A stretch of DNA of 64,000 nucleotides, from positions 3,392,050-3,456,049 of the forward strand of contig CP070695.1 in NCBI GenBank assembly GCA_020353515.1. The letters are read 5' to 3'. This stretch comes from Candidatus Heimdallarchaeota archaeon (GTDB taxonomy: Archaea > Asgardarchaeota > Heimdallarchaeia > Hodarchaeales > Hodarchaeaceae). Position numbers and translations under genes: made by a program. The notes beneath the pieces were generated by a model. The model did not search any database, had not been told where the DNA came from, and worked only from the letters and a program-made list of their open reading frames with translations. Positions 1-64,000 of the stretch are shown piece by piece. Each line of letters opens with the position of its first letter. The stretch's first letter is position 1.

Positions 1-483
1 CTTGTATTCAAGAGGCTTCTCTCTTATTACTGGAAGACCTCCAACATAGCAAGTGTAAGAATCGATTTTCTCTAAGGAACTATGGAGGTGGCCTAGTATG
101 ATACTACTAAAACCAGGAGAAACCCCGCAGTCCACTACTGCGGTTACATTATTGTCTTTAGCGAGTTTATCAAGTTTAAAAGCGTCTTCAGGAAAAAATG
201 CAATATCTACAACATTTTTACCAGCTTCTATTATGGTTTTAAGCGTTTCAAAACCCATAAAACCTGGTAATGCTCCAACAATAATATCAAAGGCCATTAC
301 CGTGCTTTTCAAAGTTTGTGAGTTAGATAAATCAGCGTGTATCACGTTAATATGCTGTGATTTTAATTTTTCTAAGGAAGACTGGTTTACATCTGCAACT
401 GTTACATCCATATCTTGATCCATTGTTAAATCAAGGGCGATAGCACTCCCAACAAGACCAGCTCCTAAAACAAGACACTTCAT
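1..483 (-). CDS. Saccharopine dehydrogenase / lysine 6-dehydrogenase family protein (partial, runs off the window start)
   Basis: Not in the ORF track. Manual translation from ATG 483: MKCLVLGAGLVGSAIALDL (Rossmann GxGxxG)...VGALPGFMG...VVDCGVSPGFS...CYVGGLP...PLEYK, open to base 1. Confidence 0.9.
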   Translation of the reverse strand, partial: MKCLVLGAGLVGSAIALDLTMDQDMDVTVADVNQSSLEKLKSQHINVIHADLSNSQTLKSTVMAFDIIVGALPGFMGFETLKTIIEAGKNVVDIAFFPEDAFKLDKLAKDNNVTAVVDCGVSPGFSSIILGHLHSSLEKIDSYTCYVGGLPVIREKPLEYK

Positions 484-948
484 TATACTTTCTCCGCTAT
501 TAATACCTTTAGGTCATAAAAATGTATATAATAAATTTTCTTCTTTTTCTTTATGCGAGATTGACAAATTCATTTGGAAAGTTCCGATAATCTTTTTTTA
601 ATTTGATGATATTATTATGCTACTTTCAAGCCTTCACTTGAAACTGTGACAAGAAGATTCCTCGACCGAGACTCTCAGATTACCTAGTCTGCGCCGCTAT
701 CCTACAACATAAGTGTGCAGGAAAGATTGTGGGAGGTAAGCAAGCAACTAGTGGGAATTATGACCTATTAATTTCATCCAATATATGTTTTGGAATCTAA
801 ACCAGTCGTTTATGATATTCTATTGTGATGTAAGTGAGAGATTTTTTGGCTCTATTTCTCCTTCTCACAAATATTTTTTCTATTCTATGTGTCTATTTTC
901 TTAGCTTTTGAATATTTACGACGTTCAATTTAAGGGGAAGAGTCTACA

Positions 949-1110
949 ATGGTAACCTTCACGATCATTCCTGTAGTTGGAGTCATTTTTGCCCTATTTG
1001 TTATTCCTCCGTCTATCAAAGCCAACCCAACAAATAATTGGATTAAAACTGAAGCCATAATCCTGCAATCATCAGTTACAGAAGTATCATCAGGTTCGGG
1101 TGAAGATTTG
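949..1110 (+). pseudogene. Truncated fragment of a DUF3592-like membrane protein
   Basis: TM segment followed by WIKTEAIILQSSVTEVSS. Similarity stops near 1110, where it meets an opposite-strand fragment. Confidence 0.4.
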
Positions 1111-1196
1111 ACAGCATTTCTCAACAAATATCTGTCACAAGGATAAGCTATTTTTAGTTCCTCTAAACTTGTACCCCATGTTTCATTTACTGACAC
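1110..1196 (-). pseudogene. N-terminal fragment of a conserved hypothetical protein (WGT...YPCDRYL start)
   Basis: MSVNETWGTSLEELKIAYPCDRYL resembles a recurrent conserved N-terminus. The rest of ORF 930-1196 is the antisense of the fragment above. Confidence 0.4.
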
Positions 1197-1261
1197 AGCT
1201 AGTTTTCCTCCAGTTTTAGCTAATCTTAATGATCAAGACTAGAGTTGTCTGATAAATCTAG

Positions 1262-1663
1262 TCATGGTAATGATACTAACCGCTTGATATTTGGAATTTT
1301 GTCAAAATCAGTATCAAAGGAAGCGATTGTTGTGATTTTTAATACCTGCATGGCTTGATACATACAAGCATCATCAAAATCCAGCTGTAGTGATCTCATA
1401 TGCTCTGTTGCTTCAATTTTATCGAAAATAGACAGCTGATAAAACTCCAGCCCCTCATAAGCAAGTAAAGAGACAAAAAATCGTTTTATTTCAGCTGGTG
1501 ATTTGTTATAATGTTCCATAATGATTGCAATGGAATCAACGGTAAAATCAGTGATATAGGCTCGAATAATATTTTTAAAAACAGCTTTCAATATTTCCGA
1601 TGCCCTCTGTGCTTTTTCTTGATTGAGTTGAACTTCTAAGAAGATATTTGTATCAATTAACAT
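1262..1663 (-). CDS. vapC: PIN-domain toxin (VapC family)
   Basis: LIDTNIF N-terminus, DFDDA and ASFDTDFD acidic PIN motifs, 133 aa, directly downstream of a small antitoxin-like gene. Confidence 0.9.
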   Translation of the reverse strand: MLIDTNIFLEVQLNQEKAQRASEILKAVFKNIIRAYITDFTVDSIAIIMEHYNKSPAEIKRFFVSLLAYEGLEFYQLSIFDKIEATEHMRSLQLDFDDACMYQAMQVLKITTIASFDTDFDKIPNIKRLVSLP

Positions 1664-1679
1664 TATTAGTCCCTACTAG

Positions 1680-1958
1680 CTATTGATTCCCAACACGATA
1701 TTCTTTTGCTTTATGTTGGAGTTCTACAGATGTAAGAGTTATACCTTCAAGCTGTCCTCTGATCTCATAAATTGGATCTTCTGGAATACTTATTGTTTCT
1801 AAGTTACTCGAATGTTCTTGAATCCATTTCTTGAAAGCTTGTTCTGCTGCTTTACTCAAAGATCCTTTTCCATAACCAAATATTTTCATCGCTGTTTTTC
1901 GAAATTCTTCCTCAATTTTTGGATCAATATACACTTTTATGCCTTTCATATCATTCAA
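1680..1958 (-). CDS. Antitoxin, ribbon-helix-helix-like (VapB type); likely start ATG 1949
   Basis: IKVYIDPKIEEEFRK...KGSLSKAAEQAFKKW RHH-like N-terminus, TSVELQH C-terminus, 16 bp upstream of vapC. Confidence 0.8.
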   Translation of the reverse strand: MNDMKGIKVYIDPKIEEEFRKTAMKIFGYGKGSLSKAAEQAFKKWIQEHSSNLETISIPEDPIYEIRGQLEGITLTSVELQHKAKEYRVGNQ

Positions 1959-2197
1959 AAGCTATAGGGAATTAGGGTATAAAAATCTTACCACCTTAAG
2001 ACACTATGAAATAAGATAATTCTCTTGACTAATAGAAGATATTTAATTCCCCTTGTAAAATAAACATTGGCTTTCGAATCATCCTTTTTAAAATCTAAAC
2101 CAAATAGACAAAGAAAAAGGGAGATACCAAGACTTATTGATAAATGTTGTTTTGAAAAATCCTCTTCAAATCTCTTCATGACTTCATTAAGTCTCTT

Positions 2198-2941
2198 TTA
2201 GACATTCAAAATTGCAGGAACCAGAAAGCTCATAACTTTTTTTTCAGCTTTCCGTAGATGCTCATCAAAAGTTCTACGGGAAATTGCTATTTCCTCTGCT
2301 AATGCTTTTAAGGGAATAGCTCGAGGAATATCATAATATCCATTTTTATAAGCAATACTAAGGGCAAGTTGTTGTTTATCGGTTAAAGCGGTTTTTAATT
2401 CACTTAACGGAAGATAAAATGGGTAGGGCCCGCTGGTAGTTTTCAAGGGCGCTAATTTTAAAACATTTACTTCTGCAATCATTGGTACTTCTTTTCTAAT
2501 ATGGTCTAGTATTAGACCAGCATCGTCAGGTGTTACAATTAGATTTATGATTTCTCTACCTGCAAGGTATTTTGTAGGGGGCAATTCAAGACAGTCATAT
2601 TTAGTGAAGATGGCGTCTAGAGGAAATTCAGTACATTTACACAGTTTAACAACAAGCTGAACATGGGTCCGTTCTGGAAATGATTTTACAACATGTCCAA
2701 AGTCTTTTTCAAGATCCAAAATAGCTTTATCAAGCGCATCTTTGGTTCCTTTCAACTCAATAATATCATTTTGGCTATTACACCACAATTCTATCGTAAC
2801 ATTGGGATGATCTTGGGAAAGCTTATGAAAGGAGTTAGAACTGGTCTTTTGATGAGTTATTTCAAGTATAAAATTATATAACAACGTTTTCATCCTCTTC
2901 ATTATTCTATAATTGGAGTAATTATATTTGTTTCTAGCCAC
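2198..2941 (-). CDS. HTH-10 (bacterio-opsin activator-like) transcriptional regulator
   Basis: C-terminal LTDKQQLALSIAYKNGYYDIPR...LAEEIAISRRTFDEHLRKAEKKV; divergent from an EamA gene. Confidence 0.9.
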   Translation of the reverse strand: MARNKYNYSNYRIMKRMKTLLYNFILEITHQKTSSNSFHKLSQDHPNVTIELWCNSQNDIIELKGTKDALDKAILDLEKDFGHVVKSFPERTHVQLVVKLCKCTEFPLDAIFTKYDCLELPPTKYLAGREIINLIVTPDDAGLILDHIRKEVPMIAEVNVLKLAPLKTTSGPYPFYLPLSELKTALTDKQQLALSIAYKNGYYDIPRAIPLKALAEEIAISRRTFDEHLRKAEKKVMSFLVPAILNV

Positions 2942-2990
2942 CTATGGGAGGTTGTAAACTTATTTCTCTTTTCAACTGTAATTGAATTAG

Positions 2991-4016
2991 GTGAAATTAG
3001 TGCAAATATTTCAGAATGAAAGGCAAAAAGCACAATTACTGTTGTTAAATGCAAATTTTATTTGGGGGATTACCCCTATTTTTCTGGAAGTTGTTTTAAA
3101 GTACACTACCCCCCTTCAAGCAACAACAATACGATTTGGAATGGCAGCTATCATCCTAGGAATCTTCTTATATCTATCAAAAGGCAAGAAAACCTTTTCA
3201 CTGGTATCAGTAAAGATGATAATACTTCTTGGGTGGCTAGATGCACTTGGATACCTTACGGCAACGATTGGACAGGACTTGACAACACTAGGTTTCGCAA
3301 CTTTGTTGTCTTCACTTTATGTGTTTTTGGTCCCTTTTATTGCTTGGAAACTTGAAAAGACCAAGATCCATAGAAATGTGATTTATGTAGGAATTTTATC
3401 ATTGTTTGGGGTTTTTCTTATGAGCTTCAATGGGAATTGGTCAAACTTCGTAAATTTCTCCTTCATTGGAAATTCTATTTTGATTTTTTCAGCAATTATG
3501 TTTGGATTTTATTCAGTAATTGCTGGGAAGTATTTGAGTGAGAGTAATAATCATGAGGAAAAAGTCAATCTATCATCATTTACGTTCGCTAGTCTATTTC
3601 ACACCTTTCTAGCACTTTTTATAATTTCCTTTTTAATTAAAGAGCCATTACCTTCTCTACCTGTAGATATTTTTCCATATTTCATTTTTTTAGGGCTTTT
3701 TCCGACTTTCATTGCATTAGGCTTATGGAATTGGGCTTTAATAAGATTGGGATCTGTAAATACATCATTTTTCCAGTTGCTTCAGATACTAATACCAGTC
3801 GTTTTAGAATTCATCTTGTATCAACAGATCTACTCCGCATGGATATACAGTGGAATGGCTCTCATTCTCATCTCAACACTATGGATCAATGGTAGTGATT
3901 TTCAGAAGGAAGAGGTGACAGAGGAGTTGCTATCACACAAGATACTAGAAGAACATCCAGTAACATCTTCTATGGGTGTGAAAGATCTTAACTTTGCAGA
4001 ATGCTGCTGGAACTAG
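2991..4016 (+). CDS. DMT/EamA family transporter
   Basis: About 10 TM helices in two repeats; FIWG, RFG and AWKLEK motifs. Confidence 0.9.
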   Translation: MKLVQIFQNERQKAQLLLLNANFIWGITPIFLEVVLKYTTPLQATTIRFGMAAIILGIFLYLSKGKKTFSLVSVKMIILLGWLDALGYLTATIGQDLTTLGFATLLSSLYVFLVPFIAWKLEKTKIHRNVIYVGILSLFGVFLMSFNGNWSNFVNFSFIGNSILIFSAIMFGFYSVIAGKYLSESNNHEEKVNLSSFTFASLFHTFLALFIISFLIKEPLPSLPVDIFPYFIFLGLFPTFIALGLWNWALIRLGSVNTSFFQLLQILIPVVLEFILYQQIYSAWIYSGMALILISTLWINGSDFQKEEVTEELLSHKILEEHPVTSSMGVKDLNFAECCWN

Positions 4017-4195
4017 CTGCTTGTTCCGAAAATAGATTCTCCTCTTCTCTCCTTCTTTAAAATTCCTGGATAACCTGATCTAGACTTATCCATTATATTA
4101 TTATGGTCTTATTGATTATTCGAAAGCAATGATTCAGAAAATAACTGGACACTATACTAGAATGAGTAAAAACTAAACGAAACTGGAATCCTTAA

Positions 4196-5026
4196 TTAAA
4201 ATTCTTGAATAACTTGATCTAATTGCCACCGTTTATTTTCGATCACTTTCTGAGTCTTGATTGCGAGATGAGCAAAGGGAAAGGATGATTGATCTGGGAG
4301 AACTTCACGCACGGCTTTAACACAAATCGCACGGGCCCAAACTTCGGGTTTTTTAATAAATCGTGCTTTTGGTGTTGAAATAAATTTCCGAGCAATTCGA
4401 AGACAAGCTTGTTTTATCAGAAAAATTTCCTTCTTTGAATAATTATTGCTTAAGTTCATCTCGTCATTCATAACCAGAACAACAGTAGAAAAAAAAGCTG
4501 ATCGATGAGTCTGAGCACGAATTTGTGTCCATTGTTTACGTAATTTTGGATATATTCGTAAGAGCTTAAGTTTCCAAGTACGTACTTCGTTTTTATTGAT
4601 ACTAAGATCAAAGAAATGATTGATCTCGTCCAGCGTGGAATCCAGAAGGGTTAAACCCCGAAAAGTTAGATATAATTCAATAAAACCTAAATAAGAGCAA
4701 ACACGATCCTTCAACGATTTGATTCCTAATAATGTCGAATCAGTTTTTCGGAAGACTGATGTTATTTCTAAAAGCCATTTGAAAGGAAAAAATTCTGCTA
4801 GCTGGGAAGCTACACGCATATTGGTCTGTAAGCGGTCATCGAATTTGGTTTCTTCATGAGTGATGCGATTATGTAACGTGGATAATCGATGAAATTCTTT
4901 TTGGGGGGACTTAACATGCAGAAGGGAACCTAAAAACCAAGTATCAATTTGTTCTTGAGATGTTTGGTATTTAGAACAGGAAATTTCGGATTCAAACCAG
5001 AAATGCTTCTCTAGAGTGGTACCCAT
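4196..5026 (-). CDS. Hypothetical protein, divergent TFIIB/TFB-like cyclin fold without zinc ribbon
   Basis: LGS...FHRLSTLHNR...RVASQL resembles the TFB linker and first cyclin helix; KKPEVWARAI resembles the second-repeat motif; no CxxC pairs. Confidence 0.45.
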   Translation of the reverse strand: MGTTLEKHFWFESEISCSKYQTSQEQIDTWFLGSLLHVKSPQKEFHRLSTLHNRITHEETKFDDRLQTNMRVASQLAEFFPFKWLLEITSVFRKTDSTLLGIKSLKDRVCSYLGFIELYLTFRGLTLLDSTLDEINHFFDLSINKNEVRTWKLKLLRIYPKLRKQWTQIRAQTHRSAFFSTVVLVMNDEMNLSNNYSKKEIFLIKQACLRIARKFISTPKARFIKKPEVWARAICVKAVREVLPDQSSFPFAHLAIKTQKVIENKRWQLDQVIQEF

Positions 5027-5345
5027 GACGATTACTCTCCACAGTTAGGGATTTTAGTTCATGTAATAGTGAAGTCATATGACTACTTAAATCCTTGCAT
5101 TCTTAAATAGGCCTTATAAAGAAATATGGTTTTACCCATTAATTTCTTATTATTTAAAAACATGAAAAAAAAAGAAGCAACATAATACCCTTTTTATCCC
5201 ATAAAATGAATAAGAATCTGATTTAAGTTCATCGTACATTACTTGGTCAAGTTTGCGGATTATTGTTACAACCTACTTTTTAAATATGCGTCAGTTGGTA
5301 TTATCCCAGAACAGAGCGTTAATAGTTCACAAGTGATGAACTTTA

Positions 5346-5516
5346 GTGGATAATTTGAATTCAACTCTTAGAGTAAGACGATCTCACATCCTCCTCATTC
5401 AGTCAATGGATGAAGAACGACTTTTATATCGATTGATTACATCAAATATCCCACCTCGAATCCAAGACCTAATTTTTGACGCAATCGAAGAATTTGAGCA
5501 AAGTCGTTCCATTTAA
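5346..5516 (+). CDS. Small hypothetical protein (56 aa, GTG start)
   Basis: Below the track cutoff: VDNLNSTLRVRRSHILLIQSMDEERLLYRLITSNIPPRIQDLIFDAIEEFEQSRSI; TATA-like TTTTTAAATA about 60 bp upstream. Confidence 0.4.
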   Translation: MDNLNSTLRVRRSHILLIQSMDEERLLYRLITSNIPPRIQDLIFDAIEEFEQSRSI

Positions 5517-5789
5517 TTGTTCGATCAGTTAAATGTCAGTCTAGATGATCTTCACTTTAAAGAAATTATTGTCATAACTTCCAGTCCAAGAGGAATGACT
5601 TTAATATTGAAGAATAAAAATCAAGTTCTTAGGTCTGAATTTGGAGATATAGCAAGCTATTGGTCAAATTTAATGGTTTTTCAGACCACTCTTACCTATT
5701 TCCCGATAGCTCTTCGAGCTCTAGGAGTAAACTTGTGATTCATCTTATTAAAACTCTTAAACTTATTTTGAAAACAAAAAATAAGTTTA

Positions 5790-7835
5790 TTAGATTTCGA
5801 GAATTTTTAATGTGGTTCTGATTCGATCTTTAAGGGCCATTTTTTCCTGGATTATCTCCTTAATTTCTTGTGAGATCGCATTTTTTGTCTCCATCTCCCG
5901 AGGAATCGGTAATAATAAGTCCATAAGTCTGTTACCTAATGTAGAGATGGTTGACTGAATAAAAGTTTTCGCTTTAATTTGGTCTTGCACAATATCGGTA
6001 TTGAGAGACCATAATAGTAGAAATTCATCTAGTAATTCTTTTTTGATAACTCTTATTTTCTTTAAATGGCTTTGAATAATGATTTGAGTGTCCCTCTCTG
6101 TGATCATCGCTGTTTTTCCAATTAGGAATGTTCCATCACTTACGAGTAAAATATCTCCTGCTCTAATATCTTGTTTATCTTTGTATTGTTCGTATATTTC
6201 TCCTGCTACTTGTTTTTTCGGATCAATATTGATCTCCCAGTTAATCAGATCTGAAGTCCTGACGAAAGGAATATCCCCCGTACCATAGAATTTTGAACCA
6301 ATTTCATGTCCACGAGTTATCTGGATAATTCCTTCATTTTTAAGGTCACCAATTCTCACTAATCGATAGTTTCCCGCTTTTTCTAGTTTATCTAACCGTT
6401 GCATAATTTCAGGATTGTAATACTCAGGAATCAGAATTTGATTATCAATCTCAGAGTTTCTAAAAATGAACCCCAAGTGTGAATGATCTTGTAGACGACC
6501 ATCAGTGAATTTCTTATAATTCTGAATTATTTTCGGAAAATCATCATTAACTATCTTTTTACCAGAAGAATCTAATATATAATCTCCCTTTTTATCTATC
6601 AAATAGAGTGGTTTTCCATTCTTATCATGTCCAACGTTTTCTGCAATAGCCATAAAGAAAGAATAATCCTTTTGGGGTTTAACTTTCCTTATAAATAGTA
6701 ATGATGTCTTTGTATGTGTGTGGGGTAGAAATGCTAGATGTGAACAACTAATTAATGCTAATATTTCCACTTGTTGGCGTAAATAATGTAAAATATACCG
6801 ATCTGAGGGGTTTCCAAAGATTCCATCGGGTAGTACTATTCCCATACGACCCCCTGGTTTTAAAAATTCAAGACATCTCTCAATAAAAAGAACTTGTGGG
6901 GGTTGTTTTTCTAGGAGATCATTGGTTTCAAACCACGATCCATTTGACTTTTTCTTCCATTTACGGCCTAGATGGTAATTTTGTAATATTTCTTTTGATT
7001 TAATGGGAATTTTTGCTCCAAATGGGGGATTTGTGCACACAACATCAAAACTATTTAGTGAAATCGCCTCAGATGTTTCTGAACTCCATTCCTGTGAGGA
7101 ATTTAGCGAGTTTTCACAAAAAATCACATTTCCCTTTAAACCCAAGATCGCTAGATATAAACGCGAAATTTTTGCTAGAAATTGATCTTTATCTATACCA
7201 AAGAAGAAGTTAGAAATCTTATTATTTCTCTCTTCTGTCTTTTTTAGTTGATGGGCTAATCCTACAATTAAAAATCCCCCTGTTCCACATGCAGGATCTA
7301 TGAATTGTTCATCTTGCGTCGGGTCAAGGATCTGTATCATGGTTTGTACTATATTTTTCGGTGTAAAGAATTGGCCTTTATTTCCCCTTAGAGATGGTCC
7401 CAGAAATATTTCAAAGGCGTCTCCAATTACATCACGACTAGCTTTAGTTATACTAAACTTTTCAATATTCGCAATGATTGATGTTAATGTTGTTTCGTCA
7501 ACATATAACCTATCTTCAGCATCAAACAATGACTTATGTTGATTTTTGAGTTGGTTGAATAATTGAGTTATTCTCTGTAGTGTTGTACTACTACCAGGGT
7601 AATTTAATTGAAAAATGACTGGTTCATTAGGAGATTCTATTAATTCATCATTAATTTTGCAAAACAATAGAAAGATAAGCTGTTCGGCAAGTCTTTCGTC
7701 TCTAGTAGTACCAACGAAATTTCCTGCTAGTAAATTTCGTATCTTCCTGAAAATTTGCTTTAAATCCTTAGCTTCTATCAAATCTTTTCGAAAGATAGTT
7801 GCACTCAGATTGTTTGCCAGAACAGTTCTCACCAT
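5790..7835 (-). CDS. N6-adenine DNA methyltransferase (HsdM-like) fused to a target recognition domain
   Basis: GQFFTP, FIDPACGTGGFL and TNPPFG motifs, then a C-terminal Methylase_S-like TRD (IPFVRTSDL, GDILL, IGK). Confidence 0.9.
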   Translation of the reverse strand: MVRTVLANNLSATIFRKDLIEAKDLKQIFRKIRNLLAGNFVGTTRDERLAEQLIFLLFCKINDELIESPNEPVIFQLNYPGSSTTLQRITQLFNQLKNQHKSLFDAEDRLYVDETTLTSIIANIEKFSITKASRDVIGDAFEIFLGPSLRGNKGQFFTPKNIVQTMIQILDPTQDEQFIDPACGTGGFLIVGLAHQLKKTEERNNKISNFFFGIDKDQFLAKISRLYLAILGLKGNVIFCENSLNSSQEWSSETSEAISLNSFDVVCTNPPFGAKIPIKSKEILQNYHLGRKWKKKSNGSWFETNDLLEKQPPQVLFIERCLEFLKPGGRMGIVLPDGIFGNPSDRYILHYLRQQVEILALISCSHLAFLPHTHTKTSLLFIRKVKPQKDYSFFMAIAENVGHDKNGKPLYLIDKKGDYILDSSGKKIVNDDFPKIIQNYKKFTDGRLQDHSHLGFIFRNSEIDNQILIPEYYNPEIMQRLDKLEKAGNYRLVRIGDLKNEGIIQITRGHEIGSKFYGTGDIPFVRTSDLINWEINIDPKKQVAGEIYEQYKDKQDIRAGDILLVSDGTFLIGKTAMITERDTQIIIQSHLKKIRVIKKELLDEFLLLWSLNTDIVQDQIKAKTFIQSTISTLGNRLMDLLLPIPREMETKNAISQEIKEIIQEKMALKDRIRTTLKILEI

Positions 7836-8154
7836 GACACTTTATTCTGTTTTTCTGCTATTCTAGTCCCTAGTTATTTATTCTAATCCAGTCCACATAA
7901 ATTTTCTCACGAGCTTTATTGAGACTTTATTGAGAAAGATATACATATAGATTCTTAAAGTTCTATACATGAAGAATGAACCACATTATACTATGCATAA
8001 GGCCTACCTAATTAACTTCAATATTATCGGGATCTTCTTCCTGATGACTCTTTCCCAACCTGTAAATAGGAAAAAACTTGGTACATGGATTCAGTCATGT
8101 TAGTAATTCATTTAAAGTTTAATCATTATAAATTTTGGTAGCTGGTTAAATCTC

Positions 8155-8982
8155 ATGCGTCCTGAAATGTTTACATACCCTGTTGAGGTTTCTAAACATG
8201 AGGACAGCGACTGGCCTTTTAGAGAAGATTATAGTCGAATTGAAATCCTACAGTGTCTTAATTCCTTTTTTGGCCATTCAACTTTACATGAAAACGTCTT
8301 TGAGTTTTATAAAGTGAACCGGCCTGGTTTTGGAATTGACAGAGCGATTACTGTTCTGTCTAATCCTAAAAATGAATATTATGCTATTAGAATTTCTACA
8401 AAACCAGAAATAGAAACTACTGCAGTTGTTTTTGATCCAGCGGCTTATAGCAAAGAACGGATCCAACAATTGTATATGGCCTTACGAGAACATTATCCAG
8501 CAACCTACTTCTTGAATACTAAGCACCTTCTAATCATTCTTCAACGTTTTGTCTTTTATCCTGTGTGCCAATTCGTGAATCTTCATGAGATGATTGGTTT
8601 ATTAGAAATTATTTGGTATGCATCCAAAGCTCGTATTCTTTTAGACTATAATCAGAATCATTGGCTAGTCTCTGAGAGAGGGCACCTTTTTTATGTCGAT
8701 AGCGATTTTATGGGTCATGTTTTACCTGATCGTCACATTGCTTTCTCTGAGAATTTCAATCAAGCTATGGTGTTCATTAATCCTGATAATTGCAATGTTT
8801 TGGCCCAAGTTTTACCTATATTAGCAACTCGTGGCGAGGATTATCCTCAATTTTTAGAAGAATTTTTCACAGTATTAAAAAATTATTTAGAGAGCTGGAA
8901 AACAGTAAAAGAAGTTTCACCTTATATACAATGTAAGTTAAAATGCTTAACTAATATTGTAAATGATTTTTGGTCTAGCTAA
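8155..8982 (+). CDS. Hypothetical protein with a protein-kinase-like fold signature
   Basis: GFGIDR (Gly loop), YAIRIS (VAIK position), LLDYNQNHWLV (catalytic loop), YVDSDFMG (DFG region). Confidence 0.55.
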   Translation: MRPEMFTYPVEVSKHEDSDWPFREDYSRIEILQCLNSFFGHSTLHENVFEFYKVNRPGFGIDRAITVLSNPKNEYYAIRISTKPEIETTAVVFDPAAYSKERIQQLYMALREHYPATYFLNTKHLLIILQRFVFYPVCQFVNLHEMIGLLEIIWYASKARILLDYNQNHWLVSERGHLFYVDSDFMGHVLPDRHIAFSENFNQAMVFINPDNCNVLAQVLPILATRGEDYPQFLEEFFTVLKNYLESWKTVKEVSPYIQCKLKCLTNIVNDFWSS

Positions 8983-8999
8983 CATTGATTGGTGGGTGA

Positions 9000-9530
9000 A
9001 TGAATCAACACCTCCTCATAACGGGGAAACCTGGAGTAGGGAAAACCACACTTGTCACAAAAGTTATTACAGAAATCAAAGAAATGAAACCCAATTGGTT
9101 AATTTCTGGATTTTATACCAAAGAGCTTCGTCAATCTGGACGGAGGATAGGATTCGATATATATACGTTGGATGGACAACAAGGTATTTTAGCACGGTCG
9201 AATGATCCTAAACTTATGTCTAAATTTCGGGTTGGAAAATATTCTGTTGTTACAACTGACTTGGAAGATCTCGTTGTTCCTCTGTTATACGAATCTACAG
9301 ATCTTCTAATACTTGATGAACTTGGGAAAATGGAATTATTTTCATCTAAATTCAGGAATGCAGTCATATTTGCTTTTAATAATCAAACAAGAATATTTGC
9401 AACACTCCCCTTTTATGAAAATCCTTTTCTTGCTTCAATTAAAAGTCGATCGGATATAAAAATCTGGGAATTGACCCAGTCAAATCGACTACATATTTTT
9501 GAAGAAATCGTGAAATTCTTGGAAATCTAA
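9000..9530 (+). CDS. NTPase_1 / THEP1 family nucleoside triphosphatase
   Basis: ITGKPGVGKTT Walker A, GFYTKE, RVGKYSV, LILDELGKMELFS. Confidence 0.95.
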   Translation: MNQHLLITGKPGVGKTTLVTKVITEIKEMKPNWLISGFYTKELRQSGRRIGFDIYTLDGQQGILARSNDPKLMSKFRVGKYSVVTTDLEDLVVPLLYESTDLLILDELGKMELFSSKFRNAVIFAFNNQTRIFATLPFYENPFLASIKSRSDIKIWELTQSNRLHIFEEIVKFLEI

Positions 9531-9556
9531 ATCCCTAAGAAAATAAAAAACAGAGG

Positions 9557-9979
9557 TTAGGTTTGAGTCATAGTTAAATGATAGTCGATCCGTTTGATTA
9601 AATCATGATTACTCCATGGCTTTAAGATGTAATCGATAGCTCCACATTCATAACCTCGTTTGATGTCATCAGGAAATGTGAGAGCGGACAAGATAATGAC
9701 AGGAATGTGGCGATATCTTGTTTCATTTTTTATTTCATGACAAAAAGTGAAGCCATCTGTACCTGGCATCTTGATATCTAATAATATCAAATCTGGTAAT
9801 GCTATTCCTGATTCTAGGATTTCTAGGGCATCTTGAGCTGTATAGGCTTTCTCAATTTTGTGTTTTTCTCTAGTTAGTAATAATTCGAGTAGTTCAACAG
9901 CATCTCTCTCATCATCAATGATGAGGATACGGGAAACTGGTTTCTTCTGTGTCTTGTTTTTTGTATTGCTGGTTTCCAA
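9557..9979 (-). CDS. Single-domain response regulator (REC)
   Basis: ILIIDDE, PDLILLDIKMPGTDG, LSA, DYILKPW. Confidence 0.95.
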   Translation of the reverse strand: METSNTKNKTQKKPVSRILIIDDERDAVELLELLLTREKHKIEKAYTAQDALEILESGIALPDLILLDIKMPGTDGFTFCHEIKNETRYRHIPVIILSALTFPDDIKRGYECGAIDYILKPWSNHDLIKRIDYHLTMTQT

Positions 9980-10405
9980 CAGCGAGGCTCCCTAAGATAA
10001 TTGCTCCTTTATTAGCCAAATTATTTTATGTTTTACTCATGTTATGCTTATATACCAATACTCTACTAAATTGGTGATGGGTGTCGAACTCCTATGCTAT
10101 GGCCGAAGTCTTGTTGTAATTTTTTTTGGGGATTGTTACGATATGACTGTAAAGGGACTATTTTTGCTACTAGCGAATCTTAGTTAAACTATATTGATTT
10201 TTAATATATAAGAGTTGTTGTTTTCGATTATCACATTTTTTCTTCCTATTTCTTTCTTTTCTTAATCAGAAAGAGCTATGCTGTTTGAATACCGAATTTT
10301 TAGTTATAGTGTATTATTTTCAAAATTTAAAGGCTTTACTTCAAATTCAAGATAATTTGAGCTGATCTGAGTCTGAATAAAAGGAGTCAGGATTTTCCTA
10401 CGTTC

Positions 10406-11041
10406 TTACAGATATATTGTACCTGTCTGAGTAAAACCAAAACTACGAATGAAATTGTAACTGATTTTATTCTCATGATACACTTCACATACTAATTCCA
10501 TGACGTCATTCTCTGCAAAATATTTCGCAGCTCTAACAGCCAATAAAAAAGCAATTCGTTTACGACGATATCGAGGATCTACTCCAATCCCAGCAATAAC
10601 ACCTTGGTTTCCTATTTTCTTTCCTTGTTTGATCAATGGTTCTATGACCAAAAAGATGAATCCAACTATCCGTCCATATAATTCTGCTACAAAAGTAGAC
10701 TCTGGTTTGAAATGTTTTACATCTTCCAAGGTTAGAGACCGATAAGGGTCAGGAGCTGTAATGAAAGCTCTGTTATAACAACGGATGAATTTTTCAGCAT
10801 CTGTTTCTTGTTGAAATTCTCTTATTTTCACTTTGTGTATTACTTCACCATCCTCCTCTTGATCCTCTATACTTTTTATTACATCTAGTGCTTGATCCCA
10901 ACTCATTTTCATTACAATGAATTTACGTTTTCCTTCTCGATCCTCTTTTTCTTCATTTTCTTCGATCTTTTTTTTTCTCCTAAAAAAAAGTCGTCTGAGT
11001 TTGACAGATTCTCGTTCTGATGTTTCTGAATCATTTAACAC
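10406..11041 (-). CDS. GNAT family N-acetyltransferase (start uncertain)
   Basis: IGVDPRYRRKRIA acetyl-CoA motif; N..SYNF..SFGF. Confidence 0.9.
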   Translation of the reverse strand: MLNDSETSERESVKLRRLFFRRKKKIEENEEKEDREGKRKFIVMKMSWDQALDVIKSIEDQEEDGEVIHKVKIREFQQETDAEKFIRCYNRAFITAPDPYRSLTLEDVKHFKPESTFVAELYGRIVGFIFLVIEPLIKQGKKIGNQGVIAGIGVDPRYRRKRIAFLLAVRAAKYFAENDVMELVCEVYHENKISYNFIRSFGFTQTGTIYL

Positions 11042-11150
11042 CTCTAAACACCTTTTTTCTTAGGAAATTCTATCTATTTGGAAAATTCTGGTTTTTTCTT
11101 TAAGCTTAAGAATAATACTAATAATACTTTCCTCTCTTAACTATTTTTAA

Positions 11151-12089
11151 ATGGATTTAGTTACTCCTGTTCATAGGGAAATCATTGACACTCATGTTCA
11201 TCCAATCCAATCGTTAACATCCGCAGAATCTCTTATAAGAGAGATGGATAAAGCTAAAGTCTCAAAGGCTGTACTATTAGCCTTAGATTTAGATCCGAAT
11301 GTTTTAGATACAAATCAATCACTTAGAGACGAAATTATTTACGATTTTCTGTCTTATTCTCTTTTTTTAGATCCTTATCGGCTTCTTGATACCATGAAGG
11401 CTATACTACGTGTCGGTAATACAACAAACGTACATGTTGCTGATATTGTTAAAGGACATCCTGATAGATTCTTAGGATTTGGTTCTGTAAATCCATCAAA
11501 GAATGGCAACTATGTAAAGGAAAAACTTCAAGAGATATTTGATCTTAGCTTAAAAGGAATTAAACTAATTCCCACCCTACAATTTTTCGATCCAAAACGA
11601 AATAAAAATCTAAAATCCATATTTAAATTTGCGTATCGTCAAGATTGGCCAATATTAATTCACCTTGGCCGAGATCCTGGTCCTTGGGAAATCCATACCT
11701 TACGATGCGTTGAGAAAGGTCATCCAAAATTCTGGAATAAAGTTGTCAAGAAATTCTCCAAGAATAAGATAATCTTTGCTCATCTAGGTGGCTATGGTGA
11801 AATTAATGATGAAACATGGTTAAATGAAGTCCTTAGATTGAGTAAGAAAAACACTAACATTTTTCTTGACACTTCTGCAGTTCCCTATCAATTAGAGGAT
11901 CCTACCGTTGTAGAAAGCATTCGTAAAACATGTGGGTTTGAAAGAATCTTGTTCGGGACTGATACTCCTGTGGTTCTTGGGACCTCAATGGCTCATTCAA
12001 AACAGATTATTGAAAAGAACTCAATCCTAACACAGGAAGAAAAATCGTTAATTTTCTCTGAAAATGCAAAAAAGTTGTTCAACCTTTAA
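11151..12089 (+). CDS. Amidohydrolase_2 family metal-dependent hydrolase
   Basis: IIDTHVH, KGIKL, ILIHLG, FAHLGG, LDTSA, ILFGTD, ENAKKLF. Confidence 0.92.
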   Translation: MDLVTPVHREIIDTHVHPIQSLTSAESLIREMDKAKVSKAVLLALDLDPNVLDTNQSLRDEIIYDFLSYSLFLDPYRLLDTMKAILRVGNTTNVHVADIVKGHPDRFLGFGSVNPSKNGNYVKEKLQEIFDLSLKGIKLIPTLQFFDPKRNKNLKSIFKFAYRQDWPILIHLGRDPGPWEIHTLRCVEKGHPKFWNKVVKKFSKNKIIFAHLGGYGEINDETWLNEVLRLSKKNTNIFLDTSAVPYQLEDPTVVESIRKTCGFERILFGTDTPVVLGTSMAHSKQIIEKNSILTQEEKSLIFSENAKKLFNL

Positions 12090-12108
12090 TCGAATAGGAC
12101 GGTTCTTT

Positions 12109-12885
12109 GTGTTAAAAGCATGTGTTTTAGCTTCATCGAGCAAGGGAAATGCTACTTTTGTTCGTATAGGTAATGATAGATTTCTTATTGATGCTGGAAT
12201 CAGTGCTAGAAGAATCAATAAAACACTTCGCGAAATTGGAGAGAATACTAGATCCTTAAAGGGGGTTATTCTTACCCATGAGCATCAAGATCACATAACT
12301 GGTATAAAAACACTCTCACATAAGTATGGTTTGAGGTTCTTTTCAACTTTTGATACTTATCAACGTATTCGAAAACAAGTTGGGAGTTTTGATGCGGATT
12401 TTATTGAGGTTGGAGAAGATTTTCAGGTGGGAGATGAAGCTATCATCACTCCTTATGAGATTCAACACGACTCAGCAGATCCTGTAGCCTTCCTTATTAA
12501 AGATCGTAATGATATTCCATTAGTAGGTTACTTAAACGATTGTGGTAGAATAACTCCCTTCTTGATTGATGGATTCAGAAATGTCAAAGTCTTGATAATA
12601 GAAGCTAATCATTCTTTTGATCTTCTTCTTCGTAGTTCCTATCCAACCTTTTTAAAGCTGCGAATCTTAAGTTCTAAAGGACACCTCTCTAATTGGAGCG
12701 CTGCTGAATTCATAAATGCGACGGTACCTCAAATTGCTGTTCTATCTCACCGATCAGAGGAAAATAATACTCCTGGAGTCTCATTATCGGAAATTGAAAC
12801 TCTTTTGAGTGATAAAATAACAAAACCTTTCATAGTAATTGTACCAGACAAAGAACGCAGTACAATAATCAGAACACTAGAATGA
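12109..12885 (+). CDS. MBL-fold metallo-hydrolase (YycJ/WalJ-like); probable GTG start at 12109
   Basis: LASSSKGN, LIDAGIS, THEHQDH, HDS, IEANHS, GHLSN, HRSEENN. Confidence 0.9.
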   Translation: MLKACVLASSSKGNATFVRIGNDRFLIDAGISARRINKTLREIGENTRSLKGVILTHEHQDHITGIKTLSHKYGLRFFSTFDTYQRIRKQVGSFDADFIEVGEDFQVGDEAIITPYEIQHDSADPVAFLIKDRNDIPLVGYLNDCGRITPFLIDGFRNVKVLIIEANHSFDLLLRSSYPTFLKLRILSSKGHLSNWSAAEFINATVPQIAVLSHRSEENNTPGVSLSEIETLLSDKITKPFIVIVPDKERSTIIRTLE

Positions 12886-12915
12886 ACAGTTGAAACTGAG
12901 GAACTAGAATATCTC

Positions 12916-13308
12916 TCAAGGTTCAAAGGAGGGCTGTTGCATGTACATCTTTCTAATCGATACTAGCTCTCCATTAGTAAGGGTTAAGATTCCTAACTTC
13001 TCTGCAAGCTCTCTTGCGGTTGCTGAAAACTGGTTGGCACAAACCATTACTTTTGTCAACCCAGTGTTTACTTGCAACCTTTCTGCCTCTAATATAACAT
13101 TGTAACCACATGATCTTGACCAATCTTTAACGATCACACCGATTCTCCCGCCTATATCGACATTTTTATCTTTTGATCGATGTACTAAATAGGAAAACTG
13201 AAATTCTCTATCATTCTTCCCCCGTAATGTTACATTTGAATCAAAATCAAACTGTCTGAACCGTAAAAAGTCTTTCACTAAATTATTTAACTCTAGTTCC
13301 ATTTCCAA
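12916..13308 (-). CDS. Small restriction endonuclease-like (Mrr_cat / PD-(D/E)XK fold) protein, probably inactive
   Basis: NVTLRG..., VKDWSRSCG and FSATARELAEKLGI match the Mrr_cat pattern, but the catalytic acidic residues appear replaced. Confidence 0.65.
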   Translation of the reverse strand: MEMELELNNLVKDFLRFRQFDFDSNVTLRGKNDREFQFSYLVHRSKDKNVDIGGRIGVIVKDWSRSCGYNVILEAERLQVNTGLTKVMVCANQFSATARELAEKLGILTLTNGELVSIRKMYMQQPSFEP

Positions 13309-13986
13309 CCTACCATATTTCCAGTCTATAGTCCTGCAAATTTAACGCATTTATACTTAAAAAACTTTACTAAGGGTATTAACTAGAGTAGTACCCCTTC
13401 AATCCTATTTACTGTTTAAAGGCAAAAAAAAAAGTTTATCCTCTATTGAATACATGCCTTTTTTTGTCGGTTAAAATTGTATAATATGGGTATTTTTCAT
13501 GAAATACCAAATTAGATTAGTTTGTCATGTATTAGCTTGTGGTTTGATAGAATTGAATGAATGATGATCAGAAAATGTCTAGGTTAAAACTTTGTGAAAT
13601 AATGTGTTTCTTTTAATCATTAAGCCTTGATACAATTAGTCACGTCCTATTTTGACTAAAATTTTCTTTCATTTATGCAATGATTTCATGATAATATTCT
13701 GAATCGGTATAAAATCACTTACAAAGTCACATTCCTCAAAAATTTTTGAGACTCCATCATCAAGATAGTTTTCAAAGAATATCTTATTGTAAAATACAAA
13801 GATAAGAATATATGGCAAAGAAGAATTTTTTGTTTCTTGACTTTATACACTAACCTTTTTAGTTATCATTGGAGAAAAGTTCAGTAGAGCTAGACTCTAG
13901 TCTTTGGTCCTAAAAAAAAGCCCGTCATTCATACAACTTTCAATAAAGAATATATGATAAGATTATCAGCGGAGTAACTAATTGTA

Positions 13987-15075
13987 ATGTCAGAAAATCA
14001 AAAACAAGGTATTTTACTAGGCTTTGATCAAAAAGAATGTCGGCAGATATTGAAAAAAACTGGCATTCCCCGTATATCTAAAGAGAGTGTTAAAGCTCTA
14101 AATAATCTATTAACACGTAGAGCTCGTGAAATCGCTACTAAAGCAGTCACTTTGGCTGCAGAAAAAGATAGGGATGAAATTCTAGAGGAGGATATTACTC
14201 AAGCTGTAAGAATGGCTTCTGCAGTCCACACTTATGAAGTCGCAGTAGAAGCTCCAGTAGTCCATTATGTCTGGTTTATCAGTTCAGGAGGAACATGTCT
14301 CTTACGCCGCTCTTATTCTGGATTGGAGTTCCCTGACACGATTTTTTCTGGACTATTGACTGGAATTTTGGATTTAATGTCAGAAGTAACTGGGAGAATG
14401 ATAGAAAAGTTCTCTACTGACGATTTAACCATTCATATTAGACGAGTGGCCGAAATCACCGTTGCGGTTATCTGTGATAGCGAGCAAAGCTATGCTATTG
14501 ATGAATTAACTGATTTATTGGCTATAAGATTTGCTGATGTCTTTAATGAAGAAATTCAACAGGAAATTGTTGACACAAGTGTCTTCGATGACTTTGCTCC
14601 AGTTTTAGATGCATTGGTTGCTGGAGTAGGATTAAAAATCCCCAAAGAAAGCTTAAAAATCATAAAATCAAGTGCAAGTCTTACTGATAGGCAGTTAGAA
14701 GAAACTGTTGATGCAGCAGCGCTTCGAGAAGAGATGAGGCGAGCACAACATGCAATTCAAGATTTTGCTGTATTTAAAAGGGAAGAAAAAACTTCCGATA
14801 TGGACTCCTTATTCTATGAATCTCCAGATGTTACAGAAATAAAAGCAGTTCTCCGACAAGCGACTCAAGATATTCGTGAAGAATTTAATGATAATGGGGA
14901 TAAAGAACCTCAGATTGAGTTAAAGGCCGAAGATGTTTCACAAGAAGAAGTTCTAAAGGAAATTTCAAAGGATTTTCCCAAAATCGCTACCAAAAAAATC
15001 GCAGAAGTGGAAACCAAAAAACCTAAGAAAAAAACCCGAAAGAAATCCAGAAAAAGGAAACGTAGAAGGAAATAA
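13987..15075 (+). CDS. Archaeal histone-fold + longin-domain fusion with acidic linker and Lys/Arg-rich tail
   Basis: Residues about 12-77 align with HMf-type histones (RQILKKTGIPRISKES...REIATKAVTLA...RDEILEEDITQAVR). Residues about 90-210 have the longin pattern (VHYVWFISSGGTCLLRRSY...FSGLLTGI...RFADVF). Tail KKPKKKTRKKSRKRKRRRK. Confidence 0.85.
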   Translation: MSENQKQGILLGFDQKECRQILKKTGIPRISKESVKALNNLLTRRAREIATKAVTLAAEKDRDEILEEDITQAVRMASAVHTYEVAVEAPVVHYVWFISSGGTCLLRRSYSGLEFPDTIFSGLLTGILDLMSEVTGRMIEKFSTDDLTIHIRRVAEITVAVICDSEQSYAIDELTDLLAIRFADVFNEEIQQEIVDTSVFDDFAPVLDALVAGVGLKIPKESLKIIKSSASLTDRQLEETVDAAALREEMRRAQHAIQDFAVFKREEKTSDMDSLFYESPDVTEIKAVLRQATQDIREEFNDNGDKEPQIELKAEDVSQEEVLKEISKDFPKIATKKIAEVETKKPKKKTRKKSRKRKRRRK

Positions 15076-15112
15076 TGACTCTACAATGAAATGAGAAAAA
15101 AGGATTGGAGAT

Positions 15113-18100
15113 TTATTTATAAGGTTTTTTACGTTTGCTTATCCACAATACTAGAACAGCTGCCGTGGCAAATCCAATAAGGTCGAACGAAGCTGACTTT
15201 TTCTCTGTTGTACTTTCATCAGTGAAAGTGAATACTGCATCCGATATATCACTTGTTTTGAATAATCCATCAGTAACAGAAACATTCACAAGGTATTGGC
15301 TTCCAGGGGTAAATCCTTCGTCTATTGGATCCCACTCATAAGAAGAGATTTCTCTTCTATTGCGGACAAGTCTTTCCCAAGTTTCTCCTGAGTCATTACT
15401 TACATACACAGAGTATAAAAGAGTATCTTCGACGTTAGGATCACTACTATCCCATGTGATAGTAACTGGGTCCGGACCTACAGTTTCTCCACCATTTGGA
15501 TATATAACTTCAACGGTTGGTGAGAATTGATTAATGATAGTTACATCAGTTACTCTGTATTCCGTAAAGGGGAGCCAATCAAGGGATGTTCCAGTGAATC
15601 CCTTAACAACAATTTCGAATACATCATTCTGGCCGAAACCGTTGCTATCAACAGTTGCAGTCGTTCCTGTTTCTCTGTGTGAAACACCTAAAGATGCCTT
15701 CCCTGTGACTATAAACGGAAGGCCGCCTGGCCAATCACCCCATACATAATAGGGTTCGTAATCAATCCCCCAGTAATCGACTCCTATTGTATAGGTTCCA
15801 CTTTCAGTAGTAACATATTCAATGTGTTCAATACTACCTGGCTCTGTACTAGTTGCTACAATTGATCCAGTTGGAGAAATTAATATTAGTTCTAGATCAT
15901 GTGGAGGATCTCCAGGTGTCCCAGGGGGATCAGGGATAGTTAGATCTAGTACAATCTTTTGGCCAGCATGTAAGTTTGGCCAAGGTCGTAACCAATCGAA
16001 ATCTTCTGGATTAGAAGGTAAATCCCGAGGTATCGCTGTCTTCTCTGTTAATAGACCCTCTAGCTTGATTGAATTAACTAATTCAACCATAATTTTTGTA
16101 TCACGAATAAAGAGACTAGGGAATCCGGGTAAAGACCATGAATCGAAAGTGCCACTAAATTGGGCGTGGGGTCCTTCCCAACTGCTACCACTTGTAACTA
16201 CTGCATTGTTGGAATTTATAGCTCTAATCGTTGCTGTAGGTGCGTTAAACATGAGTCCATCTAATGCGTTATGACTTACATTTGTATAGGGAGCGGGAGG
16301 GTACCCATCGATTAAGGAAGGATCCGAACTATCATCAATAGTCTGGAGGCCAGCTTCACGGTAGCTAGTTAGGGTGGAATTGCGGATAGAACTTACTGTG
16401 ATAATGAAATCTTCAGAGGCAGACATTGAACCATATTCGATAGTATGTAAAGCAATACCAAGATAGCCAAGATGACCCGCGGAAGCCGTGGATTTATCGT
16501 GATACCAATCGTTTGCATTTGTTTTATCCCAATCCCAAAAACCGCTTACATCCCATGTAAAATCAGTAAGTAATACATTCTGACACTTCCAAGTTGGTTT
16601 ACCGTCCGTTCGACCTGTATTATCGAAGTTCTCTGATTGAGACTGTGTTGCACTATAAGGCCCGAAGTAAGCCGAACTACCATAACCACTCATAAATACA
16701 TGGACATCAATCACTGTTTGTGGATCAGTCCACGTGACATTTGTCATAACCCAAGTTGTAAAGTCATCAGTCCCATTATTTAAGAAGTAATCAATGTCTA
16801 CATAATAGAATCGCCAATCACCACTTATTGGAGTTTGTCCAAACCAGTTAACCGCCCCATATACCGCGCCATTATCATATGGATGTTCGTCTGATCCACC
16901 CCAAGATAACGACAGATCAGGAGGAGCTAGACCATCAACTCTAACACACATAGGGGTTAGTCCAGCTATTTTATCATCTTTTGTCCATTCAAGAAAACCA
17001 CCATACATCCCAGGAGTTGCAGAGTCGTCAACAGTAACAGTGACATCCCATGTAACACCTGAATCTAATACCACATCGACATCAATCGGAGTTCCTTGCC
17101 ATGGAACCCTTTGAAAAAGACGGACGGTGACGAGAACATCGAGAGAATCCCATTTGTCATTCTCGTATCCTACATCACGATAATATATAGTAGGACCTTT
17201 ACCATTAAGACCAGTCTTATAAAAAGCGTCTCCAGGCTTTCCAACATGTAACTGATGGTTATTTCCATTTGTTGTGTCACTTTGAACTCGGCGTACCTCT
17301 CCATCTGCCTCTGGTGCAAAATCAATTCTCCCATTGCCATTTAAATCGTTCCAATCATGTAGAAATACATAATTGCTGTCATCGACACTTCGGTAGACAT
17401 CTTCAAAATTTTTCTTGGGATAAGTGAGAAATACTACAGCGTAGTCACAGGTGTTCCATTGATCCATGAATACAGTATCAAAATGGTCCTCTAAGGGCCA
17501 AGTAGTATTCTCCGATGTTGAATGTAGTACACCGGTTGCCTCATTCCAAAATATCAGTTCATAAGCAGTTACAGAATCAGCAGTAGTTGAAGTCATGACA
17601 ACAGAAGCATCTATGTCAGTTACCTGTGACTCACCTGGGAACAAACTTCCAGTAAATACGCTGTTATCGAGCATAGTTATTCCAAGATCTGATGGGTGAT
17701 TTTGTCGTCGAGTTGATGGATCTTGTTCGGGAGAGAAAGGATCTCCAACTTCGTATAACCCTGTAGAGTATCCTAACCATCCACTTGCCCGATCATCTTG
17801 AGTAGCAACACGATCGAAAGTTGAAGTGCTACCAATCATAAGAAGTGGATCCGTTCCGTCTGTTTCGTTACCAAACATTGCATTAACAGCTCGCCATGCG
17901 TCAACACGTCCTGCTCCTTGACGGAAAGGATCATAACCTAAGTCAATAGCTGTTGATTCCATAACAGATTTTATATGTCCTGCAATATCTGAATTTGGGA
18001 ACCAACCTGCATCAACACCTGCTTGAAGCATCAAAGCGGCAACTCCTGCAGCTACTGGACATGCTAAACTAGTTCCGCCAAAAATTCCAACAGCGTTCAA

Positions 18101-19984
18101 ACCATTTCCTTGTCCATGGTCTAGCGCATCTACAGTAAATGTATATGCACCAAGAGCTACAACGTTTGGTTTTGGAACACCTGATGGCATAGGACCACCT
18201 GATGACCATGTAATCACTTGATCTGTCCCTTGTTCCCAATAGCCATTACTATCATATACATCTTCAAAGATATGAAAACTAGTACTTGCTCCAACTGTTA
18301 ATGCTCCTGCACTATTCGGTGTAAATCCTGTACCATAACCTGGTCCATCATTTCCAGCCGCCATTAAAATTAATGTGCTGTTCCACGATGATAAATAATC
18401 TATATACCAGCTCCACCAATCATAACCCCAAACAAAATCATATATCTCAAATCCAACCCATCCCCAAGAATTAGTGAGCAGGTCAGCCTTGTGATTACCA
18501 GTGTATGTCCAGTTAAGAAAATCTAGGTTCGGTTCTTGACTAACAATGGGATCCCAACCAGTACCCCATAACCATCCATATGGATTAAATGCCCGAATAG
18601 CCATTAGATCTGCTGCTGGAGCTATTCCTGGAAGCTTGTACACACTTCCATTTCCATAGACGTCATAGTGAGAGACCCCGCGACTAGCTGCCGCTGCTGC
18701 TGTACTAGTACCGTGACCATCTGGATCACACATAAAAGCAATACCAGCTCCAGTCTTATCGATTCCTCTTACTAGTCCGCCAGTCATGATGTCGAAAATA
18801 TCATTTGTATTTGCTAAACATCCTAAACTAAAATCATTAATACCATCTTTGTCAAAATCAGTAGCTAATACTTCGGTGCCGTCTCCCCACTTATGGGGAT
18901 CGTTGTTAGTGAAGTCCCAATCTGCCAATGGGCCTCCTATTTCAAGTTGATTATATATTGCTGTAAGATTCCAGGATGTTTCCCAGTCCACATACACTGT
19001 ATCATAATCTCCAGACACGGTTGAATCTGTGACAAGGAAAAGGAAAAATTCCAGCGCATTAGGCATACCTGGGGAGAAAGTTCCAGCTATACCGACTTTG
19101 TATGTACCAGAGACACTAGAAATACCAGTTCCAACCCTAATATCTTCAGTATCAAAAAGATAACTTGAATTAAGCCAAGCTGCTACATCACCAATCCAGA
19201 TAGGGTAGCTATGGTTATTGAGGAGTAAATAATTCCCATCTCTGGCAATTGACGCGTTAGTAACAGCCAAACCCGCGCCTACACCATCAAAGCTTGTTGG
19301 ATATCCCGAAGAATCAACTGCATAAGCAGTACTGAGGTCAGTCACACCAAAATCGGTACCTGAATCAACAAGACCGATAGTGACGCCTTTCCCATCAATT
19401 GGATAGGTAAATTCACCTTTTCCTGTGACATTATTAACCCGGTCAGCGCTCATTACTTTTTGCATGTCAAATTGTTTTACACTTTGTGGTTTTTCTGTCT
19501 TATAATTGGCGAGTTTCTCGGCCATGACAACCCCAACATCGGGTCTCAAGTAAATACGCTGCAAAGCTTTACTGTTAGTGACATATCCTTGAATAATATA
19601 GCCACCATTAATTTTGGCAGCTTGAACGACGGTCATATGTTTATTAAGAGCGAAAAAATCAACATCTGGGGTAGCACCCATTAGAAAATAGACCCGATCC
19701 TTGAAAGATCTAATCCCTTCAGGAATACGATTAGTTTCAAGGTAGGATCTGAGTTCTGGATCAAGAAATTGATAACGATTAAATTCAGGTTTTTTAAAAC
19801 TATTAGGAATTGGATCATCTTGAAGGTCACGAGATGAAGGAGAATTAAGAAATGGTACTATTTCATTTGTTAGAATTAACACTGGAATATTGACACAAAT
19901 TACAGATAATAGAAAGATAACGAACGATAATGGAATCATATTATTTTTTCTGGAAATAAGAAAAGAATAATTCATATTATTCAT
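15113..19984 (-). CDS. Large membrane-anchored S8 (subtilisin/pyrolysin-like) serine protease
   Basis: Catalytic triad LVDSGTD, DGHGTS, GGTSLACP; AAGNDGP oxyanion Asn; signal peptide; PPC/Ig-like C-terminal domains; hydrophobic and basic C-tail. Confidence 0.93.
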   Translation of the reverse strand: MNNMNYSFLISRKNNMIPLSFVIFLLSVICVNIPVLILTNEIVPFLNSPSSRDLQDDPIPNSFKKPEFNRYQFLDPELRSYLETNRIPEGIRSFKDRVYFLMGATPDVDFFALNKHMTVVQAAKINGGYIIQGYVTNSKALQRIYLRPDVGVVMAEKLANYKTEKPQSVKQFDMQKVMSADRVNNVTGKGEFTYPIDGKGVTIGLVDSGTDFGVTDLSTAYAVDSSGYPTSFDGVGAGLAVTNASIARDGNYLLLNNHSYPIWIGDVAAWLNSSYLFDTEDIRVGTGISSVSGTYKVGIAGTFSPGMPNALEFFLFLVTDSTVSGDYDTVYVDWETSWNLTAIYNQLEIGGPLADWDFTNNDPHKWGDGTEVLATDFDKDGINDFSLGCLANTNDIFDIMTGGLVRGIDKTGAGIAFMCDPDGHGTSTAAAAASRGVSHYDVYGNGSVYKLPGIAPAADLMAIRAFNPYGWLWGTGWDPIVSQEPNLDFLNWTYTGNHKADLLTNSWGWVGFEIYDFVWGYDWWSWYIDYLSSWNSTLILMAAGNDGPGYGTGFTPNSAGALTVGASTSFHIFEDVYDSNGYWEQGTDQVITWSSGGPMPSGVPKPNVVALGAYTFTVDALDHGQGNGLNAVGIFGGTSLACPVAAGVAALMLQAGVDAGWFPNSDIAGHIKSVMESTAIDLGYDPFRQGAGRVDAWRAVNAMFGNETDGTDPLLMIGSTSTFDRVATQDDRASGWLGYSTGLYEVGDPFSPEQDPSTRRQNHPSDLGITMLDNSVFTGSLFPGESQVTDIDASVVMTSTTADSVTAYELIFWNEATGVLHSTSENTTWPLEDHFDTVFMDQWNTCDYAVVFLTYPKKNFEDVYRSVDDSNYVFLHDWNDLNGNGRIDFAPEADGEVRRVQSDTTNGNNHQLHVGKPGDAFYKTGLNGKGPTIYYRDVGYENDKWDSLDVLVTVRLFQRVPWQGTPIDVDVVLDSGVTWDVTVTVDDSATPGMYGGFLEWTKDDKIAGLTPMCVRVDGLAPPDLSLSWGGSDEHPYDNGAVYGAVNWFGQTPISGDWRFYYVDIDYFLNNGTDDFTTWVMTNVTWTDPQTVIDVHVFMSGYGSSAYFGPYSATQSQSENFDNTGRTDGKPTWKCQNVLLTDFTWDVSGFWDWDKTNANDWYHDKSTASAGHLGYLGIALHTIEYGSMSASEDFIITVSSIRNSTLTSYREAGLQTIDDSSDPSLIDGYPPAPYTNVSHNALDGLMFNAPTATIRAINSNNAVVTSGSSWEGPHAQFSGTFDSWSLPGFPSLFIRDTKIMVELVNSIKLEGLLTEKTAIPRDLPSNPEDFDWLRPWPNLHAGQKIVLDLTIPDPPGTPGDPPHDLELILISPTGSIVATSTEPGSIEHIEYVTTESGTYTIGVDYWGIDYEPYYVWGDWPGGLPFIVTGKASLGVSHRETGTTATVDSNGFGQNDVFEIVVKGFTGTSLDWLPFTEYRVTDVTIINQFSPTVEVIYPNGGETVGPDPVTITWDSSDPNVEDTLLYSVYVSNDSGETWERLVRNRREISSYEWDPIDEGFTPGSQYLVNVSVTDGLFKTSDISDAVFTFTDESTTEKKSASFDLIGFATAAVLVLWISKRKKPYK

Positions 19985-19985
19985 C

Positions 19986-22709
19986 TCAGCTAGCGCTTTT
20001 TATTGTTGAAATAATCTCTACTTGGTCCTTTTGATTAATATTATATAACTTGAGAACAATAGAATCGATCTCTTTCTTTTTGAATGATAATTTTGAAAGC
20101 TCATTGCAAAGAAATTGAAGCCAATGATTTACTTTTTCCTCTTGCGTTTTCGCTGTAAAATGTGTTAAGATGTCCCCACTAAAACATGCTCTCAGAAATT
20201 GACGTTGTGAATTGTAAGAGATTCCTATTTCCTGGAAGATGACCCAAAGGCTGTTTAAAACTGATGTAATGGACTCTCCAATATCCAAACATTCCCTCAC
20301 AGCTATCTCAACTTGATTAACCATGAGATTATTTGTAAATTGAGTAATATCTATAATAGGAAACTTCTTCAAATCATTTAATCTTATCTGTGGATATCTA
20401 CTAGATTTTTTTCGTGGTTTGCGAATGATGTTAAAATATTCGCCAATCCAATTCCCTAAAGACGAACATAATATTCCTAGAATGAAATAAAGAGAGTAAG
20501 GTGGTTTTGGGTCGTAGATCAAATGCGTATTTCTGAGAGTCAAATATTTTTGTTTATCTAAAGTACCAATGAATCTTGGTGAAGTTTGTCTTAAAATAAT
20601 TTTATCTTTTAAAAACCGCTCTAATTTTCCTGAAATCAAGATAACCTTTTTATTTGTTCTCGAAACGTCTTGGTTTGTTTCCTGTAGTCTTTTCTCATAT
20701 TCTTTGTCAAATCTAACATAAGAGTTTTGTAGTCCATGTGTCCAAAATAGAGTATATGGTCGTGATAGTCCGTTTGAGCCATCAATACATTTATAGAATC
20801 CCTCTTTTGCATCTGATGATAGAAAATGTGTTCTAAGCAAACCTCCGTATTCCAGACCACAAGAAGTAGATGTTATGCTTCCAAGTGGGATTGTTGTATC
20901 ATTTAAATGAGAAAGAAAAGAAATATTTTCTTTGTATCGAAAAATGAAATTGGGTTGTGAGATAAAATATTCCTTTGAAATTTTCTGTGGAACATCGAAA
21001 ATTGTTTCTTGCCAAAGGGTTGGTAAATCATTATGAGTGTTTTGGATTACAATAAGTGATAAATCTACAACCGCTGTTTTTCTATAATTATAGTTTGCTA
21101 AGATAAAACTTATGTGATAATTAAGATGTAAATGTTCCCGAATTTTATCATAAGAAGGTAAATCTAAAAAAGAATGATCAATAACAAAACCCACAACACC
21201 TTTTGGAGCCAAATATTGTTGTAAGCATATTCCTAGGAATATTAAATAAGTATTGTCTCGTTTTCCACTGAATACAGGTATAAATTTTCTCAGAATTTCC
21301 AATTCTTTCTTTGAGGGGGATTTTTTTCTGAAACGACTGTGAAACGCCAGATATGGCGGATTTGAGAGAATTATATCGAACTTTGGAAAGGGTTTCTTAA
21401 TTTTCATGTGTGATATAAACGAACCAATGAAATCTTTCTGTTCTAAACCTAATTCTAATTCTTCATTCTCCCTTTCTAACAAGTAAAATGTATTTAAGAA
21501 AATTTTACATAACGAAACGCTGTTTCTATCGATATCTACACCTTGTATACAAGATTTTAAGACCTGTCGTCTTAAATTGATAAAAGAATCATCCTGGGTA
21601 GTGTTTGATATCATGAAGTTCACTAACTTCTCCATAGCGAACACCAGAAGAATACCACTTCCCATAGCGGGATCAAATACCCTCAAGCTCGTTATTGGTT
21701 TCGTTAAACCTTTCTCTATATAAGTATCAAAAGAACGAGAGATAATTGCCTCAGCTAGAGCAATTGGAGTATAAAATTCACCAAATTCCTGAAGATCACC
21801 ATTGCTTTTCACGTATGGTAGGATCTCTAGAAACAGAATATGTGGGATATCAAGAATCCAGTGATGTTCTATGAAAGAGAAATTCCTGAAAATTTCTTTC
21901 CAAGCTTTGATTTCTGATGGCTCTAGAAAAGATTCTAAGAATCGATCTTCATCTTGGGTAAAGATCTTTTGAATTAGGAATCTGATTCTTAAAAGATCTT
22001 TAAAATGATCAGAAGATGGAGATGATTTTAATTCCTTGGTTATTCTTGTTATCAGTTTTTCTTTTGTTTTTAGAAGAGTAGAAATTAAGTAAAGATAGTA
22101 TGAAATAATTGATTCTGTATTTTCCAAATTGTGTAAGTTTCTATTGAATTCCTTATTAATAAAATTTAATAGTTGAGATTTTTCCTTTTCAAGATGGTTA
22201 TATCTCCATAGATCATCAATAGAATCCAAGATTGAAATATCTGACAATATTGAAGCTAGAAAATATGGAGTAATCCCTTGGAGAATAGGTGACCAAAGTA
22301 AGAACCCATTACTTGATAATGTAAACAAATAAATTGTTTCCTGATTAATTAAACACACCCATTTAATACATTTTGATTGTAAGTTCTTTTTAACTTCCTT
22401 TAAAACTGGTAATCCCTTTTTTTCCATAAATAGATCATGTATAAACATTTTAGGATTATAAATGAAACAGAGATTATGATGTTTCCATATGTTTTCTCCT
22501 AGCGGTTTAATAGTGCTTAAGATCTCTTCAAATCTTTTTTCTCTCACATGTGATATAATTCTTAAGAAAATCCTTTGGTCTGATGTTTCCATTTTTTCCA
22601 AAGTGTTGAGAACTGATTGAATAATAGTAAATTGTTCTGTGTAAGGTAAACAAGGGATTAAAGAAAATGGAATTTGAGTTCTGAAAGAATAATGAAAATT
22701 AGGAGGCAT
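19986..22709 (-). CDS. Eco57I/TaqI-like N6-adenine DNA methyltransferase (type IIG-like architecture); start may be ATG near 22592
   Basis: GEFYTP, VFDPAMGSG, FDIILSNPPY, TaqI_C-like KIILRQT...ILGILCS...YPQIRLNDLKKFPI. Confidence 0.88.
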   Translation of the reverse strand: MPPNFHYSFRTQIPFSLIPCLPYTEQFTIIQSVLNTLEKMETSDQRIFLRIISHVREKRFEEILSTIKPLGENIWKHHNLCFIYNPKMFIHDLFMEKKGLPVLKEVKKNLQSKCIKWVCLINQETIYLFTLSSNGFLLWSPILQGITPYFLASILSDISILDSIDDLWRYNHLEKEKSQLLNFINKEFNRNLHNLENTESIISYYLYLISTLLKTKEKLITRITKELKSSPSSDHFKDLLRIRFLIQKIFTQDEDRFLESFLEPSEIKAWKEIFRNFSFIEHHWILDIPHILFLEILPYVKSNGDLQEFGEFYTPIALAEAIISRSFDTYIEKGLTKPITSLRVFDPAMGSGILLVFAMEKLVNFMISNTTQDDSFINLRRQVLKSCIQGVDIDRNSVSLCKIFLNTFYLLERENEELELGLEQKDFIGSFISHMKIKKPFPKFDIILSNPPYLAFHSRFRKKSPSKKELEILRKFIPVFSGKRDNTYLIFLGICLQQYLAPKGVVGFVIDHSFLDLPSYDKIREHLHLNYHISFILANYNYRKTAVVDLSLIVIQNTHNDLPTLWQETIFDVPQKISKEYFISQPNFIFRYKENISFLSHLNDTTIPLGSITSTSCGLEYGGLLRTHFLSSDAKEGFYKCIDGSNGLSRPYTLFWTHGLQNSYVRFDKEYEKRLQETNQDVSRTNKKVILISGKLERFLKDKIILRQTSPRFIGTLDKQKYLTLRNTHLIYDPKPPYSLYFILGILCSSLGNWIGEYFNIIRKPRKKSSRYPQIRLNDLKKFPIIDITQFTNNLMVNQVEIAVRECLDIGESITSVLNSLWVIFQEIGISYNSQRQFLRACFSGDILTHFTAKTQEEKVNHWLQFLCNELSKLSFKKKEIDSIVLKLYNINQKDQVEIISTIKSAS

Positions 22710-24474
22710 CAGAAACCGCTTTTTCTCTTAGTTCAACCTTCTGAGAGTAGAACTTCCCAGCAAGATTTCTAATTGTCCTATCCTGGTCATATAAGATGAC
22801 TTTCTCTAATGTAGAAATTATTCTCTCAAGCTCAGCGCCTTTATAATCCCCATTTCCTAATTGGTGAACAGCTTCCATTCGTTGTAGCATATTTTCAGAC
22901 GTAGTTGCAATCCGAATTAATTTATTTAGTGAACTCTCTTTTGTTGATTGGAAAGTTACCCCCTCTTTGTCAGGGGAGACTAGGAGCGGGAGCGTGATAG
23001 TAACAGAAGTTCCCTTATTGAAACCAGAGGACGTAATCTCTAAGGATCCACTATGAGCACTTATAATTTCATTAGTAAGGTATAGTCCCAAACCTAACCG
23101 ACTTACAGAGGGATGAAATGTCACAAAGGGTTTCCCAATACCTTTAAGATTTGTTGCATCAATTCCAACACCGTTATCCTCTATAGTGAGTTTAAGGTGT
23201 TGGCCATTATTTATAATTGAAGTATAAACTTCTATGATGCCATGACCTGTAAATCTTATTGCATTTTCTAAAACGTTACTTAATGCTTGGGAAATGCGGT
23301 CTCTATCAAGGTTAACGATGTATGGCGTTGTAGGATAGTGTACGATAAGATCGATTCTATATTTCCTTAACAAAAATTCAAGATCTTCAATTACTTTTTG
23401 TAAAATTGGATTTATGTTCTCTCCACGAAGATTACATTTGAGTTTTCCATGTTGGATCAACGCCACATCGTTAAGATCTTTTGTTAATGAGACCATTTGA
23501 TCGATGTTTCTTCTAAAGATTTCCATAAATCTTGATTCCAACGCTTGTTTCTCTTCGGTACTGACCCCTTTATCAAGTTGTTTACTATAGAAATCTAAGT
23601 ATCCCTTTAAATTAAGAAGAGGTGTTCGAAGCTGGTGTTGAGTCATAGTTAAAAAATCCAGCTTCATATCCTGTAACTCCTTTATGGAAGAAAGATCAAT
23701 AAGGACGCCTTGGATAAAAACATCATTTGTGGAATACGCTCTTCGAACTATGGCATGAACAGGAATACGTGAACCATCGCTGCGTAAGAGATTAAATTCT
23801 GTAGTTTCATCAGGATGATAATATCTATTATGGTTATCCATGTCTTTAGGAACCTTCCCTGTTATCAAATCTCTTTTACTCTGAATTAGAAATCTAGCAA
23901 CCTTCTCTCGATCTTCAGGAGCCACAAAGAAAGTCGGCATACTTTTATTTCGGGTGATTTCTGCCTCTGTATAGTTCAATTTCTCAATAAATGCTTGATT
24001 ATAGTACTCTAAGACTCCATTCTTTAGAATAAAAAGAAAATTCGGATCTCTTTCCATTACAGCCTTGTATTGGGCCTCTGTTGTTGATAATTCGTCAATT
24101 ATTTTTTTTACTTTACCAATGTTCCTTATGACTACAATGTAATAATCCTCATTTAGAGGTGCTATCCTTAATTGTATCCATGTTTGTTTTCCTGTAAATG
24201 TCAGTCCTTTCCATTCACTTTCTCCTGGTAAAATCTTGGAACTAGAAAGCTCAATAAATTTTTGATGATCTGATGGATCCAAAAACGCTAGGAATATATC
24301 TTTGTCAATGCTTTGTTCGTTACTGATATGTAAATCTTCTCTGACTTTCCTATTTGCAAATATTGGTTCGTTATTGTTGTTTTTATCCAGAATAATGATT
24401 CCTGAGGGAATTTGATCGAGAAGATTAGTGAAATTAACGTCAAATGGCTTGCTATTAGATGACAATTGATTCAT
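22699..24474 (-). CDS. Cytoplasmic PAS-PAS histidine kinase with HEAT-like C-terminal extension
   Basis: Two PAS domains; H-box QHQLRTPL; N-box QALSNVLENAIRFT; DNGVGI; GLGLYL; extra helical tail. Confidence 0.92.
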   Translation of the reverse strand: MNQLSSNSKPFDVNFTNLLDQIPSGIIILDKNNNNEPIFANRKVREDLHISNEQSIDKDIFLAFLDPSDHQKFIELSSSKILPGESEWKGLTFTGKQTWIQLRIAPLNEDYYIVVIRNIGKVKKIIDELSTTEAQYKAVMERDPNFLFILKNGVLEYYNQAFIEKLNYTEAEITRNKSMPTFFVAPEDREKVARFLIQSKRDLITGKVPKDMDNHNRYYHPDETTEFNLLRSDGSRIPVHAIVRRAYSTNDVFIQGVLIDLSSIKELQDMKLDFLTMTQHQLRTPLLNLKGYLDFYSKQLDKGVSTEEKQALESRFMEIFRRNIDQMVSLTKDLNDVALIQHGKLKCNLRGENINPILQKVIEDLEFLLRKYRIDLIVHYPTTPYIVNLDRDRISQALSNVLENAIRFTGHGIIEVYTSIINNGQHLKLTIEDNGVGIDATNLKGIGKPFVTFHPSVSRLGLGLYLTNEIISAHSGSLEITSSGFNKGTSVTITLPLLVSPDKEGVTFQSTKESSLNKLIRIATTSENMLQRMEAVHQLGNGDYKGAELERIISTLEKVILYDQDRTIRNLAGKFYSQKVELREKAVSDAS

Positions 24475-24611
24475 TCCTTTTATTTACTCTGTTTCAGAGA
24501 CACCTGATATACTACATATTTTTAACCTAGTATAGACATTTAGTAATAACATAGTTTTTTATGGATTATTGTGGACAAGTATCTATATTGATAAAAGGAA
24601 AGTGAAACGTA

Positions 24612-25235
24612 TTGCTAGAACGTTTGAAAGAGCTTGAAACATCACAGAATTATGCAGAAATGCTTAACGAACTTCGAAAACATGAAAGTATAACAACTCA
24701 AGCTTATGCAAGGATAAGTTCTTTTATTACTAATCCAACCATCTTAGGAATCCTTAAAGCTTTGGAAGAAATGTCTGTTACAGCTACATCATTGTTACGA
24801 CATTGTTCTGATCTCATGGAAGATGAGACGGTTGCCGCTCCTCTCGCAGCAGAAGCAGATGTGTCAAGTACAATCTCCGTTCCTGCGGAAGCCGCGAGAG
24901 ATCGTGACAATATGTTTGGCTTAGATGATTTACAAACTATATTATCAGAAATTTCACCAAAAGAGATTTCAGAGGAGGGTGCAAAAATATCAGCTACATT
25001 TTGGTATATTAAGGGTGGGAAAAACGAATCAATCGAATTAAATCTATCTGAGAGAGAAATCTTTGGGAAAATAATCCTAGATATATTGAAACAGATTGAG
25101 GTTGGATCTGATGAAAAGTTTTCGATTTCTCCACTCGGTTACGAAGCTCTACTTCGACACCAGTTACAAAATTCATTTGGGCAAATCGTAAAGACATATG
25201 GAGAAGAATTTACCTTAATTAAATTGTATACTTGA
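24612..25235 (+). CDS. Hypothetical protein: helical N-domain plus C-terminal UFM1-like beta-grasp domain
   Basis: C-terminal ~84 aa follow the beta-beta-alpha-beta pattern; QNSFGQIVKTYGEEFTLI resembles UFM1 AQTAGNVFLKHGSELRII (recalled). Confidence 0.6.
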   Translation: MLERLKELETSQNYAEMLNELRKHESITTQAYARISSFITNPTILGILKALEEMSVTATSLLRHCSDLMEDETVAAPLAAEADVSSTISVPAEAARDRDNMFGLDDLQTILSEISPKEISEEGAKISATFWYIKGGKNESIELNLSEREIFGKIILDILKQIEVGSDEKFSISPLGYEALLRHQLQNSFGQIVKTYGEEFTLIKLYT

Positions 25236-25313
25236 TTAAATGGTTTCTAAAAATATTCTTAAAAAAATTGAGAAACATAAAATCAAATTATTCTACGAGA
25301 AAAGTTTATATGT

Positions 25314-25625
25314 TTGATTAGATCGAACAATATCACTACACCGGTACTTCATTATATTTACATAATATCAGATAAGAACAAGGTGCCTCTTTTGGAAAAC
25401 AATGATTTTGAAGCAAAGGTTGTATCAGTATCAGCTAAGATAGCCACAAGTATAGTAGAATATATGGATTTACTTATTGAACGTGGATATTATTCATCAC
25501 GCGAGGATATTGTCAGACAATCCATCATTGATCTTTTTATAGACAAATTTGAAATCAGTTTGATAGATCTTGAACCAGATCTTTTCGAATTTCCTTCTAT
25601 GGAAGAACTTGAAGAAACTGAATGA
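25314..25625 (+). CDS. CopG/Arc/MetJ-type ribbon-helix-helix protein (true start probably downstream)
   Basis: VSVSAKI...YMDLLIERGYYSSREDIVRQSI; acidic tail. Confidence 0.8.
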   Translation: MIRSNNITTPVLHYIYIISDKNKVPLLENNDFEAKVVSVSAKIATSIVEYMDLLIERGYYSSREDIVRQSIIDLFIDKFEISLIDLEPDLFEFPSMEELEETE

Positions 25626-25734
25626 TAATCTTTAGAAAGGAATGAAGCGGGGGAGTTCCTGAAACAGACAACATAAGAATTTCAAATGAAAAACAACGCT
25701 CTGAAACCTAATTAATGCTGAGTGATATCATTAA

Positions 25735-26052
25735 ATGCTTGAAATTCATCTCTATGGCACATTAAAGAAAAAATTTGACTCAAACGCTTCGTTTGCAGAG
25801 GATACAATCATTAACCTTCCATACGTCGAAAATGAACGCATACTTCAACTATTAGAACGATTAGATATTCAGCTTAGAGAGTGTGGTGAGATCTTCTGCA
25901 ATGGGATCGTTGCAACAGAAAATACCTTAATCCCTGAAGGAGCACGAATTGGGGTATTTTCAACAGGAATGCACCTATTATGTGGCGGTCAGCATCTTAA
26001 GGGTCATGGATTTATCACGAAGAGTCCAACACAAAAGGATCAATATTATTGA
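25735..26052 (+). CDS. MoaD/ThiS-like beta-grasp protein with C-terminal extension
   Basis: IHLYGTLKK...LLERLDI...IFCNG...GARIGVF, then LLCGG and 20 further residues. Confidence 0.8.
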   Translation: MLEIHLYGTLKKKFDSNASFAEDTIINLPYVENERILQLLERLDIQLRECGEIFCNGIVATENTLIPEGARIGVFSTGMHLLCGGQHLKGHGFITKSPTQKDQYY

Positions 26053-26070
26053 AAGGAAGATTACTCATCC

Positions 26071-26313
26071 ATGATTGTTAAAGTAAAGCTATTTGCAACT
26101 TTAAGGAGCTATGGACCAACAGGTATTAAATTGGGTGAGAGCTTCCCGATTACTCTTGAGGAAGATGCAGTTGTGGCTGTGTTATTGGACAAGTTGAAAA
26201 TTCCAAAAAAGGAAGCTAAATTAATCATGATTAATGGGAATAATAGTGAATTAGGGGATAAATTGATTGAGGGAGACACAATCGCTATTTTCCCGCCAAT
26301 TGGGGGTGGTTAA
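26071..26313 (+). CDS. MoaD/ThiS/SAMP-type sulfur carrier (ubiquitin-like)
   Basis: VKVKLFATLR...INGN...LIEGDTIAIFPPIGGG with terminal Gly-Gly. Confidence 0.93.
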   Translation: MIVKVKLFATLRSYGPTGIKLGESFPITLEEDAVVAVLLDKLKIPKKEAKLIMINGNNSELGDKLIEGDTIAIFPPIGGG

Positions 26314-26438
26314 TCTCTCTAATATTACCTGAAATCCTTTCTCACACAGTGTTGAAGAGATACCAAATAACCTTAAACTAGAAGAATATTAAGGAGAAAA
26401 GTTAATTAGCTTGTATTTTGAAATAGAGAGATAATGTC

Positions 26439-27026
26439 TTGAGCTTAATAACCAGAATCGCAGAACCTATCAGAAATTATAGGGCGAATAAGATTCTAAA
26501 TATTATAAAACTCTTCATTGAACCAGGAGACTTAATATTAAGCGTAGGGGATGGGGATGGATATGTTTCACGGCGAATCCAAGAAAAATCTAATGCCCAG
26601 GTCCAAGGAATAGATATTTTGCATTTTAAAGAATATCGGGTTCAAGGAATTCCTCTTGTTATTTATGATGGAAAGGAAATTCCATTTGCAGACAATTCTT
26701 TTGATATTAGTGCTGGGGTCTTTTTATTGCACCATTGTCAAAATCTGGAATTGACTCTCCAAGAAATGATCCGTGTGAGCAAAAAGAAGATAATTATTTT
26801 TGAAGATGTTTTTAATAATCGTTTAGAGCATTATTTTCTCCGTTTTTTTGATACTATTGAAAATCGAACTTTCTCGACAGAAATGCCAATCCCGTATAAT
26901 TTCCAAACACTCTCACAATGGAAAGAAACTTTCAAAAGATTTGATCTAAAGCTTATATATACAGTACAATTCCGAGCGCTGCCCCTTCCTGTTCGTAATC
27001 AAGCATTTTACTTAGTTAAAAACTGA
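26439..27026 (+). CDS. Class I SAM-dependent methyltransferase
   Basis: ILSVGDGDG, GIDI, IPFADNSFD, LHH, EMIRVSK. Confidence 0.9.
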   Translation: MSLITRIAEPIRNYRANKILNIIKLFIEPGDLILSVGDGDGYVSRRIQEKSNAQVQGIDILHFKEYRVQGIPLVIYDGKEIPFADNSFDISAGVFLLHHCQNLELTLQEMIRVSKKKIIIFEDVFNNRLEHYFLRFFDTIENRTFSTEMPIPYNFQTLSQWKETFKRFDLKLIYTVQFRALPLPVRNQAFYLVKN

Positions 27027-27042
27027 ATAGTATAATCATCAT

Positions 27043-27708
27043 TCACAATTTATTCAATATCTGATCTATATTTGTTAGTAAATCATTTGGAGTTTCCATT
27101 GGAATTTGTACTAATTCCAATAACGTTTCTCTGAATCGTGTTACAAACTCCCTATTTGTATCATCTGATGAAAATTCATCGACAACTTTTTGAATATTAG
27201 ATGGTCTCTTTTCATACTGATTTACCTTTTCTGAGAATATGTTCATGATTAGTGTGGCTGTTAAATGTGAGAATTTTTGACCAATTTTATCATGCATAAT
27301 AAGAAGGTTGGGTTTACTTGTTAATGAATCGAAGTTCATAAACATGTTTATTTTTTTAGCAGTGATTTCATCGGCTTTGTGTAAAAGAACGCGGTATAAG
27401 TTCATCTCATCCGAACTGATTGTGCCATCAGCTTCAGCTCGTTTGTATGTATTTGATACTATTTCCTTTAAGATTCGTCTCTGTTTTAATAATAAGATTT
27501 GAACTTCATTTCTAGAGAAGGGGTGGTCTTTATCTAATTTGGGGATTCTTTCAGAATGTATGGATAAATCGTGTTCTATCCCGGCAATTAACACCTGTTC
27601 TTCTGGTGTGATTGTTAAGTCTTTCAGAGCTTCCTGAAGTACCTCTCTCATGATTTCCTCAGATGGCATTCTTAGGAGGTAGGAAATTTCATCTTCCATA
27701 CAAAACAT
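27043..27708 (-). CDS. Hypothetical protein with two TerB-like helical repeats
   Basis: ALKDLTITPEEQVLI and AEADGTISSDEMNLY. Confidence 0.55.
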   Translation of the reverse strand: MFCMEDEISYLLRMPSEEIMREVLQEALKDLTITPEEQVLIAGIEHDLSIHSERIPKLDKDHPFSRNEVQILLLKQRRILKEIVSNTYKRAEADGTISSDEMNLYRVLLHKADEITAKKINMFMNFDSLTSKPNLLIMHDKIGQKFSHLTATLIMNIFSEKVNQYEKRPSNIQKVVDEFSSDDTNREFVTRFRETLLELVQIPMETPNDLLTNIDQILNKL

Positions 27709-27897
27709 TTCCTGACATTTATAGACATTAGAGGTTTTTTTTCACGGTAACAGATCATTTAAAGGCTAGAATGTTAGTTTAGGTAAAATCATACATAAGG
27801 TTTTTAACAACTCGTGTGTAGTACCTTGGACAATCTGTCGAGGCGGTGGATGTAGAATCCTCGAATGGAGAGAACTACCGTGTAACGTGTGTGTTTA

Positions 27898-29709
27898 ATG
27901 ATGAATAAAATTCTGAGAGTAAATATGAAAACTCTGGAACATTCCTATGAAGATGTCCCAGAAGAATATAAAACATTAGGAGGAAGGGCACTTACAACCA
28001 AAATAATTTTTGATGAAGTTGATCCAAATTGCGATCCACTTGGACCTAGCAATAAAATCGTGGTTGCTCCAGGATTGCTTGCTGGTACAAATGCTCCGTC
28101 TTCGGGTCGCTTAAGTGTTGGAGGAAAATCACCTCTGACTAAAGGTATCAAAGAGGCAAATGCGGGTGGTTTAACAGCTCAAAAACTTGGTCGCTTGGGT
28201 ATTAAAGCCCTAGTAATTGAAGACCACCCTACTGGTGATAATTGGTACAATATTGTGATCTCAAAAGACAAATGTGAAATTGTTGAAGCAGGTAAGTATG
28301 CTGGTATGGGTCTTTACGAATTAACCACCAAAGTCTGGGAAGAGTATCCTAATAAACCTGGTATAATGGGTTGCGGAATTACTGGCCAGAAACAGATGAT
28401 AGGCGCAGGAATTTTTGGAAACAATGTTGAGAACACTGATCCTGGACGATATGCTGGAAGAGGAGGTTTAGGTGCGGTTTTAGGAGCAAAAAAGGTCATT
28501 GCTATTATTACTGATGATACAGGGACAGAAAGGCTTCAGCCAGTAAATCAAGAATTATTTGACACTGGGGGCAAAAAATTACGAGACGCCTTGAATGAGC
28601 ACGCTGTAACGGGGATTCTCGAAAAAGCTGATCCTGAGACAGGTGAAATGAAACCATATGGTGCTCTGAAAAATTATGGCACAAATGTGCTCCAGAACAT
28701 TATCAATGAAGCTGGTGCGTTACCTACTCGTAATTGGACTAACGGTCGCTTTGAAGGCGCCTCGAAAATATCAGGAGAAGCTGTGCATGAATTCATTGAT
28801 AAAGTAAAAGAGAAGTTCCCTGACTCTACAGCTACATATAATCATGCTTGCCATCCTGGTTGTATTATGCGTTGTTCTAATATCGTTCCCTATGAAGATA
28901 CAGGTAAACACCAAGTTGGTTGCCTTGAATATGAATCTGTTTGGGCATTAGGTACAAACTGTGGAATCGACGATCTTTACTATGTTGCTGAACTCAATCG
29001 TGTATGTAATGACCTAGGACTTGATACAATCGAAGCAGGGAATACTATTGCTGTAGCAATGGAAGGCAAAGTTGAGGTTGATGGGAAAAAGCTCGATTTT
29101 GGTGATGGAGCTCTTGCAGTTGAATTACTCAAGAAAGTTGCCACTGATACAGAGCTCGGCAAAGCAGTTGGTGATGGTGCTCTTGCAATGGGAAAGTATG
29201 CTAAAGTTTCCCGAGTTGCCCATGTGAAAGGCCAATCGTTACCTGCTTATGATCCTCGTCCCATTAAAGGGATTGGGGTCACATATGCAACGGGTCCTCA
29301 AGGTGGTTGTCACACCCAAGGATACACAATCGCTCCTGAAATCTTACAAATCGGTGGTAAACCAGACAGAGTAGATGTAAAGAAAGCTGAATTGTCCCGT
29401 GCTTTCCAGCATACAACTGCATATATTGACGCAACTGGATATTGTCTATTCATAGCTTTTGCTATTCTCGATATTGAGTCTGGCCTTAATGGTATGGTTG
29501 AATCGATCAATGGATTCCTTGGTACAGAGATTGATGTAGGAAAATATGGCGCAGAAATCATTCGTCAAGAACGAGAATTCAATAAAAAAGCTGGAATGAC
29601 AAACAAGGATGATCGCTTACCTGAATTCTTTTACAAGGAACCCTTACCCCCACATAATGTTGTCTTTGATGTTCCTGACGAAGAATTAGACAAAGTACAT
29701 CAAGAGTAA
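27898..29709 (+). CDS. aor: Tungsten-containing aldehyde:ferredoxin oxidoreductase
   Basis: LGGRAL, KSPLTKGIKEANAGG, AGRGGLGAV, CHPGCIMRC, EYES, DLGLDTIE, PAYDPR. Confidence 0.95.
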   Translation: MMNKILRVNMKTLEHSYEDVPEEYKTLGGRALTTKIIFDEVDPNCDPLGPSNKIVVAPGLLAGTNAPSSGRLSVGGKSPLTKGIKEANAGGLTAQKLGRLGIKALVIEDHPTGDNWYNIVISKDKCEIVEAGKYAGMGLYELTTKVWEEYPNKPGIMGCGITGQKQMIGAGIFGNNVENTDPGRYAGRGGLGAVLGAKKVIAIITDDTGTERLQPVNQELFDTGGKKLRDALNEHAVTGILEKADPETGEMKPYGALKNYGTNVLQNIINEAGALPTRNWTNGRFEGASKISGEAVHEFIDKVKEKFPDSTATYNHACHPGCIMRCSNIVPYEDTGKHQVGCLEYESVWALGTNCGIDDLYYVAELNRVCNDLGLDTIEAGNTIAVAMEGKVEVDGKKLDFGDGALAVELLKKVATDTELGKAVGDGALAMGKYAKVSRVAHVKGQSLPAYDPRPIKGIGVTYATGPQGGCHTQGYTIAPEILQIGGKPDRVDVKKAELSRAFQHTTAYIDATGYCLFIAFAILDIESGLNGMVESINGFLGTEIDVGKYGAEIIRQEREFNKKAGMTNKDDRLPEFFYKEPLPPHNVVFDVPDEELDKVHQE

Positions 29710-29740
29710 TTTCCTCCTCCTCCTTCTTCCTTTTTTTTTT
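29710..29740 (+). terminator. Pyrimidine/oligo-T archaeal terminator after aor
   Basis: TTCCTCCTCCTCCTTCTTCCTTTTTTTTTT immediately after the stop codon. Confidence 0.6.
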
Positions 29741-29747
29741 GGAATGG

Positions 29748-30889
29748 TTAATTTTCAATCTCACTCGACTCTACTGCCAGAAAAGGTTCTTGAGTCATGT
29801 AATTTTCAGATAATCTCTCTTTCCGATACTCAGTATTACTTATCAATACAACTATAATAATAAGTGCATTCGGACTGATAATCAAAGAAGAAATGACCTG
29901 TAAGAGAATTGAACTTATTGTATGTAGAAGCAAAAGGCCTAATGATATCGAAAGATATCCATAGAAACCTTTGTTGTTGAAAGAGATTTTTAATTTTACA
30001 TTTTCAATATCAATAGCCTGGATGACTTTTAAATTACTCCAAAGAAGATAAAATAAATATAAAATCCCAATAATAACAATAATGTATAAATAGAATATTT
30101 CATATAACACAGCTAGGTTAGAACCTTCAATTAATATTGCTGGTACTGCTGATATCCCATTGACAACTCCATGTATAAGTATTGGATATATTATGTTTCT
30201 AGTCGTTGATACGAGATTCCAAGAACTAAAGCTAATATAATAACAGATGAAATGTGAAGAAACGACCCTGTCATATTTCTGTTAAGTAGATTAGGTGGAA
30301 GGTGTAAAAGAGTAAAGAATATTGAGGATGCTAAAACAGCACCAGCTGTAGACATTCCTCGCTCTTCCAATAAGGGGATTAATATTCTTCGGTATACCAT
30401 TTCTTCAAATAATGGTGCTCCAATGACAAGAGGAACCAAGAATATTATAATAGTTATTGGAGAAAGAATTTCTTTAGGGATAAGTAGGGCTTCTAATCCT
30501 GTTCTTGGTGTTTCTAATTGAAAGAAATCTATTATTGCGATTATAACTGTTTTTAAAATAAGTACCGCCCATGTTAAGCATATTAGGAATAGACTCGATA
30601 TAAAAATGTACTTATTAACAGGAAATTGCCTAACATTCTTTACCTTGAGCCATGGAATGCCCCAAAGGAAAATTATTACAGTACTCAATACCTAGCTTAG
30701 AAATAATATAATAAGATTCCAAATTGGTATATAAAGAGGGTCATTAAATTCATATACACTCATGAGAATAGCAGACAATAGGATCGCTACGAAAATTTGT
30801 AAAACTCCAAAAAAGAGCGCTGCGCCAAAAGAAACCAAGACTGGAGTTAAAAAGGTTAAAAATTCATTTTTACCTTCATAAATCGCCAA
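29748..30889 (-). pseudogene. CPBP (CAAX protease / Abi) intramembrane metalloprotease, disrupted
   Basis: EEMVYR, FFTLLH and (after a frameshift near 30205) IHGVVN motifs. In-frame TAG at 30692-30694 and a 1-nt frameshift split one gene into three ORFs. Confidence 0.85.
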
Positions 30890-31078
30890 TGAATCACATC
30901 ACATTGGAACTTAAACAAAAAAACCTATTTTTAAAATTAAAAATGTGAGTAAAGGAGATTTGATATGATATTTAAGTCTGATGAAGCCGGAATCTTCCGT
31001 AATGCATAGACATATTAATTAAAGATCTTTCACGTTTTCCTCTTCTTAGTAAATTTCCGATATAAGAAGGTCTAAGGT

Positions 31079-32989
31079 ATGAAAATTGAACACCTGGTAG
31101 AAAGCGTGATGAATGAAGTCTCCAGTCCCTCAATAATGAATATGATTTCACAAATATCTCAATTTCACCGAATCCAAGGCTCTAAGGGATATTTGGAAGC
31201 AGCTAAGTTTGTGAGATCCGTTCTAGAGGAAAATGGATTAGAATCAACGTTATATGAATTTCCTGCAAATGGTAAATGGGAACATTGGGGATGGAAAGCT
31301 CCGATTTCGTGGGATATAAAAAGTGCAGAATGTTGGTTAATAAAACCTATTAAGAAAAGACTCTGTAGATATGATGATGTACCGATGAGTGTGATAACTC
31401 ACTCCTATGCGTGTGATTTTGAAGCGACCTTGGTCGACATTGGGAAGGGGGATAAAGCTGAAAATTATGAAAGAGCGAAAGGGAAAGTAGCTTTGATTAC
31501 TGGAAGCCCAAGAAGGATTTTTCATCTAGCAGCGCAGCATGACGTAAAGGGATTAATTATTCATCCAAATCCTGAAAGGACTGCCAATCTTGGAGCGAAT
31601 ACTGTTCAATATGATGGTTTTTGGCCTAATGCTGATAATTTGTCACAAGTGACTTCAGGCTTTTCGATCTCACATAGTCAAGCTTTGGAACTTCAAAAGT
31701 ATTTAGAATCCAATAATGAGGTTCGTGTCCACTTTAAGATAGATGCAGAGTTCTCACAGGAAGGAAAATTGCATGTACTTGAATCAGAGATAAAGGGTTC
31801 GACATATCCAAATGAGGAAGTTATTATAATTGCACATCTTTGTCACCCTGCTTCAAGTGCCAATGATAATGCTTCTGGTAGCGCTACTCTTGCTGAAATA
31901 GCTATAAACCTGAATAGATTGATATATCAAGGAATTTTTCCTCGTCCTGAAAGGACTATACGATTTCTTTGGGTACCCGAATTTTCAGGAACCATACATT
32001 GGTTAAAAAAGTATGATGATCAACTCAAATCTAAGCAGATAATTTCCGTTTTTAATCTGGATATGGTGGGAGAATCTCCAAAGATAATCGGGGCACCTTT
32101 GACAATAAATTGTCCTAGCTGTGCCACTCCTTCATACCTTAAGGCACTTCTGAATATTGCTGCAAAATACGTATCTGAACACAAGCCAATTTACGACGAA
32201 AAAGGACGAATTTATCAATTAAATTATCGATTGAAACCATTCGCAGGTGGAAGTGATCATCTAATATTTAATGATAAATATTTTTCCATTCCGAGTGTGA
32301 TGTTCGGACATGAGGACCCCTTTCATCATTCTAGTGCTGATTCTATTGATAAAGTCGATCCATTTGAATGTAAAAGTGTTGCAACTATAGCAGGATCTGT
32401 TGCATTTAGTTTGGCTTCCTGTAATAACCAATTCCTTGAAGAACTACTCTATTTCGTATTTTTAGAAGGAGTAGGTGACATGCTAAAACATGAATTAAGT
32501 GTAAATCAAGATAATTGCTTAGTTTTTCAGAAAAAAAGGAAGTTAGAATTACTCGAGAAGTTAATTTTACAACGAATGGAAAGTATCTTAGAATTAAAAC
32601 CTGGAAACAATTTCCAAGAAAAATTGGTTTATTTTTCTCAAGCAATTAAAGCTCATTTTTCTCAAATACAGATTAAAACAGAATCGAAGGAAACAAAGGA
32701 AGATATAGCTAAAATAAAGATAAAACGAAATTATTTAGGACCAATATCTTATAAGAAGCTAGATAAAGCAGATCGCTCAACAAAAGATAAGAAAATCTTT
32801 CAGACCTTAGCAAAGGAATATTGGGGAGGTATTCCTCTAGAACTACTTAACTTGGCAGATGGAGTTTTAACAATAGAAGAAATTTTCCTGATTCTCAACT
32901 TACATTACCCAAATGTTGAATTAGATAGTTTGATATCTCTAATTAAACTGTTTCAAAAAGAAGCGATTCTTGTCGAGGTTCTAGATTGA
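31079..32989 (+). CDS. M28 family aminopeptidase-like protein (DUF4910-like, PA domain)
   Basis: AHLCHP, ANDNASGS, WVPEFSGT, NLDMVG, GGSDH, HHSSAD. Confidence 0.9.
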   Translation: MKIEHLVESVMNEVSSPSIMNMISQISQFHRIQGSKGYLEAAKFVRSVLEENGLESTLYEFPANGKWEHWGWKAPISWDIKSAECWLIKPIKKRLCRYDDVPMSVITHSYACDFEATLVDIGKGDKAENYERAKGKVALITGSPRRIFHLAAQHDVKGLIIHPNPERTANLGANTVQYDGFWPNADNLSQVTSGFSISHSQALELQKYLESNNEVRVHFKIDAEFSQEGKLHVLESEIKGSTYPNEEVIIIAHLCHPASSANDNASGSATLAEIAINLNRLIYQGIFPRPERTIRFLWVPEFSGTIHWLKKYDDQLKSKQIISVFNLDMVGESPKIIGAPLTINCPSCATPSYLKALLNIAAKYVSEHKPIYDEKGRIYQLNYRLKPFAGGSDHLIFNDKYFSIPSVMFGHEDPFHHSSADSIDKVDPFECKSVATIAGSVAFSLASCNNQFLEELLYFVFLEGVGDMLKHELSVNQDNCLVFQKKRKLELLEKLILQRMESILELKPGNNFQEKLVYFSQAIKAHFSQIQIKTESKETKEDIAKIKIKRNYLGPISYKKLDKADRSTKDKKIFQTLAKEYWGGIPLELLNLADGVLTIEEIFLILNLHYPNVELDSLISLIKLFQKEAILVEVLD

Positions 32990-33159
32990 TTAAGAGAAAT
33001 ATACTGATCGATACCTCCTCGTTCAATCAAATTTTCTTAACCCCTCTCCTTTTCTAAAATAGTTCACAATTGAAAACAATTTATAAATGTTAAAAACCAA
33101 TTATTCATTGAGTATAATATCTTCAGTACAATCTGGAAAATGTAACAGAGGCTCAGCAG

Positions 33160-33969
33160 ATGGCAACCACAGAACAAATTCTTTGGGGATTATCTTTATC
33201 GTTATTTGCTGGACTTTCTACCACTCTAGGAGCAATTCTTGTCTTCATTATCAAGAAAGATGATTCAAAAATTATTAGTTTATCAATGGGTTTTTCGGCT
33301 GGAGTGATGTTAGGTGTTTCTATTTTTGAATTATTGCCTGAAGCAATTCGAAGGTTAGAGATTTTGACAGCAGGTTTCTTTTTCTTGGTAGGCATGATTA
33401 TTGTAGCTGTAATTGACTTTCTGATACCACATGAATACATGCATGAACATTCATGTGAGGATGATAAAGATGACTTCCTTGTCAAAGAAAAAAGAAATCC
33501 AAACTTAATGAGAACAGGTTTCCTTGTGGCAATCGGAATAGGCATTCATAACCTACCAGAGGGTTTTGTTACAATTACTGGCAGCTTATATTCTCTTGAA
33601 TTAGGGCTTATTCTTGCTATTGCAATTGCTTTACACAATATCCCTGAAGGTCTTTCTGTTGCCATTCCAATTTATGCTGCTTCTAATAATCGTCGTAAAG
33701 CTTTCTTAATCTCTTTTATTTCGGGATTAGCTGAACCAATCGGAGCTTTAATTGGATTAGTAATCCTATTAAGCTTAGGGGTCATTAGTGAGGAAATAAT
33801 TATTATGTCATTGGCTTTTGTTGCAGGAATAATGACCTTTATCTCCCTAGACGAATTACTGCCTACAGCTCATGCAACGTGCAATGAATATGGCAACGAT
33901 ACTCACATCGTCACTGGGGGAATCTTAGCTGGTATGGTTGTTATGCTAATTACTCTAATTTTCCTCTAA
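33160..33969 (+). CDS. zupT: ZIP family zinc/iron permease
   Basis: GFSAGVM, His-rich loop, IHNLPEG, LHNIPEG, GLAEPIG, DELLP. Confidence 0.93.
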   Translation: MATTEQILWGLSLSLFAGLSTTLGAILVFIIKKDDSKIISLSMGFSAGVMLGVSIFELLPEAIRRLEILTAGFFFLVGMIIVAVIDFLIPHEYMHEHSCEDDKDDFLVKEKRNPNLMRTGFLVAIGIGIHNLPEGFVTITGSLYSLELGLILAIAIALHNIPEGLSVAIPIYAASNNRRKAFLISFISGLAEPIGALIGLVILLSLGVISEEIIIMSLAFVAGIMTFISLDELLPTAHATCNEYGNDTHIVTGGILAGMVVMLITLIFL

Positions 33970-34095
33970 ATCGAAGATGAATTTTTATTTCTGTATTTTC
34001 AAGAGATAGTACCTTGCTTTTCTTTTCAATGGAATGAGTTTTTTATAAATAGTCAAGAAAATATCACTTATTTATAAACTGAAAACTATTAAGGT

Positions 34096-34641
34096 ATGAA
34101 TGTAAATAACATATGTGATACAACTATGGCGATTAAATCACTCCAAGAGATACTTAAAGACATCCTTAAAGAAGGTCGGAAGACTCCTGGGGAATGGAAA
34201 ACACTTCTCGCTCCAACTTCTGATCGTTTTGGATCAGATCTACTACTTTTTCATCCTACAACTGGGCCTATTTATCAGGTACGGGCTTACGAAAAGAATC
34301 CTTTTCAAATGACAGGAATGGGGACACGGATCGCTCGCAATGTCGATGAGGATTTTTTAAAGCTTATTAGAAGGAAAAAATCTCATGGAAATTTAGGAAT
34401 TCTTGATCTTGATTATCGCATTATTCGAGAGGCACTAACTGAAGGAACAAAATTAGATCAGATCTTTCTTAATGCTTTAAAAGGAAAAAAAGATCAAGGA
34501 ATAGAGTTTGTTAATCTTGGGGACGCTTTTCGATCTCGAAGTGAGAGACCCCTCCCTCTTCTCACAGATAATCAAAAGAAGTTGGATAAGGAATATAAAC
34601 GTCTTCTTAAGAGAGAAGGGAAGACCTCTATGTATGGTTAA
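34096..34641 (+). CDS. Conserved archaeal hypothetical protein (likely start ATG 34126)
   Basis: QEILKDI...FHP..G.YQVRAYEKNPF...GTRIAR.VDE pattern recalled from euryarchaeal conserved hypotheticals; ends SMYG. Confidence 0.75.
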   Translation: MNVNNICDTTMAIKSLQEILKDILKEGRKTPGEWKTLLAPTSDRFGSDLLLFHPTTGPIYQVRAYEKNPFQMTGMGTRIARNVDEDFLKLIRRKKSHGNLGILDLDYRIIREALTEGTKLDQIFLNALKGKKDQGIEFVNLGDAFRSRSERPLPLLTDNQKKLDKEYKRLLKREGKTSMYG

Positions 34642-34807
34642 TTAGTAAACCTATTTTTTCATTAGAATTAAAGACAAGCTTAAAGATAATTACTTTTTCT
34701 GTTGTTATTTATGCTGTTTTTTTTCTTTTAAGGGAGAACTATAGTATAGGTGTCATAGAAAAGTATTCATATATTTGCTATCTAATACCAGTCTTTGAAC
34801 ATAGTGG

Positions 34808-35599
34808 TTGAAAATGTCTTGGTACGACGAGTATAACAATCTATTAGATGATTTCACACGCGCTGTTGAAGATGAGCTTCTGCAATATGTTCGTGGACTT
34901 ATTCTCTATGGATCTTATCAAAAGGAACAGGAAGAACCAGGTTGGATTATTCCTGGGATTAGCGATATAGATTTCATCTTAGTAGTTGACATCGATGACA
35001 TCAATGAAGAGAAACCACCACGAAGGTTAGCAAAAATTGGAGAAGCTTTATCAGTTTTCTTTGTTCATCCTGTTTACGCGCCTATTCTCGATTTACGACT
35101 ACTAGAATATACTGACTTACCAGCAAGAATTGGCATGGGTTTCTCCCCCATTCATGCTATCGCAGCTGCTCAGTATGGGGAAGCTATTCTCGGTAAAAAT
35201 GTTCTAGAGAATTTTACCTATAGTGAGAAATTATTGAACCGTTCTGCGAAAATAATCATAAATCAGGGTTATGAAAGTATTAAGCGTGGCTTTTTACATC
35301 ACGAACTTGGAGTAGAACCTGTTTGTTTTGAATTTGCTGATATAGTTCTAGACATCGCTCATGCAGCTCTAGCTGCGTCTGGAATATTTAATCTGGTTAG
35401 GCCAGAAGTTCCAGAGAAATTTGATCTCCTTTTAGGTGACCAAATAGGTAGTGACAGTGTTGATATTGTTTATGAATCTAAGAAGTGGCGTATGGGTAGC
35501 CAAAAAATGGAACCTTCTGAATTTCTACGTGGATCCCTTAAATTTGCCCAAGCTGTAATAAAACATATCAGAAATCCTTTTAATTCGAAGAATCCTTGA
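34808..35599 (+). CDS. Pol-beta-like nucleotidyltransferase with helical (HEPN-like) C-domain
   Basis: LYGSY...SDIDFILVV signature; C-terminal helical bundle (IAHAALAASG). Confidence 0.75.
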   Translation: MKMSWYDEYNNLLDDFTRAVEDELLQYVRGLILYGSYQKEQEEPGWIIPGISDIDFILVVDIDDINEEKPPRRLAKIGEALSVFFVHPVYAPILDLRLLEYTDLPARIGMGFSPIHAIAAAQYGEAILGKNVLENFTYSEKLLNRSAKIIINQGYESIKRGFLHHELGVEPVCFEFADIVLDIAHAALAASGIFNLVRPEVPEKFDLLLGDQIGSDSVDIVYESKKWRMGSQKMEPSEFLRGSLKFAQAVIKHIRNPFNSKNP

Positions 35600-35626
35600 A
35601 TTAATTTAACATTTCAGGGAGTAATT

Positions 35627-36763
35627 ATGAACCAAGAGAAGGTTTCATCGATTAACAATAATAATGATTCTAAAGATAAACCGTCAATTTCGAAGATCCC
35701 TTGGGTAAGATCTGATCTTGTTCGTCATAAAAAAGGCCAATACTACTATGAAACTAGTGATCTAGTTATTATAGCCCTTTTCTGCGCGTTAGGGGGAATT
35801 CTTAGCACTTTCGTTGGGTACTTAGGTAATCTTATTAATAGAATTCTTGGAATACCATTTGGTGGGGGGCAAATTTTGGCAGGTCTGCACATTTTTTGGA
35901 TTATTTTCATTTATCTTTTAACAAATCGGAAAATCGGGGTAGCGTTTTTTACTGGTATTGTAAAAGGATTTATAGAATTTTTTTCGGGTAGTGCACATGG
36001 TATCCTAGTTCTTCTGATTTCTGGAACTCAAGGTTTGATAATTGAGATCATCTTGATCCTATTTCTCTCCTCAAACAATAAAATGATTATTTCTTTTGCA
36101 TCTGGACTTGCAAGCACTTCTAACGTATTTATTCAGCAATTAATCTTCTTTAACTCACAGATCCCTCCTCTTTTTATTGCATTCATTGGTGGTTTAAGTT
36201 TTATTTCTGGATTTATCCTTGGAGGAATATTTCCGATTGCCATATATCATCTATTCAGTAAATCTACAATTCTAAATTGGCGTAAAACTCCCAGCTCACC
36301 TCATCACTTGAAATACATCCAATTGTTACGGATTAGTATTATTTTCTTTCTTGTAGTCAGTGAGATTGCAATATTTTCCTTTTTATTGTTTCAAAATCGT
36401 TTTTCGGTTCAAATTACAGGAGATATATACAATCCTTATACTTTTTATCCTGCTGATTTTTTAGATCGTCAGGTAACGATAGAAGCGGAATTAATAGGTG
36501 ATGTGTCATATGAACCTCCTAAAAACTATACAGGTGTTCCACTCTATATCATAATTGAAGCTGCACAACCAGTTTCAGAAATTTTCCTAGTAAAAGTAAT
36601 TGCATCAGATGGTTATTTTATTGTACTTAGTTCTACCGAGATACAGGAAAATCCTTCGTTAATACTCACGATGGAGCCTACAGGTCTTCGATTAATCGCT
36701 AAAAATTTACATGGAAGCTATTGGGTTAAAAAAGTCAATCGTATCGCAATCGAGGGAAATTAA
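35627..36763 (+). CDS. ECF transporter S component fused to a molybdopterin-oxidoreductase (sulfite oxidase fold) domain
   Basis: TSDLVIIA N-terminus and six TMs (YkoE/ABC_cobalt type), an extra TM, then YTGVPL...IASDGY...LRLIA...WVKKV. Confidence 0.85.
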   Translation: MNQEKVSSINNNNDSKDKPSISKIPWVRSDLVRHKKGQYYYETSDLVIIALFCALGGILSTFVGYLGNLINRILGIPFGGGQILAGLHIFWIIFIYLLTNRKIGVAFFTGIVKGFIEFFSGSAHGILVLLISGTQGLIIEIILILFLSSNNKMIISFASGLASTSNVFIQQLIFFNSQIPPLFIAFIGGLSFISGFILGGIFPIAIYHLFSKSTILNWRKTPSSPHHLKYIQLLRISIIFFLVVSEIAIFSFLLFQNRFSVQITGDIYNPYTFYPADFLDRQVTIEAELIGDVSYEPPKNYTGVPLYIIIEAAQPVSEIFLVKVIASDGYFIVLSSTEIQENPSLILTMEPTGLRLIAKNLHGSYWVKKVNRIAIEGN

Positions 36764-36871
36764 CTAAAACAATCAGTTATGTCATTAGGTTATTAATGTA
36801 GTGACTTTGAGTTCATAAAAAAGGCTGATTTCTAATGAATCAAAAGGTATAATAATGCCTCGACTGTATTA

Positions 36872-38380
36872 GTGATCAATTTGAACTCTCCCATTATTCA
36901 AGTTCAAAATCTGTCATTTTGGTATCAAGGGTCTAAAATTTCTGTATTAGAAGATATTAACTTAGAGTTCAACAAAGGAGAGATCGTTTGTATATCTGGT
37001 TCAAGTGGTGGAGGAAAAACAACTTTAGCATTAGCACTCACAGGTCATATTCCTCACACTATAGCAGGTAATTTAAAGGGGGAGATTCTTTTCCATGGGG
37101 TACCAAGTTCAGGACTTTCTATTACAGAAATCAGTCAGCTTATGGGTTTTGTACAACAAGATCCAGAAAATCAGTTAGTTACGCCTACAGTTTATGAGGA
37201 AATAGCTTTTGGCCCTGAAAACTTATCTATAAGTAAGGAGGAGATATTTAATCGTGTTCAGTTTGGTTTGAACACAATGGACTTGACTTTACTTGCTTCA
37301 AGGTCCACAAATGAGCTCTCTGGTGGAGAGAAGCAACGTGTTGCTGTTGCATCCATACTTTCTATGTACCCCAAAGTTCTAGTTCTCGATGAACCAACAT
37401 CCTCATTAGATGTTCAAAGTATCCAAAAACTTCTACTCGCGTTACAGGAGTTGAATCAAACCAAAAAGATGACAATCATTATCCTTGAACACAAACCTTA
37501 TTTATTCAAAAAATTAATTGATAGAATAATCGTTCTCGAACAGGGGAGAATTATTGAGGAATTAAGGAAACCTAAAATCAATTTTAACCGTTTAGAGGTT
37601 CCTCGGAAAGTTCTTCAAGATATTCAACACATTCAGACAGAAAAAAAACCTCAAAATATCTTGGATGTTCAGAAGCTCTATATTACGTTGAAAAATCGTG
37701 AAATATTGAAAAAAGTGTCCTTAAAATTAAAGAAAGGGTTAATTTATGCAATTGTTGGTCCTAATGGAGCTGGAAAAACAACATTACTTCACTCTTTCCT
37801 TAATATAGTTCCTAATAATGGAACTGTTTTATTAAATGCCAATAAAATATCAAAAATCCCCATCCATAAACTAGCCAAAGATATCGGGTTGATTTTTCAA
37901 AATCCAAATCATCAGATCTTTGAAAAAACTGTGATTGACGAAATGACTTTTGCTCCCAGAAATTTCAAGCAATCCCTTAATGAGACTCTTCTAAGAGCAA
38001 ATCAACTATTGAAAGATACAAATCTAGATTCTTACGTGAAGGTACCCCCTTTTAGTCTAAGTTTTGGTGAAAAACGACGTTTGAACATTTGCTCAATATT
38101 AATTTACAAACCAGAGCTTCTGTTACTTGACGAGCCATTTATAGGGCAGGATCGCGAAAATATTGAATTTTTACTTCATCTTTTGAAAGAACGGAAGTTA
38201 AAGGGAGGTACAACTGTAATAATTTCTCATAGGAGAGAACTTTGTGATCTAGTAGATTATTTTTATGTTTTGAAAAATGGTGAGATTATCACCCAAGGTA
38301 CACCAAAAGAGATGATTCCTTTTTTGAATGAAAACGAGATTCTCGATTCTTCTATAGATGTGAAGTTTAATGCAAGATAA
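36872..38380 (+). CDS. ECF transporter duplicated ATPase (A-A' fusion)
   Basis: Two ABC domains: GSSGGGKTT / QDPENQL / LSGGEKQR, and GPNGAGKTT / FQNPNHQ / LSFGEKRR. Confidence 0.95.
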   Translation: MINLNSPIIQVQNLSFWYQGSKISVLEDINLEFNKGEIVCISGSSGGGKTTLALALTGHIPHTIAGNLKGEILFHGVPSSGLSITEISQLMGFVQQDPENQLVTPTVYEEIAFGPENLSISKEEIFNRVQFGLNTMDLTLLASRSTNELSGGEKQRVAVASILSMYPKVLVLDEPTSSLDVQSIQKLLLALQELNQTKKMTIIILEHKPYLFKKLIDRIIVLEQGRIIEELRKPKINFNRLEVPRKVLQDIQHIQTEKKPQNILDVQKLYITLKNREILKKVSLKLKKGLIYAIVGPNGAGKTTLLHSFLNIVPNNGTVLLNANKISKIPIHKLAKDIGLIFQNPNHQIFEKTVIDEMTFAPRNFKQSLNETLLRANQLLKDTNLDSYVKVPPFSLSFGEKRRLNICSILIYKPELLLLDEPFIGQDRENIEFLLHLLKERKLKGGTTVIISHRRELCDLVDYFYVLKNGEIITQGTPKEMIPFLNENEILDSSIDVKFNAR

Positions 38381-39158
38381 TCTACTACAAGAGTTTTTAA
38401 CAAAAGGTCACATTAGTGGTACAAACCCACTTGTGAAGTTCCTTGCAGTCATTGTTGTATCAATAACTCTTTTTGGAACATCTAATTTGTTTAAAATCTA
38501 TTTTATCGTTCTTATCATCATCTTGGTTTATATTTTTGGTAAATTACCCTTTGAAGTTGCCAAACCACGGTATAAAATGATGTTTCTCTTTTCTTTTACT
38601 ATTTTTTTCGTTCAAATCCTTTTTGTTCACGGAGGGAATTTATTCTTTTATCTAATACCATTACAACTCGGTGAACACGGTCCTTTCTTCCCTATATACG
38701 AACATGGATTCTACCAGGGATTAATTTTAATAGGACGTTTTTGGGGTTTGATTACTATCAGTTGGTTATTTATTAATTCAACTAATCCTTTTGCTTTCGC
38801 TCAATCATTGACAAAAATCGGAATTCCTTATCGTTTTGCGTTTTCTTTGTCTCTTGCACTACGTTTCGCTCCAGTTTTTAGTACAGAAACAAATATTGTT
38901 CAAAATGCACAACAAGCAAGAGGGCTTAATGTTAATCCTAACAATCTAAAAGGAATTTTCAATCTCCTCAAGCATACCTTAATTCCGATGATTGGTTCAA
39001 CATTAAATCGGATTCGTGATATTACAATTAGTATGGATGGACGAGCGTTCGGTAGTTATACAACAAGAACCTATATCAGAGAAATTCCCTTCACTTTACT
39101 TGATGGGTGTAAACTGATAGTTTTACTTTGTTTATTGTTCATTTTAAGCATTCTTTAA
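38370..39158 (+). CDS. ECF transporter T component (CbiQ/EcfT)
   Basis: NPLVK, ALRFAP, AQQARG, MDGRAF. Confidence 0.93.
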   Translation: MQDNLLQEFLTKGHISGTNPLVKFLAVIVVSITLFGTSNLFKIYFIVLIIILVYIFGKLPFEVAKPRYKMMFLFSFTIFFVQILFVHGGNLFFYLIPLQLGEHGPFFPIYEHGFYQGLILIGRFWGLITISWLFINSTNPFAFAQSLTKIGIPYRFAFSLSLALRFAPVFSTETNIVQNAQQARGLNVNPNNLKGIFNLLKHTLIPMIGSTLNRIRDITISMDGRAFGSYTTRTYIREIPFTLLDGCKLIVLLCLLFILSIL

Positions 39159-39214
39159 ACAACAAATGACAGAAATAAAGGTTTTTAAAATATTGTAAAA
39201 TTAGTGATTTAATA

Positions 39215-39952
39215 ATGGCTCAAGATCGTTTTTACTCTGAAAAACCGTTGGTTCATCAGCATATCGTTCTTATAAATATCTCAGAGCTATATGGTCATGA
39301 AGAGATCGTGCAAACGCAAGTAGAGTGGTTAAAAGACAACTTAAAAAAACTTGGATATTTTTTCCGTCCGATCTTAGTAGCTAAGCACGAAAAAGTCATT
39401 CTTGACGGTCATCATCGAGTGGTTGCGCTTCAGGAAATAGGTGAAGAAAAGGGGGTAAAAACAATAAAGATTCCATGTGTTGAGATTGAATATGTTGACA
39501 ATCCTGATATAACACTCGGAACTTGGCATCCAATTTATACTGGAAAAGGATCCTTTAGCTTTCCAGATGAAATCAATAAAATTGGGATAGAATGGGAAAA
39601 AGTAGAATTATTTTCCCCGGCTCTATTGAATGTTCCAAAATTCGGTTTTACTCTCAAAACGAATGATGGTTGTTATTTCTGCTTAAAAGGAACTCAACAA
39701 GACATTTACAAGAAGTTTCTCAGCCATTTCGAACCTGAGGCCTTCGATTATGCGAAAACACTTGATTATGCTATACAATCGGTTGAAACTGGTAAAGGAA
39801 CATTTGCGCTTCTACGAACACGAGTCACAAAACAGGATGTCATCAGATCAGCGAAAAGTGAGAAACTTTATGCACCTAAAACAACACGTCATATTCTCTC
39901 GTTTCGATATCAGGATATTAAAGTTCCCCTAGAAAAATTATTTCAGTCATAG
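39215..39952 (+). CDS. serK: ADP-dependent L-serine kinase (ParB-like fold)
   Basis: GHEE, LDGHHR, TWHP, PKTTRH, VPLEKLF; matches Thermococcus SerK along its length as recalled. Confidence 0.85.
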   Translation: MAQDRFYSEKPLVHQHIVLINISELYGHEEIVQTQVEWLKDNLKKLGYFFRPILVAKHEKVILDGHHRVVALQEIGEEKGVKTIKIPCVEIEYVDNPDITLGTWHPIYTGKGSFSFPDEINKIGIEWEKVELFSPALLNVPKFGFTLKTNDGCYFCLKGTQQDIYKKFLSHFEPEAFDYAKTLDYAIQSVETGKGTFALLRTRVTKQDVIRSAKSEKLYAPKTTRHILSFRYQDIKVPLEKLFQS

Positions 39953-39971
39953 TCCTTTGGTGAGATAAAGC

Positions 39972-40559
39972 TTGGAAATCGAATTAATTCAAATTTCCCC
40001 CGTAACTGGAATTATTGAAGGAATGAAAACGTCTCGTCGAAAAGATCATATTGAAAGAATCCCAGAAAAAGTCTTCAATTGGGGACATTGGTCCGTCCTA
40101 GAGCATTCCTCTATGACGGTACGAATTCGAGAGATTAGTAGAGCTTGTACACACCAGTTAGTACGTCAACGAATCGGAGTAACCTTCACTCAAGAATCTC
40201 AACGCTATTTTGATCCATTAAATGATCCTGATTGGTTTATTATCCCTCCGAGAATTGAAAAGAATGAAAGATTAAAGCAGAAATATACTGAAGCTCGGAA
40301 TCGTGAAGCAGAAGAATACAGGTATTATCGTGAGCACAAGATTCCAAAGGAAGATGCCAGATTTTGTCTTCCTAATGCTTGTAAAACTACTGTGACTTGG
40401 ACATTTAACATGAGCAGCCTTATTTGGTTTTTGGAACAGCGTTTGAAAAAAGATGCACAGTGGGAGATTCGAATGCTCGCTCAAAAGTTACATGATCTAG
40501 TGATGACCACTGATTGGAGGGGATTCATGGAACATTGGAAACTAGAAAGCAGAAGGTAA
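39972..40559 (+). CDS. thyX: FAD-dependent thymidylate synthase
   Basis: GHWSVLEH, ISRACTHQLVRQR, QESQRY, EDARFCLPNA, AQWEIR. Confidence 0.92.
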   Translation: MEIELIQISPVTGIIEGMKTSRRKDHIERIPEKVFNWGHWSVLEHSSMTVRIREISRACTHQLVRQRIGVTFTQESQRYFDPLNDPDWFIIPPRIEKNERLKQKYTEARNREAEEYRYYREHKIPKEDARFCLPNACKTTVTWTFNMSSLIWFLEQRLKKDAQWEIRMLAQKLHDLVMTTDWRGFMEHWKLESRR

Positions 40560-40593
40560 TTAAAAGGAAAAAGAGGAGGGGGAGAAAAAATGA

Positions 40594-41529
40594 CTAGGTT
40601 CTTCTTTTACCGATAAATCTCAAAGCTACAGTGCTAGAAACAACCGCAAGGATCATTATGGGAAGTTCAAATGCATGAGTGACCCCTGGAATAAGACCAC
40701 CACCCAGAGCGCCAAGACTGACTGCTTTATTTTGTAGAAGATATGAATATTCGAAAGAAAATTTATTTGTATCTTCCCCCTTGGCATCTAGCCTTACTTT
40801 TGAGAGTGTACCCCCTTCTGTGAACTCAATTTCCCATTTAAACTCATAGGAATCAAGCTCTTTATATTCAACATCGTCATTATCCCAATAATGCATAACA
40901 CCATCAAATTTGAATTCGCCAAACCACTTATGAGTAGTATCGGTAAATGCATCCAAACCATCTTGTAAATTATTGTCTCCCATAAGTGAAAAGCTCTCTG
41001 TACTATCTTCAAAATCCTCCATGTCAATTGTCACGTCTCTATCACCATCCCAATAAGTATATTCCCAGTCTTCAATATTTTGGACAAGATCATCATTTAT
41101 ATTGTCCCATTCAGGATCAATAAAATAAAGGCCTGATTGTCCCGATATTGCAGTTAAAATAAGATCATTGTCTTGAGTTCGATAGATAGGTTGAAATATC
41201 AAAACATTATAATCCTCGATGAGATCACTATCATATCGAACATCCCTATAGTCTATTGTATTTCCATCCTCATCCCATTTAGTGTAATCAAGTGTGTCAC
41301 TACTAATATCCTCGATTTCATAATTTCGATTTTCTTGGTCAAGAGAATAATATCCGTCTGTTTTGTCACCAGAAATCTCGACTGTTCTCTTAGATGTTCT
41401 TTGCTCTCCAAAGATGATGAAATCACCTTCTTCGAAGTCACGTTCTTGAGCTCCTATAGGTATCGGAACCATTAAGATTAACAAAAAGGTGACAGAACAG
41501 ATCAATCCTATTTTATTTATTCGTCTCAT
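40594..41529 (-). CDS. Acidic secreted / cell-surface protein with C-terminal membrane anchor
   Basis: Signal peptide, D/E-rich beta-type body, AFELPIMILAVVSSTVALRFIGKRRT tail. Confidence 0.8.
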   Translation of the reverse strand: MRRINKIGLICSVTFLLILMVPIPIGAQERDFEEGDFIIFGEQRTSKRTVEISGDKTDGYYSLDQENRNYEIEDISSDTLDYTKWDEDGNTIDYRDVRYDSDLIEDYNVLIFQPIYRTQDNDLILTAISGQSGLYFIDPEWDNINDDLVQNIEDWEYTYWDGDRDVTIDMEDFEDSTESFSLMGDNNLQDGLDAFTDTTHKWFGEFKFDGVMHYWDNDDVEYKELDSYEFKWEIEFTEGGTLSKVRLDAKGEDTNKFSFEYSYLLQNKAVSLGALGGGLIPGVTHAFELPIMILAVVSSTVALRFIGKRRT

Positions 41530-41743
41530 AATTAATCACCTTCAATTTTGAATTACTAATCATTTGAGTAACTTTTTTCGATATAGTGATACAAATTAAA
41601 AAAATTATTGTTATTGTAAAAATTTAGCTAGAAGTGCTAAAACCAACGAAATTGAGATTAAACAAACGCTTCCCTAAGATTATTACTTTATATAATTTTC
41701 ATAATCATTACTTATATTGAAAAGACATATTTTTTCTATTTTT

Positions 41744-43048
41744 TTATTCACTATATATGCCCTTTATGAAAATAAAAGTACCAACAATGAAATATCCCAT
41801 TCCAACTAGAAAAAGCATTATTAGATCTAAAAATATTTGATTAATCTCTAGATTAAGGATCAGAATCTTCCTAAACACCTCTCCAGCGGAGAAAAAAGGA
41901 TTTAAATGCCAAAATTGAATATCGTTAAGTAGTTGGATCCTTGGTAATGGAATGAAACCACCTGTTAAGAAAGAAAGAGGAATAGCAATAAGTCCTGGTA
42001 GATACGTTGCCATTTTACCCCCAAGGAACGCAGCAACCCCTAAACTTATACCAAGCAGCGGTAATACAGCAAAAATACTCACAAGAAATACAAAAAAAGC
42101 CTGATGATTTCCTTGGAAAGGAAAACCTAGAAAATAAATAGTAATGACTACACAGGTCATTGTTAGGAGGGTTGAAATGACTTGGGTAACAGAAAGACCA
42201 GCTAAAAAGGATAACGAGGGGAAGTTACTTAATTTTAATCTATCAATCGTACCTTGCTCTTGTTCGTAACCCACAATACCAGCAACACCAGTACTAGATG
42301 TGATTAACACAAAGATCAAGAATGCAGGTATGTAAATATCAAATTCTGTAAAAACGAGAGTAGATACTGACTTATAATCTATAGTAAATTTTCCTGGTAA
42401 ATTTAATCCTTTAACCCAAAAATAATCGGAGAAAGTAATAAGCATCTCTTCTAGTAGCGTTGTCGCTTCAACAAAACGAGTAAAGGAATAATCTCCTATT
42501 AATTCTATGTCTACTCCAGAATAGATATATTCGGTAGAGGTTAATATGAGTTTTCCTTCAGTTACATTAATCCTATGATTCAATCCCGCAAGTAGCGTTT
42601 GTGAAAAATTATTTGGAATGATAAAGCATAAACTGATAAATCGACTTTGAACTGCTTTACTTGCTTCACCTAAATCAGTATAGGAGATCACAGAGAATCG
42701 TCTTGGATCGTCCTCTTGTAAGAGGTTGTCTGAATTATTTATATTTTCGATGAAACATGCACCAAATCCATCAAGAAGAGGATTCCCCTCCAAACTCTCA
42801 ACCATTAAATACTGACTAAATTGAGACCGAAGTGTTGAATTTAGATTTAAATCCTGATCATGGTTAATTACACCAATTCTGTAATTGTCTCCAGTATCCC
42901 CAATAATAACAAAGGAACTATTTTCTCCATAAAGAAATGCTATTCCTACAATAAATAAAACAGGTATTAAAAATATTATACTCATTCTTTCGACATCTCT
43001 TCGCGTCTGTTTTAGACATTTTATTGTGTAAAGAATAATTTTATACAT
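41744..43048 (-). CDS. ABC-2 type transporter permease
   Basis: N-terminal TM, large extracellular loop, EQEQGTIDRLKLS, five C-terminal TMs. Confidence 0.9.
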   Translation of the reverse strand: MYKIILYTIKCLKQTRRDVERMSIIFLIPVLFIVGIAFLYGENSSFVIIGDTGDNYRIGVINHDQDLNLNSTLRSQFSQYLMVESLEGNPLLDGFGACFIENINNSDNLLQEDDPRRFSVISYTDLGEASKAVQSRFISLCFIIPNNFSQTLLAGLNHRINVTEGKLILTSTEYIYSGVDIELIGDYSFTRFVEATTLLEEMLITFSDYFWVKGLNLPGKFTIDYKSVSTLVFTEFDIYIPAFLIFVLITSSTGVAGIVGYEQEQGTIDRLKLSNFPSLSFLAGLSVTQVISTLLTMTCVVITIYFLGFPFQGNHQAFFVFLVSIFAVLPLLGISLGVAAFLGGKMATYLPGLIAIPLSFLTGGFIPLPRIQLLNDIQFWHLNPFFSAGEVFRKILILNLEINQIFLDLIMLFLVGMGYFIVGTFIFIKGIYSE

Positions 43049-43054
43049 TTCCCA

Positions 43055-44437
43055 TCAACTCCGTATTTTAAATCGTAGATAATAAAAAACTAAAACAGAA
43101 AAGATTAGATAAATAAACGAAAGAATCAAACTCATGAAAATATCAGGAAAGACAAGGAAAAACTCAAAATCATATAATAGAACCTGACGTAAGGCGTTGG
43201 TAGAGTGAGTTAATGGTAGAAGATCCCACAAGAGAAAATCACGTGGATAACCACTTGCAGTTGGAAAAACCTTGGGAATGAGAATTATTTTTGGAACTTC
43301 AATGAATGCACCACTCATAAAGGCCATAAACGGTGCACCAAAGCCCAGTACATTACCTACAACATCTTCGTTCGATAGAAAAGCGCTAGAAATGTACACG
43401 AGAGATAATGTAAAGGGAAAAATCGTTAAAGCTATTAAAAATCCTAAAAATAGGTTTCCTGCAGGATTGAATCCTAATATTAAGCTGGATAAAAATAAAA
43501 TTAAAGATTGGATTATCATAACTGGGATTTGGATTAAAATTGAACCGATGATATAAACTCCTCCCGAAGAGGGAGCTAATCGAATACGATCGAAAGTTGT
43601 ATTGTTTTGTCGAAATTCCATGCAAAAAAACATTGCTACCAGTGATGGTTGAATAATTATACCAAAAGCAATCAAGCCAGGTATTGATAACTCGAAGAGT
43701 GAGTATTTTGGGATATTTATTGTATATTCTTCTTTCATTTTAATTGAAATACTTCCTCCTGGTCCTTTGAATGCAGTTGTAAGATCTTGATACTGGTGTA
43801 TTATAATTGAGAGTACTGATTTCGCTAATTTAAAGTTCAAGTAACTCTCATCTCCTATCACATGAATTGTATCGTTAATATTTGATGGTAAATCTGGAGA
43901 TTGCGGAAACTGTAGCTGAATCATTTCATGAAAGTACAGTCCATATGTGTTATACCAATATCTATTCAACATAGAAAGAGTTGTATTAGAAAAGTTTGGA
44001 TTTAAAACAATTAGTATGTCTAAATCTCGTTTAAACAATTTATTATTTGCCTCGGATTCCGTGTCAAAGTGAGATATATCAAATATATGCGTAGCTTCGG
44101 TAATGTTACTGTATGTTAAATTCCCAAGAATGTCTATGAATTCACTCCCGAACCCTCTATTAAGTACATCAGAATTATGATATTGAGTTAAAGAAGCATT
44201 CCCCATTATTGTTTCATTTTGAAAGAGAGATTTAATGTCATCAGATACTCCTGTATCTTGATTAATTACACCTAGTAGAAAGGTCTGGTTTATTCCTACA
44301 GGTGAGGTTGAAAATCCAATCCAATATAATCCAATAAAAAATAAAGGAAATATTACTAGATATGGTATTGTCCATTTACTTCGGACTAACTGCAGTCCCA
44401 TTCGTTGTGTAACCCCAAAAATTTGTCTAAACGACAT
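43055..44437 (-). CDS. ABC-2 type transporter permease
   Basis: Same architecture; PGLIAF, TFDRIRLAP, LPLTHS. Confidence 0.9.
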   Translation of the reverse strand: MSFRQIFGVTQRMGLQLVRSKWTIPYLVIFPLFFIGLYWIGFSTSPVGINQTFLLGVINQDTGVSDDIKSLFQNETIMGNASLTQYHNSDVLNRGFGSEFIDILGNLTYSNITEATHIFDISHFDTESEANNKLFKRDLDILIVLNPNFSNTTLSMLNRYWYNTYGLYFHEMIQLQFPQSPDLPSNINDTIHVIGDESYLNFKLAKSVLSIIIHQYQDLTTAFKGPGGSISIKMKEEYTINIPKYSLFELSIPGLIAFGIIIQPSLVAMFFCMEFRQNNTTFDRIRLAPSSGGVYIIGSILIQIPVMIIQSLILFLSSLILGFNPAGNLFLGFLIALTIFPFTLSLVYISSAFLSNEDVVGNVLGFGAPFMAFMSGAFIEVPKIILIPKVFPTASGYPRDFLLWDLLPLTHSTNALRQVLLYDFEFFLVFPDIFMSLILSFIYLIFSVLVFYYLRFKIRS

Positions 44438-44448
44438 CTAATCGCCTT

Positions 44449-45405
44449 CTAATCACGTAGAGCTCGCCCAGTTAAGTTGATAAATACATCTTCAAGGGAT
44501 GTACTTCTGATAGCCATATTTTCTACCTCTTGGTCATGAGACTCGATAAAATTCAGAATTCGACTTAAACGGGATACTACATCCAGTGCTCGAATAACAA
44601 TGTAACCACTTGAAGTATAGGCGTCTTCAATTCCCTCAAACGTCCTTAAATCTTGAACTAGATGATCTAAGTTTTCTTTTTCTTTTAGTGAGATTTCCAC
44701 TAAGTCTCCTTCACCAATTGAAGACTTTAGTCTTTTTGGAGTATCTAGAACTAAAATTCTCCCACGATCTATTATAGCTACACGATCACTTAATCGATCA
44801 GCTTCCTCCATAAAATGAGTGGTTAAGATGATCGTCTTCCCTTGGTTTGGAAGATCCTTAATAACTTCCCAAACTGCGACACGAGACTGAGGATCAAGTC
44901 CTGGCGTCGGTTCATCGCATAGGATGATTTTTGGGTCATGAACCAATCCTAAAATCAAGTTCAATCTTCTTTTCAAGCCTCCTGATAAATCTCGGGCTAG
45001 ATGTCCACGTTTTTCGTTAAGGCCAACCTTTGAAATTAAGGAATCTATACGAGCCTTTGCCTCCTTCTTCGGAATATCATAGATTTTTGCTAAGAACCAC
45101 AGATTTTCTTCAACAGTGAGATCTTCATAAAACGTTAAAGACTGGGGAATAATTCCAAGCATTCGATTAAGTTCCTTCCCATTATCATGAGGATTTTGCC
45201 CCATTATTGTAATATTGCCAGCATCTGGTTTCAACAACCCAATTATCATTCGAAGACTTGTTGTTTTCCCAGCACCATTCGGTCCTAGAAACCCAAAAAT
45301 CTCATTTTCGCGAATATCAAGAGAAATACCATCGACAGCTTTGACTAATTTCTCTCCTTTTCCAAAGTATTTCTTCAAATTTCTTACTTCGATTATATTC
45401 GACAT
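44449..45405 (-). CDS. ABC-2 exporter ATP-binding protein (DrrA/NodI-like)
   Basis: GPNGAGKTT, LSGGLKRR, DEPT, TTHFMEEA, SLEDVF. Confidence 0.95.
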   Translation of the reverse strand: MSNIIEVRNLKKYFGKGEKLVKAVDGISLDIRENEIFGFLGPNGAGKTTSLRMIIGLLKPDAGNITIMGQNPHDNGKELNRMLGIIPQSLTFYEDLTVEENLWFLAKIYDIPKKEAKARIDSLISKVGLNEKRGHLARDLSGGLKRRLNLILGLVHDPKIILCDEPTPGLDPQSRVAVWEVIKDLPNQGKTIILTTHFMEEADRLSDRVAIIDRGRILVLDTPKRLKSSIGEGDLVEISLKEKENLDHLVQDLRTFEGIEDAYTSSGYIVIRALDVVSRLSRILNFIESHDQEVENMAIRSTSLEDVFINLTGRALRD

Positions 45406-45923
45406 TAAATTCCTCCAGTGGGTAACATTTTCGAGAATTCTTCTTTAAAGAAGTTTAATGCTTTTTCAAGGATTTGGTTGTACAAAAGATAACCAAAAAT
45501 TTGTTCTTCGAGGATTTTTTTCAATGTAGGATCCGTATCGTGAGATTTGTCAAGGAGTTGATTTAATTCATTAATGCAGACATCAGTTTTTTCGATGAAT
45601 CCTTCAAAAATTTTTGAAATCATCTCAATACCTGATGTAGCGCTGTAGGTATATCCAGTCTTATGTGAACCCTCTTTCAAAACAGTACCATACTTTTCAT
45701 TAATTTTAATCGCTCGGTTGATTGATGAAACCGAAAATTTCCCATCTGGAAACAAATCAGTTAATTTTTTTGATATAGCTCGTTGAGTCCATTTACTCCC
45801 CTCTGTATCTACAGGTTCAAACAGAAAGAGTGTATCTATTAGCCCACATAATCTAGGGATACCATATTCTTCATAATATTTAGCGAATATATCAAAGAGT
45901 TCTTTACGTAAGTCACTGATCAT
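45405..45923 (-). CDS. GbsR/MarR-like winged-helix regulator
   Basis: YEEYGIPRLCG...SVSSINRAIK; first gene of the ABC operon. Confidence 0.75.
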   Translation of the reverse strand: MISDLRKELFDIFAKYYEEYGIPRLCGLIDTLFLFEPVDTEGSKWTQRAISKKLTDLFPDGKFSVSSINRAIKINEKYGTVLKEGSHKTGYTYSATSGIEMISKIFEGFIEKTDVCINELNQLLDKSHDTDPTLKKILEEQIFGYLLYNQILEKALNFFKEEFSKMLPTGGI

Positions 45924-45973
45924 TGAAATTCAGTATAAAGTGATATATTCATATTTTATAAAGATTTCTATTT

Positions 45974-45994
45974 TATGAAATCCTGAATTTCATA
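45974..45994. promoter_or_regulatory. Inverted-repeat operator TATGAAAT-N5-ATTTCATA
   Basis: Perfect 8-bp arms between the divergent regulator and M32 genes; a related half-site TGAAATTCAG lies at 45924-45933. Confidence 0.55.
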
Positions 45995-46060
45995 GAATTG
46001 AGATCAAAGAAATCACTAAAATGAGATATAGAAAATTCTTAAATACTTGAGGTTTTTAAA

Positions 46061-47569
46061 ATGGACATAAATGATGCTTACGAAAGGCTATTAAAAGAGG
46101 TATATGACTATATTGTTCTCTTACAAATTAAAAATATCCTTGATTGGGATTTTGAAACATATATGCCATCAAAGGGTGTGGAACAGCGCGGTGAAGAATT
46201 AGCGATGATAGCTAAACTACGACATGACCGTATTACTAATCCTAAGATAGGAGAGCTAATTCAGGCCATTAAAAATGATCCTAATTATTCTTCATTAGAT
46301 CTAGTAAAAAGGCGTAATGTCGTCTTAACTGAGAGGGAATATAACCGGGAATCAAAAATTCCCAAAGAATTAGTTGAAAAGATTGCTAAACATACCCCGA
46401 TTGCTATTGATACATGGAAGAAGGCAAAAAAAGAATCTAATTATTTACTTTTTAAACCAGCTTTAGATAAAATGATTGAGTTAACAAAGGAGAAAGCATA
46501 TTGCTTAGATCCTGATAAAGAACCTTTTGACGCTCTCGTTGAGAAATATGAACCAGGGATGTCTTCAGCTCACTATTCAGCGCTTTTCAAAGAGTTAAAA
46601 GAAGGATTAATACCGGTTATTCAGAAATGTATTAGTTCACCCAATCAACCTAATATTACTCTGATAAAGCGTAAGTTACCAATTTCTATTCAAAAACAAT
46701 TATCTGAAGATATTTCACAGTTAGTTCTTTATGATTTAGAACGTGGTAGGATTGATGAAACAGAACATCCTTTTACAACAGGTTATTACGACGATGTTAG
46801 GATAACCACGCATTATTATGAAGAAGATTTCTCAGATTCTTTCTATTCAGTACTTCACGAAGCTGGACATGGTATATATGAACAAAACCTTTTACAAGAA
46901 TATAAATATCAGCTGGTGGGGGAATTCGCCTCATATGGGATTCATGAGTCTCAATCAAGGTTTATTGAGAACCTTATTGGGCGAAGTAGTGAGTTTTGGG
47001 AATTCTACTTACCAAGACTGAAAAAAATGACTGGGAATGTTTTTTCGGATGTTGAGTTAGATCTATTTGTACATGCTCTTAATGAAGTGAAACCCAGTAA
47101 AATTAGGATTACCGCCGATGAAGTAACCTATTCTCTTCATATAATCATACGTTTTGAGATTGAGCGGGATTTACTAGCTGGAAAAATCACTACGGATCAG
47201 CTTCCTGATGTATGGAATGAAAAATATAGAGAATATCTTGGCGTTGATGTTGAAAATGACGCTGAAGGGGTCTTACAAGATACTCACTGGGCTGGAGGAA
47301 GTTTTAGCTATTTTCCATCTTACGCTATGGGTAATATCTATAATGCGCATATGCTAGAAATAATAGCTAGAGATATTCCAGATTATAAAGAACTCATTAA
47401 GAAAGGGGAACTCAACTTCATCATCGATTGGCTTGTTGAGAATGTCCACTCAGTATCTAATCTATATGACCCCCCAGAACTTATAAAGAGAATTACAGGT
47501 GAAGAAATTTCCCCAAAATATTTCATTAAATATTTAGAGGAGAAATTTTCCAAAATTTATGGTTTCTGA
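46061..47569 (+). CDS. Carboxypeptidase M32 (Taq/Pfu type)
   Basis: HPF, DVRITT, HEAGH, HESQS, IRITADE, LQDTHW, YFPSY. Confidence 0.96.
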   Translation: MDINDAYERLLKEVYDYIVLLQIKNILDWDFETYMPSKGVEQRGEELAMIAKLRHDRITNPKIGELIQAIKNDPNYSSLDLVKRRNVVLTEREYNRESKIPKELVEKIAKHTPIAIDTWKKAKKESNYLLFKPALDKMIELTKEKAYCLDPDKEPFDALVEKYEPGMSSAHYSALFKELKEGLIPVIQKCISSPNQPNITLIKRKLPISIQKQLSEDISQLVLYDLERGRIDETEHPFTTGYYDDVRITTHYYEEDFSDSFYSVLHEAGHGIYEQNLLQEYKYQLVGEFASYGIHESQSRFIENLIGRSSEFWEFYLPRLKKMTGNVFSDVELDLFVHALNEVKPSKIRITADEVTYSLHIIIRFEIERDLLAGKITTDQLPDVWNEKYREYLGVDVENDAEGVLQDTHWAGGSFSYFPSYAMGNIYNAHMLEIIARDIPDYKELIKKGELNFIIDWLVENVHSVSNLYDPPELIKRITGEEISPKYFIKYLEEKFSKIYGF

Positions 47570-47574
47570 AAATT

Positions 47575-48639
47575 CTAAACGGGAATGAAAGTATCAGTTT
47601 CGATTACCGATCTTATGAACTCAACAGTAAGTTTTACGATGTTTTTGACATCATCAAGACATATAACTTCTGAAGCCGTGTGCATATAACGATTAGGAAT
47701 TGAAATCAGAGCTGTAGCTGCCCCTGTGAGCTGAATTGCATTAGCATCAGTCCCAGTTCCTCTATGCCATGCCATTGTTTGATAAGGGATCTTCTTATCC
47801 TTTGCAATATCAACCAATCGTTTGTACAGTACAGGATTGATGTTGGGCCCTCTGACGATTATTGGTCCTCCACCGAGCTTAGTGTCACCAACAAGTTTCT
47901 TCTTCACGTCTGGTGAATCTGCTGCATGACCTACATCAAATGCTATTCCAACATGAGGTTGAATGGCTCTGGCAGCAACTGTGGCACCTCGTAAACCAAT
48001 TTCTTCCTGAACTGTGGAAACGCCATACACTCCTGCATAAAAATCCTTATCTTTTGCTAATTCTTTTACTATCTCAGTAACAATAAATGCTCCAATAGCA
48101 TCATCAAAGCCAGCTGCAACAGCGAATTCATGATCACCCAGTTTTTGGAAACCATAATCAAAAGTAGCAAAATCACCAATGTCAACTAATTTCTCTGCTT
48201 CTTCTTTGCTTGTACACCCTATATCAATGAATAATTTTTCCATTTCGGGAACTTTTTTCCTTTCTTCGGGTTTCATTAAATGAATAGCTTTTTTTCCAAG
48301 AACCCCAGGAATAATTCCTTTCTTTCCACTAATTTTCACTCGTTTTCCTGGTAAAGTAGTGACATCAAACCCTCCTAGGGGCTTGAACCACAGATAACCC
48401 TTTTTATCGATATAACTTATTTGAAATCCAATTTGGTCAATATGACCAGCTAGCATGATTTTAAAAGGACTATCTGGATTAACAACTGCATAGAGATTCC
48501 CCACTCGATCTGCATATATTTTGTCTGCCTCTTTTTTGAGATATTCCTTTATTCCTCGCTGTGCTGTTAATTCGTATCCTGTTGCTCTAGGAGTTGTTAC
48601 TAATTTTTTTAAAAATTCTTCATTCACTTCGTAAGACAT
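47575..48639 (-). CDS. M42 family (TET-like) metallo-aminopeptidase
   Basis: AGHIDQIG, PLGG, FDD, VQEEIGLRGA, DVGH, GTDA, RYMHT. Confidence 0.95.
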   Translation of the reverse strand: MSYEVNEEFLKKLVTTPRATGYELTAQRGIKEYLKKEADKIYADRVGNLYAVVNPDSPFKIMLAGHIDQIGFQISYIDKKGYLWFKPLGGFDVTTLPGKRVKISGKKGIIPGVLGKKAIHLMKPEERKKVPEMEKLFIDIGCTSKEEAEKLVDIGDFATFDYGFQKLGDHEFAVAAGFDDAIGAFIVTEIVKELAKDKDFYAGVYGVSTVQEEIGLRGATVAARAIQPHVGIAFDVGHAADSPDVKKKLVGDTKLGGGPIIVRGPNINPVLYKRLVDIAKDKKIPYQTMAWHRGTGTDANAIQLTGAATALISIPNRYMHTASEVICLDDVKNIVKLTVEFIRSVIETDTFIPV

Positions 48640-48735
48640 TTATTGTATCACCAATTCAACCTAAATGCAATTAGGAAAGATATTACTTATTATTATTTGA
48701 CAGTTAGGATTAGTCCATAGATTTTAAAGATTGTC

Positions 48736-49149
48736 TTGGAAGATATCTTAGACGACATTGACAATTTAGATATTGGTTTGGGGACAAATTTTGTTTTTTA
48801 TCAGTTAGATTGGGATAATATCTACAGTCTGTATAGAGGCCCCCTCTGGCTTGAGGTTGAAAAACAAAGAGAGATGGAGGATTTCGCGGATGAATACGAA
48901 TCCATCGCGAACCGTATAACTATCGGAGTAACTATAACAACAGTTGCAACAATATTAGCAGCAGCAATGGGTAGTCGCATGGCGGAAAAGAAATCTGATC
49001 ACCATTTTTCTGTTATGCTTGCGGACATGAAGGAAGATTCTTCATTACTTGAAGGGGAATTTGATATTCTCGCGTTCTTGGGGTTAATTTTGGCATTTAT
49101 TCTTTCACTTTTTGGTTTAGCGTTACCTCTTTCCATTCTTTTATCATAA
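48736..49149 (+). CDS. Hypothetical two-TM protein, possibly N-terminally truncated
   Basis: TTG start; two hydrophobic helices at the C-terminus. Confidence 0.5.
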   Translation: MEDILDDIDNLDIGLGTNFVFYQLDWDNIYSLYRGPLWLEVEKQREMEDFADEYESIANRITIGVTITTVATILAAAMGSRMAEKKSDHHFSVMLADMKEDSSLLEGEFDILAFLGLILAFILSLFGLALPLSILLS

Positions 49150-49297
49150 TAAACTTCTAATAACAAAAGAAAATAAAAAGCTTAACCCTCGAACCACTAT
49201 TAAGCCGATTCAATTTAACTAGTTTTAAATAAGGGAGTTATTGAATAGTAATTAGTATTCAGTACTAACATATCATGTAAGTCGGGGTAATGAGGTC

Positions 49298-49849
49298 ATG
49301 TGTCCTATTGACAGATCTAATAAGAAAATCTCTTCAAAGCTATTAGAGGAAATGTATGACGAAGCTGGGAAAGAGAAGATCACTGAGCTTGCTAAGCAGG
49401 TTTCTCAATTAAAAAAGCATTTGAAAATTCCTAATGAACTGGCAACTGGCATTATTGCTCAATTTAACCAAAGCTATGAGGATGCTAGGAGTAATATTGC
49501 TTTAGTTGGAGGATCTGAAGATGATGTGGCAAAAATGTGGGGTTATAACTTTGGTGGTTTGATGTACCATTATCTTGAAAGAAGAGATTCTATCGAGGGG
49601 AGACAGGCACTGTCATTCATAAAAATGCAACTAGGACATGAGCTAAATACGAAATTAGGTGGATCAGAGATCCAATATGCAAGTTTTGTACTTGGCCTCT
49701 CTTTAAGGTTCATAAAAGGATTTGAAACCCTCAAGAAGAACCTAATTGAGTTTGAAGATGCTCTGAACAAGTTTGAACAACACCGGTATACTCAACAAAA
49801 TGATGTGAAAACCTCAGGTACCGATCTCTTTGGTAGAAAACGTAAATGA
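49298..49849 (+). CDS. Hypothetical helical protein
   Basis: 183-aa ORF with GAGGT-like RBS and typical composition. Confidence 0.75.
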   Translation: MCPIDRSNKKISSKLLEEMYDEAGKEKITELAKQVSQLKKHLKIPNELATGIIAQFNQSYEDARSNIALVGGSEDDVAKMWGYNFGGLMYHYLERRDSIEGRQALSFIKMQLGHELNTKLGGSEIQYASFVLGLSLRFIKGFETLKKNLIEFEDALNKFEQHRYTQQNDVKTSGTDLFGRKRK

Positions 49850-49860
49850 GCTGATTTCTG

Positions 49861-50748
49861 CTAGGTAAATCTTTGTCCATCCCCCAACCATTTTGTTTCA
49901 TAATTCTCCATTATTTTTGTCAAAATATAATACTTTTCTAAGATTGTAGTATCTGGGAAAACCTTAGTGAGTAGATCCCAATATTCCCCTAGATTTCGAC
50001 TAAAAATTCCTTTGTGTTTCATTAAAATTTCTGGATCTTCAAAAGAACCAATTAGATCCTTTAAGTAACCATCTAACTCTTTTAAATTAAGAGATTCAGT
50101 GTTAATTCCTTCATTAATACTCTGATCATAGAAAATTTTAGCTTCATTTGGATATCGAGGCTCATAAACCAATGCCTTCCAAAGATTTTTGACCCCAGGA
50201 TCTTTAATAACTGAAAATATGTCTAAATACTTAATAGCTTTAACTTCTTTATGTTGACTTCTAAGATAATAAATTAATTTCCAGAAGGCATACTCATTCA
50301 TTGGATTTATGTATAAACACTTTTCAGCGAGCTCAAGTACTTCCTCTTTCTTATTTAGTATTTCTTTCACTTCAATCCATTGAAGATACTCGTCTTCTGA
50401 TAACTTAATCCAGTGTTCAAGTCCTTGAAATGCTATATCAAGCTTTTCAGCATTCTTCTGAAGTTTAGAATTGCTTAATGATGGATCATTCAGTAATGGG
50501 GTAACCATTAAGACAATGTCTGTATAAGCTCTAACTTGGGAGCTCTTTAACATCTTTCGAAGTGAGAGATATATCATTACAAAGATAACAATAGAAAGTA
50601 CGAAAGTCCATCCAAAAAATAGAGAAATGTCATAAGATAACAAGAAGTTATGTAAAATCTCCAGTATAATGAAGGCGATGAAGGTAACTAAAAAGGCTGC
50701 TAAGGAGGGAAAATAACTTGGAAGCTGCTTTACATTTATCTCAATCAC
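49861..50748 (-). CDS. Hypothetical membrane protein (two TMs plus TPR-like helical domain)
   Basis: Two N-terminal TMs; LAEKCLYINPMNEYAFWKL TPR-like segment; GAGGTG RBS. Confidence 0.7.
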   Translation of the reverse strand: MIEINVKQLPSYFPSLAAFLVTFIAFIILEILHNFLLSYDISLFFGWTFVLSIVIFVMIYLSLRKMLKSSQVRAYTDIVLMVTPLLNDPSLSNSKLQKNAEKLDIAFQGLEHWIKLSEDEYLQWIEVKEILNKKEEVLELAEKCLYINPMNEYAFWKLIYYLRSQHKEVKAIKYLDIFSVIKDPGVKNLWKALVYEPRYPNEAKIFYDQSINEGINTESLNLKELDGYLKDLIGSFEDPEILMKHKGIFSRNLGEYWDLLTKVFPDTTILEKYYILTKIMENYETKWLGDGQRFT

Positions 50749-51070
50749 CTCTCTATCTGAATACCTGAGAAAGTTTTATACTTTCGGAATTTTGAGTGTT
50801 TCTATAGATGATCTCATGCAAGATGAACAATTTCTAGGAACGAGAATTGGGGAAATAAAATCAATTTGTAACGATCTTATAACTCTGTGGATAGGTTCAC
50901 TAGAAAGAATCAAAAATTAAACCTAAAAAATCGTGACTTAGGTAATATCGAACGAATCTCTGTTCTACAATCTTTCATGTCTCCTTAAATAGCGAAAGAT
51001 GTGAGAATTGTGGTTCTAAAATATCAACAAAATTCCTTTCACCAAAATAACGGACAAATGGTGAAATCTG

Positions 51071-51841
51071 ATGAAAGTTCCCGATCACTTAGAGGTAGAG
51101 CTCTTTCCCATTCAGGAAACAGGATTAGACATTGTTCTCCAGAGCTCATTCTCGAAAGAGATACGGGGTTCTAATTTTAAGAATCAGGCATTATTCTTCG
51201 TTGATAGTAAGCAACGTATTTGGCTATGGAAAAAAATACCTATTTTTGCGTTAATTCGCGAGTATCTCGCCTCTATATTGGCATCAGAGCTTGGTATTCT
51301 TGTTCCCAAATCAATAATTGCGAAAAAGGGCCAGTCAATTGGTTTAATCCAAGAATGGGTACACAGTGCTAAAGATTTAGCATCATTTTCTGAGGATCAC
51401 CCAACATTAACCAGAACTGAATTACTTGACCTTTTTGTATTTGAAGCTTGGATTGGAGCGTTAGATCGACACGGAGGGAATTATCTTGCTTCTACTGAGG
51501 GAAAAATCTGGGCAATTGATTTTGAAGATAGTTTTTATGAATCAGTTCAAGGTAGTGAGCTTTGTTTATATTATCCATGGATAAAAGAATCAAAAAAAGG
51601 ACTAGAAATAGCAGTTCAGAAACTAGTAGAACAAATTACTGAAAAACAACTACTTGAAAAAAGTAAATCATTTCTTGAACTTACAAATATTTTACAGGAC
51701 TCACGAGCTAAAGAGGCCCTAACTCAGCAGGTTTTACAAATAGTAGAATTATTAAAGAAAAATTTTGCTCAATTAGAGAAAACTGTGGAACTATTCTTAG
51801 AAAGTAGTAGTTCACTACCAGAATTTGTGGCATGTACTTAA
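51071..51841 (+). CDS. HipA-like / PI3-PI4-kinase-fold atypical kinase
   Basis: WLWKK, REYLASILASELGILVP, WIGALDRHGGNYL, IWAIDFEDSF. Confidence 0.85.
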   Translation: MKVPDHLEVELFPIQETGLDIVLQSSFSKEIRGSNFKNQALFFVDSKQRIWLWKKIPIFALIREYLASILASELGILVPKSIIAKKGQSIGLIQEWVHSAKDLASFSEDHPTLTRTELLDLFVFEAWIGALDRHGGNYLASTEGKIWAIDFEDSFYESVQGSELCLYYPWIKESKKGLEIAVQKLVEQITEKQLLEKSKSFLELTNILQDSRAKEALTQQVLQIVELLKKNFAQLEKTVELFLESSSSLPEFVACT

Positions 51842-52284
51842 AAACAGAGTATCCTTTTTTCAAAAATGGGCTGTATATGGCAAATGAAATTGTTGAAGGA
51901 GATATTTGTCAACAGAACAGTTGTCATCACTGTTGTTTAGAAACAGAGATGCTGATAACAAAAAAAGACATTCAACGGATAGTCACAAAGACCTCAATAT
52001 CAGCTAAAGAATTCGTTACTTTAAATGATGACGGAAATAGGAAATTGAAGAATAAACAGATTGATTCCCAACTCCAGTGCTTTTTTCTTGATCAGAACGG
52101 TCAGTGTTCCATCTATGAATTCAGACCCGAGGGTTGTCAATTCTATCCATATATCTGGGATCTGACAGAACATCGAATCTTTATCGATGATTATTGTTTA
52201 CATCATAATAAATTTCAAAAACCGTGGTTTACTTTGTCAAAAAGACTAGAGGATTTTATTTTCAAATTATTTGGGAAATTATAG
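51832..52284 (+). CDS. YkgJ family cysteine-cluster (Zn/Fe-chelating) protein
   Basis: CQQNSCHHCC...CFFL...CSIYEFRPEGCQFYP...C. Confidence 0.9.
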   Translation: MYLKTEYPFFKNGLYMANEIVEGDICQQNSCHHCCLETEMLITKKDIQRIVTKTSISAKEFVTLNDDGNRKLKNKQIDSQLQCFFLDQNGQCSIYEFRPEGCQFYPYIWDLTEHRIFIDDYCLHHNKFQKPWFTLSKRLEDFIFKLFGKL

Positions 52285-52427
52285 GTTTGAAAGTTCCCTC
52301 TATGAGAGTAGAAATATCCGATTCTACGCAGTTAGAAGCATAAATATTTAGTAAGGGGATTTGTAAGATCATTCAGATAAAAATATGATTTTTATCACAA
52401 AAATCTATAACAGGAGATAAAAAATAG

Positions 52428-53486
52428 ATGCTACAGCTGAAAATTAGGAATTTATTCTTGATTATTTCATTATTAGCACTAATTTCCATGGTGTTAGTAG
52501 CTCCAATTGGATCTATTAATGCGGAAATTAATGATGACGATGATAGTGACGAAACTGAAGAACAGGAATCAGAGGAAACTGAGGAAGAGACCGATGACCA
52601 CGAAGAAGAAGATAATGATGATGGTAAAGCTAAGTTAGAAAAAGAAGGAAAAAAAGTATTATTAACCTCTGGTGACTTTCAAATAGAGGTTAATGCAAAA
52701 GGCCAAGTACCATTTTATCACTTCAATACATCAGTTGATGATGTACGATTTTTCTTAAAATTCCAGAGAATAACTCAATTCAAAGACGAAAATGACAATA
52801 GTATCTACGATAAAGGAGAAGAAGTTGGAAATCAGAATTCTGACTTACAATTACCTAGTGTCGATTGGGAACTCGTAATTGTAACAGACACAGATACTGA
52901 TAAGGAATTCATTTTCCGTTCATCTGAGATAAAGGGTCAGGAATTCGAAGATACAACTATAGAATTAATCAATCATTTTTCCGCAGACTCCTCTTACCTG
53001 AAGTTCGATATTAATATAACCAACTGGCCTTTTGAGGAAGAAGCCACTGGTTTATGTTTAGAATTCGAATTAAATTGGTCAAGAGGGGAAAATGAAGGCG
53101 AAGGAATGAGTTTGAAAAAAGAGAGTGATGATACTTCTATCTCTCTTAAAAATGATGATGATGTCCTTCTTGCATATTTTGAATCTGCTAGTGAGGTCGA
53201 AGTTGATGGTACAGTAGTAGATGATGGAGCTCTCCTATATGATACTGCGTCTGAAAATGCTTCTAAGGTAAATATTTTACTCAATTATCCAAGTTTCGAC
53301 GAAACTCTGTTCCATGATCCTGAGATTGGAACATCAGATGAAGCACTGTCAGTGAGTCCTTCCACGATAATCTCTTGGTTAATGGAAACCATAGAGAGCG
53401 TGAAAGATGGATTCTTGGTAGTTACCGCACTAATGACTTTCGTTTTAGCTACTGGTTTGATTTTTAATCGTCGTCGTCAAAAATAA
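52428..53486 (+). CDS. Secreted acidic cell-surface protein with C-terminal anchor
   Basis: Signal peptide, D/E tract, LKFDINITNWPF, YPSFDETLFHDP, DGF-TM-RRRQK tail. Confidence 0.85.
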   Translation: MLQLKIRNLFLIISLLALISMVLVAPIGSINAEINDDDDSDETEEQESEETEEETDDHEEEDNDDGKAKLEKEGKKVLLTSGDFQIEVNAKGQVPFYHFNTSVDDVRFFLKFQRITQFKDENDNSIYDKGEEVGNQNSDLQLPSVDWELVIVTDTDTDKEFIFRSSEIKGQEFEDTTIELINHFSADSSYLKFDINITNWPFEEEATGLCLEFELNWSRGENEGEGMSLKKESDDTSISLKNDDDVLLAYFESASEVEVDGTVVDDGALLYDTASENASKVNILLNYPSFDETLFHDPEIGTSDEALSVSPSTIISWLMETIESVKDGFLVVTALMTFVLATGLIFNRRRQK

Positions 53487-53572
53487 ACATTAATAAATCC
53501 CATCCTTGAATACAATTCAAGGAAAATTTTCTTTTCTTTTTTTTAGTTCGTTCTTGTAAGGAGTATATATCA

Positions 53573-54406
53573 GTGACAAACAGGGAACACAATGAAGGAT
53601 CACAAATTCAAGAACAGGAATTATTTGATATCCTTTCACACACCACAAGACGAATGATCCTTAGGGAATTGAATAAGCAATTATACCTCGCATACTCTGA
53701 ATTACAAATTCTAATACCACAGAGTCCAGGTGTAATTTATCATCATCTGGAGAAACTTCAAGAGAAGGGATTGATAAAACAACGGGAAAGTAAAGAATAT
53801 GAATTAGCACCTTTAGGAGTTCAAGCTGTCTCCTACCTTGAAAAATTAGATGATGACGATGTATCATCAGTAGTAACCTCCCGATCTTCTTTTCATGATC
53901 TTTTCCTAAAAATACCGTTATCGAGATTTATCCTAAAAAATCCCTTGCGATGGGCAATAGAAATTGCTGCGCTAACTGCAGTACTATTTTTTCTTCAATT
54001 AAATTTTCCAGTCTTAATTGTAGGGCCGTTTCTACTTCCAACTACCTTCGAACTACCTCTAAGAATCTTTCTTGAAATTATCATTTTTCTTCTCATGTTT
54101 TCGGGATTGCTAATATTTGATTTAGTGATATCCAAAAAGAGAGATTTCTTGTCGTTATTTGCAGGTCTGTTAGTCTTACCTATGTTATCTTTTATAGCTT
54201 CAGTATTACTCTATGTGGTTTCAATTATCTTTATTACTGTCCCATCACTTCTCTTTTGGGTTTTAACCTTTATTCTCCAATTTTGTTATGCGTATGTTCT
54301 TATTCATCTGTTGAATAAGATATCGAAGCTTTCTTTCGACCGATCAGTTATTGTTACACTCTTAATCGGTTATTTCTTCCTTTTCTGTGTTTTGATTCTT
54401 GGATAA
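53573..54406 (+). CDS. ArsR-type winged helix fused to a multi-pass membrane domain
   Basis: LFDILSHTTRRMIL...SPGVIYHHLEKL...YELAPLG, then about six TMs. Confidence 0.85.
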   Translation: MTNREHNEGSQIQEQELFDILSHTTRRMILRELNKQLYLAYSELQILIPQSPGVIYHHLEKLQEKGLIKQRESKEYELAPLGVQAVSYLEKLDDDDVSSVVTSRSSFHDLFLKIPLSRFILKNPLRWAIEIAALTAVLFFLQLNFPVLIVGPFLLPTTFELPLRIFLEIIIFLLMFSGLLIFDLVISKKRDFLSLFAGLLVLPMLSFIASVLLYVVSIIFITVPSLLFWVLTFILQFCYAYVLIHLLNKISKLSFDRSVIVTLLIGYFFLFCVLILG

Positions 54407-54444
54407 TATTTACCATAGAAAGCTTTTTATAACCGTGTATATCA

Positions 54445-54456
54445 TATGTTAACATA
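54445..54456. promoter_or_regulatory. Palindrome TATGTTAACATA just downstream of a TATA box (TTTTTATAA 54424-54432)
   Basis: Perfect 12-bp palindrome plus further ACAT units upstream of an RHH-containing gene. Confidence 0.5.
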
Positions 54457-54639
54457 ACACAACATACATTAACAAGGGTTAATTATGTATAGATGTCTGT
54501 TAAAACAAGTCAAAGACGATTCATATGATCTCAACTACGTTGATTTAGCTTCATATATTACCATGGCTAGAAAAATTGTTGCAGACCATGAAAATTCTCT
54601 GATTTCTAAGGAGGTAAACACAGACAGAAATGAGGTTGA

Positions 54640-55527
54640 ATGATAATGAATGATCTACATAAAAAACGAAAGTTTGAAGATTTTGAAAATAATTGGTCTC
54701 CTGAAGAAGATATTGAGGTTGATGACGATACAGTTCAAGATATCGAAGAGGAGAGTGAAGAGGAATATCGAACACCTCACCGTCGAAGACCTCTGAGCGA
54801 GCCTCGTCCACCTCGTGCCCCTCCTCTTCCCCCATTACCTCCATTACCCCCAGATATTGAAATTTTGAAATCGGATAAAGTTATCGGGATTCGGGGTTTA
54901 GATGCCCAGTTATATAAAGATATAAGTCGAATTGCACGGAAGAATGGTGTCAGTGTTGCTGAATTGATTAACCGTATCTTAGCTAAGTATCGGTATACCT
55001 CTATAGGCGAAAATGGTAATACTATTAGTAATATCGATTCTCTTGAGCTCTTTGAGGAGGACCTTACTCATTTAGATGATGAGGGGATTAACATCATTGG
55101 AGTCAAAAATCTCTCCTTAGGAGCAGACGTCACTCATGAGTCTTTCAACAAGATCAGAAATATAGAACACATTGAGCATATCTGGGTTCCCCCACATCTT
55201 TACTTACCATTGGTAAAAAAAGCAAGAAATTGCCACCAAATCGAGAAATACAAAGGAGATAAGATTCCTAGAGTGATTCAAAAAAGTTTTGACTCCGATG
55301 TCCATCTTACTAAATCATTTTTTGAATATTTTCTTGATGAAGAGCAAATGGTAGATTTGACCGTATATGGGGAACTTAGAATCGATACAGATGTTTCTCT
55401 CGATGATTTCAAGAGCGTGATCTACAATCTCCGGGTTGATAATGATATTCAAGCTCCACGGCATTTAATTGGCTTCTTATTTGCGAAATCGAAATGTTAC
55501 GGTGAAATTGAAGAGATCGAAGATTAA
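54640..55527 (+). CDS. Hypothetical protein: acidic and Pro-rich N-terminus, RHH-like domain, duplicated C-terminal domain
   Basis: PPRAPPLPPLPPLPP; VIGIRGLDAQLYKDISRIARKNGVSVAELINRIL; two related repeats ending VPPHL and APRHL. Confidence 0.75.
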   Translation: MIMNDLHKKRKFEDFENNWSPEEDIEVDDDTVQDIEEESEEEYRTPHRRRPLSEPRPPRAPPLPPLPPLPPDIEILKSDKVIGIRGLDAQLYKDISRIARKNGVSVAELINRILAKYRYTSIGENGNTISNIDSLELFEEDLTHLDDEGINIIGVKNLSLGADVTHESFNKIRNIEHIEHIWVPPHLYLPLVKKARNCHQIEKYKGDKIPRVIQKSFDSDVHLTKSFFEYFLDEEQMVDLTVYGELRIDTDVSLDDFKSVIYNLRVDNDIQAPRHLIGFLFAKSKCYGEIEEIED

Positions 55528-55554
55528 TCTCATATAGGGCCTTCGGCTTCTCAT

Positions 55555-55577
55555 TAACCATTCTTTAAGAATGGTTA
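55555..55577. repeat. Inverted repeat TAACCATTCTT-T-AAGAATGGTTA (operator or hairpin)
   Basis: 11-bp perfect arms with a 1-nt spacer in the intergenic region. Confidence 0.7.
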
Positions 55578-55638
55578 TTGGTTCTACTTGTAAAGTGTCG
55601 TTTATAGACATTAATTGTGAATTCTGGAAGGAATTTCT

Positions 55639-57042
55639 GTGATTGATAGTGGAATTGTCGTCGCATCGGGAATAAGCACCATTATGGCTTTTATTTCGGC
55701 CTTTATTTTAATCAGGCATTATTATCATTATAAAAAAGATACTACAACGAATTTCTGGGCGATTGCTATGTTTTTTTACGCGATTGGCCATTTTATTGTA
55801 ACATTACTTTATGCGGAGATTCTTGACAATTCGATTTTAACAATGTTCGTATATGTAAACTCTTCAGGAGCAGTAACTATGTCCCTTTTTCTTTTTGGAA
55901 CATTATCATTATTTACAAATCGAAAATCAATCACAATATCAATCTCAAGCATATATGGTCTGTTTTATTTTGTAGGTTCATTTTTATATGGTTTCATAAT
56001 TCCTGCGAATTCAGTTCTGAATTTCATTAATATTTCAGGTAATTTTACAGCACTAAATAATATGAGTTGGTTTGTTGTAGAAACATTAATACCTGCGTCC
56101 ATCTTTCTTTCAATTCTTTTTTTCAAGGATTATATAACTTCGAGAGACTATAGTTCTTTCTGGGTTTCGTTGCATTTTTTTCTTTACTTTGTACTTTTAC
56201 TCATATGGCCTTTCCCTGAATTAAAACTCCTATTCTATCTTGGACGAACATTAGCAACAAGTTGTCTTCTAACTGGTTTCACCTCATTAACTCAGCAAAG
56301 AAGATTAGAAGGCATAATACATGAAGTTGAAACTGCAGAATCCGATTTTTTCCTTGATTTGTTGTCACATGACATTAAAAATCATCTACAAGGCGTAAAA
56401 ATGATAACTGATTATTATCATATTGATGAAGCAATTTTGGAATCAAGTGAATTTATAGAGAAAATTGAAAATAATGTGAATTCAATTTTTGAATTAATTC
56501 TTAACATCGAAAAATACCGAACAGTTCAGAGAGAGGGTGGTTTTACTCATTTATCAACGAAAAAATTGACGCTTGTAATAAAAGAAACAATTAGTCAAGT
56601 AATTAATAACTTTCCAAACAAGAGTGTTAAGTTTCAAGTAGAAATTGATGAATCAATCTCATACTGGATAAATGCTAATGAATTTATTGAAGATGTTTTC
56701 CTTAATTTATTTTCAAATGCAATAAAACATAGTAACAGAGAGGATGTGGAGATTGATCTCACAATTAGTTCTACTTTAGTAAGAGGAGTTGATTACTGGG
56801 TGGTATCTATTGGTGATAACGGCCTCGGAATCCCTGAAGAAAAGAAAAAATATCTCTTTACGGGAAAATTACGCAAAGATGGATCAGGGATTGGATTATC
56901 AATTGTGAAAAACATCATTGACGGATATAAAGGAAAAATCACTTTTAAAAATATGGAAAATGACAATGGAGAGGTTTGTGGGGCAATTTTCACACTTTAT
57001 TTCCCCAAAGCACGAGCTGTAGAGCAGCTAATTGTTACCTAG
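55639..57042 (+). CDS. Membrane sensor histidine kinase (about 7 TMs, HisKA, HATPase)
   Basis: LSHDIKNHL, NLFSNAIKHS, DNGLGI, GSGIGLSIVK. Confidence 0.93.
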   Translation: MIDSGIVVASGISTIMAFISAFILIRHYYHYKKDTTTNFWAIAMFFYAIGHFIVTLLYAEILDNSILTMFVYVNSSGAVTMSLFLFGTLSLFTNRKSITISISSIYGLFYFVGSFLYGFIIPANSVLNFINISGNFTALNNMSWFVVETLIPASIFLSILFFKDYITSRDYSSFWVSLHFFLYFVLLLIWPFPELKLLFYLGRTLATSCLLTGFTSLTQQRRLEGIIHEVETAESDFFLDLLSHDIKNHLQGVKMITDYYHIDEAILESSEFIEKIENNVNSIFELILNIEKYRTVQREGGFTHLSTKKLTLVIKETISQVINNFPNKSVKFQVEIDESISYWINANEFIEDVFLNLFSNAIKHSNREDVEIDLTISSTLVRGVDYWVVSIGDNGLGIPEEKKKYLFTGKLRKDGSGIGLSIVKNIIDGYKGKITFKNMENDNGEVCGAIFTLYFPKARAVEQLIVT

Positions 57043-58248
57043 TTGTGACTTTGAGGATTCAGGATCAGGTGATACTTGGATGTTTAAATAACCAATTAAA
57101 GCTCCCACAAAAGCTGTACTTGAGAATATTAGTCCAATTGTTGAATACCCATAACTAATCCAGATTAAACCGCTTAATCCCGAACCAAGTGCTGATGCAC
57201 TAGCGTTTAGTGCCTGATTTATAGAGAGAACAGTTCCTTTTGAGTTTGATGCTACTTGAGTGAGTAAGACTGGAACTTCAGACATCGCAAAATCAAATGA
57301 AGTACCTAATAGGATCAGCCAAAAGATCACAAAAATGTGATTGAAAGAAAAATGAGACAATAAAATCATACAAGTTGCAGCAATCATTAATCCGGATATA
57401 GTACAGCGTTTTGGGCCGATTCTGTCTCCCAACCAGGTGGCTAAGAGCGTTCCAAACAACGTTCCGACTCCCATAAAAGCTAGGATTACACTTATTGATG
57501 TCTCTTTGATTTGAAATTTGGTTTCCATCCAAATGGGGAAAAATGCAAAAATACCTTGAATAGCTCCAACAGCAAAGAACATTAACAATAATCCTGAAAG
57601 CGCACTTTTATTGGATACTACTCTTTTGAATAATTTCAAACTCTGTTCAACTAGAGCTCCTTGATTAGGTATTTCATCACTAGTAGAGTCTATTAAATAG
57701 ATTAATACACAAGAGCTTAATGCTAGAAGCCCTAGTATTATAAATGGAAATCGCCAACTCAAATGTTCAATCGAATAACCTACTAAAGGTACTCCAAATA
57801 TGAATGTGATAGGCCAAGATAAGCGGACGAACCCCATCGCACGGGACCTTGTTTCATATGTATATTGATCACCCAGTTCAGCTAACAACGCTGGTAAAAA
57901 TATGGCTTTTCCCAGTCCAGCTAACGCTCGTGCAATCAAGATAAATAACCAATCTTGAGCTACAGCCATGAGGCCTGAACTTATCGCAAAAATAACTAAT
58001 CCAATGGTTAGGAAATTTCTTCTTCCATATTGATCAGATAGACTCCCGAAAACTGGACTTAGTAGAATAAAAATTGAATATACAGAGACGAGAAATCCCA
58101 TAAGCCAAATTTGGATATTAAAAGACTCACTAAGAGTACTAAAGTAGAGTGTAATGCTCTGAAAATCGAGATCAAGTGCAATTCGGGCTAATAACAGAAT
58201 TGCTAATTGTGCTGAAGAAGATCTCACACGTCTCATCCTATGTACCAA
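57028..58248 (-). CDS. MFS transporter
   Basis: GSLSDQYGRR, ARALAGLG, LGDRIGPKR; 12 TMs. Confidence 0.93.
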   Translation of the reverse strand: MVHRMRRVRSSSAQLAILLLARIALDLDFQSITLYFSTLSESFNIQIWLMGFLVSVYSIFILLSPVFGSLSDQYGRRNFLTIGLVIFAISSGLMAVAQDWLFILIARALAGLGKAIFLPALLAELGDQYTYETRSRAMGFVRLSWPITFIFGVPLVGYSIEHLSWRFPFIILGLLALSSCVLIYLIDSTSDEIPNQGALVEQSLKLFKRVVSNKSALSGLLLMFFAVGAIQGIFAFFPIWMETKFQIKETSISVILAFMGVGTLFGTLLATWLGDRIGPKRCTISGLMIAATCMILLSHFSFNHIFVIFWLILLGTSFDFAMSEVPVLLTQVASNSKGTVLSINQALNASASALGSGLSGLIWISYGYSTIGLIFSSTAFVGALIGYLNIQVSPDPESSKSQLGNN

Positions 58249-58297
58249 CTACATTGACCTAATATTCTACTAAAACAAGTTTACACTGTGTATACCT

Positions 58298-59545
58298 GTG
58301 CATACATTTTGGCCACATAATCTTTTGTACAGATCAAGGGGAGTTTTGCACGCATATTATCTATCTATTGTTGGAGTTTTATCACTTTTGCAAATTAATG
58401 AATCATTTAATGTTAAAGAAAATCTTAGTAAAGACTTTTCATATTCAGGTGGGAAAATTTTAAGCTCTATGAACTGTGAAGCTGATCCATTTGCACTAGA
58501 AGTTTTCCGTAGTAATGTAGAGAAGAATCTTGGTGATCCCGCGTTATTTCCAGGGACTATTGCCGTCGAGACTCGTGTTATTAATATTTTAGGTAGCTTA
58601 TTTGACCTTCCCTCATCAGGAACAGGTGTCATTCTATCAGGGGGATCCGAGGCTAATCTTACTGCTCTTTGGGCCATTCGGAATAATAATGCTAGTAGTC
58701 ATAATCAGCAAAAACCCGAAATTATTGCCCCTGAATCCGTTCATATTTCCATTGATAAAGCTGCTGATTTGTTGCAGCTCAAACTCATTAAAATTCCTAC
58801 AACACCTCAGTATCAGGCCGATCTTGAAGCAATCTCTGATGCCATATCAAAAAAGACAATTGCTCTAATAGGAGTAGCTGGAACAACAGCATTCGGAACC
58901 ATTGATCCGCTGAAAGAACTGGATGACATTTGTCAAACTTATGAATTAGATCTACATATTGATGCTGCGTTTGGTGGACTTATTTTTCCTTTTCTCCCAA
59001 AAATACATTCAAATTTTAACTTGTCTTTCGATGATTTGCAATCATTAGTCTCCATCACAGTCGATATTCATAAAATGGGACGTGTTCCAATCCCTGGAGG
59101 AGGGTTATTATGGCGTGACGCTACCTATCCGATTGCTATCCAATTCACATTGCCATATTTGGCCGGGAAACCGAAACAAATAACAATTACAGGTACAAGA
59201 ACAGGAGCATCTGCAATTGCCTTCGCATCATTATGGGAAAAAAATGGTTTCCAGGGATTTCAAGAAACTGTTATGTCTTGCCTCGAGAATACTCGATATC
59301 TATCCGTCGAATTAGAAAAACGTGGATTATTAATCCCTATTAAACCTGTTATTAACATTCTTGGAGTTACAACCCCCTCAGATTTTCCTTTCAACGTATT
59401 GGAGCTGCATAAAATATTATGGCAGCATGGTTGGACGACAACTATCGTAAATGGGAGACTAAGATTTGTAGTAATGCCTTCAACTACAAAAAATCAACTT
59501 AGGAATCTTATTTTTCTAATTGATCAATTAATTAGTGATGGTTAG
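58298..59545 (+). CDS. mfnA: PLP-dependent tyrosine/aspartate decarboxylase (true start probably near TTG 58388)
   Basis: GKILSSM, NLGDPALFPGT, SGGSEAN, HISIDKA, HIDAAFGG, DIHKMG (PLP Lys), GTRTG. Confidence 0.88.
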   Translation: MHTFWPHNLLYRSRGVLHAYYLSIVGVLSLLQINESFNVKENLSKDFSYSGGKILSSMNCEADPFALEVFRSNVEKNLGDPALFPGTIAVETRVINILGSLFDLPSSGTGVILSGGSEANLTALWAIRNNNASSHNQQKPEIIAPESVHISIDKAADLLQLKLIKIPTTPQYQADLEAISDAISKKTIALIGVAGTTAFGTIDPLKELDDICQTYELDLHIDAAFGGLIFPFLPKIHSNFNLSFDDLQSLVSITVDIHKMGRVPIPGGGLLWRDATYPIAIQFTLPYLAGKPKQITITGTRTGASAIAFASLWEKNGFQGFQETVMSCLENTRYLSVELEKRGLLIPIKPVINILGVTTPSDFPFNVLELHKILWQHGWTTTIVNGRLRFVVMPSTTKNQLRNLIFLIDQLISDG

Positions 59546-59789
59546 GGGACTCCCCGAGTCCAATCTTATCCAATATTCGTTCTTCAGTTATTTCTTTTCC
59601 ATATAGCATGAAATTATTAATTTTAACAGCGGGAAGAGTTCTTAATTCTCCTTTTAGGAACTTAGTTACTGACCCAACTCTTTTTATCTTGACATTAGGA
59701 TAATTATTTTCAATCTTCCTCATTATTTTCCGCACACGAATACATCGTGGGCAAATTAAGGAATGAAAAAAGATTACTTGGTGTTGCAT
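59532..59789 (-). CDS. Thioredoxin/glutaredoxin-like protein
   Basis: CPRC motif, TLPAVKIN cis-Pro loop. Confidence 0.85.
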   Translation of the reverse strand: MQHQVIFFHSLICPRCIRVRKIMRKIENNYPNVKIKRVGSVTKFLKGELRTLPAVKINNFMLYGKEITEERILDKIGLGESPNHH

Positions 59790-59948
59790 TAGTAATTCTC
59801 TGGTTATACTAATAATAAGAAAGTCTTATTATTTTTTTTCAGGTAATTGTCTTTATCAATTGGAGAGATTTAAAAACACAAAGAAAAAGAAAAAAAATAT
59901 AGAATCAATAGGAAAGTAATACCTAGTTTGAAATAAAAGGGAATACTG

Positions 59949-60503
59949 TTGTCAACGAGAGACAAATTATCGCAGCTATCAGATGATGAGTTAGAAAAAA
60001 TCTATCAAGAAAAGAAAGCTGAGTATGATCAAAAAATATTGAAAAATAGGCGAATAAGGGGAATTCTATCAAGGAAAATCAATGAAAAACAAAAATCTGT
60101 AGAAAACCTTCGAAAAGAGGCAGATGATTTCCTTACTTCTCATCCTGAGCTTTCTGTCGCCAAACAAGACTTTGACGACACAGACTTTGATCCAGAGGAA
60201 TTAAAACAATTAATACAAGAAAAACAAACAATCCTCTCACAGCTTCAATCAAAGAAATTAGAGATCGAAAAGAGTATTCCAGAAATTACAAACCACATTA
60301 AGCAACAAAAACTCTTAGAGAATCAATATCAAGAAGAAATTAATTTGTTAATTTCTCAATCAGAAAACTTTTCTGAGTCTGATAGTTTTGAAATGCTGGA
60401 GTTAGATCAACTTTCACATGAGATTAAATCAGCCCAAGATGAGCTTGAGTCCCTCAGTAAAGGGATAGAAGAGCTCCGTAATAAAGTACATCAACAAGGA
60501 TAA
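59949..60503 (+). CDS. Coiled-coil hypothetical protein
   Basis: Heptad-rich E/K/Q/L composition throughout. Confidence 0.75.
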   Translation: MSTRDKLSQLSDDELEKIYQEKKAEYDQKILKNRRIRGILSRKINEKQKSVENLRKEADDFLTSHPELSVAKQDFDDTDFDPEELKQLIQEKQTILSQLQSKKLEIEKSIPEITNHIKQQKLLENQYQEEINLLISQSENFSESDSFEMLELDQLSHEIKSAQDELESLSKGIEELRNKVHQQG

Positions 60504-60504
60504 G

Positions 60505-61491
60505 GTGCATATGACTACATATATCGATGACATTCTTAATCTTGAAAAGGAGCTAAATCAAGAAACTGATTCACATCTTCAATTGAAAGCAGATCTATCT
60601 GTAGAATTCGCTGAATTATCATCTGAAGAATTACAATTAATAGATCAACTATCAAAATTACGAAAAAAGCTAACTTCTATTGATTTGGTCGAAAAAAACA
60701 CATCAATTGATATTCCCCAACTTATTCAGACTAAAGACGAGTTAGAAGCTGAAATAAAACAGGTTCAATTAGAACTTGATCCATTTGAACAACAACTAGC
60801 TCAATTAAATTCTGAATATAGTGTAATCGATTCTAAAGTTAAAGTTTTGTTACAGGAAAAAAACCAACAGGAAGAAAAATCTCTTGCCTCAAAAAAGAAG
60901 GGAGAGATAAAGACACAGACAAGCAATAAAATCCAGAATGAACGTGAAAAACTTAAAAAGATAAAGAATCGAATTGAAGATCAGAAGAAAATCAAGGAAA
61001 ATCTTGAAGAGTTCTTAGAAACTCTAGAAACTATCCAATTGGTCGTAAGTACTTATTCTCCTCTAGCAAAATCTGATATTTCTTTACCCACAAATGTTAC
61101 AGAAGAAATTCAAGACCTTATTATGGCCTCAAAGACATCTTTCGACGAAGCTCAGACAAAGTTTGATCCAAATGATTTAGTTCCTTTCTTAGTTGATGCG
61201 GACAAGTCATATCAAAACATTATTTCAGTATTCGTCAAACTCTGTGATAATATTCCGAATTCTTTACTAGAATCTGAATTTAACGAACAGATTCTCACTC
61301 TTGTTAATAAAGGACTGATGTTGAATACCCGTCATTTAAATGCAGTCCAAACAATGCTTTTAAAACTAGAGAAAGGTGTTGAAATTGCCCCTCTAGCTTC
61401 TTTTTCAAACGAAATTAAGAAATATTTTGTAGATAATCTCACATATCTGCGTGTTACTGGATGGGTAGTTTTAGAACCTCCCCCCTCTTGA
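60505..61491 (+). CDS. Long coiled-coil protein with helical C-terminal domain
   Basis: About 175 aa of heptads followed by a globular helical region; 1 nt after the previous gene. Confidence 0.8.
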   Translation: MHMTTYIDDILNLEKELNQETDSHLQLKADLSVEFAELSSEELQLIDQLSKLRKKLTSIDLVEKNTSIDIPQLIQTKDELEAEIKQVQLELDPFEQQLAQLNSEYSVIDSKVKVLLQEKNQQEEKSLASKKKGEIKTQTSNKIQNEREKLKKIKNRIEDQKKIKENLEEFLETLETIQLVVSTYSPLAKSDISLPTNVTEEIQDLIMASKTSFDEAQTKFDPNDLVPFLVDADKSYQNIISVFVKLCDNIPNSLLESEFNEQILTLVNKGLMLNTRHLNAVQTMLLKLEKGVEIAPLASFSNEIKKYFVDNLTYLRVTGWVVLEPPPS

Positions 61492-61521
61492 TTACTGATA
61501 AAAAAACTTTTTCCTAAATCT

Positions 61522-61965
61522 TTACTTTATTGAATTGATTATTTGTTGAGTAGAAGTAACTCCTGAAATAACGATTTCAGTACACTTTTCCCTTCTACCT
61601 GGCATTTTTAAATCTATTTTACCAGATTCATCCCTAAATTCATCTATTAACTCGTAACAGGTGAAAGTTTCAAATTTGTCCTTAAAATCCTTCTTCCAAA
61701 TCTTTACTTTTTTAGCAATTTCTTTATCCTCTAATCCTTTTTCGGCTAGGATTAAACTTAAAGCAGCTAAAGAACCTGTGACAGCTCCGCATACTAGTCC
61801 TTCTCCAAAACCACCCCCCATCGGGAGCATGGCTTTGTAAAACGGATCACACAACGATTCTTTATCATTAAAAGTTAAAATTCCACAAACAGATGCCCTT
61901 GCGCAATTTGCTTTTTTCTCCCAATACTCTAATGATTTTTCTGTAACAGTTTGTTTCCTTTCCAT
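61522..61965 (-). CDS. C-GCAxxG-C-C family redox-active protein
   Basis: NCA, GGG.G...CGAVTG, TC..L, KC...V. Confidence 0.92.
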   Translation of the reverse strand: MERKQTVTEKSLEYWEKKANCARASVCGILTFNDKESLCDPFYKAMLPMGGGFGEGLVCGAVTGSLAALSLILAEKGLEDKEIAKKVKIWKKDFKDKFETFTCYELIDEFRDESGKIDLKMPGRREKCTEIVISGVTSTQQIINSIK

Positions 61966-62141
61966 GAATTAGACTCTCCTTTCTAATTGTACAACTTTCG
62001 TCGTGATATTCTAGTACTATTAATGGATTTTTAATCGAATTTAGAAAGAAGTAATTTTGTTTTTAAATTTCATCTCATTGGCATAAAGCGGATGAATGAA
62101 AATAACTTACCTATGTCAAAGGAATGCTATGATTAAAACCA

Positions 62142-63176
62142 CTAAGGTTTTTGAGCACGAACAATTAGAATTCCATCTTCCAATGTTTCTTCTACAACAG
62201 AATGGAAACCTGTTTCTGTAAGACGTTTCTTCCCTTCAGTTATTGTCATATGTGATAATTTAGAGGCAGTCAAAGAATTTTGGAAGAATCTCAGAAGGAG
62301 AGGGAAACTTAAATCTTCTCTGGGATGTGTTTCAAGCCAATCACTATCCATTTCGATATTCGATACTATTATTAGTTGACCACCTTCATTTAAAGCCTTG
62401 AAGAGTTTGTACAAAAGCTCCTGATTAAACCCTCCCGCGTCACAATTCAAGATCATATCAAAACCTGTGGGTAAATCGTCGTGATCGAAGTCCGCTGCTT
62501 GATATACAATTCGGTCTGCAACTGAACTTTTAGCTGCAATTTCTCGTCCAATAACACAAACATTAGGGATATCTATTACAACAGCTGTTAATTCAGGGTG
62601 TTGTTTTAATAAAGCTAGTGACATCACCCCTGATCCTCCTCCCAGATCCATTAATCGCTTCACGCCTTTCATATTTAATGATTGAGCCAGTTTTTCTCCT
62701 GAAGAGTAGTGTATCTCATAAAGTGTATATGTAAATCTTCGGGCATATTCAGGATCTTCTTGTATTCGTTTGAACCAATCAAGAGATTTCTCCCCTTGGG
62801 CAGTCATAACTGATTTTGGATGGGAAATATGTGAGGTTAAATTGTAGCCAGTTAAGTATTGTTCCCTAGCCGCTTGCGCTATAAATGCCCAGGATTCTGG
62901 ACTATATGTTTCTATTATTATAGATTGGGAAAGTGAAGTGAGCTTATATCTCAAGTTTTCCTGCTTTAATAAGCCTAATTCAACTAATAGTTCCAACCAA
63001 TAATGACATCGATCTTGTGGGATTCTAAATTTTTGAGAAATATCTTCAAGACCTACTGATTGGTCGTTAATATACCAAAAGAGATGCAATTCTAAAGCTG
63101 TTGTTATAGCTGCCGGAATGACATGCATTTTCATGAGGATTCTTACATCTTCAGGTGTTTTAATGTTTATTTCCAC
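62142..63176 (-). CDS. O-methyltransferase (Methyltransf_2 with dimerisation domain)
   Basis: TALELHLF wHTH, LMDLGGGSG, DIPNV, ADF, LNEGGQL. Confidence 0.92.
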   Translation of the reverse strand: MEINIKTPEDVRILMKMHVIPAAITTALELHLFWYINDQSVGLEDISQKFRIPQDRCHYWLELLVELGLLKQENLRYKLTSLSQSIIIETYSPESWAFIAQAAREQYLTGYNLTSHISHPKSVMTAQGEKSLDWFKRIQEDPEYARRFTYTLYEIHYSSGEKLAQSLNMKGVKRLMDLGGGSGVMSLALLKQHPELTAVVIDIPNVCVIGREIAAKSSVADRIVYQAADFDHDDLPTGFDMILNCDAGGFNQELLYKLFKALNEGGQLIIVSNIEMDSDWLETHPREDLSFPLLLRFFQNSLTASKLSHMTITEGKKRLTETGFHSVVEETLEDGILIVRAQKP

Positions 63177-63200
63177 TTTTAAGTCCCCTCTTGTGGAGAA

Positions 63201-64000
63201 TTATTGCCCTAAATACTTCCTGATGCGTTCAAATGCTTCCTTAATCTCTTGAACAGAGCGTGAGAAAGCCACTCGTAAGTATCCCTCAGCTGAGTCCCCA
63301 AAAGCAGAACCAGGAACTAAAGACACATTGGCATTCATTAGGATGTCAATTGCAACAGCTTCAGACGATTTTTCACTGAAATCATATTTGACAAAACCAT
63401 AGAAAGCTCCATCTATAGATTTGAGTGATAAACCATTTGTTTTTTTGACTTCCTCCATTAAGACCTTCCTTCGCTCTGGAAACAATTTATTAATCAATTC
63501 TCTTGCTTGAGCTCTCTCCTTTAAAGCTGTTACACCCCCCCATTGGCAAAAGTTCGTTGGGCATGTTGTAGTTGCCTGAATAATTTTAAGGATTCCCTCT
63601 GCACTTTCTGAGTTGCTGATTGTCCATCCAAGACGGTAGCCAGTCATACTGTATGTTTTCGCAAAACCATTAATTACGATAATATTCTGACGCCAATTAT
63701 CAAATTCTGTTAAGAGTGTTCTTACTGGAGTATCAATGTAAACGTAATCACTATAAATTTCATCACTGATAATATAAATGTGATAATCTTCCACGAGATC
63801 TTTAAGAAATCTAATCTCTTCAGAAGAAAGGACATGAGACGAAGGATTATTGGGAGAATTAATTAAAATCGCTTTTGTCTTGTTTGTTACATTGTTCAAA
63901 ACTTCATCTTTGTTTAAAGAAAAATCTGTAGTCATTGGAATCCTTACAGAAGTAGCTCCTGCTAACTGGGCCATATCAGGATAACTCACCCAAAATGGTT
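63201..64000 (-). CDS. Class I/II PLP aminotransferase (aspartate aminotransferase-like), partial at the window end
   Basis: PFWVSYP, INSPNNPS, SDEIY, GFAKTYSMTGYRLGW, GAFY, VPGSAFG, YLRVAF; frame is open to the edge. Confidence 0.95.
   Translation of the reverse strand, partial: PFWVSYPDMAQLAGATSVRIPMTTDFSLNKDEVLNNVTNKTKAILINSPNNPSSHVLSSEEIRFLKDLVEDYHIYIISDEIYSDYVYIDTPVRTLLTEFDNWRQNIIVINGFAKTYSMTGYRLGWTISNSESAEGILKIIQATTTCPTNFCQWGGVTALKERAQARELINKLFPERRKVLMEEVKKTNGLSLKSIDGAFYGFVKYDFSEKSSEAVAIDILMNANVSLVPGSAFGDSAEGYLRVAFSRSVQEIKEAFERIRKYLGQ

Follow-up and report, generated by a model that had tools for sequence, protein, structure and literature searches.

A histone fold joined to a longin domain in Hodarchaeales: a conserved protein family with a predicted homodimer

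What does a histone fold do when it is joined to a longin domain? The question is raised by a gene in a 64,000-nucleotide stretch of a Candidatus Heimdallarchaeota genome (contig CP070695.1, positions 3,392,050 to 3,456,049; hereafter the window). An earlier note, made from the sequence alone, had read this gene as a histone fused to a longin-pattern domain, an acidic helical region and a polybasic tail, and had proposed a histone variant that heterodimerises with canonical histones, caps hypernucleosomes and links chromatin to longin/GTPase signalling. Our analysis points instead to a homodimeric longin platform clamped by a histone fold that has left nucleosome duty, a reading to which we give a probability of roughly 0.45.

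The gene was found to be one intact open reading frame of 362 amino acids in a genome of 4.94 Mb assembled as a single contig (Table 1). That the fusion might be an assembly chimera or a singleton was ruled out by 66 homologues at 55-86% identity, of which about 62 were full length, and by a single read-derived contig, possibly from the source sample, that spanned the whole gene with 1 difference. In Hodarchaeum the gene stood alone within a syntenic, functionally mixed region; across lineages its neighbourhood was not conserved. The divergent upstream neighbour (12916-13308) encodes a stand-alone 130-aa Mrr-type restriction endonuclease fold and was kept in that position in 12 of 21 loci. The downstream neighbour (15113-19984), a subtilase (Peptidase_S8) of 1623 aa that is membrane-anchored at its C-terminus, occupied the same position in only 3 of 21 loci and is therefore probably a recent insertion. 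A scan for sigma-70 promoters returned fewer sites than shuffled sequence, with a model that does not suit archaea. In a wetland metatranscriptome, two contigs about 98% alike over 14436-14716, at a depth of 2, gave a weak hint of expression, for which DNA carry-over is a possible source.

Table 1. Features of the histone-longin gene, in window coordinates.
Feature	Coordinates	Strand	Remarks
Shine-Dalgarno-like motif GGAG	13971..13974	+	similar upstream distance for orthologues in inspected Hodarchaeum loci
Whole gene	13987..15075	+	stand-alone; divergent from Mrr-like gene, convergent with subtilase gene
Histone fold, residues 13-77	14023..14217	+	full-length three-helix type; handshake core, R29 and R62-D69 kept
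Longin domain, residues 90-213	14254..14625	+	most conserved part; invariant W96, G102, F115, D117, G122, G126, E133, G136, R137, F182
Longin alpha1/beta3 face, residues 113-147	14323..14427	+	motif FPD...G...G...EVTGR; predicted longin-longin interface
Conserved helix, residues 232-263	14680..14775	+	shared by every lineage and by the histone-less paralogue
Acidic, partly helical, low-confidence region, residues 264-343	14776..15015	+	conserved only within the Hodarchaeum clade
Polybasic tail, residues 344-362	15016..15072	+	lineage-specific; H1-like K/P/A/T repeats in some orthologues; no C-terminal Cys

The N-terminal domain belongs to the histone-fold superfamily (CBFD_NFYB_HMF). Residues 18-74 scored 27.8 bits against this Pfam family (cut-off 21.4), the sequence matches in the PDB were the archaeal histones HMk, HPhA, HHoB (Hodarchaeal) and HMfB, and AlphaFold2, supplied with a 62-sequence alignment for the whole protein, placed helices at residues 15-24, 32-59 and 67-77 with a pLDDT of about 85. 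The Pfam score and the three-helix model confirmed the histone fold claimed at about 14020-14217, and residue comparison bore out the details given with it: the R...D salt bridge (R62...D69) and the L1 RIS motif (R29-I-S) were kept, the RKTI loop was altered to RDEI and the tetramerisation His was replaced by Glu (E59). This was the sole histone fold joined to a non-histone domain in a genome whose histone complement was seven singlets and one doublet. A histone-domain tree of 66 columns named no donor histone. Elsewhere in the same genome, a singlet histone of 72 aa in which Tyr takes the place of the tetramer His (L082:502-720) is a possible second capstone-like variant, HMpC-like by eye.

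The nucleosomal character of the fold was assessed against the five DNA-contact and seven dimer-dimer residues of the HHoB nucleosome (bioRxiv 10.1101/2025.05.24.653377). The DNA-contact positions R9, R15, R21, K55 and K58 of HHoB correspond to E17, K23, R29, D63 and L66 in the fusion, so that two of five contacts were kept (K23 and R29). Two of the seven dimer-dimer residues were kept, both in the internal R62-D69 bridge; HHoB Y44, E47, I48, H51 and K68 read K52, T55, L56, E59 and M76. The equivalents of R9, K55, K58, Y44, E47, H51 and K68 were thus lost from the fusion, whereas six canonical histones of the same genome kept nearly all 12 residues.

The same pattern ran through the family. 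The tetramer position (equivalent to HMfB-49) held His in none of the 58 clade members and in 1 of 12 deep sequences, and was Glu or Asp in 51 of the 58. The R9 position carried Glu in 44 of 58 clade members and 8 of 12 deep sequences; RKT was still present in 12 of 58. The fold may nevertheless still bind DNA, since the R29 position was basic in every sequence (58/58 clade, 12/12 deep), position 23 was mostly Lys and the fold was net positive in most members, although neutral or acidic in some lineages. Mean pairwise identity of the histone fold was 59% within the clade and 27% between deep lineages; canonical Hodarchaeal histones were visibly near-invariant at the DNA-contact and dimer-dimer sites. 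Judged by its residues at these sites, the fusion fold would not be a nucleosomal histone of the HMfB/HHoB type, and loss of DNA contacts together with fast divergence appears to suit a self-pairing module better than a partner of canonical histones.

The second domain escaped detection by Pfam and was assigned from its model. Residues 91-213 were modelled with the topology beta-beta-alpha-beta-beta-beta-alpha-alpha, ending in two helices and lacking an N-terminal helix of its own. The top Foldseek matches were the longins of COPI, AP and TRAPP complexes. VIA-align, run on model residues 86-300, aligned a CPLANE longin at Z 14.5 (rmsd 2.4, 122 residues), VAMP7 at Z 14.0 and Sec22/TRAPP at 13.2, with Mon1 also among the matches, while roadblocks aligned over only about 100 residues. 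Under the published topological definition that separates the two folds (PMC10933270), the modelled domain is a longin and lacks what defines Roadblock/LC7, an N-terminal helix and at most one C-terminal helix. The topology and the Z score thus upheld the longin pattern reported earlier, along with its start at 14254; its end moved from about 14616 to about 14625. As a separate observation, the genome also encodes two adjacent longin proteins with a C-terminal HTH-like part (L081:831-3079), with a third copy elsewhere.

Conservation was highest in the longin. Its mean pairwise identity was 78% within the clade and 41% between deep lineages, and all 10 invariant columns of the family lay within it, seven of them in the beta2-alpha1-beta3 stretch. 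By these measures the longin is the most constrained part of the protein, and the histone fold evolves faster. The layout proposed earlier (histone, longin, acidic helices, basic tail) held, except that it had overlooked the conserved helix at residues 232-263, which was nearly as constant as the longin (74% and 40%). The acidic region that follows fell from 45% to 15%. In the AlphaFold2 model the helices after the longin were loosely placed, and a model of residues 210-335 had no informative Atlas match (TM at most 0.44), which gives no ground for calling the fold new.

The tail is extreme in charge and narrow in distribution. The last 20 residues carried a net +16, the highest value among about 4,079 ORFs of at least 100 aa in the genome (next, +12). 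Basic tails were found in the Hodarchaeum clade, in its sister P0219 and in one other lineage (P0077); in the other members, including LC_3 and HC1, the C-terminus was neutral or acidic. The tail had been proposed to supply DNA or membrane binding. Its absence from most deep lineages ruled it out as a core element of the family and removes it from the ancestral function. A lipid anchor was likewise excluded, no C-terminal Cys occurring in the 66 homologues, and the fusion protein had no transmembrane anchor. The K/P/A/T repeats of some orthologue tails are typical of DNA-condensing proteins.

The fusion recurs throughout the order, as the search across Asgard genomes proposed in the earlier note made plain. 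It was present, usually as a single copy, in 21 of 24 genomes of Hodarchaeales: 19 of the genus's 22 genomes (a single copy in each, in one case split over two contig ends) and both genomes of the sister family. The three genus genomes without it were 71, 87 and 93% complete. The 59 other genomes of the class yielded no match that combined histone and longin, nor did the 376 other Asgard genomes searched; in the 400-genome phylum search 5 candidates per genome were scored, and absence there means not found among those searched. The homologues bore the names Hodarchaeales or Hodarchaeum, although some matches carried NCBI labels of Thorarchaeota or Hermodarchaeota; these were taken as mislabels, since the loci share the Hodarchaeum gene order. 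A profile search of 1.84 billion cluster representatives added about 12 deeper clusters at 24-48% identity; the LC_3 member is HeimC3_22820. Set beside 37 other longins, those of all fusion members clustered together (support 99/93 in a midpoint-rooted tree with a rough bootstrap), and the family appears to have a single origin.

One deep member belongs to a cultured strain. P0076 (33% identity, E 7e-46) lay on a 52.8-kb contig of run DRR620298, which is RNA-seq of strain HC1 (bioRxiv 10.1101/2025.02.26.640444); the contig shows that the HC1 copy is present and says nothing on its expression level. The protein was assigned to HC1, and not to the methanogen partner, because it groups with LC_3 proteins. 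The HC1 orthologue (L059:8001-8951) has 316 aa, a histone fold of net charge -5 and no basic tail, and neither it nor the LC_3 copy gave a Pfam histone match. The six HC1 histones of a recent inventory (bioRxiv 10.64898/2026.07.02.735847) do not include the fusion copy, probably because its fold escapes Pfam. A histone-less paralogue (L080:3338-4075), consisting of the longin, the conserved helix and a C-terminal CPICG motif with in-frame stops upstream, was found in the same MAG as a full fusion. In an LC_3-like orthologue (L079:7467-8375) the histone and longin parts lay in different frames, through either an assembly error or a real split.

Pairing of the protein with itself was addressed by complex prediction on two copies of residues 6-270, in three runs with a custom alignment. 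The predicted homodimer scored an ipSAE of 0.56, against 0.00 for the best control, and passed a mark that 20 of 30 solved pairs attained, as did 1 of 23 single chains; these counts are only rough, a custom alignment having been used. The runs shared at least 84% of contacts, with a partner pLDDT of at least 59. In the best run, residues 12-74 paired in a histone handshake and residues 113-147 across the alpha1/beta3 faces of the longins, and the invariant residues of the family cluster at this predicted longin face. The other two runs gave only 69-81 contacts and probably represent a single interface. Since both interfaces resemble solved complexes, the pass may reflect that likeness, and the score is a measure of plausibility and not of binding.

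The reading that best joins these results is a non-nucleosomal homodimeric longin platform, clamped by its histone fold and weakly tethered to nucleic acid. Two copies would pair through the histone-fold handshake, which would hold two longins across their alpha1/beta3 faces in the layout of the longin/roadblock dimers on which small GTPases and other partners assemble. The histone fold would serve chiefly to clamp the dimer, much as in TAFs, NF-Y or SOS; it would be unable to stack into hypernucleosomes and would keep at most weak DNA contact, via R29 and a basic alpha1. In Hodarchaeum, the lineage-specific H1-like tail may add tethering to nucleic acid or to an anionic membrane. The proposal is consistent with the concentration of constraint and of every invariant column in the longin, the loss of nucleosomal residues that six canonical histones keep, the acidic HC1 fold and the escape of both the HC1 and LC_3 folds from Pfam, the predicted dimer, and a paralogue that has longin and helix without a histone fold. 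Against it stand the invariantly basic R29 in a fold that is mostly net positive, the sparse contacts of two of three prediction runs and the lack of a partner from gene context. Moreover, archaeal histones usually heterodimerise freely, according to one review (PMC10919886).

The analogy of TRAPP, Mon1-Ccz1 and MglB would make a small GTPase the most plausible partner of such a platform; that longin/roadblock dimers act as GTPase platforms is established (PMC10933270). The link to GTPase signalling drawn in the earlier note found no specific counterpart in the gene neighbourhood. The nearest small-GTPase gene in this genome lay 196 kb from the fusion, and with 66 small-GTPase ORFs in the genome a chance neighbour is expected in 6% of cases within 2.5 kb and 14% within 6 kb. 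Two sister-family genomes had an Arf gene about 1 kb upstream of the fusion, and LC_3 and a relative had a Rab-like gene about 1.6 kb upstream of it, but the two GTPase genes are non-orthologous (26% identity to each other), and a GTPase gene within 2.5 kb in 2 of 8 lineages is close to chance expectation. A conserved GTPase operon was thereby ruled out, and for the same reasons the context names no partner.

Other features of these loci were recorded. In the sister family (L021:1765-5056, L022:4298-8658) the fusion follows an Arf-like GTPase gene and a ParB/Srx-like gene on the same strand, with a nucleotidyltransferase gene close by in both loci; orthologues of the latter two genes lie 20-25 kb downstream in the window, at 34808-35599 and 39215-39952. 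At L051:2072-8290 in this genome, two tandem Arf-like GTPase genes adjoin a ubiquitin cluster recognised by sequence pattern (E1-like, ubiquitin-like, E2-like, MPN/JAB).

A stronger form of the platform reading would make the protein an ancestral Hodarchaeales coupler of chromatin to GTPases, in which a histone-clamped longin homodimer on DNA or histones is the GEF, GAP or effector of a specific small GTPase. We consider this improbable; if true, it would be a prokaryotic functional analogue, not a homologue, of chromatin-bound Ran regulation by RCC1. The rival nearest to the original proposal is a capstone variant that would pair with canonical histones as a heterodimer or dock onto them, stop hypernucleosomes from growing and present its longin at chromatin boundaries. 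The capstones published for Methanobacteriales are marked by Glu at HMfB position 49 (Stevens et al. 2020, PMC7776873), and an acidic residue there in 51 of 58 clade members, a kept handshake core and R29, seven singlets and a doublet as possible partners, and orthologue tails that in some cases resemble H1/HupB DNA-condensing repeats would all suit such a protein. However, the DNA contacts of alpha1 and L2 were also lost, R9 being replaced by Glu and K55 by Asp/Glu, the fold falls to 27% identity between lineages while canonical Hodarchaeal histones are near-invariant at these sites, the HC1 fold is acidic and published capstones are plain singlets. The marker residue of the capstone claim stood, but the loss of most DNA contacts and a divergence far faster than that of canonical histones spoke against the role, which we regard as rather unlikely.

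The loss of most DNA contacts, and the neutral or acidic folds of some lineages, also weigh on a one-component DNA regulator, in which a histone-fold homodimer would bend about 30 bp of DNA and the longin would act as sensor, like Asgard longin-HTH fusions. Such a protein would have company: the genome has longins of 211-217 aa with a C-terminal HTH-like part (a weak TrmB match in one of them, E 1.6e-4, below the cut-off), fusions of Asgard longins to signalling domains of prokaryotic type are common (bioRxiv 10.1101/2020.10.19.343400), and R29 is invariantly basic in a gene that stands alone. With no ligand pocket or operator identified and a neighbourhood that is not conserved across lineages, the regulator is doubtful to a high degree. 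An SOS-like membrane adaptor, with a lipid-sensing or autoinhibitory histone fold, a polybasic tail on anionic lipid and no chromatin role, has precedents in the SOS histone domain, which binds lipid and regulates a Ras GEF, and in the Lokiarchaeal Rab-GTPase histones (PMC11390915); moreover, the closest longin structures are membrane-trafficking proteins. Yet the tail is absent from most deep lineages, its expansions are K/P/A/T repeats and the protein has neither a C-terminal Cys nor a transmembrane anchor, and we hold this adaptor to be a poor prospect.

The homodimeric platform, if correct, would be an archaeal case of a histone fold drifting from nucleosome duty, as TAFs, NF-Y and SOS have done in eukaryotes. 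Hodarchaeales are a proposed sister group of eukaryotes, and the fusion, kept in nearly every searched genome of the order, joins a chromatin fold to a trafficking/GTPase-platform fold. The overlooked copy in cultured HC1 makes the family testable, and deposited RNA-seq and proteomes can be queried. New here are the longin identity, the residue losses, the lineage-specific tail and the histone-less paralogue.

The architecture itself, for which the earlier note knew of no described protein, is already in print, an outcome which that note had named as refuting its reading: in one sentence, the review of Hocher & Warnecke (2024, Genome Biol Evol, PMC10919886) mentions a Hodarchaeales histone-Roadblock/LC7 fusion of unknown function. 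No literature was found under the name longin, the mention using Roadblock/LC7. The two are almost certainly the same family, because this is the only histone fold joined to a non-histone domain in the genome; both are Hodarchaeal and combine a histone fold with a domain of the roadblock/longin superfamily. The domain is termed Roadblock/LC7 there and, having two C-terminal helices and no N-terminal helix, longin here, and set against that sentence the residue analysis, the conserved helix, the tail distribution and the HC1 and LC_3 members are given here only. The family is thus real and catalogued but uncharacterised, and not a first sighting.

Among known systems, HMfB and the Hodarchaeal HHoB (PDB 9QV5-7) share with the fusion the three-helix fold, handshake core, L1 Arg and R-D salt bridge; the fusion differs in having lost dimer-dimer residues, along with three of the five DNA contacts, and in its 285-residue C-terminal extension. 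The capstones of Methanobacteriales share the acidic residue at HMfB position 49 (PMC7776873) but are singlets of about 68 aa, whereas the fusion has several domains and comes from an unrelated lineage. Longin dimer platforms (TRAPP Bet5/Trs23, Mon1-Ccz1, CPLANE Fuzzy/Inturned, Lokiarchaeal 8YQG) resemble the longin in fold (Z 10-14.5) and in the predicted alpha1/beta3 face, at an identity of only 8-15%; those of eukaryotes are heterodimers and carry no histone fold, and the fusion is known from sequence and models. Like the fusion, the Lokiarchaeal Rab-GTPase histones (Schwab et al. 2024, PMC11390915, where longins are never mentioned) and SOS join a histone fold to small-GTPase biology. The former consist of an N-terminal GTPase and a C-terminal, alpha3-truncated fold, and SOS carries an H2A/H2B-like doublet in a GEF, whereas the fusion, with no GTPase domain and an alpha3 of 11 residues, places a full-length histone fold N-terminal to a longin.

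Follow-up and report, generated by a model that had tools for sequence, protein, structure and literature searches.

Described systems related to the locus

The membrane part of the importer reported here most closely resembles YkoEDC, the group I energy-coupling factor (ECF) thiamine/HMP importer of Bacillus subtilis (YkoE, PDB 5EDL; PMC5037267). The two systems share a six-helix S component of the same fold, a dedicated fused AA' ATPase and T component encoded in one operon, and riboswitch control in bacterial relatives. In addition, the Glu and Gln residues of the YkoE pyrimidine site (E77 and Q95) are kept. However, among 191 homologues of our S protein the thiamine-site residue W49 is always replaced by His, Y46 by Ala or Ser, and D131 by Phe, Gln or Leu. 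The protein also adds a seventh transmembrane helix, an outer domain of 120 residues, and new invariant His, Lys, Tyr, Gln and Asn residues. The riboswitches are of the Moco/Tuco rather than the TPP class, and the distribution of the system tracks the loss of moa genes.

The outer domain has its closest non-catalytic match in PruR, a periplasmic pterin receptor (PDB 7RKB, 7KP2, 7KOS and 7KOM; PMC11194511) that is likewise a Cys-less sulfite-oxidase fold located outside the cytoplasm. PruR binds its pterin between Y104 and W160, with N102, and the same Tyr/Trp clamp is present in the fused S protein with Asp in place of Asn. This substitution is also seen in groups C and D of a review (PMC13259868), without an assigned function. 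Unlike PruR, which is paired with a DcpA cyclase, the domain is fused to a transporter. It also carries Gly at the position of the catalytic Cys, where PruR has the Trp of a Pro-Trp pair, and has an enzyme-like hairpin spacing where the PruR hairpin is truncated. The catalytic members of the fold, including SorA (2BLF), SoxC (2XTS) and MsrP/YedY (1XDQ), share the molybdopterin-binding architecture (Z 11.6-15.2, rmsd about 2 A), but the fused domain lacks the Mo-ligating Cys and consists only of the core of about 120 residues.

Two further systems are comparable in function. TupABC, WtpABC and ModABC also supply tungsten and molybdenum enzymes, and are associated with the same riboswitch class, but they capture the bare oxyanion with a soluble binding protein and require the moa pathway. 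Caenorhabditis elegans obtains finished Moco from other organisms in its diet (bioRxiv 10.1101/2020.10.08.332338); according to that paper it was the sole organism described with such an uptake route, its transport machinery is unknown, and no homology is claimed here. In the literature searched, which mostly did not cover subscription journals, no prokaryotic importer for Moco or Wco has been described, and uptake of the finished cofactor has not yet been reported for any microbe. An earlier note on this DNA likewise knew of no characterised ECF importer for these cofactors.

A complete ECF importer with a fused outer domain

The window analysed is a 64,000-nucleotide stretch from Candidatus Heimdallarchaeota archaeon, an Asgard archaeon whose genome is assembled as a single contig and is 96% complete. 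Positions 35627-39158 encode a complete group I ECF importer (Table 1), and the earlier note's claims of a complete module and of an extra helix followed by a separate domain both held. The S core matches PF09819 (E 1e-16) and YkoE (profile E 8e-15), on which it superposes with Z 22.9 across 187 residues, compared with Z 10-12 for other S components. The ATPase exceeds the cut-off of each of the two ECF ATPase models. The T component matches its family with E 8e-24 and is the only EcfT detected in the host genome. Together, the fold and the dedicated A, A' and T components place the system in group I, whereas ATP-driven uptake with toppling of the S component is inferred.

Table 1. Features of the importer locus and of cofactor-related genes in the window.
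Feature	Position	Strand	Length	Basis or remark
ECF S component (YkoE fold) with seventh helix and Cys-less sulfite-oxidase/PruR-fold domain	35627..36763	+	378 aa	
Six-helix S core, residues 43-212	35753..36262	+		AlphaFold model, homologue alignment
Basic cytoplasmic linker and seventh transmembrane helix, residues 213-258	36263..36400	+		AlphaFold model, charge counts
Cys-less molybdopterin-binding-fold domain, residues 259-378	36401..36760	+		Homologues, structure; clamp D328/Y330/W366; Gly291 at Mo-ligand position
Fused EcfAA' ATPase, two nucleotide-binding domains	36872..38380	+	502 aa	TIGR04520/04521
EcfT	38370..39158	+	262 aa	PF02361
MoaD/SAMP-family small protein, Gly-Gly end	26071..26313	+		Sequence families
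Aldehyde:ferredoxin oxidoreductase (AOR) family enzyme	27889..29709	+		One of 10 in genome

The AlphaFold model of the S protein (mean pLDDT 86) comprises the six-helix core, a linker, a seventh helix (residues 226-259) and an alpha/beta domain. Lys and Arg residues average 4.7 before helix 7 and 1.0 after it, a positive-inside bias that places the fused domain outside the cell by inference. Within the core, S60, Y65, Q82, G86, H88, K113, E117 and N166 are invariant across 191 homologues.

The window protein alone matches neither PF00174 nor any NCBIfam model, although 35 of 63 homologues match PF00174; the outer domain was assigned through its homologues and its structure. An Atlas feature search returned only matches below 0.9, every one consistent with PF00174. 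The modelled domain superposes on SoxC (Z 15.2), SorA (15.0), nitrate reductase (14.0) and PruR (13.7 and 13.2) with rmsd values of 1.9-2.8 A over 115-120 residues and Foldseek E values as low as 4e-6, and its profile matches that of PruR with E 5e-11. The sulfite-oxidase-type motifs quoted in the earlier note are all present.

The pterin clamp is nearly universal among the 191 homologues (D328 in 190, Y330 in 187, W366 in 190), although its correspondence to PruR rests on motif and profile alignment without a coordinate check. As the earlier note had claimed, the domain contains no Cys. The Mo-ligand position is held by G291, located 12 residues ahead of the Gly of YTG; in a true sulfite-oxidase-type enzyme that this genome also encodes, the Mo-ligating Cys has the same spacing. 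Gly occupies this position in 186 of 191 homologues, the hairpin length is fixed in 190, and only one has a Cys in the hairpin. Pocket size was judged from this hairpin spacing, not from model coordinates. R355 (130/191) and K368 (113/191) are partly kept; we take them to align with phosphate-binding residues of sulfite-oxidase-family enzymes, but found no confirming paper, including for MsrP. Catalysis is not expected of the domain because both the Mo-ligating Cys and everything beyond the core of the enzymes are missing.

Distribution and operon partners

The fusion recurs in searches that gave 187 proteins and 311 loci, in Asgard archaea, Thermoplasmata, Methanofastidiosa and Bacillota, including the cultured carrier Anoxynatronum, and therefore is not a chance join. 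Across 81 loci the conserved partners are AA', T, surface repeat proteins, a phosphoesterase and a kinase, and the S-AA'-T order is conserved in most. No DcpA-type cyclase is among them. The repeat proteins, phosphoesterase and kinase, which join the system in many relatives and were not foreseen in the earlier note, are not adjacent to the importer in the window, and no orthologue of the metallophosphoesterase or the kinase was found in the host genome. The host does encode a separate two-domain lipoprotein (genome C1:186497-187525) whose domain is supported by profile comparison.

Some loci link the system directly to cofactor genes. In one Asgard locus (L081), a split version lies co-oriented and directly ahead of moaC-moaA-moaD-moaE-moeA-moaB-moeA, and in loci L082 and L083 MobB is located within the operon. 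No S component was found in five f2 genomes, in a search that lacked a positive control. The flanks of the importer and of the tup-moa operon differ, which ruled out that the two are alternative cassettes occupying a single locus.

The host requires the cofactor but lacks detectable synthesis genes

Enzymes that depend on a tungsten or molybdenum cofactor number more than a dozen in the host genome, namely 10 AORs, a formate dehydrogenase (FDH), a xanthine dehydrogenase-like (XDH-like) enzyme and two Cys-bearing sulfite-oxidase-type enzymes. Its FDH-alpha gene adjoins a MobA-like gene and its XdhA-like gene a MocA-like gene. In contrast to this demand, the genome search found no MoaC, MoaE or MoeA, no MoaA above the cut-off, and neither of the tungstate importers TupA and WtpA. 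The single PF00994 match resembles CinA.

The earlier note had based its genomic argument on nearby AOR and MoaD genes. Both genes exist, but their nearness is weak evidence because this AOR neighbour occurs in only 4 of 81 loci and the genome has 10 AORs; as strong evidence it was rejected. The AOR in the window is likely a client of the importer outside its operon. The MoaD-family protein probably does not act in molybdopterin synthesis, since no MoaE partner was found in the genome. The strong evidence is instead the genome-wide lack of cofactor synthesis.

This pattern extends to relatives. Among 221 Asgard genomes, MoaC is present in 0 of 60 fusion carriers versus 95 of 161 non-carriers, and MoeA in 1 of 60 versus 98 of 161. 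None of MoaA, MoaC, MoaE or MoeA was detected in 59 of the 60 carriers. Five Asgard genera include both states, and in none do MoaC and the fusion overlap. In a second archaeal class, MoaC occurs in 4 of 28 carriers (one a fragment) versus 89 of 133 others. The exclusion is not universal: moaC is still intact in 21 of 25 carriers among bacteria and in 3 of 22 among non-Asgard archaea. AOR-family enzymes accompany the fusion in 47 of 47 non-Asgard carriers; within Asgard this co-occurrence does not discriminate, since 217 of 221 genomes have an AOR.

Two control genes show no comparable split within families. MptA is present in 52 of 60 Asgard carriers. ThiC is missing from whole families regardless of the fusion: it is found in none of the 60 carriers, is also missing in the 22 non-carriers of family f10, and is present in 49 of 51 genomes of family f13, where split versions of the importer occur. 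Genome incompleteness as the cause of the missing moaC was ruled out, given the nearly complete single-contig host and the contrast between MptA (87%) and MoaC (0%) among carriers. TupA is present in 16 of 16 MoeA-bearing genomes versus 0 of 21 fusion-only genomes, where WtpA was not found either. In the genomes examined, tupABC, moaA/E/C/B and moeA form one operon, so these absences count as one event. Fisher values also overstate the split because related genomes are not independent. Most of the genomes are incomplete metagenome-assembled genomes.

Riboswitch associations in bacterial relatives

In 10 of 24 bacterial loci, a Moco/Tuco riboswitch (RF01055) precedes the operon, 36-385 bases from its first gene. 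Three that were aligned lack P3 and thus are of the tungsten-linked type (PMC2408646). A lone TPP riboswitch match lies on the opposite strand ahead of another gene. No riboswitch or other Rfam match was found in the archaeal window. In one bacterial locus (L075), tupABC is kept beside the importer and is under the same riboswitch class. Regulski et al. left as exceptions the tungsten-type riboswitches that precede 'sulphite oxidase' genes in Syntrophomonas wolfei. The importer may account for these, although the identity of those genes with the fusion is a supposition.

Proposed function

We consider it likely that the locus encodes a dedicated ECF importer for the metal-loaded tungsten/molybdenum-pyranopterin cofactor, although there are no binding or transport data. 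Sequences and models show the ECF anatomy, the fold with its conserved clamp and, in the host, a need for the cofactor without detectable synthesis genes. The earlier note's reading of a non-catalytic cofactor receptor is thus supported as far as sequence evidence reaches, with binding and transport inferred. The substrate form is also inferred: most probably tungsten-loaded (W-MPT itself, or a version of it that has been trimmed or has lost its phosphate), with Mo-MPT probably accepted too.

Mechanistically, the outer domain and the separate lipoprotein would bind cofactor that other anaerobes release and keep it shielded. The cofactor would then move into a polar pocket of the S component (His, Lys, Tyr, Glu, Gln and Asn), where the conserved Glu and Gln could hold the aminopyrimidine ring and Lys and His an anionic phosphate or metal-oxo group. 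ATP use by AA'-T would topple the six-helix core; helix 7 would stay anchored, and the linker would provide the slack that this requires. Inside the cell, AORs and sulfite-oxidase-type enzymes would use the cofactor directly, and the MobA-like and MocA-like enzymes would make dinucleotide forms. In relatives, the outer metallophosphoesterase might strip the terminal phosphate and the cytoplasmic kinase restore it, a speculation that we hold to be less likely than not; a further speculative possibility, also less likely than not, is that the esterase trims dinucleotide forms.

Several points weigh against the importer reading. PruR is the only Cys-less relative with bound ligands, and these are simple pterins; its cleft is reported to be too short for Moco. 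Free Moco is also unstable and oxygen-sensitive.

Alternative explanations

A first alternative is that the system imports tungstate or a simple tungsten or molybdenum chelate in place of TupABC, with the pterin-fold domains binding the metal oxyanion. In its favour are the TupA distribution given above, the control of tupABC by the same riboswitch class, and the invariant Lys in the S pocket. However, free metal is useless without MoaA/C/E and MoeA, which are undetected in the host and nearly all Asgard carriers. TupA disappears together with the moa operon to which it belongs, the pterin clamp is conserved, and bacterial carriers can retain tupABC beside the importer. We therefore consider this very unlikely.

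Also very unlikely is import of a precursor (cPMP or metal-free molybdopterin) that the cell completes. Precursors have a pterin ring that would fit the clamp, later enzymes are retained in bacterial carriers, and C. elegans is able to take up cPMP, but this route needs MoaE, MoeA and tungstate importers, none of which was detected in the host.

A third proposal takes an unconjugated pterin (neopterin, monapterin, or a methanopterin or folate precursor) as the ligand, to be either imported or sensed. It is suggested by the similarity to PruR, which binds tetrahydromonapterin and neopterin, and by thyX downstream in the window. However, MptA, the first step of the cell's own neopterin synthesis, is kept in most carriers, thyX is a neighbour in close relatives only, and the Cys-site residue and hairpin differ from those of PruR. 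The proposal also leaves the moaC exclusion and the Moco/Tuco riboswitches unexplained, and is very unlikely.

Finally, thiamine/HMP import, with the phosphoesterase and kinase processing thiamine phosphates, draws on YkoE as the closest S structure with its kept Glu and Gln, on the absence of ThiC from carriers, and on weak matches of the kinase to the APH family, which is the fold of E. coli thiamine kinase; it is likewise very unlikely, because the YkoE thiamine pocket is only partly kept, ThiC does not follow the fusion, and the operons carry Moco/Tuco riboswitches.

Implications

A bolder reading, which we consider fairly likely, is that the majority of the Asgard genomes sampled (121 of 221 have no detectable MoaC or MoeA) and many of the Thermoplasmata class are tungsten/molybdenum-cofactor auxotrophs. 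They would import finished cofactor from other anaerobes through importers with Cys-less sulfite-oxidase-fold receptors, whether fused ECF, split ECF or perhaps binding-protein ABC systems. The importer claim can be tested directly because cultured carriers such as Anoxynatronum exist.

If the importer reading is true, it names a receptor fold and the first identified transporter for this cofactor. An importer or stabilising binder of this kind could aid the production of tungsten and molybdenum enzymes in laboratory hosts, and genomes with AOR or FDH genes that lack moa genes should not be written off as incomplete. On the bolder reading, the cofactor would be a nutrient that members of anoxic communities share, like cobalamin. 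The importer reading would also suggest it as a growth factor for cultures of Asgard and Thermoplasmata archaea, and would reveal cofactor auxotrophs among the archaeal relatives of eukaryotes.

Transporter architecture

The S component, AA' ATPase, and T protein lie where an earlier note, made from the sequence alone, had placed them, and no EcfT other than this T protein was found in the host genome. An AlphaFold model of the S protein built on 63 homologues (pLDDT 86) predicts six S helices joined by a linker to a seventh helix, after which comes an outer domain at residues 259-378, and its pTM of 0.63 leaves the relative placement of the domains undefined. Structure comparison with this model gave YkoE as the best match for the S core (Z 22.9), and superposed the outer domain on SoxC, SorA, nitrate reductase, and PruR (Z 13-15, rmsd 1.9-2.8 Å).

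The fusion recurs in 187 proteins and 311 genome loci from Asgard archaea, Thermoplasmata, Methanofastidiosa, and anaerobic Bacillota, and is an old family whose members closest to the window's protein carry Hodarchaeota or Heimdallarchaeota labels, on which basis the host is regarded as a Hodarchaeales-like Asgard archaeon. The transporter belongs to group I of the ECF transporters. The host has another S component of this family, lacking the outer domain, which might share the single ECF module.

Coordinates of the transporter genes and of other features observed in the window, the host genome, and homologous loci
Feature	Location	Description
S component	35627-36763	378 aa; PF09819 match
Outer domain of S	36401-36760
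AA' ATPase	36872-38380	Above cut-offs of both ECF ATPase models
T protein	38370-39158	PF02361 match
Gene 5' of S	34808-35599	27 bases from S, same orientation; nucleotidyltransferase-like motif; no Pfam or NCBIfam match; adjoins S in 12 close relatives only
SerK-like kinase and thyX	39215-40559	After T, same strand; neighbours in close relatives only
Tandem small proteins	25735-26313	One of MoaD/SAMP family with Gly-Gly end; the other similar in look, with C-terminal extension and no family match
Second S, host contig C1	C1:4205139-4205810 (-); L087:7658-8290	No helix 7 or outer domain; no A or T alongside; near DNA methyltransferase-like gene and histone gene
Two-domain lipoprotein, host contig C1	C1:186497-187525 (-); L105:2498-3526	Two Cys-less sulfite-oxidase-fold domains; distant from transporter
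Split operons of three homologous loci	L081:9632-12022; L085:8245-10281; L090:7927-9979	About 300-aa protein with weak EB_dh (PF09459) match; surface protein, 370-470 aa, without family assignment
Hydrophobic protein, homologous locus	L037:13293-14076	178 aa; no NCBIfam match; preceded by Moco/Tuco riboswitch 3' of the operon
tupABC, Syntrophomonas locus	L075:5512-8061	Own Moco/Tuco riboswitch; convergent with importer operon

Pterin clamp, sidedness, and S pocket

PruR holds its pterin between Y104 and W160, with N102; Trp replaces the Mo-ligating Cys, and the hairpin is truncated (PMC11194511). Across 191 distinct homologues of the S fusion, the matching clamp residues are kept: D328 in 190, Y330 in 187 (Phe in 3), and W366 in 190. 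The Mo-ligating Cys position is Gly in 186 of the 191, which together with the superpositions upholds the earlier note's claim of a Cys-less molybdopterin-fold domain. Between this position and the next conserved Gly, the spacing is the same as in one of the Cys-bearing enzymes of the host genome. These features indicate a domain that is not an enzyme, retains the pterin clamp, and, judged by spacing, retains an enzyme-length hairpin; this is inferred from sequence without binding data. From this spacing, rather than from coordinates, we infer that the domain could also accommodate the cofactor's metal end. The domain shares the fold of sulfite oxidase yet is not one. Nor is the importer a PruR, although by analogy its outer domain probably works like PruR.

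Sidedness had been left unproven. Homologues average 4.7 basic residues before helix 7 versus 1.0 after it, and a cytosolic orientation is assumed for the C-terminal helix of YkoE (PMC5037267). By inference, these two observations make it very likely that the outer domain is exposed on the outside.

Of the five contacts that form the YkoE thiamine site (PMC5037267), the S family retains E77 and Q95. W49 is His in 191/191 homologues, Y46 is Ala or Ser, and D131 is Phe, Gln, or Leu. Residues S60, Y65, Q82, H88, K113, E117, and N166 are invariant, and the S pocket differs from the YkoE site and is more polar. Thus, despite the likeness of its core, the system is not a YkoE thiamine importer.

Cofactor demand and synthesis in the host

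The host genome (one contig, 4.94 Mb, 96% complete) encodes 10 AOR-family enzymes, two Cys-bearing sulfite-oxidase-type enzymes, an FDH alpha subunit whose gene adjoins a MobA-like gene, and an XdhA-like cluster adjoining a MocA-like gene. Within this assembly, we found no MoaC, MoaE, or MoeA, no MoaA match above cut-off, and neither of the tungstate-importer proteins TupA and WtpA. The sole PF00994 match looks like CinA, and the PF12849 match is PstS-like. Retention of the final tailoring steps, with all steps through metal insertion absent, indicates that the imported species is likely a metal-loaded mononucleotide cofactor, an inference from gene content.

Distribution relative to moa genes

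Among 221 Asgard genomes, each at least 80% complete, the S family occurs in 60 (55 full fusions, four cut at contig ends, and one with only the domain-less paralogue). MoaC is present in 0/60 carriers versus 95/161 others and MoeA in 1/60 versus 98/161, with AOR in 217 of the 221. Five genera mix carriers and MoaC genomes with zero overlap (carriers/MoaC: g1 13/1, g24 9/1, g44 9/5, g50 1/5, g54 1/2). Fisher values for this split are too strong because related genomes are not independent. MptA, found in 52/60 carriers, shows that the carriers synthesise neopterin-type pterin themselves, and rules out an assembly artefact as the cause of missing moaC. No carrier among the 60 has ThiC, but neither does any non-carrier of the same families (f10 0/55, f16 0/14, f1 0/14), and ThiC is present in 49/51 of f13, where split versions occur. 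Within families, carriage is therefore predicted by moa loss and not by thiamine need.

Outside Asgard, AOR is present in 47/47 carrier genomes. The class containing one Thermoplasmatota carrier locus (L022) has MoaC in 4/28 carriers (one a fragment) versus 89/133 others. The 22 non-Asgard archaeal carriers comprise 18 without MoaC, one with a copy bearing five stops, and three with intact copies. Bacterial carriers keep MoaC in 21 of 25 cases and thus mostly hold both routes; where examined, genomes have tupABC-moaA-moaE-moaC-moaB-moeA as a single operon that does not share the importer's locus. Accordingly, the checks proposed earlier came out favourably for co-occurrence with Mo/W enzymes and, in Asgard, for moa loss; across all carriers the exclusion is not universal.

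Two carriers (G257, locus L066, and G302) have decayed moaC genes, one with five in-frame stops and one a fragment, possibly reflecting loss under way. The only Asgard carrier with MoeA (G080, L101 and L102) also has MoaB and TupA, and both regions lie on 3-kb contigs, where misbinning and true co-occurrence are indistinguishable.

The 121 Asgard genomes in which MoaC and MoeA are both missing include 59 with the fusion family, 29 with a distant S, 22 of family f2, and 11 with none of these. Split operons were seen in all eight distant-S loci read, one from a MoaC-bearing genome.

Riboswitch and moa linkage

RF01055 riboswitches lie 36-385 bases 5' of the first operon gene in 10/24 bacterial loci, some of them close relatives, and at L072 one directly heads the fused S gene. 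For about 12 of the 14 negative loci, the operon start coincides with or falls outside the limit of the retrieved sequence; the two with the start included gave no match. The three RNAs that were aligned lack P3, a form linked to tungsten (PMC2408646). The 64-kb window has no Rfam match. A split version (L081) encodes a separate domain gene, S, AA', and T, followed directly on the same strand by moaC-moaA-moaD-moaE-moeA-moaB-moeA. In two others (L082 and L083), a MobB gene separates T from the genes for the domain and S. The 178-aa protein at L037 resembles a further S component.

Associated proteins and a possible second route

Further proteins made of Cys-less copies of the outer-domain fold occur in 67/81 loci. 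A membrane-anchored metallophosphoesterase, most often with one such domain at its end, is present in 47/81, and 23/81 encode a Bud32/RIO/APH-like kinase whose catalytic motifs are intact. None adjoins the importer in the window, and neither the esterase fusion nor the kinase yielded an orthologue in BLAST and HMM searches of the host genome; the possible roles of both are speculative. The host's two-domain lipoprotein is 65% identical to the gene immediately 5' of the S fusion in L005.

Family f2 has the repeat protein built from this fold in 5/5 genomes tested, with a binding-protein ABC importer beside it in 4/4 loci read. At these loci (L097-L100), the Cys-less repeat protein adjoins SBP_bac_8, a permease of about 1050 aa, an ATPase, and an ABC exporter-like pair. 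The S component was undetected in these genomes, which also lack MoaC and MoeA. This ABC importer may be an alternative entry route for the W/Mo cofactor.

Proposed function and alternatives

We conclude that this system is real and conserved and is likely a W/Mo-pyranopterin importer, a reading that is well supported while binding and transport are undemonstrated. The cofactor would be captured on the outer sulfite-oxidase-fold domains and handed over to the S pocket, ATP would drive toppling of S, and inside the cofactor may be used directly or receive a nucleotide from MobA/MocA-like enzymes. Anatomy, host need, and, in bacterial relatives, regulation are shown, whereas each transport step is inferred.

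Import of tungstate or a chelate is very unlikely, as is import of a cofactor precursor. Simple pterin import is equally improbable, since carriers with MptA make their own. Thiamine import ranks lowest, because W49, Y46, and D131 are replaced and ThiC absence is common to carriers and non-carriers within families.

Within the literature searched, whose coverage was limited, C. elegans is the one organism for which cofactor uptake is described, with its machinery unidentified (bioRxiv 10.1101/2020.10.08.332338), and no prokaryotic importer of the Mo/W cofactor is described. A 2026 review, in which ECF goes unmentioned, records PruR-like groups with Asp in place of Asn but assigns them no function (PMC13259868). 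The pyranopterin importer would thus use transport machinery of an already known kind, and what is new is the substrate class and the auxotrophy.
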